A DNA stretch of 62,909 nt, counting the filler, from Globobulimina sp. (Eukaryota), in the NCBI GenBank assembly GCA_003354225.1. It is 19 parts of 19 records of this genome, joined end to end, with 100 filler letters (N's around TTAATTAATTAA, not from the genome) between each part and the next. Parts side by side here need not be neighbours in the genome. Positions count along the whole stretch, not along the records: positions 39,817 to 43,030 come from PIVH01003398.1; 18 more parts are not named here. One strand, written 5' to 3'. Each line of letters starts with the position of its first letter. The stretch's first letter is position 1. Both the position numbers and the translations under genes were made by a program. The notes under the pieces were generated by a model. That model saw nothing but the letters and a program-made list of their open reading frames with translations. It did no database searches and was not told where the DNA came from. This document shows, piece after piece, positions 1-62,909 of this stretch.

Positions 1-3000
1 TTTATAGCGTTTGTGGATCTCACCAATCGGACCTCGGGAAGTCTGACCGATTTAACTAAACGGATTCGCGAGCAACACAGTGATAGACCCCACCAATTAC
101 CCGCCTCATTCGCCAAATATAAACATGTCAAAAAAACGTCCACGTCGCCTTCGTCAAAGTCACCGGTCACATTCAATGCTTCCATCGCCGCAATTTCTCC
201 CTTATCCATCATAAACACCATACAAAAACAACAGAGCGCTCAGAGTCAGAGTTCGAGCAAAGAACGCAAACCTTTTGTCCCTCCGCCACCAAACAGCACC
301 ACGCAGTCGTTACGAGCCGCCATACCAACCGAGCAATCATTTGACGATGAAGACGAAGACGAGGATGGTATTGTAAGTACAGATTATTTGAACCAAACCA
401 CACAAGTTGTGTTAACCAACACCGATAGCGATCCAATCGCAACTGGCAAAGCAAAGAAACATTATCGTGGCCGATCATTGTCTGTAGATTCGCCTTTGAG
501 GGCAGTACATGCGTACACTGCCAGTAATTTCCATGCCAGTGACGACTCGGATCATTATTCTTTCTCTGAGGAGGACGAGAACAAGCGAGTAATGATAAAA
601 AATCTAAAAATAACCATGTCTAATCACAGTAATCAGCCCATTGGCATTCAACAAACACCCTCTCCGGTGGCCCATGCTGCGCCTTTTGAATTAGTGCACG
701 AATCGGACGAGGAGGACGAGGACGATATTGAGGAAGAGAAAGACGTTAAGATTAAGATCGTGGTACATACGGAACCAGAAAGGTCGACCAGCTCTGAAAA
801 CCTCAATAAAAAGAAGAAGAAGAAAAAGAAAAAACGCAAGAAATCGTCTACAAAAACAAGCAAATCAAGCAAATCACATCGACATCGCCAGAAACACTTA
901 AATTTAGATGCCAATCGTTCGAAATCCAGGAACCCGGTCCCGGAGGATATGGATGGTAATGGTGCAAAAGTGACCGTGCCCCGAAGAGCGAGTGCCAGTG
1001 CGATTATTGTCGATGTGGGCGATGGGGATAAGAAGAAGAAGAAGAAAAAATGGTATCATATGTTTGCCAAAAAGAGCGATAAATCCGAATTGAGTGAGCT
1101 GTATACAGACGATGACGATGTCAGTGATACTTCGTCGATTCAGAGTCGCCCTCAATCGGTACGCTCTGCGTTGACGCCGCGAGGTTGGTCCAAGAAATCC
1201 AAGAAGACGAATTTATTCGATTTGGAGTTCCCATCCACTGCATATAGTTCATATTCATCTATGCCGGGCAGCCCTGGTCTATCTGCACAGGATAATGATG
1301 ACAAAAAATCGGTGAGCAATGGCTCGTTACCTGACGACCACTCGATTCGCACCGCCATATTTGACGATTTTGCGGTGGATATCCCGTTGAGTAATATCGA
1401 AGTGGCGCAGAAGATTTTAAATATGAAGTACAGTGATTGGAATTTCGACCATGATATGGTGCATGTATACCGCGCCCAATGTGCCACGTTGCAGTATGCC
1501 AAGTTCATACCGAAACTGACGCAGCTTATATATCCAAGCATTTTATCGTCATTGTCGTTGCCGGTGCAGATTCTGTCTTGCAAGTACAGGGTGTATTGCA
1601 AGTATAACATCAAGAATTTGAAATTCGCGGCTGGCTTGCGACTGGTATGTCGATTTTCTGTTTGCAACCTGCAAAGCGAGCATGTTTGCTCAAGCCGACA
1701 TGTTCGCTTTGCAGTCAAGTGTAAGATTTTGAGTGAAAACATTTCACACATTTTGACAGAATGAAGAACAGGAAGAGAAGGCAGATAAGTTCTCGTCAAC
1801 CCCGCCGTACGCGTGGGACAATCAAGCGTCGATTTCAACCTTCGATTTAACGCAATTTAAGTCCGGCTCGCCAACGCAGGACAAATTGCATAATTCCATA
1901 CTCTTTCATCACAGCAACTGCATGACTGACAACCATAACATCCATGTCTCGTCCAACCAGGATATAGATATGGTTGAGATTGAATTTACGCATGAAACCC
2001 GTACGCAAGACGCCATTAAACAGATCTTCACCAAGATCTGCAACAGCAACAACGTCGCGTACGAAACCAAAGTGCAGTTTCAATTGTTGGACTTGGAATG
2101 TTTTGTGCTAAAAACCTGCGGCAGAGAGGAATATCTGCGCTTCAACGATAATATACCCATCGTCGCCTCCAACTACATCCGCAATTGTTTGCGCAACGAC
2201 AATATCTCCACCTCGTTAGAGTTCGTATTGCTGTACGTCTACGACCTGAACACCTACAATGAAAAAAATTATCGGCTCAGCTTATCCGAATGGTATCGTC
2301 AGAACACTTATCACGACGATATTTTTGAATACTTTGCGAAAAAACCACTGGTCTCTGACATGAAGATGAACCATAAAAAAAGTAAGAAAAAAACCAAGCT
2401 CCAGACTGAAAATAGCAGCGGCAATCTCGGCGTGATTGAGGAGGACAAAGAGGAGGAAATCATCGCTGCCAAAAAGAAGGCGAAGACCAAAGAGAAGCAG
2501 TTGAAATACGAGGCGTTGGGCTATAACTGCATTGTGGATACATTGATAGCGTCGCATGAGAAGAATAAATTGACGCAGCTCAACTTATCCGTGGAGAAGG
2601 AAGTGGATTGGCTGTATTCCACCGTCGGCTCCGTGTTGGAGAGTAACGACGACAGCGGACAGCAGCATCAACGCAATAAGTCCTCGCACGATCGCAATAA
2701 GCACCGCAGTGTGTCCTCGCTTCATCGCAGTATGAATTTCACGCAACATCAACAGGAACAGATCGAAATCGATTGGGGCAATATCCCGCAATCCGCAGTG
2801 TTGTTGGATGAGTTTGAGCATCCGATTGAAATTAAGATCAAATCGCTTAAACACGTCACCAACGCGCCGCGTTTTAAACTACATTCCTATGCGTTTGTGA
2901 TATTGCGCATTGAGCTGATGTTTGGCAGCAATGTGTTTGAAGAGTGCAGTTGGGATATTCGTATACCACATTCGTGCATTACTAACAGCATCAAAATGGC

Positions 3001-3221
3001 TGCCAATATGAGCACGTTTTCCACGCAAATCAGCGAGTTGTTCTATTCCATGATACCGCGGGAAGCCATATGGTGTTTCACCATTTATGGGATACGCAAA
3101 ATGAATGACAGTGCCTCAGAGAAGAAGAACACGAATGAAAGCCCGGGGCGAGAACATCGGCATGAAAGGGGGCAGCACAACGTGCTTATAAAGGAGAGCA
3201 TGGCCAAAGCAAATCGTGGAA
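1..3221 (+). CDS. Phosphatidylinositol 3-kinase (class I-like), partial: low-complexity N-terminal region, Ras-binding domain and start of the C2 domain; exons 1-1644 and 1760-3221
   Basis: FVLKTCGREEYL...NYIRNCL matches the PI3K RBD, and IPREAIWCFTIYG matches the PI3K C2 motif. A phase-0 intron GTATGT...TTGACAG at 1645-1759 joins ORFs 13..1764 and 1886..3277 in frame. Both ends are truncated by the contig. Confidence 0.8.
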
Positions 3222-3321
3222 NNNNNNNNNNNNNNNNNNNNNNNNNNNNNNNNNNNNNNNNNNNNTTAATTAATTAANNNNNNNNNNNNNNNNNNNNNNN
3301 NNNNNNNNNNNNNNNNNNNNN
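3222..3321. other. Artificial contig linker (first of 18)
   Basis: 44 N + TTAATTAATTAA (stops in all frames) + 44 N. It recurs starting at 6542, 9862, 13181, 16500, 19819, 23137, 26455, 29772, 33088, 36403, 39717, 43031, 46345, 49658, 52971, 56284 and 59597. Contig lengths never increase, falling from 3221 to 3213. Confidence 0.99.
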
Positions 3322-3921
3322 TCGCCATAATAATTATAACAAATTTGATTGATGGATATTGGAATGATTTTCTGTTTGATTGTTTTTTGAACTTTTCGTA
3401 TGTAGCCAGAAACAATTAAAACCTCCATCACTTCACTTCACTTAGCTTACAACAAAAACGTTGCAGTTTTATGGAATGGATCACATTTTGTTTGTAATGC
3501 GGTATTTTTTATAGCAATTAAAAAAAAAGAATATTTTGCACACAACAAAAGCATCACACATATAAAAGCAAAGAAAGTACAAAAATATATAATAATAATA
3601 AAATGGGTGTTTAGCAATACAGTGCATTGTGTAGCGCACACAATAATAATTGCACTATTTACTATAATTCGCATTTTTGAAAGTAAAGAAAAACTTAATG
3701 ATCTTGTAGGTGGATTAACGTTTGTTTTTGGTGTATTACAATATCAAATTGCATTTCACGGATCAATAATTAACACAGATATAAAATATATTTAAATTTT
3801 AAAAAGCATTTCAATGTTAATCTTAGATCATTAAACAGAGAAAGCACTCAATATAAAAATATTATAAATAGAGATAATCGAAATTAGTACTTATATATTA
3901 CTAATTTCGTTAGCAATTATT

Positions 3922-5286
3922 TTATTGGCCATGCTGTATCTCAGTATCATTCGTTTGGATATTATTAATTACAACTTCATTATTCTCGGGTTCTTTCTCT
4001 TTGCTCTCCTCATTTCCCACTTGTGTAAGTTGTGTGACCTCTGTAACCATATTATAATTATCCTCTGCGACGGCAACAATTGCTGTTTCTGTTTGTTCCA
4101 TGGTCCCGAATGTATCATTACTATCATGGTACATAGCATAATCCTCATCTCTTAATAATGCAACATTTCCATCCCATCGGTTAACGACATGAACTGCACC
4201 ATCATCAATCAAAAGTTTCTTTGTCAATCCTTTAGAATAATCGTCCATTGCTTTTTTATCCACTTTATCAAAATCAATCAATACCAAATTACCAATTTTT
4301 TGAAAAGGTTTACTTTTCCAAACAATCATCACAAGAGTCTCTTGTTTCTGTTCTTCCAAAACATGCACCCAATCGCCGACTTGCAACGTACTCAGTTCGC
4401 GTTCACGCCGCGTATAAAAGGTAGGGACAATGATTTCCATTCCAACGTCATTGGACCAGGCAATGCCGGAAATGCCAAAATGATCTAAATAATGTTCTGG
4501 TTTATAAAATAATGTCAATTTGCCTAAATCATACATATGCTTAAACCAACATAATAATGTAATTGCAATGCCAATCGCAAACACGATGATGCCAAAATAA
4601 CTCAATATATAAATTGAAATGACTAACAATGGCATATCCTGTATAAAACAAACAACCATTGATGCTTGATTTGATAACACACCTAAATGCCACACAGAGT
4701 ACGCATTGTCACTCATTTTCCAATATTGTTTGGCATCTGTCACGTTTTCTAATTGTGTCATGTCAACCACACTCTGAGCGTTTCTACGTTGATCTTTGTG
4801 CCATTTATACGATTGAACCACGGACCAGCCAATAATTACTGGGAACAAAAGTAACGCACAAACCCACCAGAATAAGTTCAGCAAAATAATCCAGAAACAG
4901 CAACATGAAGCATCGCCAATTCTAATTTGTTCCAGTTTGTGATCATGGAATTCATTTAGTTTACGAAAGAATCTCTTATAAACTAATATTTGCTGCGAGA
5001 TTTTATGTACAAAATACGCGAAACCTACATAAGTAAAAATAATTTCCATAAAAATAAGCCATCCCACAGCATTTCCGCTATATGCAAATGTTGAGATAAT
5101 TAGAAAGAAACTCGATGCCACCAATGCTAATCGGAGGGATAAATGAATTACAATGTCGACTGTAACAGGGAAGAAGCCTGGAGCTCGAGATGCGTATCTT
5201 TTTCTCTCTGTTGTCTGTCTTGTGGCTGGCTTCATTTCCACCTCTTCTGTTAACTGCTTTTGTTCGTCCTGTTCTATTTGGCTCAT
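3922..5286 (-). CDS. Multi-pass membrane protein of unknown function
   Basis: 454-aa ATG-to-stop ORF with about 5 hydrophobic segments. FIQDMPLLVISIYIL resembles an XK/TMEM26-like helix motif. Confidence 0.7.
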   Translation of the reverse strand: MSQIEQDEQKQLTEEVEMKPATRQTTERKRYASRAPGFFPVTVDIVIHLSLRLALVASSFFLIISTFAYSGNAVGWLIFMEIIFTYVGFAYFVHKISQQILVYKRFFRKLNEFHDHKLEQIRIGDASCCCFWIILLNLFWWVCALLLFPVIIGWSVVQSYKWHKDQRRNAQSVVDMTQLENVTDAKQYWKMSDNAYSVWHLGVLSNQASMVVCFIQDMPLLVISIYILSYFGIIVFAIGIAITLLCWFKHMYDLGKLTLFYKPEHYLDHFGISGIAWSNDVGMEIIVPTFYTRRERELSTLQVGDWVHVLEEQKQETLVMIVWKSKPFQKIGNLVLIDFDKVDKKAMDDYSKGLTKKLLIDDGAVHVVNRWDGNVALLRDEDYAMYHDSNDTFGTMEQTETAIVAVAEDNYNMVTEVTQLTQVGNEESKEKEPENNEVVINNIQTNDTEIQHGQ

Positions 5287-5452
5287 ATTAATTTAAAACA
5301 ACTTTACTGGCTTATGTCAGTTATGTCACTTATGTGATGCTTATTTGTTTAACCAATTAACGGAAACGGATGGGACGGAGAGAAAGAGCTGAAAGTGTGA
5401 TGTTGAAAACTGTTTTTCGAAGATTGTATAACTTGAACTGTTGAACTTCAAC

Positions 5453-6511
5453 ATGTCGTCTACTGTCCCACAATTAGAAGCAGATAAATACAAACTGAGG
5501 ATCCGACATTTAGAGCGTGAAAATGGTGAATTACGTGCATCAAAACTACAATTAATAATGTCAACGGCCAAAGAAATTGAAAGATTGAGACAATATATAT
5601 GTTCCTTAACGTTATCAATAGAACAGAAACGATATACAAACAATAAAAACACAGAAATGGAGGAAAAAGAAGAAAAATCAAAGATAATAAAGGCGCCACC
5701 GGTACCAATGGTAGCAGTGTGTGAACATTGTGGCTCCACCACAAAAGTAGAAAATAATTATTTTATCACATTATCATCAAATCCGGATCCAGGCCCCGGC
5801 CCAGGTCCAGGCGGTCCCGATGATATTATAGCGAATGACTCAGAGGATGATGAATATGGATATTACGCCGCTGCGGAAGCCGCAGAGAGTGACTATAACG
5901 AAGAAGACGACGCGAAACAAGGCTCGCTATCATCAGACGACGACCATGCCGTAGTAAATAACTATTCGTCGGACGACAACGACCACACTAACAATAATTA
6001 CATAACCCCCGGCCGAGTGAGCGTCATTTACAACAATGACTCGTTTGTGGGCCATACGCGAGGCATCACGGCGGAGGATTTGCCCTCCTTCGAATTGAAC
6101 CAATCGATGGGCGAACATGCCTCCATTCCCTTACCCGACAACTTCATGGATGATTCCTTTGTGATTTGCGACTTTTGCACAAGCAATTTGCCATTGCAAT
6201 TCGTGAGGAAATATCCAGACACTTATCCGTGCAGTAAATGTTGCGCCTTTTTCGAGTTTATATTCCTATGCAATGAGTGCGGCAAATGTGTGTGTTCAGA
6301 ATGTTATGAGTACGAAGCTAAGATGCAATCCATCGATCGGATCACAAATCACTTCAATACCAATAAGTATATGGATGACGACGGATTGCATGTCTTCGAG
6401 CAACGGATCAACGACGAATCGGCGTCAATGTTAAATAAATTATTGGCGGACATGAGCGCCACGTTACGAATTCCGGCCCCAACCTGCCAAGAATCCTTGA
6501 TAACGTTCTGA
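5453..6511 (+). CDS. Coiled-coil, acidic protein with a C-terminal Cys-rich putative zinc-binding cluster
   Basis: N-terminal heptad-like segment, D/E-rich middle, then CDFC...CSKCC...CNECGKCVCSEC. Divergent from the preceding gene with 166 bp between ATGs. Confidence 0.65.
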   Translation: MSSTVPQLEADKYKLRIRHLERENGELRASKLQLIMSTAKEIERLRQYICSLTLSIEQKRYTNNKNTEMEEKEEKSKIIKAPPVPMVAVCEHCGSTTKVENNYFITLSSNPDPGPGPGPGGPDDIIANDSEDDEYGYYAAAEAAESDYNEEDDAKQGSLSSDDDHAVVNNYSSDDNDHTNNNYITPGRVSVIYNNDSFVGHTRGITAEDLPSFELNQSMGEHASIPLPDNFMDDSFVICDFCTSNLPLQFVRKYPDTYPCSKCCAFFEFIFLCNECGKCVCSECYEYEAKMQSIDRITNHFNTNKYMDDDGLHVFEQRINDESASMLNKLLADMSATLRIPAPTCQESLITF

Positions 6512-7601
6512 TTTGCCTTTGCTACCAATCTACCGTGAACTNNNNNNNNNNNNNNNNNNNNNNNNNNNNNNNNNNNNNNNNNNNNTTAATTAATTAANNN
6601 NNNNNNNNNNNNNNNNNNNNNNNNNNNNNNNNNNNNNNNNNATCAGGTTGCAAGACAGAGTGTGATGGTTTAATCGAAACCACCGAGTAAACATGACTTC
6701 TGAAGGGAAGCCACCCGAACGTTTACCAATCCCTATGACGTTTACCGTTTTTAAAATCCCGAGTCTGCTACATTGAAATTTTACAATTATACGATCAGTT
6801 AGTACAAAGAAAAGAGTAAAGTTGTCAATAAAATAAGAATAAAATTTGGCAGCTTGCGTGTCTGGAACATATTATTTCAAAATGTGTGGCTGTATAGATT
6901 CAGAATGTCATCGTTGTTGGACTAAAATAGCAAATAATGATCAACGTAAACTTGCAAAAGAAATGTGTCAGCAACATATTGGAGATATGGATGTGAATGA
7001 GGTAAATGTGTAACTGTAACAAGTCTTATTTTAGTTGTGTAAGTAACGTATTTTGAATGCGTGTGCCTGTGTTTGTGTATCTGTTTTGTGTTCGTGTTAT
7101 TCCTATTAATTTCAGTGTGTAGTCGACAAAATCGAATTTTATTATGTTTACAATAAACAGCTGCTGGCATCTAAGAACCCCTGGGATTGAAATCATTGAA
7201 TCTAAATACATTAAGAACATCCGGTTTTCAGCGTCAGATTTTTATTGGGGTAAGATGCAAACCGTTTCTGGTGACTTACAAATATCCATATTTTGATATA
7301 ACGTAATAATTAAACATACTAAAAAAATTTATCTGTAATGATCGGTAAATCCGATGATCAGACATGTAAATAACGAATTACATTCTTAACTATTTCAGAT
7401 ATTTTGCTAACTCATCAATTCCCTGACGTACATTGATGAAATTCTTATTTTGTGCTCAGTGCAATTAAATTGTGAAAGCTATGTATTGCTATCTATTGTA
7501 TTTGTTCCCATAAATGCATGAATGTATATAAAGCAGATGTTTATATATCATATGCAAATAATGCATTCAAAAAATGAAATATATAAAGGAATATTGTGTG
7601 T

Positions 7602-7674
7602 GGGGTACTGGCGCAATCGGAAGCGCGTAACGTTCGCAACGTTAAGGCACCGGGATCGAAACCCGGGTACTCCA
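7602..7674 (+). tRNA. tRNA-Ala (anticodon CGC)
   Basis: Cloverleaf GGGGTAC-TG-GCGC-AATCGGAA-GCGC-G-TAACG-TTCGCAA-CGTTA-AGGCA-CCGGG-ATCGAAA-CCCGG-GTACTCC-A. It has the G3-U70 alanine identity pair, A73 and no encoded CCA. Confidence 0.95.
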
Positions 7675-7836
7675 TTTATATTGAAAATTTACCTCTTTTT
7701 TTTAATTGCCAAAAAAAAAGTTACATGGAACACAGCACAAAATATAAGTTGTTCCAAATGACATACTATTCTCAACATATTAACATCTGATGTATACAAA
7801 AGTGTTTCCAAATGTAGATTTCCGCAGTAACAGAAA

Positions 7837-7909
7837 TGGAGTACCCGGGTTTCGATCCCGGTGCCTTAACGTTGCGAACGTTACGCGCTTCCGATTGCGC
7901 CAGTACCCC
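7837..7909 (-). tRNA. tRNA-Ala (anticodon CGC), second identical copy
   Basis: Exact reverse complement of 7602-7674. Confidence 0.95.
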
Positions 7910-8355
7910 ACACACAATGTATTATTTTATGAATGTATTATTTGCATTTGATATATAAACATCTGCTTTATTACGGTCATGTATTTATGGGAACAAATAC
8001 AATGGATAGCAATACATAGCTTTCACAATTTAATTGCTGTCAATTAGGTGTCAAAGGAAACAAACAATATTCTATTAGAAAAATAGATTTTTTCTGCAAA
8101 CAACATTTTTTAACTGGCACCACAGAGTTGCATGGCTACCAATTGGTTATTTTTATGCGAATAAAATCAACATAGTATATATTTATGATAAAATCAATTT
8201 CCGCTCGGTGAGTAACTTTGGAAGGAATTGGGATTTTGTATGTGCTGATGGTACTGATAACAATGTGTAAAATGACAGACATTAAACACACACACCTTTA
8301 TTTATATTCAGAACTAATGAAGAAGTGAAGTTTTCGAACCACAATCTGGTGCATC

Positions 8356-9861
8356 ATGACACCGTTTTTCTTTGGTGTTATTCTGATTTATTCAACATAT
8401 TCGTATTCACTTACTAGATTTTCACAGCAATCATCTCCAATACCACCATATGATGGCGCTGGCTGGGTGGTCCACTACGACGCAGCAACAAGAAAGATCT
8501 GGATGCTTGGTATAGTAATTTACTTATTCTAAATTCAATTGATTCTCATTTCAAATCAAATAAATGCCAGCTGGACAGCCATGGGACACAGCGGCCCGTG
8601 AATTTAAAGCTTCATCTAATGTTCAAACATTCAACATCGACAATAATTCATGGAATATAGAAGCTTCGACGCCAACTCAAATCCAACCAGAATCGCAACA
8701 ATCATTTGCATCCATTGGTGACACCGTATATTTTGTTGGTTATAATGGAACGTTCGGCTCATTCAATGTTAAAAGCAATACTTTTTTCAATATCCATCCA
8801 AACATTACTTTATTATATCCAACACGTTCATGCTGTGTAACAACTGATGGGTTGAGGTATATATTTATAATCAGTGGGTGGATCGCAGAAAATTATGTGC
8901 CACAGTTTCAAATCTACGACATCCAAAATAATGAATGGTTGGCTGGCAATATACCAAATGTTAACATTCCGCGGGCATTTCATAGTTGCGAGTATCACAA
9001 AGGTTATATTTATATATTTGGTGGATGGATCGGAGCGAATAATAACGAATGTACAGCAACCATAGAAAAGATTTATGTGAGTTCAGGAGATGATGTGTTG
9101 AGTACTGTCACCACACAAACTTGGACTGTATTACCCGTGGCATTAGATACGATGAAAAGGGAGCTTATGATAGCTAAATGTGGTGATGTTGATGTGGATG
9201 AAATATATATTATTGGTGGATTACATCAAACTACGAAACCATTACGGGACCATATGTATGATACAGTGCAAATATTTAATACTTCAGATGATTCCATTAC
9301 AACTTCATCGGTGACCCTCAACACTCCACGAGCTGCTGCGTTTGCTATTTGTATTGAGAACTATCTTTATGTTATGCTTGGATATACTGAATGTGGTGCA
9401 AATTGTCGGATAAATCTGCCGAACTGGGAAAGGAGCAAGCCATTATACACGTTTTCGCCAACAAATAATCCGACATCAATATCAAATCCAACAACAATCA
9501 CACAATTCCCAACCAATTATCCATCCACATACCCAACAGTCCCAACTACTCATCCTACAAATAATCCCAGTCTAAATCCGACATTAACTCCGACAAAATA
9601 CCCAACATTAAATCCGACAATAATGCCAACAAAATATCCGACAAAGTATCCTACATTAACTCCAACAAAATATCCGACATTAATTCCAAGTGACTCTCCA
9701 TTAAGCCCTACCACAGTGAATCCAACAATGTCTCCCTCCAAACAACCAACCTCAACATTGGCGCCCTCCACCAATCCATCGGCAATAACAACAAATCCCA
9801 CATCAGCTCCTATACTTTCAGTGGTATTTATTCCTCACTCAATTTTATCGTTTTTCGTTTT
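8356..9861 (+). CDS. Secreted or surface Kelch-repeat protein with a Pro/Thr mucin-like stalk (3' partial); intron 8510-8570
   Basis: Signal-peptide-like MTPFFFGVILIYSTYSYS. A phase-1 GT-AG intron joins it to ORF 8564. Kelch motifs YIYIFGG, IYIIGG and PRAFHSC are followed by PTKYPT repeats. Confidence 0.8.
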
Positions 9862-9961
9862 NNNNNNNNNNNNNNNNNNNNNNNNNNNNNNNNNNNNNNN
9901 NNNNNTTAATTAATTAANNNNNNNNNNNNNNNNNNNNNNNNNNNNNNNNNNNNNNNNNNNN

Positions 9962-10804
9962 CAAATTGTAATGCAAACTCAAGCTCATATACAAACACAT
10001 ATTGAATATTTTGGCTCTGTTAATGGTTTGCATGCAATTTGATATGGTACTAATTGTAGCCATAGAAATGTCCCCATCACAATCTATATTGTTACGGCAT
10101 GGCGACAATGAATATATTTGTTGTGGATCATCGTCAGATATCTTATTCAATGTAAATCCTTGAACCGAGGTCAAATCCAATGTATTACCGCCCACATTCC
10201 AGATACATTCTGCTTCGGTAACAACACAGGCATAAACTGATCGAATCGCCATTGTATGTTTACAGTCACTGACATTGATGTTAACGTTTATTAATCTCAC
10301 ATTTTAATTTGGATAATACCTAATTTGGGCACATGTAGTCGGCAATGAAAATGGTTCTGCCAATGGGTCACAGGTCCATACAATGTCAAATTCTATTCTT
10401 CCTTCTTGACATTGCTGCCCATTGCCAATTTGCCATAATAAAATGTATATTGTGCGGTACCATTATCTCTGGAATATTGTGGAATGGTCGCACCATCATC
10501 CCATTCTGCTAAATAATACGCACATTGACCGTTGTTTCGATTAAAATAAACTGCTTGATATCGTAGCCCAATACATAATGCATACGACATACATGGAGTG
10601 TAGCCTGTAATATATGTATGCTATAAATGTACTGTATACAGATATCATATACAAATATTAACTGTAAGCATAATCACCAGATAGACACTGTATTTCATAT
10701 CCTTGAGCTCCTTGCAATGAAAAACCACCCCATTGGCAATTGTCATTAAACTGACTTAATAATGGCACTATTAGAAAACATAAATTTAAACAGCAAAATG
10801 CCAT
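9962..10804 (-). pseudogene. Secreted tandem MRH (mannose-6-phosphate receptor homology)-like protein with an 8-nt frameshifting insertion; introns 10605-10662 and 10269-10319; 3' partial
   Basis: Signal peptide MAFCCLNLCFLIVPLLS; YSYTPC...YYGNGQQC...IVWTCDP...DCKHTMAIRSVYAC, then a second repeat CIWNVGGNTLDLTS...YSLSPC. The frame is restored only by removing 10427-10434. Confidence 0.6.
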
Positions 10805-11229
10805 TGATCTAGCTGGGGAGAATAAAAGTGTGTTTTGTTTAATTTAAAAACCTTTTTAAGAAAAAAAAAGTTGAAGTGTACGTACATAGATATTTAAATT
10901 CAAAATATTAATATGTATATGTATATATGATGAAAGCTGAAAGGGCTAACGTCAACACAGCAAAAACAACAAACAATTTTAATATAATAATATTGCAATA
11001 AGAAAAACAAAACGGAATACTAAAATTACTAATAATTAAAAAGGCAAACACAAAAACAAATTTTACAACAAACTATATACGTCTTATAAAATTACAAAAT
11101 TGCAAATTGCAAATGTCAACAACGTAAAAACAAAAAAAAAGCAAACTGGTTTCTCTCTGACTTTAGATTTATGCCAAATTGGGAAATAATATTTTGCCAC
11201 AAATCGCAGATCAAAGAAAAAGAAGGTTT

Positions 11230-35247: not shown

Positions 35248-36366
35248 ATGGTGAAGATCTTAAACATCCTCCAATGGGCACGTAATGTTGTTTGCTGTAA
35301 ACAAACAAACATACCAACATGCACAGCTTTGTTGATTGTACTGCTATTAACTTACATTGCCATTTATTTCCTCCACACGGAACCTTCACTAGAAACAACA
35401 CTCAACGTAGGAGGGATATGTGGCACATCAGTCCACCCAACAAATCTCACAACATTGGTCATAATGTCATATACAAATAACGAGGCATTGATGCGGCTAT
35501 TATCGCAATACAATAATTGCAGCAAATTTGGTGGTATAATCTATGAGATAATAATTGTATGGAATGAGCCGACATTATCCTTTAATTGGAGTCACACATC
35601 ATTGCAAATTGATAATTTAACCAACAAAATACCGATCAATGTGTACCAGCAAAGCAAGAATTCAATGGCAAATCGATGGTTTATATCTCGCCATCACTCA
35701 TTCAAAACATCATCGGCCATTTTTATCGATGACGATATGTATATTAATCAATATGGCATATCGTGTATGTTACAAACGTTTTTAAGGAACAAATTTAAAA
35801 TCATTGCACCGTCAAAGACCCATATACGCACAACCCGACAATTGGTCAAATCGCAGAGTAAAGCAAAAGATATATATGGTAGAGTGCAATGGGAGTATGA
35901 GAATAATAAACATGCGACCTATTTTAACATGTTATTGCCCGGAATGAGTATGTTTAATACTCGGTATTTGCCACAATTGGCTGTCACCATGGAAGAGTAC
36001 GACTTATTGGCAATTATCGATGAGCAAAGCGCACATTGCGACGATATATCGATGATGTTAGCAATGGCAATGTTGAACTCTGGGAATAAATATTTATTTG
36101 GAATTGATCACATTTTGATTGAGGATTATTCTGTTTACAGAGCACAGAAAGCGCTCACTGACAAATCGCAGAAGGATTGGATCGATATCAGATACAAAGA
36201 AAGATCGGAATGTTTGACAATGATTATGAATAAATTCATTTCATACAATAAAGAGAAACGTACAGTTGTTATAAATCCAATCGTTTACCACCAACGGCCT
36301 GATGATGTGATGAATTGTAGGCGGTGTCCATGGTGTGATCAGCGAGCTTGTTGGTATAAAGAATAA
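35248..36366 (+). CDS. Glycosyltransferase family 64 (EXTL2-like), type II membrane protein
   Basis: N-terminal TM; IIIVWN, NSMANRW (compare NSLNNRF), FIDDDM (DxD), HCDDI (compare NCEDI). Confidence 0.78.
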   Translation: MVKILNILQWARNVVCCKQTNIPTCTALLIVLLLTYIAIYFLHTEPSLETTLNVGGICGTSVHPTNLTTLVIMSYTNNEALMRLLSQYNNCSKFGGIIYEIIIVWNEPTLSFNWSHTSLQIDNLTNKIPINVYQQSKNSMANRWFISRHHSFKTSSAIFIDDDMYINQYGISCMLQTFLRNKFKIIAPSKTHIRTTRQLVKSQSKAKDIYGRVQWEYENNKHATYFNMLLPGMSMFNTRYLPQLAVTMEEYDLLAIIDEQSAHCDDISMMLAMAMLNSGNKYLFGIDHILIEDYSVYRAQKALTDKSQKDWIDIRYKERSECLTMIMNKFISYNKEKRTVVINPIVYHQRPDDVMNCRRCPWCDQRACWYKE

Positions 36367-36502
36367 AAAAAACTCGACTTCAATATTTAATTTGTCCGCT
36401 TANNNNNNNNNNNNNNNNNNNNNNNNNNNNNNNNNNNNNNNNNNNNTTAATTAATTAANNNNNNNNNNNNNNNNNNNNNNNNNNNNNNNNNNNNNNNNNN
36501 NN

Positions 36503-37379
36503 AATCTAATTTTGCCTGTGTCAATGGCATAAAATCATAGGCAGTTTGCTGTGGATCACTGGTATTTGTATTTGTATTTGCGGCATTGGGCAATGGTGGT
36601 ACCCGTCTCATTGGTTTACAATCAATATTTTCAATATTTTGTTTCTTTGGATTTGTAATCAATATTTGTTGAATTGGCGCTGCTGTGGCGGTGGCTGTGG
36701 CTGTGACCGCTGCTTTCTTTCGTTTTGGATACTCTTTAAAACCATTCTTATGTCTTGAATCTCGCTTATTTTTTCTCTTTGCTTTTTTGTTATTATGTTG
36801 TCCATTACACATATTATCATAATGTCCATTTTTTTTGCGTTTCTTGTTGCTGCCTTGTTGCTGTTGCTGTGGCTGATCATCGTTTATTGGTTTATTGACC
36901 ACGGCCATGGATGAAGAGGATGTATCAGACTGCGACGTGGATATCGATCGCGTGGATGATGTATCCGAAGTGGAGGAAGCATTGGATATGGAACGTATGA
37001 CAGTTGATGGCAACAATAAATTTTCATTGGATTTCTTGTTCTGTTCGCCTTTTCTTTTACGATGTTTATGTTTATGTTTTCGTTTTGATTTTGGTTTATT
37101 CTCAGCGGACGCACCCACTCCGGGACCGGGACCAGGCGATGGTGATATTGGTGGTGTTGCTGATGGTGAATCATTATATGGCTCAACTTTTGATTTTTTT
37201 TTACGTTGAAAACTATCCTTATTGGTTCTCTTATGATTCTTGATGTGGTTCTTATGATTTTCTTCGTTTTCTTTTTTGTTGCAATTGGGATCATTGCTAT
37301 TAATGTCTCGCTCGCTCTCTCTCGATCGGGTTCTCAATGCAGTTGAAAATTGATTTGGTGGTCGCTTAGTATTTGCCAT
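36503..37379 (-). CDS. Low-complexity basic N-terminal region of an unknown protein, 3' partial
   Basis: ATG-initiated open frame to the contig end with K/S/Q-rich tracts. Confidence 0.6.
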
Positions 37380-38431
37380 TTTGGGTACAGACTATGTATA
37401 AATCAATTATATATTTTTTATATTTTTCAGTTCATGCATGAACTAATAGAGGAATGTAAAAAAAATGCACTGATACCGGATGATTTCGATCGATCACAAG
37501 GAACACCGCATAATATGTCATAAATAATAATAATCCAACACCGAATTGTATCATCATAACTTGTGATTCGCCTAAAATACTATGATCATATCCATCATTT
37601 TCCATTACCGGTTCTGACATTAATATAAAATGAGATTATAAATCCCAAAAATTATTACGTATGTAAATATGGAATACAATTAATGAATATGGCCAAGAAA
37701 ACCTCCTGTTTTACTTTAGATGATAAGGAAAGGACCAAAATAGATAAACAATCAACTATTGCGATGGATGGTAGCACATTAAAAATGTGGCTTAACTCCA
37801 AATACTTTCAGCAAAAACTCGAAAACTGAAACATTTCTTCTTTTTCAGATTTTTAGCTCCTATGTTTGTGTGCTGTGCAAAAAAGGATAATCTGAAATGT
37901 GAACCTTCTAAATACTTCAAAAAGAACCTTCTAAATACGGGTACGGCAAAATAACGAAAAAAAAACAAACAAAAAAAAGGAGAGAGAAAAGAAGAGAAAA
38001 AAAGTTAAAGAAAAATACTCGTAAAAATACTCGTAAGTCGTAATATAACTATAATTGTTGAGTTTATTTTATTTTATTTTATACAGATTTAATCTTCAAT
38101 GAGTTCAACATCATTCAAACTGCTTTCAGTGATACTCTCATATCCGGACAGGTTTGGTGACATAAACATCGATGTATAATCTGAGTGCATAAGTTTTTTC
38201 TCACTCACCATATTTGTGGTTGCCTCCATTGTGGTGATACGTCGTTTATTTCCTTTTACCATGCTTTTTTTCCAAAAAATTAGTTCAATAAATAATGCCG
38301 TCATAAACACAAATTGTGACCATGTTGAAGCATATAAAATAATGTTTTTCTCTTTTCCAACGCCAGAACAAATTCCAATGAATGTTTCATTAATAATGCA
38401 AAACGTGGCGACGATGGCCTGTTTCAGTGAC

Positions 38432-38467
<36 letters not shown>

Positions 38468-38836
38468 AAGCACAAGCAAAATTTAATAAAAATTGCATTC
38501 AAAGTTAACTGCTGTATAAATTTCAGATTTTTTCGGGAAAAATATAGCCCAAAATGAAAATACTAAATACATAATATTCAATAATCCCCACCAAATCGAT
38601 CTGAATTTTCCTTGGCTTAAACTGAGTGGTCCTTGACTCTGATAAGAATCATTTAAAAGTGTATAAATCCAGCCAATCGATGCCAGCTAGTGAGTGATTA
38701 ATGCTTTTTTAGAATCATATATTGAGTGATCAATAGAGGCTGAACTGTTGCAAGAAACCACGTACAACCAACTATTCTCTTTTCATAAGCCATGCTTGGT
38801 TGCTCGCCAACTTAATTTTACTCTAAGCCTGAAACA

Positions 38837-39700
38837 ATGCCAAAGGACATAATTAATATTGTGTTTGCTCCCAAGAAGTTCAGTGCTGTTACGAGTGCAA
38901 ATGATATTATTACATGGGAACAAGCCAGGAAAAGAATGCATCAATTTCATTCAAAACCGTTTCTGATAGGTAACCCACAATTTATTAAACCACCTTTGAA
39001 ATATCCAAATAAAAAAGCAATCCCCAAAAATAAAATATTGCGCAATATAATATGTTTATGGTGGGGGGATATTACCAAACTTAACATCGAATCAATTGTG
39101 AATTCTGCAAATATTCAATTTAAAAATGGCGGTGGTGTTTGTGGCGCAATACATCGGCGTTCAGGAGATGAACTATATAAAGAGTGTGTTGCCAAATATC
39201 CAAATGGTGGTAACATCACTGATTGTATTATTACCAATGCGTATAAATTAAGCTGCAAATATGTAATTCATGCAATTGGTCCTGCTCAAATTGATTATTA
39301 TAAATTAAGTGTTACATATAAAAATGTATTAAAATTATGCATTCAAAACAATATTAAACAAGTTTGCTTTTGTTGTATTGGATGCGGTACACATAATCTT
39401 CCGATAGTGCAGGCTTCGAAAATTGCTGTTTATTCTGTTGTTAAATATCTCACTGAGCAGTATAATGATGGAAATAAAAATGATGACAGTGAGGATAAAA
39501 ATGTTGCTAAGCAATGTGATAAAAAAGAGGATAAAAATGAGGATGAGCACGAGCATAAAAACGATGACAAAAAAGAAGATAAAGACGACGTTAACGAAGT
39601 AAAGTTTAGATATCAATTTTTCGATAAAATTGTGTTTAATTGCTGGACTGAGATTGAATTAGATGCTTATAAATGGTGGTTGACTGAACAACTTGGTTAA
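38837..39700 (+). CDS. Macrodomain protein (MacroD-like ADP-ribose binding/hydrolase)
   Basis: GDITKL..IVNSAN...GGGVCGAIH, YVIHAIGP, FCCIGCG. Confidence 0.9.
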   Translation: MPKDIINIVFAPKKFSAVTSANDIITWEQARKRMHQFHSKPFLIGNPQFIKPPLKYPNKKAIPKNKILRNIICLWWGDITKLNIESIVNSANIQFKNGGGVCGAIHRRSGDELYKECVAKYPNGGNITDCIITNAYKLSCKYVIHAIGPAQIDYYKLSVTYKNVLKLCIQNNIKQVCFCCIGCGTHNLPIVQASKIAVYSVVKYLTEQYNDGNKNDDSEDKNVAKQCDKKEDKNEDEHEHKNDDKKEDKDDVNEVKFRYQFFDKIVFNCWTEIELDAYKWWLTEQLG

Positions 39701-39816
39701 GACTTAAGAGTAGATCNNNNNNNNNNNNNNNNNNNNNNNNNNNNNNNNNNNNNNNNNNNNTTAATTAATTAANNNNNNNNNNNNNNNNNNNNNNNNNNNN
39801 NNNNNNNNNNNNNNNN

Positions 39817-41835
39817 AAATGAACAACTTTTTACACATGCCAGTATGTCTAAGTTTATTTATTCAGTTATATATAAAAATAGATTAATGTGTAACTATGA
39901 CACGTTGCCAGGCACTCAATTCCGTTCCATGTATCCCTCTCTAGAAGATTCTCACAATGACATTCATGTTATTGTTGGTGGCAATGGTGGACAAATGGCA
40001 GGTGTAGCTTGGGCAGCATTTGACATTGTTTTTTGGTTACACCATGCCAATGTGGATAGGATTTATGAATCCTATTTAGTAATGGAACCGGATTCACAGA
40101 GGGAGTTTGCAAGGAATGACCGGAGTTTATACAATCGGAGATTAGAGCCGTTCAGAAAAGCAAATGGTGCCAGTTATACAGCTGGGGATGCTTTCAATAC
40201 TCGCAGTTTAGGATATGTCTATGATAGACTTATGGCGGCACCACGCCAACAGTTGCACGAGCCGCCAGTGTTATTAATGTTTGCTGGTGTCAAAATTAGT
40301 GAACTTGAAAGCAAATGTTATCAGATTCATGCCTTTATTTATGATAAAGCAAAATATAAAGTGCCAAAAAAAGATCCCATAAAAACCATTGATGACATGG
40401 CCAATTATTATGAGTCTGATAATTATGCCGGCGGTGTTGGCATTTTTGGCCGAGGAATGGAGTGCAAGACATGCAGAGAATCACCACCAAGGAATATTAT
40501 TATTGACATCAGTAAAACAGTAAAAACATTAAGGTACAGATTTTGCAATGTAATGTTATAAATCTTATAAAGCGTCGTAATGTTCAAATTGAATATCAAA
40601 TGAAAAAAAGTCATTAAAGAGCAGCAAAATTAATTTTTCAGCGTCAGAACGTGGTTGGAAAATTTTATGACGCTGAAAAATTAATTGTGGAGGTTCTTAA
40701 GTTTTTTTTATTTCAACATTCAAATAAAATCCAATGACTCTAACTGCTTTATAATATGTATGATATTTTAAGAATTTCTCGATACAATGCAGTAGCAAAG
40801 ATATATGTTTTAGAGACTACCGATGAGTCAAATCGATTGAAAAAATTAAAAGATACGCCATTGCCCACACCGATTATCACCGGTCCTTTATTTGACACTC
40901 GAGATAGAATTAAAAAATATGACAAACGCAATCGAAAGAAACAAAATAAACGCGAAGTAATGGCATTGCAGAAATATTTACAACGCTTTGGATATTATGA
41001 TATCGACAGCAATGCAATCAATGGCGATTATGACAGTGACACAGAAGTCGCAGTTAAAGATTTCCAGAAAGCCACTGGAGAGTTGAGGATCGATGGCGTG
41101 CTCGGAGTGAAAACAAAGGAACGCATAATGAAAATGAAGCGGTGTAATAATAAGGATGGTTTTGCCTCGAATAAAGTGCGTGATGTCGCGACTGATTATG
41201 AAAGCAGTTGGTACCGAGGCAAATATTCATTTTTATATGTCATTGGACAGATTCCTGGCTATTTACAGCTGGAAGCTGTACAGAAATGTATTCGTGCGGT
41301 CTGCGATGAATATACACGGAAAAGTAGAAATATATTGACTTTTGAAGAGGTAATACCGATGTCTGGAGATGACGATGACGCAAAAATTGATATAAGTTTT
41401 CGTTGGGAACGATTCAAAGATGACGACGATGTGTTGCAGTATGATGGGCCCGGCGGTATTTTAGGTCAAGCTGGGAATGGATTTGTTGAGTTTGATTTAG
41501 CAGAAAGATGGGTGATTGGAATGAGTGAGAGCGATGAAAAGGAATTGTCTGATATACAGGATGTGACAACGTGGAGGAGAGGACAACCGACAATATCATT
41601 ATATTACACTGCATTGCATGAATTGGGACATTGTTTAGGTTTGGATCATAGTGTGAATGTGGCGGATGTTATGAGTCCATGGTATAATCCGAAACAAAAA
41701 GAATTGTCGGTGAATGATGCACGCCGTTTAACCAAAATTGCTGTTTATGGACAAAGAGCATCGGGGGCGGATTTAAAGGTAAATAAAATGTATGATAGTG
41801 AGCCTTCGGATGATGAAGTTATCGATGCTCCGTAA
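39817..41835 (+). CDS. Tyrosinase (CuB site + C-terminal cap domain) fused to an M10 matrixin (pro-domain + catalytic domain); intron 40534-40772; 5' partial
   Basis: HNDIH...AAFDIVFWLHHANVDR, LGYVYD, CKTC. A phase-2 intron GTACAG...TTTTAAG joins this in frame to LQKYLQRFGY...AVKDFQ...DG, KRCNNKD, HELGHCLGLDHS and VMSPWY. Confidence 0.8.
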
Positions 41836-42197
41836 TGTATATAAAACATATAACAAATGTTTTATGCGTATTTTTGTGTGTTTTTGTATGGTTTAAAATG
41901 TGAAAATACTAAAAATTATTTTCTGAATACTCAAATGGTGGGTGGGTAATGGGTATCCATCATTGCGGTTCACCGTCAACACTCCCAAAACGATTTGCAG
42001 TGCTTTTTCGTCCAATGATTATAGATTGTTCAAGGGAGCATTTCTGCATTGTTGCGATTTATATATCCGAGTTCCTATAAAAAGAAATAATATATCCGAG
42101 TATATCCGAGGGAGTTATAATGAGAGGATACGTAAGTAATGTTTTTAAATACAATTCTTACATCGGTATGATTCAGTGTATTTATGATTGTTTTACC

Positions 42198-43030
42198 ATG
42201 TCGCAACAACACGAACAAGAGAATGATAAAAAAGTAGATAACAAAGTAGATAACAACGTAGATAACAAAGTAGATAACAAAGACAATAATTCAGTAAATC
42301 TATTGGAATTAGTTAGCATTTGTTATGATTTAGCTGCTCAATCTGGAATTAAAATATGTGAAATTCTCGAATCTGGTAATCTTCACGTTCACGACAAACA
42401 CAATAACGAAGACTATAAAAAGCAACCAATAAAAAATGTACATATGCCCAAATTAAATAAAAGTGTGACACTGATTGGTTTATCCTCATTTGAAGCAAAA
42501 GACCCACAAACTTTGGCAGATGTTGTGGTGCAAGAGCTCATTGAACAAGGTATACATTCAATATATCCAGATATCGTAATCAAAGGAGAAGAGAATCTTG
42601 AAAATATTTCAAATCAACGTGCCTACATAAAACATCATCGTATTAAAAATGTAAAAATATCCAAACCTTTGCCATTGAAATATTCACAGTTATTATCGAA
42701 ATATGCTCCGAATTTTGCGCATATGTATTTAGATTCAAATGACTTGGTTTTATGGATTGATCCCGTCGATGGGACTAAATGTTTTACGTTGGCCCCAAAA
42801 GACGAAGCAGCCAAACAATCCGTGACTTGTTTAATTGGCATTGCGTTGAAAGGCAGACCCATTGCAGCTGTAATAAATTGTCCTTTTGCTGTTGATACTA
42901 AAACTTATTTTGCAATTGTCAATATTGGTGTATTTGGTGTATATGATGAGCATATTTTAAATGCGAAATATTTAATAAATGAAAGAAAAAGGAATTTAAA
43001 TAGACGCTATATTGCAGCGAGTATGATTTA
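42198..43030 (+). CDS. Inositol monophosphatase family, 3'(2'),5'-bisphosphate nucleotidase-like, 3' partial
   Basis: DPQTLAD, KGEE, LWIDPVDGTKCF, VTCLIGIA. Confidence 0.85.
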
Positions 43031-43130
43031 NNNNNNNNNNNNNNNNNNNNNNNNNNNNNNNNNNNNNNNNNNNNTTAATTAATTAANNNNNNNNNNNNNN
43101 NNNNNNNNNNNNNNNNNNNNNNNNNNNNNN

Positions 43131-46100
43131 TATATGAGATTTGATTAAAGGATAATTGGTCATATTTTGTATGTTTAGCTGCAAAATTGGCCAATCTGTC
43201 GACTTCGTCATTGAATTTATTATTATTATGCGATTTTATTTTTATAAATGATATAAATACGTTTGGTTTGTTTTGTTGTATTTGCATAAGTTTTATATAT
43301 ATATTTTCTATTAATACTTTAGTTTCGTTATATTTTGGATAGTTTTGGTTATTAATAAATTGGAGGAGTGGAAAGTTGTCAATATAGATTTTGTAATGGA
43401 TATGGGAGTTATTTGGAGCGTTTACAATATAATTTAGTATCATATGGACAGCCTCAATCTCTGCAGTGGTGATAGTTACTGGGATCTTGAAATAAAATGT
43501 CTGTTTGAACGCGTTTGGGTGGGATGGTTGGGACGGGATATAGATGGCAGCTCCTCCTTTTCCTGGATTTGGATCACAGGATCCATCGGTAAATGCAATG
43601 GTAATTTTGTTGTTGTTGATCATGGATGGATTTGCTGGACAGATATCGACATCAAAGTTTGCTGGGATTAATTTTAGGTTATATGTCGGTGACGAGGTCA
43701 CTTGCAATTTATTCATTTTATTGAAGTCCTGGGAGAGGGCTTTGATTGTATTGTTTTTCTGGCAATATTTTGTGGCAATTTCTAATGGATTTTTATTTAA
43801 ATTAGAGAATTTATTTGGTTTGGTTTTATTTGGTTTTCTGTATTGGTGGGATTGTATAGTTTTTTTGTATTTGATTAGGGCAATATATGTTTTATTTAGT
43901 GGGTGGTAGCTATCATTATAATAAACTCTGGCAAGTTGCCGCATCGTTAGGTAATGGGCTCTATATTTAATGGGTTCTATTTTTAGAAGGAATTGGAGGA
44001 TATCCATTGGCGAATCCAATCTGCAGGGAATCGCTAATCGGAGGAATTTATTTTGGAGGACTTTTAATATACTTTTGGAGTCATACGGGAAGTAATGTGA
44101 TAAGCCATATTCTATTCTGGATCGGGCGAGGGATTTATATAGGATTGCTATGGAGAGCGGGGACAGTTTTATGCCGGATTTCATTGTAAAAAAGAGCCGC
44201 CAGTAACTGCTCATAGTTTTGGCTTTTATTTTGGAGAAATGGGCATTGAAATTCAAGCGTTCATCAAACCACAATCCAAGATATCGAGCGGACTTTTTAT
44301 ATTGTATTGGAGTTTTAAGTATTGTATATTTGCTTATTTGGGATGTTTTATTCGAGATCAGATCAGTTTTATTTGTGTATTTAGGGTGGAGTTTGAGGTT
44401 GTTACTATGCGAGAAATTCATGGAGAGGCATTTGGATGGATTTATCATGAGCTGCCATTTAATGCACCAATCTCCGAAATTATTTAATTCTTTTTGGAGG
44501 AACTTATATCGGATCGAATCTTTGGTTCCAGGGCTTGTCCAAAAAGCAGTATCATCTGCAAAACAGGCAAAATGGACAAAATTTGGAAAGTTTATTTTAA
44601 AATCATTAGTAAAAATGATATATAGGATAGGAGACAGTGCAGACCCTTGTGGGACACCAATTGGTTGTGCTACCCAATGGGACTCTGCCTTTTTGGCAAT
44701 GACTTTGGTGTATCTTGTTTGTATGAATGAAGCAAGTACATTTAGGATATTTCCTTTTATTTTATTTTTGATTAATTTATATATCAAGCCATTATGCCAT
44801 ACACTGTCATAGGCTTTAGAGAAATCGGTGAATACAACGTCAGTGTCACTGACCATATCAAATGATGTTTGTATGTCAGTTATAAAAGTTGTTAACACAT
44901 CATCGCAGCATCTGTTTATCTGAAAGCCGCATTGATAGTTATTGAATATCTTGTTTTCTACACAGAAATGTTGAAGTCTGTTTGCTAGGATTTTTTCAAA
45001 AACTCTACCAAGGCAGGAAGATATTGCAATGGGTCTGTAGTTTTTAGGGTTGCTATGGTCTTTGTTTGGCTTTGGAATAGGTAGAAGATGAGAGAAGTTC
45101 CAGTAGCTGGGGAATATTCCTTTGGTCATACATTTATTAAACAAAGGAAGTAAGCAGTCAATAAGCGACTCACCACCATATTTTATCATTTGATTATGGA
45201 TTCTATCTGGTCCGTATGCTTTGTGTGTATCAAGGTTTCTTATTACTGATCGAATTTCGTATTTTAGTATTGGATCATTCAATATTTTATATTCATTATT
45301 TGGTATAGGGATATTTGTATTAATTCGTGAAGGAGTTTTGATTTTTGTTTTATTATTTTGAACAATTTTATCGTGCATTATATTATGAATATCATTTTTA
45401 TCATTTTCTGGTGAGTTTTTATGGTGTTTAAGGAATTCGGGGACAAACTTATTTATATATTTATGCCAATTATTATATTTATCACTTATTTTAGGTTTAG
45501 GAGGTCTGGTCATTGCCTCTTGCAATGCTGTTGCTTGTTGGTAAGGGTCAATTATATTAGTTTTATTTTTATAATTTAATGGAGGGATATTATTTGTATT
45601 GATTCCATTTGATTTATTATTTGATATGGTTCGCCAGAAACGGCGTCCATAGTCTTTACATGTTTGGATATATCTATTTATACGGTTATTATATTTTGAT
45701 TTGGCCACTTTAATCGCTCTTAATTTTTTCGATTGTAAAGCATTTAATATAGGTTTTAATCGCTTATATTTGGGGAAAATATGGAAATCAGTGGCATTTC
45801 GGCGTGCTTTTTTCTTCATTCTTTGGATCCGCCGCCTAAGACGTTTGCAGCGCTTTTTTAGTTTTTTTATTTTATTATTCCACCATGGTTTGTGGCCACG
45901 ATAGTAATATTTATACCCTATGGACTGTTCTGCAGTGTATAGGATAAGGAAAGTAAGCTGCTCAGTGTATACATTTGGATCTGTGTCAAAAATAGTGTCA
46001 TTTATATTCATTTCTAATGAAACTGCGTATTTGCTCCATTTTTTTGTATCGGATAGGTTCCACGTTTTTTTTGTTTCACTAAACCCGAAAACGTTCTCTA

Positions 46101-46344
46101 TTTCAAAGGAGGTGGCAATGGGAACGTGGTCCGAGCAGTTCTGGTCATATAGGGAATGGAGAATTGACCAATTTGTATGTTTTAAATTAGCAGAAATCAT
46201 AGTTAAATCAATCGCAGATTTGGTTTGGAATGATTTATGGATATGGGTATAGGATGGATTTATAATATTTAAAATTTGCATTCCAAGGTGGTTCAGGCCA
46301 TCAATGAAGTTATCTGATTCATTGGTGGATCGATTGCTGCCCCA
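43131..46344 (-). mobile_element. Non-LTR retrotransposon (LINE) ORF2: APE endonuclease C-terminus, reverse transcriptase and RNase H
   Basis: SAIDLT and CSDHVPI (APE); KAYGPD, NYRPIAISS, DFSKAYDSVWH, GVPQGSALSP, FADD, YLG (RT); FTDGS...AEIEA...YIDN...SH...NDEVDRLA (RNase H). More than 1050 codons with no stop. Confidence 0.95.
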
Positions 46345-46444
46345 NNNNNNNNNNNNNNNNNNNNNNNNNNNNNNNNNNNNNNNNNNNNTTAATTAATTAA
46401 NNNNNNNNNNNNNNNNNNNNNNNNNNNNNNNNNNNNNNNNNNNN

Positions 46445-48742
46445 ATCCTCATTTCTAGCTATCCAAACTGATGTATATCCTTTATTTTTTCTTTCTCCTT
46501 TGTGAGGATTAAAACGTACAAAAAAAGGAGTCAATACTAATATTGAGTTTTCTTCATCTTTTATGTTAAAATGAGCAACATTCTTAATACCCATCGTGCA
46601 TTTCCAATGTTGACCAATTTGAAGATCAACACAAAAATCTTTATCCTCATTGTTACTTGTAACTTCGAGATTTTCGCCAATTTCAGCATTAACAAAATTA
46701 GTCATGATCGCAGTCAAACCATTACTCATTAATTCCCAAAAACGTCTAAATAAATACTTTGTGTCACAATGACGTGCGTTTTCAACATCATACAATAATA
46801 ATTCCGTCATTGGGTTTTGATAAAATTGAAAATGTTTATACTGACGCAACTCCATTCTTAAACTGGATATTAGTATAATAAGAGGATTCAAATTATATTG
46901 AATAAAATGTTCGTTAACATTTTTTTGATGTTCATATTGCTCTTTATCAAAAATATTTGGACATTTTTGAAGTTTATAATTTTCTCCTGTTGGTCTTGCA
47001 CCAGGTGAAATTTGATTTCTTGATAAATTAGATTTATAATTAGGTGACATCACAATTCCGAATGAACCACTCATATTTGACCAAACATTCGAATGAAATC
47101 TACTGTAATATTTAGGTTTGATTCTTTTTTTTTTTGGATCGTATAACACTTCTAAACAAATCTTACCATTTGCTGTTGACAGTGCATCTGGATAATATCC
47201 ATTTATTTGAACAACACCTATATCTGCAGATTGATCAAATGCTTGTACTTTGAATCTCACTGAACAACTAACCATATCGTATTGTTCTGGTTTGTTACTA
47301 TCGAATGTAGTGTGAGGATATATTAATCTACGAAACTGTATGCCATTTATTGGTACATCAACTAATTTTTGACGAGCTTCATGTGTTTCAAATATTGTTT
47401 TGTAATGAATGATCATATCAGCATGTAATAAAATATCTGCTTGATTTCGATATGAGATTAAATAATATGCAGTTTGACCATTAATTGGGGCAGATAATAA
47501 ACAGTAATAATCAAAAGAATCACAAACCGTTATTTCGTTATTTAAATCTGCAATATTTCTCATTTTATTTATCACTTCGGTAACGAATTGCGGAATCTTG
47601 AAACAAATTTTTGGTTTCCAGTCTGCAGATGGCAACAAACTTTTGACAAAATATTCAGCCTTGTTAATTCGAAATGCAATTATGCTGCTTAATATTACAC
47701 ACCAATAACATAATTTAATTGAACCATTGAAAAAACTGACTAAACATGTACTATGATATAGTTGATGAACACCATCGTTAACTACTTTCATTTTCACACA
47801 ATTTTTATTGCAACAACAAAATGCTTCATACTTATTTAAAAGAATGTTGCACTCATCATTCATACATTGCTTGTCATGCGCTTTTTGTTTTTTACCAGTC
47901 CAATCTAATGCTCCAACAGGAAGACCAAATACTGGATAATCAAATAACGAGGATATTACAGTTGAATTAACCTCCAAATAATTTTTATTAATTTTATCAA
48001 ACAATCGAATTAGAAGCACATGTTTATTGCCACGATTTTCAATTGATAAAATCGGATCAATTAGATACATCTGTTTTGTTTGAACATGAGTGGGAACAAC
48101 ACGCGATATTTGGTCTGAAATAATGTTATTTGGAATGAACATATCTTGCTGCATTTCCCGATATAATACTACATTGTTGTTTGCTGTGTCTACCACATCT
48201 AATTTTCTTTCATCGAAAATTGATTCATCTGCATGATATTTGTTCATGGAAAATACCACATTATTATTATTATTGTCTGACGGTGATGGTGACCTCGGAT
48301 AATATTCTAATTTCCTTTTTCTGTTTGTTGATGGTAATGTGATAGTCGCAAAAGAATCTGCATCCAATAATTTATGTCTCTTTCTGGGTGGTTCATATGA
48401 AATTGAAGCATCTGATTTAAAATTGCGGTATAACTGTTTTTCAGAAGCATCTTTGCTTTCCCATTTTTTTTTAAGATGAAATACAAGATTACGAGTACAG
48501 TTTTTTTTTTTTTCGTTTAACTGCTTAAATAAAAGATGATCAGTTGATGTTTCTAATTGTTGTTCTTTCTCATCTGTCACTGGCTGCCCTGTTTCTTCCT
48601 TCAGTTGTTGCATTAAATACGTTTTGTATAATAAATGATAAAATTTAGGTTTGTCATCTTCATTATTGTTCGCTTGCCAGGTAAAATATTGCTCAGAGAT
48701 AGCATCTACTTGTTCAGCAATCAAATGCATAGTCAAAGGCAT
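46445..48742 (-). CDS. PHD-like finger + divergent ALKBH5-like 2OG-Fe(II) dioxygenase domain protein (last few codons cut off)
   Basis: C4HC3-like pattern CMNDEC..CCCNKNC..YHSTC..CYWC. C-terminal HCDTKYLFRR, LQIG, SILVLTPFFVRFNPH and TSVWIAR align by eye to ALKBH5 HVDPIHIFER, LCFG, SVTVLSGYAADEITH and RAVIILR. Confidence 0.62.
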
Positions 48743-48998
48743 ATTATTAACACTTTTCAATAATTGATCGAAGATATGTTATTACAATAATAGAAGATAT
48801 GTGTATAAATATAGATTATGATTACAATAATAGAAGATATGTAAGGTTCATAATTATACGACAGGATAGGGACTAGGCTAATGAAAATTATCAATTATTA
48901 AGGGAATTTATTATAAAAAAATTAAGCTAATGTCATTAAAACAAATTAATACATAAATAGGTGAAAAAAAAACACATAAATAACATCAGGGTACAATA

Positions 48999-49290
48999 TC
49001 ATCTTTTTTTTTTGTTGGTTTCATCCACTTTTCTAAATATCCAAATTGATGTATATCCTTTATTTGTTCTTTCTGCTTTGTGATGATCAAAACGTACACA
49101 AAAAGGAGTCATTACTAATATTGGTTTTTCTTCACCCATCGGGTAGTTCCAATGTTGAGCATCTACTTGTTCAATAGTCAAAGGCATAGTCAAAGGCAGT
49201 GTCTAATAGAAGATATGTGATTATAATAATACAAGATATGTGGTATAAAGACAGATTATGGTTATGATAATTGAAGATATGTAAGGTTTA
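48999..49290 (-). pseudogene. Internally deleted tandem mini-copy of the PHD-ALKBH5-like gene (64-aa ORF 48999-49193 plus duplicated 5' flank)
   Basis: MPLTIEQVDA (N-terminus of the long gene) is joined to QHW...ILVMTPFCVRFDHHKAERTNKGYTSIWIFR (its C-terminus). The AAGATATGT-repeat flank at 49205-49290 is homologous to 48771-48850. Confidence 0.85.
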
Positions 49291-49386
49291 GTAATAATGA
49301 GAGTGCTGTATATAATATTATTAATGTTGATTTGATTGTTTTTTTTGAAATTCATCAACTTTCATACACAATTCAAGTAATATATG

Positions 49387-49487
49387 GGAGTACATGTAGT
49401 ACATGACAGTACATGGAAGTACATGAGTACATGCGAGTACATGGTGTACATCATGTACACCATGTACTGTCATGTACTCATGTACTT
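49387..49487. repeat. AGTACATG micro-repeat cluster arranged as an inverted array
   Basis: About 7 GTACAT(G) units followed by about 4 CATGTAC units. The core AGTACATGGTGTACAT-C-ATGTACACCATGTACT is a perfect 16-bp palindrome. Confidence 0.9.
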
Positions 49488-49757
49488 ATTATTATATAGT
49501 TAAAGTAGTTTTATTTTTATTTAAATCCACTTTGTTGTCAACAAAAATTACAACCATTTGCAAAAATAAGTAACGCTCAATTAAGCGTCAGATGTCACTA
49601 TTTTATTCTGGTGGACCGATCAGATGTCACTATTGTGCCAAAGGATTATGTCAGATGNNNNNNNNNNNNNNNNNNNNNNNNNNNNNNNNNNNNNNNNNNN
49701 NTTAATTAATTAANNNNNNNNNNNNNNNNNNNNNNNNNNNNNNNNNNNNNNNNNNNN

Positions 49758-49830
49758 GTTTTCAACCTACTATTCGAAGTTGACCTAGGTCATCGAATAC
49801 TAGGTCAACTTCGAATACTAGGTTGAAAAC
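49758..49830. repeat. 31-bp inverted repeat hairpin at the contig start
   Basis: GTTTTCAACCTACTATTCGAAGTTGACCTAG / 11-nt loop / CTAGGTCAACTTCGAATACTAGGTTGAAAAC, with one mismatch. Confidence 0.9.
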
Positions 49831-50016
49831 CACTCTAGCTAACTCAAACACTTTGCTATTCGTTGAAATGAAACGAAACGAAACTAAGCCAAAAAAGTTA
49901 ATTGCCATTAGTCAACAGATTTTAATTTTATATCAACTGGCATTCCATTTTAGAGATTTTAAAATTCATATTTTATCAAAATTCAAATCAATCCTTTTCA
50001 AAATTCAAATCAATTT

Positions 50017-51633
50017 TTATACGATGTGTTGTTCAGATTTATATTTCAAACGAATTTCATTACAAGTTTTTTGCATCTTTTTCTTATAAATCACAAATGC
50101 AATGATCACCATACATATTACGGAACAAATAAACCAAATCATCAACATTGATGATTCACCGTTTTCCTTTGCACTTTCTTTTACAGATTGAACCTTTTCC
50201 ACAATGTCATTTTCAATCTGTTCAATTTTTTGCAATATATTAATATGATCGCGCGGTGCTTGAATACCAATATCCTTTTTTGCATGATCCACGACATGAT
50301 CCTCCATATTCACTATCTCCTCTTTTATGTTTGTGTCATTCCATTGTATCCAATGTCTGATGCATTTATCGCCCATATCGACCTTATGATTTATAGTATC
50401 AACGCCTGAAAATTGCAGATATTGTTCCAATGTCCTTTGCTTTCCAATGCCGTACGAACCCAATGCATCATATGCTTCCTGAGATTGATCAGAATTTGCA
50501 AACTTCAGCAAAGTACCCATTCGATTATTACTTTGCGTCAATTCATCTCTATCCACCCTCCAAGAACCTTTATTGCCTTTCTCTGATTGGTACCAAGTCC
50601 CAATATATGCTCTGGACGGTGAATAGATGTCATATCCATGCGTCCATAGTCGTGCGCCGCGACTGAATTCTTCGCCATTGAATACATGCTTTAAATTAAT
50701 ATCATTTGGCACACGTTTCTCGGCATGACAGGGACTAAATGATAAGCCGGCAGCCCATAAGGGTGCGATGACTGGTCGCTGTAAGTTTGCAGCCGCTCTT
50801 GCTCTGCCATTACGGACCTGAACAGTGAACACATTCAAGCTTAAATTAAAATCGTCTGAGTGACTCAACTCCAGTTAACTGAACTGAGTCTTATTGAGAT
50901 TCGTGTTACAAATTACCTGCCCCATCCCTAAAATGGATGCTTCGCACAAGTGTGGCATCTCCCAATGCTTATTGCTATTACGTCCAATGTCTTTTATATT
51001 GGATGGATATGTGGAGATTACTGCGAATTCATTGTTGCATTTGCCCCATTCACGCAACATCAGCATATCCCAATTTTGTGCAGCATCGCTATGTGCGTCT
51101 ATTTGCATGCAAAAATCCTCATCGTCGACTAATTCTGCCTGCAGTGCCCGTGCATAAACTGGGCCCTTTGCATCGGCGGCGAGCATTCTGTTCACTTTTA
51201 TATTGTTAAAGTATGGACAGTTTGTCTTGTCCCACTCTTCATCTTTGTGCTTTGTATATTGTTTCTTGGTATCCATTATTTTACAATATTCATAGACACA
51301 ATCTTCGTCATTGTCGGGCTCGTTTTGTTGAACAATACCGATATAGATACGATTTGGATGCGATGATTTGGTAAATAAATTATATAATGTATCTTTACAA
51401 CGTGTTTCACGCAATGATGCGATTAATACTATTATTTTGGTGTCATTCTTTTTCCAATTATCACTATATGGTACTGGTGGTTGTGGATATTTGTCGGAGG
51501 TCCCGTCGTAAATTTCGTTTGGTATTTCTACCCATTCCCCGCCTTGTAGCACAATATTCGGTGCGTGCCAATCTGCGCCACCACGTGAGAGACATAAGCG
51601 CACCAAGATGTGCATCAGTAGTACTAGTGACAT
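50017..51633 (-). CDS. GT60-family polypeptide/hydroxyproline GlcNAc-transferase (Gnt1/Gnt2-like); intron 50818-50916
   Basis: IASLRETRC..TL, IGIVQQN, AKGPVYAR, MQIDAH, STYP, PLWAAGLSF, GEEFSRGARLWTHGYDIYSP. It has a signal peptide and a C-terminal TM. Confidence 0.87.
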
Positions 51634-51713
51634 GATCAAAGTGGAGTAAAAACTGTGAGTGTACAGTTCGAGATGAAAAGTGTGTCATTTTGCAAATCTC
51701 GATCAGACGTACG

Positions 51714-52944
51714 CTAAAACGATGTGATTGGATGCCAAATCCAGTCAACACAATTTTTATAGTTTTGTTTCTTGCTTTGTCTGCTTTTATTTTTCTTATT
51801 TTTTTTATCCTCCTTTACATCCTTTATCATCTGAACCGATGTGATTTTATACATTGCAGCAATGGGTATGATCAGAGATCCAATTTTGATTTGGCAGCAA
51901 CAATGAGTTTATATCATGTATCATAAAAGCAGGCAGTGGTTGGCTAATACCAAAGCATTGCATATTATTATTTGTAAAATATATAAAATCAACAATACCA
52001 ATGATACCATTTGCTAATTTAAAGAAAAAGAAAAGGAAAATAAAAATATTAAGCAGTTAGCAAGGGACATACCTGCAAATGTAGGCGGTCTAAATTGCAA
52101 CGAATCTTTAAAAACAACATCATATGAATCTGCGAATTTAAATCCGTGCTTATAATCGCTTTTAGAATCTTTTTCATTCCGTTTACACATTTCACCAAAT
52201 CGCGGATCATAATAATTCTTATTTAAACCGCCATCGATCAATGTTTTATGGATCGAACTTTGCGTTCCATCATTGAAATCGCCACAAATTAGTATCGGGA
52301 TTTTATTGACGTCAATGTTGTATTCCTTGCATCGGTAAGTTATTCTATTTAAGATTGATTTGATTTGTTTAAATCTTATTGCCCATTTTCTGGGTTCTCC
52401 CTCCAAATGGACATTAACAATAAATATATATTGACTTTCTTTGTCCAAAACATTTGTATTTTTATTACTTTCTTCTTTTGATTCGTTGTTATTATTATTA
52501 TATTTATTGAGCAGCAGCATCATTAATGAAATAATACAACGCGATCTGAATTCATTGTAAATTAATTTGAACTTATTCATTTTATACAAAGTGGCTGGTT
52601 TTATTATCAATGATGCCGCAGCTTTGTTATTTTTATATTTCTGTTTTTTAGTGTCTTTTGTATCGATTATAAAATTGTAATTATGTTTTTCTTTATAAAT
52701 ATTACCAAAATCTTCATCAAATGTAAACGGATCACATTCTTGTAAGCATATGATATCTGTACAATAATTTAAAATAATTTCTTTTATTTTCGGGTATCGA
52801 TATGACCATAAACGATGTTGTCTATTCACATATTGCTTTAGTTAAAATGTTGAATGATAGTAAGGTAAATTCATTCAATTTTGATTGTGGTAATGGTGTT
52901 AATGCCTGATAGACGCGTGTTGGTCTTTTTGTATATGTTTTCAT
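51714..52944 (-). pseudogene. CCR4/nocturnin/Angel-like EEP phosphodiesterase with two frameshifts (about 52838 and 51867); intron 52014-52072
   Basis: LLSFNIL, DIICLQECD, VNVHLEG, ICGDFND, VDFIYF, LPNQNWISDH. An extra A follows FNILTK, and there is a 2-nt loss in SDH(I)PIAA. Confidence 0.7.
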
Positions 52945-53070
52945 GCTCGATGATGGAAGCACTTTTAAGCNNNNNNNNNNNNNNNNNNNNNNNNNNNNNN
53001 NNNNNNNNNNNNNNTTAATTAATTAANNNNNNNNNNNNNNNNNNNNNNNNNNNNNNNNNNNNNNNNNNNN

Positions 53071-54992
53071 GCTGTGCTATTTAATAAATGCATCTCTACT
53101 CGTCCATTTCTATGGACCGTGGTCAGCATAGGTATTACTTGCGCATTCCGTCGATGACTTCCTGTCATAGGTTCTAGGAAAATCTCTGTCCCCTCTTCGG
53201 GTATAATGTGTCCTTCATACGAATATAATTTCCCTATAACATTATATACCGAATTTCCTCCCGAAATACTGACTTTTTTACTCAACCGTACGAACCCACT
53301 AAATGGCTCAGGTGGGGGGCCCATTTGGATCTTTTTATCTCCTAATATAATGTGGTTCATTTTACGTTCGACGATTGGGGGGTTTAATGTCCAAAAGTCT
53401 AACCCCAAAATGGTCAAAGGTACTGTATTATCGTCATCAATAATATGCATAGTGTGCTCATAAATAGTAGACCCGATTTTAAAATGTATCATTGCATGTC
53501 CCAATATGGGATAACGTTTTAAATGTCCAATAATTTCAACATGTTTGCAACGACATAACATTTCTAAATCGCCCTTCATTTTAAGAAACACTGATTTTTG
53601 CATATATGACAAAGCTGACGTAATACTTAAAATGGTCGCTAATTGAAAGTACGGTTTATGTTCTTCATACTCGCAATATACTATGGGTATTTCATTAGTT
53701 TCCAATTCTAAAATGTTTTTTAACTGTAGCTCATGAGCATGTATAGCACTGATGGGCGCTGTTTTCTTTAGCGTCCCTTTATCGCATAATACGTCAATCG
53801 GCGCGCGCTCGTAATGTAGTTGAACAATCGGCCATTCACTCGGTACTTCGCTGATTCCACTTTTTCGCAATTGCTTTTCTACTATACGGCGCTGTTCTCG
53901 TGCGTCAATAAATCCCTGCGCTTCTTTTTGTTTCAACTCGGCATAACTACGCATTAGGTTATATTGGTGTTTCCTTTCCTTAATTTTACCTTGATTTAAA
54001 TTTGACTGTTTCCTTGACTGTTGATGGCAATTGTGTGATATGGTGTCATGCCCTTCGTCCAATCGTTCCGGCAAATCAATATTCCTTTCCTTCCGATAAT
54101 TTTCCGATACTAGAGTATGATGGTCCACGGGTACTGATATAATATCGGTACCTCCTTCTCCTGTGTCAGAAACATGGTTGGGATATGATTTACCTTCCCG
54201 ACATTTAGGCTTTGGCATAACTTCTATGTTGTCCTGGATCGCGCCTGACTGCGCTATTTGCTCAATTACCATATCACTTTCGCTTAATCTCAGTTCTCTC
54301 TGACTCGAGAGACTACTACTTTGATCTACACAGTCTAGGACTTGTTTGTCATTGCATAATGTTTTCATTAACCTTTTATCTGATCTTGATTGCATATTTT
54401 GGTTCTTTTTCTGCGCTAGGGATGCGACTGTGTCATTTGCTTCCATGCCCAATGATCCTGTTGTACTACCCGATACTTCAGTTATTTCAGGAACATTATG
54501 ATTAACTACAGGCAATACATTAGGTAATGGTACACTTTGAATACCCGTATGCAACTCATTAGTACTTGCATCACTTGTACAATAGGTACAGTTAGCACCC
54601 TTTTGAACATGATCTTCTACATTTATTATTTTGTTTTTGGACTCCAAATTGCTACTGTATAAGGTCAATTGTTTATGTCTCTCTTTAATTTGATAATCTA
54701 ATTGTTCAGCACTATTTCGCATTTTTACTACACCATCATTTACTTCAGTAAATGCGTCATGCAAACGAGTAACTACAGCATCAAAACAATCATGATTATC
54801 ATTTAATTTTTTCGAGCATTTCTTCATTATCATTTGTATTTCCAATAGATCTTCTATTTTCTGTTCCAGGGCTGCCATAGGTTGGATCTCCACTTGTCCA
54901 TTTCCTATAAAAAAATGTGTGACCTTCCTCCATATTGATAATATAAAATAATGTACTACTAAATAATATAATATAATACAATCTTTAATCAT
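53071..54992 (-). CDS. Gag/protease-like ORF of an LTR retrotransposon (3' partial)
   Basis: Coiled-coil N-terminus and the retropepsin C-terminal motif PILGHAMIHFKIG...LTILGLDFW. It starts 140 bp downstream of a PBS. There is no intact D-[TS]-G motif and no CCHC knuckle. Confidence 0.65.
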
Positions 54993-55133
54993 ATCTCATC
55001 AGTCGTCGCATTTGGGTAAAAAGGTCTTCAAAATTGGACTCCACTGTCACAGTGAGTTCAAACAGTATGAAACACAATATACACAATATACAGTCTCACA
55101 CAGCAACACAAACCGGAATCCAAGAAAAACCGA

Positions 55134-55147
55134 CACTACTGCCACCA
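55134..55147 (-). promoter_or_regulatory. Primer-binding site (probably tRNA-Leu)
   Basis: TGGTGGCAGTAGTG lies 3 nt after the LTR end ...TATTACA. It is complementary to a ...CTGCCA-CCA tRNA 3' end typical of eukaryotic tRNA-Leu. Confidence 0.7.
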
Positions 55148-55150
55148 ATT

Positions 55151-55631
55151 TGTAATAGTATTGTCTAAATGTATGTACTTCCGTACTAAACGACAACAGC
55201 CGAAGTACAAAAGCTACACAACCGACCTCTACTAATCGAAAAGGGTAGCATCATGCCGTCGTCGGAAACGCGAGATCGAATCGCAACCGGCTTCTTGGTC
55301 CGGTAAGGGCTGCAGTGCGAGTTCAGACTTATTATGAACTGTATATAATCAAAAACTACCCATGGCACTCTTTATGACGAAAACCATAAAATATCCAACC
55401 ATAAAATATCAAATATAATAAAGGTCGACCAATAATAAAAGTGATCACATAAAAAGGTCAAGATCTAATATCAAGACGATTATCAAGAATGTTTTCAGTA
55501 ATGATCTTCTGTTCGTAGGCCGGCCAGTTGCGCCGGCAATCACATCATGCTGGTTTGCGGCATGCAAATTTGTGTAATGAGCTTGCATGAATACGGCGGA
55601 CTTGATCATTGTAATAACCATGTATATTACA
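55151..55631 (-). mobile_element. Long terminal repeat (481 bp) of a Ty3/Gypsy-like element
   Basis: 5'-TGTAATA...TATTACA-3' 7-bp terminal inverted repeat, with a PBS immediately 3' and the purine tract AGAGGGATGAAGGAGGCA (55632-55649) immediately 5'. Confidence 0.7.
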
Positions 55632-56383
55632 TGCCTCCTTCATCCCTCTGATGTGATCTGGCTCCTTGGTACCCCTCTGATCTCATGGCCAATGAATTCT
55701 CGGGAGTGTCACGGATGCCAATTTCATTGATGAATTCTTCATATGATGTTCCTTGTGTACACTTCTTCTTCTTTTGATGGTTCTTCATCAATGAAATGGT
55801 CCCACAATCATGGTTGACGACAGGGGCATAAATCCGCTCCGCTAGTAAGGGAGTGTCGCGATTGATGGCAATTTGTAAACTCCCATCGCATGGTATGGTC
55901 GTCCTCGGATGCGTAGTCCTGAAATTAAATAAAGCGGCAGCAATCTGTTCTTATCAATAGAATTACCTACTTGTACCCATTTATGCTACCTGTTACCATA
56001 TTATGTGTTACCAGGGTACTATATCTTTACCTACAATATGGGATTGTTACCATGGGTTTTTGTATTTTCTAAATAACACGACTAAACTGTCGTAAAATCA
56101 ACTCTAAACCTTTCTGCGCACGATTTTGTGACAATCGAATTTGTAGTTTTTGGCGAAAGTGTACTGTATTTCTGTAGGAAATGCATTTCCGGAAGTACTA
56201 TGCATTTTTCAATGCATAGTTCCCTTCCCCCTACGGTAATTGTTATGTGCCATGTGGGCCCATAACTTTGGATGGAATTATTANNNNNNNNNNNNNNNNN
56301 NNNNNNNNNNNNNNNNNNNNNNNNNNNTTAATTAATTAANNNNNNNNNNNNNNNNNNNNNNNNNNNNNNNNNNNNNNNNNNNN

Positions 56384-59300
56384 AATTATTTGTGTCATAT
56401 CCAACACCAAAGCGAGAGTACACCCGGACCCCCAATTTTTAATTTTATTTAGTATTTGTTTGCAAATATGTGCTATATTATGAACTAATGAGTGTTTACT
56501 GCGGTTTGTGGATTGCAAAACAATCAGAAATATTTCTGGTAATATTATATGATCAATACCTTTGCAAACGGTTTCAATCATATACGAATCTGAATATTGC
56601 TGTTGTAAATCAATTAGTTGTTGATTTGTTATCTGTTTACCCACCAAAACATGTAATAATATTAGAATAATGCTGCAATCGTTTGATTCCATGAATGGTT
56701 TCAATGATTGAATAAATGCCATGATGGTCCCGGAATCTCTGAGTTTGAGCAAGTTATTTTCTTCATCTTTGTTATCTTTGTTAAATATTGACACACTTAA
56801 TAATAACACATATAATGCTGTGAATAGATCATGTTTATTATTGCATATTTTGTCGACATATAAAGGGCTTTGTAACAACGACACAATCATTTTTAGTGAA
56901 ATTGTGTGATTTGTTTTATTAATCTCTATATCGAGCAACATTTTTAGCAATAAATTGATTTTTGTTTTTGTTAAAATATTATTCTCGTTTGCATTATCAT
57001 GCAATTGTGAATCGACACTAACTTTCATTCCAATAATAGTATCAACGACTAATTTAATTTGATTTTCGTTATTTGACTGCAATAAACATTTTAATAAATT
57101 AATTGCTGGGTTTAATAAATTGATTGAAAAATCATTGTTGTCGACTTGCGATATAATTTGGTAAACCATACAGCATGAATTTGTTAAATATTTGACCAAT
57201 TTATCCTTTTCTTTATGAATAGTAACTAGATTACAGAGCGATTTGTATAAACATTGATACGTCTCAATTGAAATACTTTTTGTGTTCCATATTTTAACAG
57301 TTTTGTTATCTAAAAACACTGCCTCAAATATAGTACGTTGTAATTTATTTGTAATCATTCCACGTTTACAATGATTGTGAAATCCGCATAATCGAAATAA
57401 TATGGAAACTGTGCTCACATTCGCTAAATGTATCACTTGTTTCAATGAGTACGCAAAAACATGGATGCTGTTACAATACGAACTAACTGCAACTAACGGC
57501 ATTAACAAATTATTAGTACTGCTATTATGGCCATTATTTTCTTCAATCAGTTCACCAATTAATTCTAAAATACGATTCAATGAATATGTCGTTTGTGATG
57601 ATTCGATAATGTTGAATAATAATGGAATTCCACCCATTTCTAACAATGTTGCTGATAATGTTCGACAGCGACACACTGACAAATCACCATACAACTTTAT
57701 AGTTTCTTCGTTTATTAAATTAATTAAATTATTTTTGTTATTTGAGCCTATATTATTTGCCGATAATGAATATATTAAATCAGTGAATGGTTCATCAGCA
57801 TATACCAATCGATCTACATTTAATTTTAATTTTTCATGATATAATTTAGAAATAACGAATGGTTTCAACGCCTTAGCAAACAACTGCAAATTGGATAATT
57901 TCCATTCTGTATTAGAAATTGATAAATCATTTTGATGTCTACCTATGGGAAATATCGCTGATGGGCATAATACCAACGAGGATGACAAATTTATCCATTC
58001 CTTTAATTCCCCATTTAAAAATACATCCAAATATAAACAATTTGATTTATTTAATTTATAACGATGTCGATTATGATTTGAGTTGAACACAAACGTAAAA
58101 CATTGATAGGTTCCAACAGAAATTCCAACTTTTTGTAACGGTATTTTTTGCAAAGAATTACTGTTTCCAATGCAAATTAACATTTCTGTTCCATTTATAA
58201 TACATTCATAATAATTTGTATTGGATGTGTTGAATGTCCATAAACTTATTGGTTTATCCAACATTGTTATCTGCACAAACATATTTAATGTACACTCCAT
58301 ATCACATCCTTTCAATTCGAAATACGAATAACCGGTATAATTATGTTCAAATTCAATAACTGGTTCGTTGTTTTCATTATGGAGTATCTTCAACAATGTA
58401 TCTGCGATCAATGCATCATATTGGTACCGCTGACGCTTATGACTCGCATTAATTTCAATCTGTTTTTGTGTAATCAAATTTGATATTTTATGCAATGATA
58501 AAATTCTTTTTATATCACTGTTTCTGGAGGCTGTCCCAATTATACTTAATAAAAATATATAATCCGGAATCAGCGAGTATTGTGTCAATATTTTATTTTT
58601 TTTATGGTTATTACCATGCTGCATATGCTTTATATCCGTGTCGGATATTTTAGTCAACCAAACTGCGATGTGATCACACAAAATATTAATGAAATCAACA
58701 GCGGCCAACCTATTACGATTTAAATGGCGTTTCACGAAATTCTGAAATAAACATAATCCAAATTGTTGAAATGTTTGCGGTGATTGAACCAATAAATTCA
58801 ATGCAATCACTGCAAAACGTGGGTAATAAAATTGTCGCGTGATTGGATATTGTAACTGGTACAAGTCCGATGATTGTAAGCTGTAATGATTTAAATCGAT
58901 ACTTAACTTGATATTAAATTGCTGTTCTTTTGTTGTATTTGGTATGAAATCTAAGGAGATCCATAATATCCATTGAAATATAAACTGTTTAAATCTATTT
59001 TTATCGTTACAGCAAGCACATAATGTATTTATTTGTGCGTCAAATTTTTTAATAAATGTTTGAGATTCAAGCAATTTGGAAGAAGTTGTTTGATTTCTGG
59101 ACATTGATAATAATGTTAATATACATTCTTGGACATATATTAATTGTATTTCATCCATATTGTGAGCATTATTTATATTTGCAATGTACGGCTTATTATA
59201 TTTACATTCAAAACAAAATAAAATGGTTTCAAATCCGTCAATAATACAAAATGAATGCTGCGTTTGTTTATATTTTTTGGCGATCAATTGTAAATATTTT

Positions 59301-59596
59301 AAAATGAATATTTTTGATAAAACAGACGTTTCTATATTTTGTAAAATACGATTTAATAAAATAACAATTGCATGACAGTAATAAGAAAATATTGATTTAT
59401 CTTCGTTATCACTATAAAGTGTATCCAATATCGTTGATATGACATTAAATATTTGCGTGTGATATTTTGCTGTTTTTAACAATGATAATAATGTACATAT
59501 TCCATCTAATCCTAATTCAATACAATTAGATGTATGGTATTCGGTGAGCAATGATAAAATATTTAAAATGGATAGCATTTGATGTGTTGCTAATGA
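56384..59596 (-). CDS. Internal fragment of a BEACH-family protein (LYST/neurobeachin-like ARM + ConA-like region)
   Basis: More than 1060-codon Leu/Ile-rich helical frame; ConA-like segment (LDVFLNGELKE...WKLSNLQLF) followed by TLLEMGGIPLLFNIIE. Confidence 0.62.
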
Positions 59597-59696
59597 NNNN
59601 NNNNNNNNNNNNNNNNNNNNNNNNNNNNNNNNNNNNNNNNTTAATTAATTAANNNNNNNNNNNNNNNNNNNNNNNNNNNNNNNNNNNNNNNNNNNN

Positions 59697-59815
59697 ACAT
59701 GAGATTATAGTCCATATTAATATTAATACAATCTCATCGTCTAAATCTTTGAATTTATTTAATGGCGCATCTTTTTTTGTTTTTGTATTACAGAAACACA
59801 TTATAATCGCGATTG
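59697..59815. repeat. 119-bp exact terminal direct repeat (copy at 62791-62909)
   Basis: ACATGAGATTATAGTCC...ATAATCGCGATTG occurs at both contig ends, defining a 3094-bp circular or tandem unit. Confidence 0.97.
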
Positions 59816-60431
59816 CAATGCATAAGATTATCGGCGAGATAATAATGATTAACTGCACAATACATAGGTAAATATATGATGCATTTGTTGTGGCTTCTTG
59901 TTGTAATTGTAATTGTTCCTCAATGCTATTTATATGCATATATCCAAATATTAATAATAAAATAATCGATGCAATATACACAATTAATAAAAACGAATAT
60001 AAAATTTTTGCGTTTCCTGCCGTATTTCTATGGTTAGCAAACCAAATATGATATGGTGATTGTGATTGTGTGGTGGATGCATTGTCAACAAAGCGATTAT
60101 AATATAAAAGCCAGCAACGAATGATTGCAGAATAAAATACTAAGCAATAGGTTGGCAATGTTAAACATAATGCGACAATCGATGGGATGGATGGTATGAG
60201 ATTAAAGGTTGCCAATAAAGTGAACGTCTGTTCAAATAGCAAAAAATAGCATATTACAATCAAATTAATTTTTAATGTCGCAGGTTGCCGTGATTTTAAA
60301 ATGTTTTGATGGATTGATACTTTCATTTTTTTAAAATATAATAATGAATAATAAACGCAAAATGGACAAATAATTAGCCAATTTACGACAATAAAGACTA
60401 CTCCGAGGATTTGAAGTTCGGAATCGGCCAT
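59697..60431 (-). CDS. 7TM-RGS protein, N-terminal TM1-5 part (continues across the circular junction at 62790)
   Basis: ATG at 60431 followed by five hydrophobic helices. The last codons (MCFCNTKTKKDAP...WTIISC) are identical to the start of ORF 61624..62895. Confidence 0.85.
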
Positions 60432-60562
60432 TACTGACAACTGGCGACAAGTGAAAGTGTTTGAAGTTTTTTTTAGAAAATCTTATGGTTAGAAACGTAT
60501 TATGTCAAATTTATACTTTCATAGTATTTTATTAAAATTCACATGTTATTTTTTTTTAATAT

Positions 60563-62909
60563 TTAGTCAACTTCAACTAAATCTTCATTTGCTTTGTTGG
60601 TGTCATCCTCGTCATCCTCCTCATCCTCATCCTCGTCATTGACAATAATAATAAAATAGGATATTTGCATCATGATTTGAATGATTTGAATTGGATTTGC
60701 TTTTTTTTGTTTTTTTTTGTTTCTTAAAATATTTTGGCAAAAACTTGTTTGTATAAATATCCGTTTCATAAAATCTATTCAATGAATCTCTCCTTAAAAC
60801 ACTATATATTTCTTTAGCCGCATCATCAAATATTTGTAATAAATAGACCTTTTCATCCAATTTATCCAACATATCATTGGTATTATTTATATCATGTAAT
60901 TTTAGATATGCTTTTTTTTTCTCTTTACATTTTTCATCTGTTTCACCCAAATATAAATTATCTGCTTCGAAAACGTTATGAAATGATCTCGATTTTTTTA
61001 GTCCGCGAAATCCCTCATCCACGAAAGTCACAGAACTTCTCCTTTTAAATCGAGATAAATCATCCCGTGATAAATGTGAATGATACGAATGATGCGAATC
61101 AATTGACATTTGATCAAATGTAAAAATATTTGATTGCTCTGAATACGAATTTGCAGAACTTGGTCTATTTTTATTTTTGTTTTTATTTTTGCTAAATTGA
61201 ATATTATTGCTATTAAAATATTTTGTCATTATTTTTCTACAATTATATGATATATTTATCTCGGAATCTGAGCCTTGTTCAATATATTTCGTATATAATT
61301 TCATTGCTTTTTTATAAAATGAATGCCAATGATCATTTGTCAATATCTCACTTAATGGAATCTCACAACTTAATTCAATAAACCACCCATATCCCAGCAC
61401 ATATTCATAAGCATATATTAATTTATTCTCATTTCCATGCTCAAATTCAAATTGTTTGACAATTTTGTCTCGATCGCTTACTTTCTTATTGCTTGAAAAT
61501 GGTGAATTTAATACTTGTGCGTGACTTATCCATTGTGTATCATGTAATAAATCCATACAAAATCTTTGTTTAAATTGACAAACTTCAGTCAAAAAACTTA
61601 AATTTTCCGTACTATATTCCCTATTATATATATACAGCATAGTTGTATGTTTGTAATGCGATGCGACAAAAACACATAAAACTAAACTTTGCTAAATGAT
61701 CCATAAACAAATTGTATCCATTCTTAAATAATAATAACTCATGTAATGCTATCTCAATCCGTCTGTTTTTATATTCTTCACATTCAATCTTTCCTTTCTT
61801 TTTTAATATTTTCTTATGTTCCAAATTATCACTTTTTGCTGCATGCGATTTGGATAATTTTAGATCGAAACTTCTATCCTTCCCAAAAGCTTCTAACGTC
61901 TTTGAACATTTAATGACTTCATCATCGACATCATCCGTAATGCTCTCACTGGCACTCATACTCGGCGTGTCATGATCACTTTCATTTTTTTTATGTTTCT
62001 GCAACCTTTTAATGAAATGTTTCCATCGTTTTCCATTTGCATCATCATGCTCCGATTGCATTTTACGAATCTTTGAATAAGCCGCCGAGCATTTGACAAA
62101 GCCTGTCTTCATCCCCGCCATCCCATTCATATTCTCATTATTGCACTGCTCCTTATCCTCAGTGTCGGACAGTGATATCGCATCGAGCTGGAGACATTTA
62201 ACTGATTCACGATTACCACATTCATATAGATCTCGATAAATAAGGCGATCCTCACTAATAATCTCATCATCATCGTCATCGAGAATATGTTTGGATATAT
62301 TTTGATATTTATATTTTTCATCCATCCGTAGGGATTGCCGTTGTTTGGATGATGACAATGTACGCTTTGTATCCAGACTTTGTCGTTTATTTGGTAATAA
62401 ATTGTCAGATTCTGTGTCATGAATAAGATCCTCGTCATCCTCACTCACATCACCAGTCACATGGATAATATTTATATGTTTACCAACATCAGACATTGAA
62501 GGCTGCGGCCGTATTATGGATGAAGTGGATGGAGTGTTACTTTTTCTTTTTTTACCATTGGCAATAGGACAATAATGCCAATCCAATTCATTTAATATGG
62601 ATAATGCTCGCCGGGTTTGTATCAAATGTACAATAAATGTACTTAAAATGACCCAAAATGTATATAATATATAAATGCCGGTAAACTGCGACGTATCATA
62701 GTTCCATAAACAATACACATATTCATACGGATAGCCATAGTATCGAATAATTACTAAATTTGACAAAATTGAAATAATTACACGGAATACACATGAGATT
62801 ATAGTCCATATTAATATTAATACAATCTCATCGTCTAAATCTTTGAATTTATTTAATGGCGCATCTTTTTTTGTTTTTGTATTACAGAAACACATTATAA
62901 TCGCGATTG
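60563..62909 (-). CDS. 7TM-RGS protein, C-terminal part: TM6-7, long linker and RGS domain; intron 61621-61687
   Basis: GYNLFMDHLAK-EYSTENLSFL, LYTKYIEQGSDSEINIS, IFDDAAKEIYSVLRRDSLNRF. The stop is at 60636, or at 60563 if an indel near 60660 is corrected. Confidence 0.87.

What the first reader, a model, noticed from the sequence alone, without database searches (positions are those of the whole stretch)
39817..41835. Pro-tyrosinase fused to a pro-matrix metalloprotease: candidate self-activating oxidase/protease zymogen
Seen: the two ORFs the track lists separately join through a phase-matched GT-AG intron (40534-40772, with CTAAC about 30 nt before the acceptor), giving ...KTLR-ISRYNAVAKIYV.... 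The product has a tyrosinase CuB site (HNDIH, HHANVD), the YxY core-ending motif and a C-terminal domain with CKTC. It then has a PG-binding-like pro-domain, a cysteine-switch variant KRCNNKD (compare PRCGVPD), HELGHCLGLDH and a Met-turn. Established: fungal pro-tyrosinases such as Aspergillus MelB have a CxxC-bearing cap that must be removed by proteolysis, and matrixins are held latent by a cysteine switch. Inference: one polypeptide may carry the latent oxidase and its own activator, for example for cross-linking test cement or organic lining, or for defence. I do not know of a described protein with this architecture.
Basis: partly seen in the sequence, partly recalled or inferred. Interest (0 to 1): 0.8.

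Follow-up and report, generated by a model that had tools for sequence, protein, structure and literature searches.

The report
Tyrosinase fused to a latent metalloprotease
One spliced gene of this protist encodes a capped, latent copper oxidase (tyrosinase) joined to a latent matrix-metalloprotease; the same fusion is conserved in many protist lineages and may be an oxidase that carries its own activating protease.

Summary
The 239-nt GT-AG intron (40534-40772) is spliced out in assembled contigs of three public runs from two studies. A 736-aa foraminiferal protein reads straight across the junction. The gene is cut at the contig's 5' end, so the CuA half of the tyrosinase is missing here.

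The architecture (tyrosinase core, C-terminal cap with invariant Phe and CxxC, MMP prodomain, M10 catalytic domain) is not unique. It is a conserved protist family: 9 of 9, 27 of 49 and 35 of 40 proteins in three searches. Named species are foraminifera, diplonemids, a euglenid, dinoflagellates, a pelagophyte, a ciliate and a green alga.

The prodomain zinc-blocking residue is Cys in the window's clade and Asp in the rest. Relatives lack signal peptides; many start with MG or a C2 domain, so a cytosolic, membrane-tethered location is likelier than secretion.

Self-activation is plausible but untested. No functional study turned up; one 2016 figure legend lists these domains beside tyrosinase domains.

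The parts
39817..39842 (+). Last 26 nt of an upstream exon (..NEQLFTHA, then the first base of a Ser codon). The contig begins here, so the CuA half of the tyrosinase is not in the window.
   Evidence: The N run ends at 39816. GTATGT follows at 39843. The loose-end consensus of RNA-like contigs before 39912 matches this stretch at 22-23 of 26 letters, by my own comparison.
39843..39911 (+). Intron of 69 nt, GT..AG, in frame and without a stop codon, so it reads through as ORF.
   Evidence: Contigs of X2, X3 and X5 leave the window at 39912. The residues it would encode do not align with any homologue. GC is 26% against 40% in the exons, and the spliced product aligns to P0001 without a gap here.
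39912..40533 (+). Exon holding the CuB site (HNDIH 39953-67, HH 40040-45), the YVY end of the core (40214-22), and most of the cap domain with the candidate placeholder Phe (40445-47) and CKTC (40463-74).
   Evidence: Pfam Tyrosinase E 4e-13. Alignment with 9 full-length fusion proteins. Across the family Phe is present in 47 of 50 rows and each Cys in 49 of 50.
40534..40772 (+). Intron of 239 nt, GT..AG, phase 2, CTAAC at 40740-44. It holds a 45-nt imperfect inverted repeat (40605-49 / 40665-709).
   Evidence: Contigs in X2, X3 and X5 skip it exactly, while X1 has an unspliced contig. GC is 26%. Inverted repeat.
40773..40896 (+). Last strands of the tyrosinase cap domain (ISRYNAVAKIYVLETT...TPLPTPIITGPLFD).
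   Evidence: Aligns without gap or overlap directly after ..KTLR in all 9 full-length relatives. GP.F is nearly invariant.
40954..41124 (+). MMP prodomain (PG_binding_1 fold).
   Evidence: Pfam PF01471 E 2.6e-13, residues 61-117 of the exon's translation. The family profile is collinear with proMMP-1 1su3_A residues 7-247.
41137..41157 (+). Cysteine-switch variant KRCNNKD (Cys codon 41143-45).
   Evidence: Seen. The column is Cys in 16, Asp in 31 and a gap in 3 of 50 family rows. The Cys rows lie on one side of one branch of the protease tree.
41233..41736 (+). Matrixin (M10) catalytic domain with HELGHCLGLDH (41617-49) and the Met-turn Met (41671-73).
   Evidence: Pfam PF00413 E 4.9e-20. Across 50 rows: His1 50, Glu 46, His3 50, Met 50.
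41833..41889 (+). Stop codon TAA (41833-35) and a short 3' UTR. Transcript-like contigs end at 41889.
   Evidence: records 19 and 25 end at 41889; X2, X3 and X5 have no depth beyond 41897.

Best explanation
Shown: 39817-41835 is the 3' two-thirds of one spliced gene. Its product is a type-3 copper oxidase (tyrosinase) core, then a C-terminal cap domain carrying an invariant Phe and a CxxC, then a matrixin prodomain with a cysteine switch, then a complete M10 catalytic domain. It belongs to a conserved, uncharacterised protist family with this fixed domain order.

Inferred: the protein is made latent twice over. The cap Phe plugs the di-copper site, as Phe454 does in Agaricus PPO4. The prodomain Cys (Asp in other clades) blocks the catalytic zinc. 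It probably sits on the cytosolic face of a membrane, because relatives have MG... or C2 N-termini and no signal peptide. When the switch opens, the matrixin cuts an inter-domain linker in cis or in trans. That frees the oxidase from its cap, so the oxidase carries its own activator.

My confidence in the gene structure and family membership is about 0.97. My confidence in self-activation as the working mechanism is about 0.4.
For: - Splicing: contigs of three runs from two studies join 40533 to 40773.
- The spliced 569-aa product has one open frame and is 71% identical (395 of 555) to foraminiferal P0001 residues 168-732, with no gap at either junction.
- The fusion recurs: 9 of 9 'longer' hits, 27 of 49 scanned representatives and 35 of 40 near-length hits. 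All 105 two-part proteins held have the order Tyr then MMP.
- Catalytic residues are kept. In the 32-row alignment the CuA/CuB His columns hold His in 29-31 rows and the thioether Cys column holds Cys in 31. In the 50-row alignment the HExxHxxGxxH His columns hold His in 48-50 rows, the Glu column in 46 and the Met-turn column in 50.
- Latency devices are kept. In 50 rows the cap Phe is present in 47 and each CxxC Cys in 49. The family profile aligns to latent abPPO4 through residue 469, which includes Phe454 and Cys462-465, but only to residue 353 of the activated form. Prodomain plus catalytic domain are collinear with proMMP-1, pro-stromelysin and pro-matrilysin.
- The switch column holds only the two zinc-ligand residues known from metzincin zymogens, Cys or Asp (passages of PMC9629494).
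- Coupling hint: the two rows whose copper ligands have decayed (P0123, P0192) have also lost the protease Glu, 2 of 2. Among the 46 rows with intact copper sites only 2 have lost it.
Against: - No cleavage, activity or localisation was measured.
- No structural model could be obtained, so the position of the Phe over the copper site and of the Cys on the zinc is inferred from alignment only.
- The cap domain alone gives no significant match to any solved chain (best E 0.91). It matches Pfam Tyrosinase_C only below the curated cut-off, in 6 of 11 members with best E 2.1e-4.
- The closest solved relatives by sequence are mollusc hemocyanin units, whose equivalent domain is never removed.
- Two rows (P0109, P0188) lost the protease Glu but kept the copper site.
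- One relative (P0200) has tyrosinase plus cap and no protease.
- 0 of 28 prokaryotic tyrosinase loci have an M10 gene within 3 kb, so there is no independent neighbourhood link.
- The window's own N-terminus is unknown.
- The foraminiferal MGGLCPK starts do not fit the strict myristoylation pattern.
- The library type of the sequencing runs is not on record.
Confidence: 0.42

Rival explanations
1. Two enzymes on one chain work side by side on a common target. An example would be trimming and oxidative cross-linking of a protein layer such as an organic lining, cyst wall or plug. The protease does not control the oxidase. The cap opens by another route, or stays in place as in hemocyanins.
For: - Both active sites are conserved.
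- Other oxidative or cytoskeletal modules join the same chain in some members: a haem peroxidase in P0189, and cofilin after the protease in P0019.
- The nearest solved relatives are hemocyanin units with a permanent cap.
- P0109 and P0188 keep the copper site without a protease Glu.
Against: - The fixed order and the retention of two latency devices are not needed for plain co-localisation.
- The copper site and the protease Glu were lost together in 2 of 2 decayed members.
Confidence: 0.25
2. The control runs the other way. The capped oxidase is a sensing or anchoring extension of the protease propeptide. A trace of oxidase activity makes quinones that modify the switch Cys and release the protease, which is the real effector.
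For: - The tyrosinase and cap sit exactly where an extended propeptide would sit, N-terminal to the prodomain.
- Thiol-modifying agents open the MMP cysteine switch. This is established knowledge; the passage of PMC9629494 read cites Van Wart and Birkedal-Hansen 1990.
- After prodomain removal the anchored N-terminal part and the free catalytic domain would separate. This is inference from the domain order.
Against: 31 of 50 family rows have Asp, not Cys, at the switch. Quinones do not alkylate Asp, so this cannot be the family's general mechanism. It remains possible for the Cys clade that holds the window's gene.
Confidence: 0.1
3. It is a secreted enzyme for building or hardening the test cement or organic lining, or for extracellular defence. 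This is the role the first reader proposed.
For: - Classical MMPs and many tyrosinases act outside the cell (established knowledge).
- The nearest named relatives are foraminifera.
- The window's own N-terminus is not known, because the contig is cut at 39817.
Against: - 45 of 46 fused relatives have no hydrophobic N-terminal segment. 19 of 46 start MG followed by small residues, and 13 of 46 fit the myristoylation pattern.
- 6 of 49 scanned representatives carry an N-terminal C2 domain and one carries an EF-hand.
- The invariant CxxC 'copper grappler' is described for tyrosinases that load copper themselves (passages of PMC4157443).
- The family also occurs in naked flagellates and algae without tests.
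Confidence: 0.1
4. There are two separate genes, as the ORF track lists them: a truncated tyrosinase ending near 40561 and a metalloprotease starting at the ATG at 40756.
For: An in-frame stop lies at 40559-61 and an ATG at 40756. Many short database entries hold only the protease part.
Against: - Spliced contigs in three runs.
- The cap domain would be cut in two.
- The short entries lie mostly on 1-3 kb contigs.
- 105 of 105 two-part relatives are single chains.
Confidence: 0.02

Closest known systems
Fungal latent pro-tyrosinases (Agaricus bisporus PPO4, PDB 4OUA; Aspergillus oryzae MelB, PDB 3W6Q/3W6W)
   Same: - Di-copper core with a Cys two residues before the second CuA His (thioether).
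- YxY/YG end of the core.
- A beta-rich C-terminal cap with a Phe followed a few residues later by CxxC.
- No signal peptide.
- The family profile aligns through Phe454 and Cys462-465 of 4oua_B and through residues 324-534 of 3w6q (passages of PMC4157443).
   Different: - Here the cap is followed on the same chain by a complete pro-matrixin. In fungi the activating protease is unknown and is encoded elsewhere.
- Phe-to-Cys spacing is 6 residues here against 8 in abPPO4.
- Pfam Tyrosinase_C is matched only below its cut-off.
Molluscan hemocyanin functional units (for example PDB 8TNV, 1JS8, 3L6W)
   Same: - Best sequence matches among solved structures: a single unit at E 2.7e-19, against 5.7e-12 or weaker for chains named tyrosinase.
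- Same Cys-x-His motif.
- The alignment runs on into the beta-sandwich domain, where the family's IFG aligns with hemocyanin's ILGG.
   Different: Hemocyanins are secreted oxygen carriers made of 7-8 tandem units with a permanent cap. Here there is one unit, no signal peptide and a fused protease.
Minimal pro-MMPs (matrilysin MMP-7, PDB 2MZE; proMMP-1, PDB 1SU3)
   Same: Three-helix prodomain (PG_binding_1), a zinc-blocking Cys in an R-C-x-x-x-D context, HExxHxxGxxH, a Ser after the third His, and the Met-turn. Collinear profile match with E 3.6e-36 to 1su3_A residues 7-247.
   Different: - No signal peptide in relatives.
- The switch reads KRCNNKD rather than PRCGxPD.
- The two His of the structural-zinc site (HAF and DAHFD in MMPs, motifs recalled from memory) read LGQA and FVEFD here. 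That site was not tested further.
Karilysin of Tannerella forsythia and astacin zymogens (aspartate switch)
   Same: In 31 of 50 family rows the switch residue is Asp. Karilysin and the astacins likewise use an Asp where MMPs use Cys (passages of PMC9629494). Karilysin catalytic domains match the family profile at E 3.7e-29.
   Different: Karilysin is a secreted bacterial enzyme. From recall, not from any call, its propeptide is short, whereas the family keeps the full PG_binding_1 prodomain. The window's own gene is of the Cys type.
Arthropod prophenoloxidase cascade (proPO plus a clip-domain serine protease activator)
   Same: Works alike in principle: a latent type-3 copper oxidase with a Phe placeholder is unlocked by limited proteolysis (established knowledge; the placeholder in Manduca proPO is mentioned in PMC4157443).
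   Different: This is not a member. Arthropod proPO belongs to a different type-3 copper lineage, its activator is a separate serine protease, and the system is extracellular. Here oxidase and metalloprotease are one chain and probably intracellular.

Membership tests
Tyrosinase / type-3 copper protein (Pfam PF00264) | Match to the family model above the curated cut-off | tested here: met
   50.7 bits against a cut-off of 22.6, covering profile positions 165-211 of 214 only, because the contig is cut. Full-length relative P0001 scores 102.9 bits over 2-212 of 214.
Tyrosinase / type-3 copper protein (Pfam PF00264) | Three CuB histidines (H-x3-H ... H) | tested here: met
   HNDIH at 39953-67 and the second His of HH at 40043-45. 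The three columns hold His in 48, 49 and 49 of 50 rows.
Tyrosinase / type-3 copper protein (Pfam PF00264) | Three CuA histidines and the thioether Cys (C-x-H) | not testable with these tools
   This part of the window's gene lies upstream of the contig end at 39817 and on no other piece of the window. In relatives the His columns hold His in 29-31 of 32 rows and the Cys column holds Cys in 31 of 32.
Latent pro-tyrosinase with a removable C-terminal cap (Pfam Tyrosinase_C, PF18132) | Match to the C-terminal domain model | tested here: inconclusive
   The window's piece gives no hit. P0045 scores 18.3 bits and P0189 17.3 bits against a cut-off of 26.9. 6 of 11 cap segments hit with best E 2.1e-4. 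The cap-only profile finds no solved chain.
Latent pro-tyrosinase with a removable C-terminal cap (Pfam Tyrosinase_C, PF18132) | Placeholder aromatic residue followed by a CxxC loop | tested here: met
   GIFGRGMECKTC (Phe 40445-47, Cys 40463-65 and 40472-74). Phe is present in 47 of 50 rows and each Cys in 49 of 50. The profile aligns to latent 4oua_B up to residue 469. That the Phe sits in the copper site is inferred, not shown.
Latent pro-tyrosinase with a removable C-terminal cap (Pfam Tyrosinase_C, PF18132) | Activation by proteolytic removal of the cap | not testable with these tools
   Needs protein biochemistry.
Matrixin, peptidase family M10A (Pfam PF00413) | Match above the cut-off, with HExxHxxGxxH and a Met-turn | tested here: met
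   72.5 bits against a cut-off of 24. HELGHCLGLDH at 41617-49 and Met at 41671-73.
Matrixin, peptidase family M10A (Pfam PF00413) | Prodomain with a cysteine switch (PRCGxPD) | tested here: met
   PG_binding_1 scores 50.4 bits against a cut-off of 23. The motif reads KRCNNKD: R, C and D are kept, P and G are not. Collinear with solved pro-MMPs.
Matrixin, peptidase family M10A (Pfam PF00413) | Structural zinc site (His ligands in the HAF and DAHFD motifs) | tested here: inconclusive
   The corresponding text reads GILGQAGNGFVEFDLAERW, with no His. The MMP motifs are recalled from memory and were not aligned residue by residue here.
Matrixin, peptidase family M10A (Pfam PF00413) | Secretory signal peptide (classical MMPs) | tested here: not met
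   The window's N-terminus is unknown. 45 of 46 fused relatives have no hydrophobic N-terminal segment by a Kyte-Doolittle scan.
Tyrosinase-proMMP fusion family of protists (unnamed) | Order core, cap, prodomain, M10 on one chain, continuous across the cap | tested here: met
   Spliced contigs. Gap-free alignment across the junction. Sister to P0001 with SH-aLRT 99.

The most novel reading that the evidence does not exclude
The family is a one-chain, intracellular phenoloxidase cascade, a protist counterpart of the arthropod proPO system. The protein waits at the cytosolic face of membranes, held there by an acyl or C2 anchor. Both of its enzymes are locked in the reducing, low-calcium cytosol. 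Membrane damage lets in Ca2+ and oxidant, which opens the Cys or Asp switch of the matrixin. The matrixin then uncaps the tyrosinase, and quinone cross-linking seals or walls off the wound. Such a device would suit large, fragile single cells such as foraminifera and siphonous algae.
Probability: 0.13. Interest if true: 0.85.

Novelty: new variant of a known kind. Interest (0 to 1): 0.6.

Why it matters
Eukaryotic tyrosinases are made latent and are unlocked by proteolysis. For the fungal enzymes the responsible protease is still unknown (PMC4157443, passages read).

A natural, widely conserved fusion of a capped tyrosinase with a latent metalloprotease offers a direct test system for how such oxidases are switched on. 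It needs only one recombinant protein and three point mutants.

The family also shows matrixins in an unexpected setting. They have no signal peptide and carry acyl or C2 anchors, and within one family the zinc-blocking residue alternates between Cys and Asp.

It also points to melanin-type or quinone chemistry in foraminifera, diplonemids, dinoflagellates and algae, where almost nothing is known about it.

Tried and rejected
- Whole genome: none is held for this window, so paralogues and the missing 5' exons could not be sought. No other piece of the window holds them.
It was accepted once but the job was interrupted. There is therefore no model and no fold search.
- Cap domain against solved structures: the window piece alone gave 0 hits. 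The cap-only profile A3 gave a best E of 0.91, which is chance.
- Metagenome scan with the protease exon: 84 pattern matches, none confirmed.
- Prokaryote scan: A3 was too variable to search with. A2 found 28 loci, all matching only the tyrosinase core (query residues up to 302). 0 of 28 have an M10 domain within 3 kb by the family HMM. The scan used a single CuB pattern, so it is a weak negative.
- ESM Atlas: the best hit scored 0.75, a plant-type MMP cluster, and was not informative.
- Earlier findings of this scan: nothing for this place or sequence. One unrelated bacterial matrixin note turned up.
- Sequencing runs: no RNA holder is listed and the kinds of all runs are 'not on record'. I read X2, X3 and X5 as RNA-like only because they lack both introns and the intergenic DNA, while X1 has them.
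- Literature: searches for tyrosinase with 'matrix metalloproteinase' and foraminifera, Peptidase_M10, ZnMc, matrixin with 'domain architecture', and the organism names found no functional study. The only trace is the Fig. 1a legend of PMC4707469. The figure itself and the supplements were not seen, so I cannot say in which organism, or whether on one chain, these domains were drawn.
- Promoter and terminator scan downstream of the gene: at chance level and bacterial-type in any case.
- Rejected idea: I looked by eye for a canonical MMP cleavage motif (Pro at P3, hydrophobic P1') in the conserved GPLF and LREPP linkers and found no clear match. I make no claim about the cut site.
Full report
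**What the window is.** The 62,909-base window is not one stretch of genome. It holds 36 runs of exactly 44 N, in pairs around the six-frame stop linker TTAATTAATTAA. These divide it into about 19 pieces of roughly 3.2 kb. The finding lies on the piece 39817-43030. GC content is 34.5%. No whole genome is held for the window.

**The observation.** The two stop-to-stop ORFs are 39773-40561 and 40744-41835 on the + strand.
- HNDIH (39953-67)
- HHANVD (40040-57)
- YVY (40214-22)
- CKTC (40463-74)
- KRCNNKD (41137-57)
- HELGHCLGLDH (41617-49)
- the Met-turn Met (41671-73)

Pfam gives Tyrosinase at 50.7 bits on the first ORF, covering profile positions 165-211 of 214 only. On the second ORF it gives PG_binding_1 at 50.4 bits and Peptidase_M10 at 72.5 bits. 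All three scores are above the curated cut-offs.

The proposed intron has GT at 40534-35, AG at 40771-72 and CTAAC at 40740-44. It is 239 nt long and phase 2: AG from the first exon plus A from the second make the Arg codon.

**Is the splice real?** Three lines of evidence say yes.

1. Public sequencing runs.
- Five runs hold the stretch.
- When X1, X2, X3 and X5 were laid on 39818-42100, one contig each in X2, X3 and X5 skips exactly 239 nt with GT..AG ends. The joint is listed as 40528/40768 with 5 ambiguous letters, which equals 40533/40773.
- X1 has a contig running unspliced through 40122-40824, and X1 also covers the intergenic DNA beyond 41897.
- X2 and X3 come from the same sample as X1. 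X5 comes from a second study.
- The library kinds are not on record. I read X2, X3 and X5 as RNA-derived because they lack both introns and the flanks.

2. Full-length relatives.
- A search for longer relatives of the second ORF returned 9 proteins of 636-781 aa, and all 9 carry PF00264, PF01471 and PF00413.
- In their alignment the first ORF ends (..KTLR) in the column directly before the one where the second begins (ISRYN..), with no gap and no overlap.

3. The spliced product.
- Joining the exons inside a script gives 1,710 nt with a single open frame.
- The 569-aa product is 71% identical (395 of 555 aligned residues) to residues 168-732 of P0001, the closest relative. There is no gap at either junction.
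- The introns are 26% GC and the two long exons about 40%.

**A correction at the 5' end.**
- The first ~31 residues of ORF1 align with nothing.
- The RNA-like contigs of X2, X3 and X5 leave the window at 39912 and continue with other letters.
- Those letters match window 39817-39842 at 22-23 of 26 positions. This is my own comparison of the 30-letter consensus.
- GTATGT follows at 39843.
- So 39843-39911 is a second intron of 69 nt. It is in frame and stop-free, which is why it read as ORF.
- The contig starts 26 nt before the end of the preceding exon. The CuA half of the tyrosinase is therefore not in the window, on this piece or on any other.
- The transcript-like contigs end at 41889, 54 nt past the stop codon.

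**The architecture is a family, not a one-off.**
- An exhaustive phmmer search with the protease exon found 1,839 proteins at E up to 0.001.
- From the 150 listed I scanned 48 with one or two matched stretches, plus P0010. I left out the hits with 4-12 PG_binding repeats and most short fragments.
- 27 of the 49 carry both Tyrosinase and Peptidase_M10. Six of them have an N-terminal C2 domain and one has a C-terminal EF-hand.
- A search with full-length P0001 gave 40 hits at E up to 1e-20, and 35 carry both domains.
- With family-specific HMMs, 105 of the 213 proteins then held have both parts. All 105 have the tyrosinase part first, once two insignificant stretches are discounted.
- One relative, P0200, has tyrosinase and cap only.

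Named sources:
- Foraminifera: Bolivina argentea, Rosalina sp., Nonionella stella
- Diplonemids: Diplonema papillatum (KAJ9451471.1, 'Polyphenol oxidase 2'), Flectonema neradi
- Euglenid: Ploeotia vitrea
- Dinoflagellates: Gymnodinium smaydae, Durusdinium trenchii
- Pelagophyte: Aureococcus anophagefferens (XP_009035104.1)
- Ciliate: Pseudocohnilembus persalinus
- Green alga: Ostreobium quekettii (CAD7699846.1)

A pattern scan of prokaryote genomes found 28 loci. All match only the tyrosinase core, and none has an M10 domain within 3 kb.

The window's gene is sister to P0001 from the Bolivina data set (SH-aLRT 99).

**Anatomy of the oxidase half.**
- In the 32-row alignment A2 each CuA and CuB histidine column holds His in 29-31 rows. 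The Cys two residues before the second CuA His, the thioether position of eukaryotic type-3 copper proteins, is present in 31 of 32 (PMC4157443 passages).
- The window keeps all three CuB histidines and the YxY end of the core.
- After a linker of median 15 residues comes a domain of about 135 residues. In it one Phe (47 of 50 rows) and two Cys (49 of 50 each) are almost invariant in the motif IFGxxGxxCxxC.
- In Agaricus PPO4 the placeholder Phe454 is followed by the CXXC 'copper grappler' Cys462-465, on the loop after strand beta-11 (PMC4157443).
- The family profile aligns with the latent form 4oua_B through residue 469, but with the activated form only to residue 353. It aligns with Aspergillus pro-tyrosinase 3w6q through residue 534, and with keyhole-limpet hemocyanin unit h through its beta-sandwich.
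- Pfam's Tyrosinase_C model is matched only weakly: 6 of 11 cap segments, best E 2.1e-4, below the cut-off. The cap-only profile finds no solved chain.
- By sequence the closest solved proteins are molluscan hemocyanin units (E 2.7e-19 for a single unit), ahead of the chains named tyrosinase (5.7e-12 or weaker).
- The intron 40534-40772 splits this cap domain. That is itself an argument against two genes.

**Anatomy of the protease half.**
- The family profile is collinear with solved zymogens: proMMP-1 1su3_A residues 7-247 at E 3.6e-36, pro-stromelysin-1 and pro-matrilysin. It also matches karilysin catalytic domains at 3.7e-29.
- HExxHxxGxxH and the Met-turn are kept. In 50 rows the first and third His are present in 50, the second His in 48, Glu in 46 and Met in 50.
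- The column of the window's switch Cys holds Cys in 16 rows, Asp in 31 and a gap in 3. No other residue occurs.
- On a quick maximum-likelihood tree of the protease part the Cys rows form one side of one branch (SH-aLRT 94). That is one change on the protease tree and two on the tyrosinase-part tree. The switch column itself was left in the alignment.
- Cys and Asp are the two residues known to block the catalytic zinc in metzincin zymogens. MMPs use Cys; karilysin and most astacins use Asp (PMC9629494 passages).
- I take this alternation as good evidence that the prodomain really is a latency device here.
- The two histidines of the MMP structural-zinc site, as I recall those motifs, are not evident in GILGQAGNGFVEFDLAERW. 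I did not test this further.

**Where the protein works.**
- The window's own N-terminus is unknown.
- Among 46 fused relatives picked by two motif patterns, 19 start with MG followed by small residues, often Cys. 13 fit the PROSITE-style myristoylation pattern as I recall it. The foraminiferal MGGLCPK starts do not fit it.
- Only one (P0148) has a hydrophobic N-terminal segment.
- Others begin with a C2 domain.
- One carries C2, tyrosinase, a haem peroxidase and the pro-matrixin on one chain (P0189).
- One protease-only relative ends in a cofilin/ADF domain (P0019).
- These features point to the cytosolic face of membranes and to calcium, not to the secretory pathway. This is inference from sequence.

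**How it most likely works.**

What is shown:
- one mRNA
- two intact active sites
- two conserved latency devices
- a fixed domain order

What is inferred: the matrixin, once its switch opens, cuts a linker next to the cap and so unlocks the oxidase.

In favour of a functional tie:
- The two family members whose copper ligands have decayed (P0123, P0192) have also lost the protease Glu. P0192 has also lost the cap Phe and CxxC.
- Among the 46 rows with intact copper sites only 2 have lost the Glu.
- These are small numbers, and the rows are related.

Against it:
- There is no biochemical evidence of any kind.
- Hemocyanins keep an equivalent cap permanently.
- Two rows keep the oxidase without a protease Glu.
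- One relative lacks the protease altogether.

I put self-activation at about 0.4. A side-by-side bifunctional enzyme gets about 0.25. Control in the reverse direction, with quinone attack on the switch Cys, gets about 0.1; it cannot hold for the Asp clade. An extracellular cement or lining role also gets about 0.1.

**Comparison with what is known.**
- The gene is a member of the tyrosinase family on its CuB half and of the matrixin family.
- It works like a fungal pro-tyrosinase and like a minimal pro-MMP.
- The combination on one chain, the lack of a signal peptide and the Cys/Asp alternation set it apart.
- The database entries are unannotated or generically named.
- In five literature searches I found no functional or descriptive study of the fusion.
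- The only trace is the Fig. 1a legend of PMC4707469. It lists a peptidoglycan-binding domain, a zinc metalloprotease domain and an EF-hand among the domains of tyrosinase-domain proteins, without comment in the passages I read. I could not see the figure or the supplements.
- PMC4157443 states that the protease that activates mushroom tyrosinase is of unknown origin and type. This is why a natural fusion is of interest.
- PMC6678240 mentions a dopachrome-conversion (yellow) homologue in Reticulomyxa filosa. That is a lead that foraminifera may run melanin-type chemistry.

**Verdict.**
- The fused reading is right.
- The claim of uniqueness is wrong.
- The extracellular role is unlikely.
- The self-activation idea remains a good, testable hypothesis.
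- I rate the gene a new variant of known kinds, with interest 0.6.

Noticed in passing
window 1-62909: The window is about 19 contigs of roughly 3.2 kb in order of falling length, joined by N44-TTAATTAATTAA-N44 spacers (36 N runs of 44). Neighbouring 'genes' across a spacer are not neighbours in the genome.
   Followed up: yes
window 42081-43028 (+): The downstream gene on the same contig has an inositol monophosphatase family domain (PF00459, E 1.6e-15). It is cut by the contig end. Its N-terminal part holds five copies of a 12-nt tandem unit (42213-42289, encoding KVDN repeats).
   Followed up: partly
window 38816-39700 (+): A Macro-domain protein (PF01661, E 3e-25) with an acidic, Lys-rich tail lies on the preceding contig.
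   Followed up: no
window 43131-46344 (-): The next contig is almost wholly one ORF of a non-LTR retrotransposon: endonuclease remnant, reverse transcriptase (E 5e-32) and RNase H.
   Followed up: no
window 56384-59596 (-), 26556-28913 (-), 46445-48778 (-), 53071-54995 (-): Four long open frames (1071, 785, 778 and 641 aa) have no Pfam match at E 1e-5.
   Followed up: no
window 40605-40709 (inside the 239-nt intron): There is an imperfect 45-nt inverted repeat (76% complementary, 15 nt apart). In run X5 a separate 254-nt contig at high depth (89.6) matches 40676-40713 on the minus strand. This may be a small dispersed repeat sitting in the intron.
   Followed up: no
P0189, P0019, P0064, P0090 (relatives): Other modules join the same protease. 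P0189 is C2 + tyrosinase + haem peroxidase + pro-matrixin. P0019 is pro-matrixin + cofilin/ADF. P0064 is TIM21 + M10. P0090 has an EF-hand after the protease.
   Followed up: partly
P0123 and P0192 (relatives): Two family members have lost most copper ligands and also the protease catalytic Glu. P0192 (Pseudocohnilembus) has lost the cap Phe and CxxC as well. They look like doubly dead pseudo-enzymes that are still encoded.
   Followed up: partly
window 39817-39842 against runs X2, X3, X5: The 26-nt exon fragment at the contig edge differs from the transcript-like contigs at 3-4 of 26 letters, while the rest of the gene differs at about 1%. The cause could be contig-end error, an allele or a paralogue.
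   Followed up: no
ETO30126.1 (P0213) and other short hits: Database entries holding only prodomain plus protease lie mostly on 1-3 kb contigs. One is named 'NLP/P60 protein, partial [Reticulomyxa filosa]'. They may be fragments or intron-split models of the same fusion family rather than stand-alone proteases.
   Followed up: no
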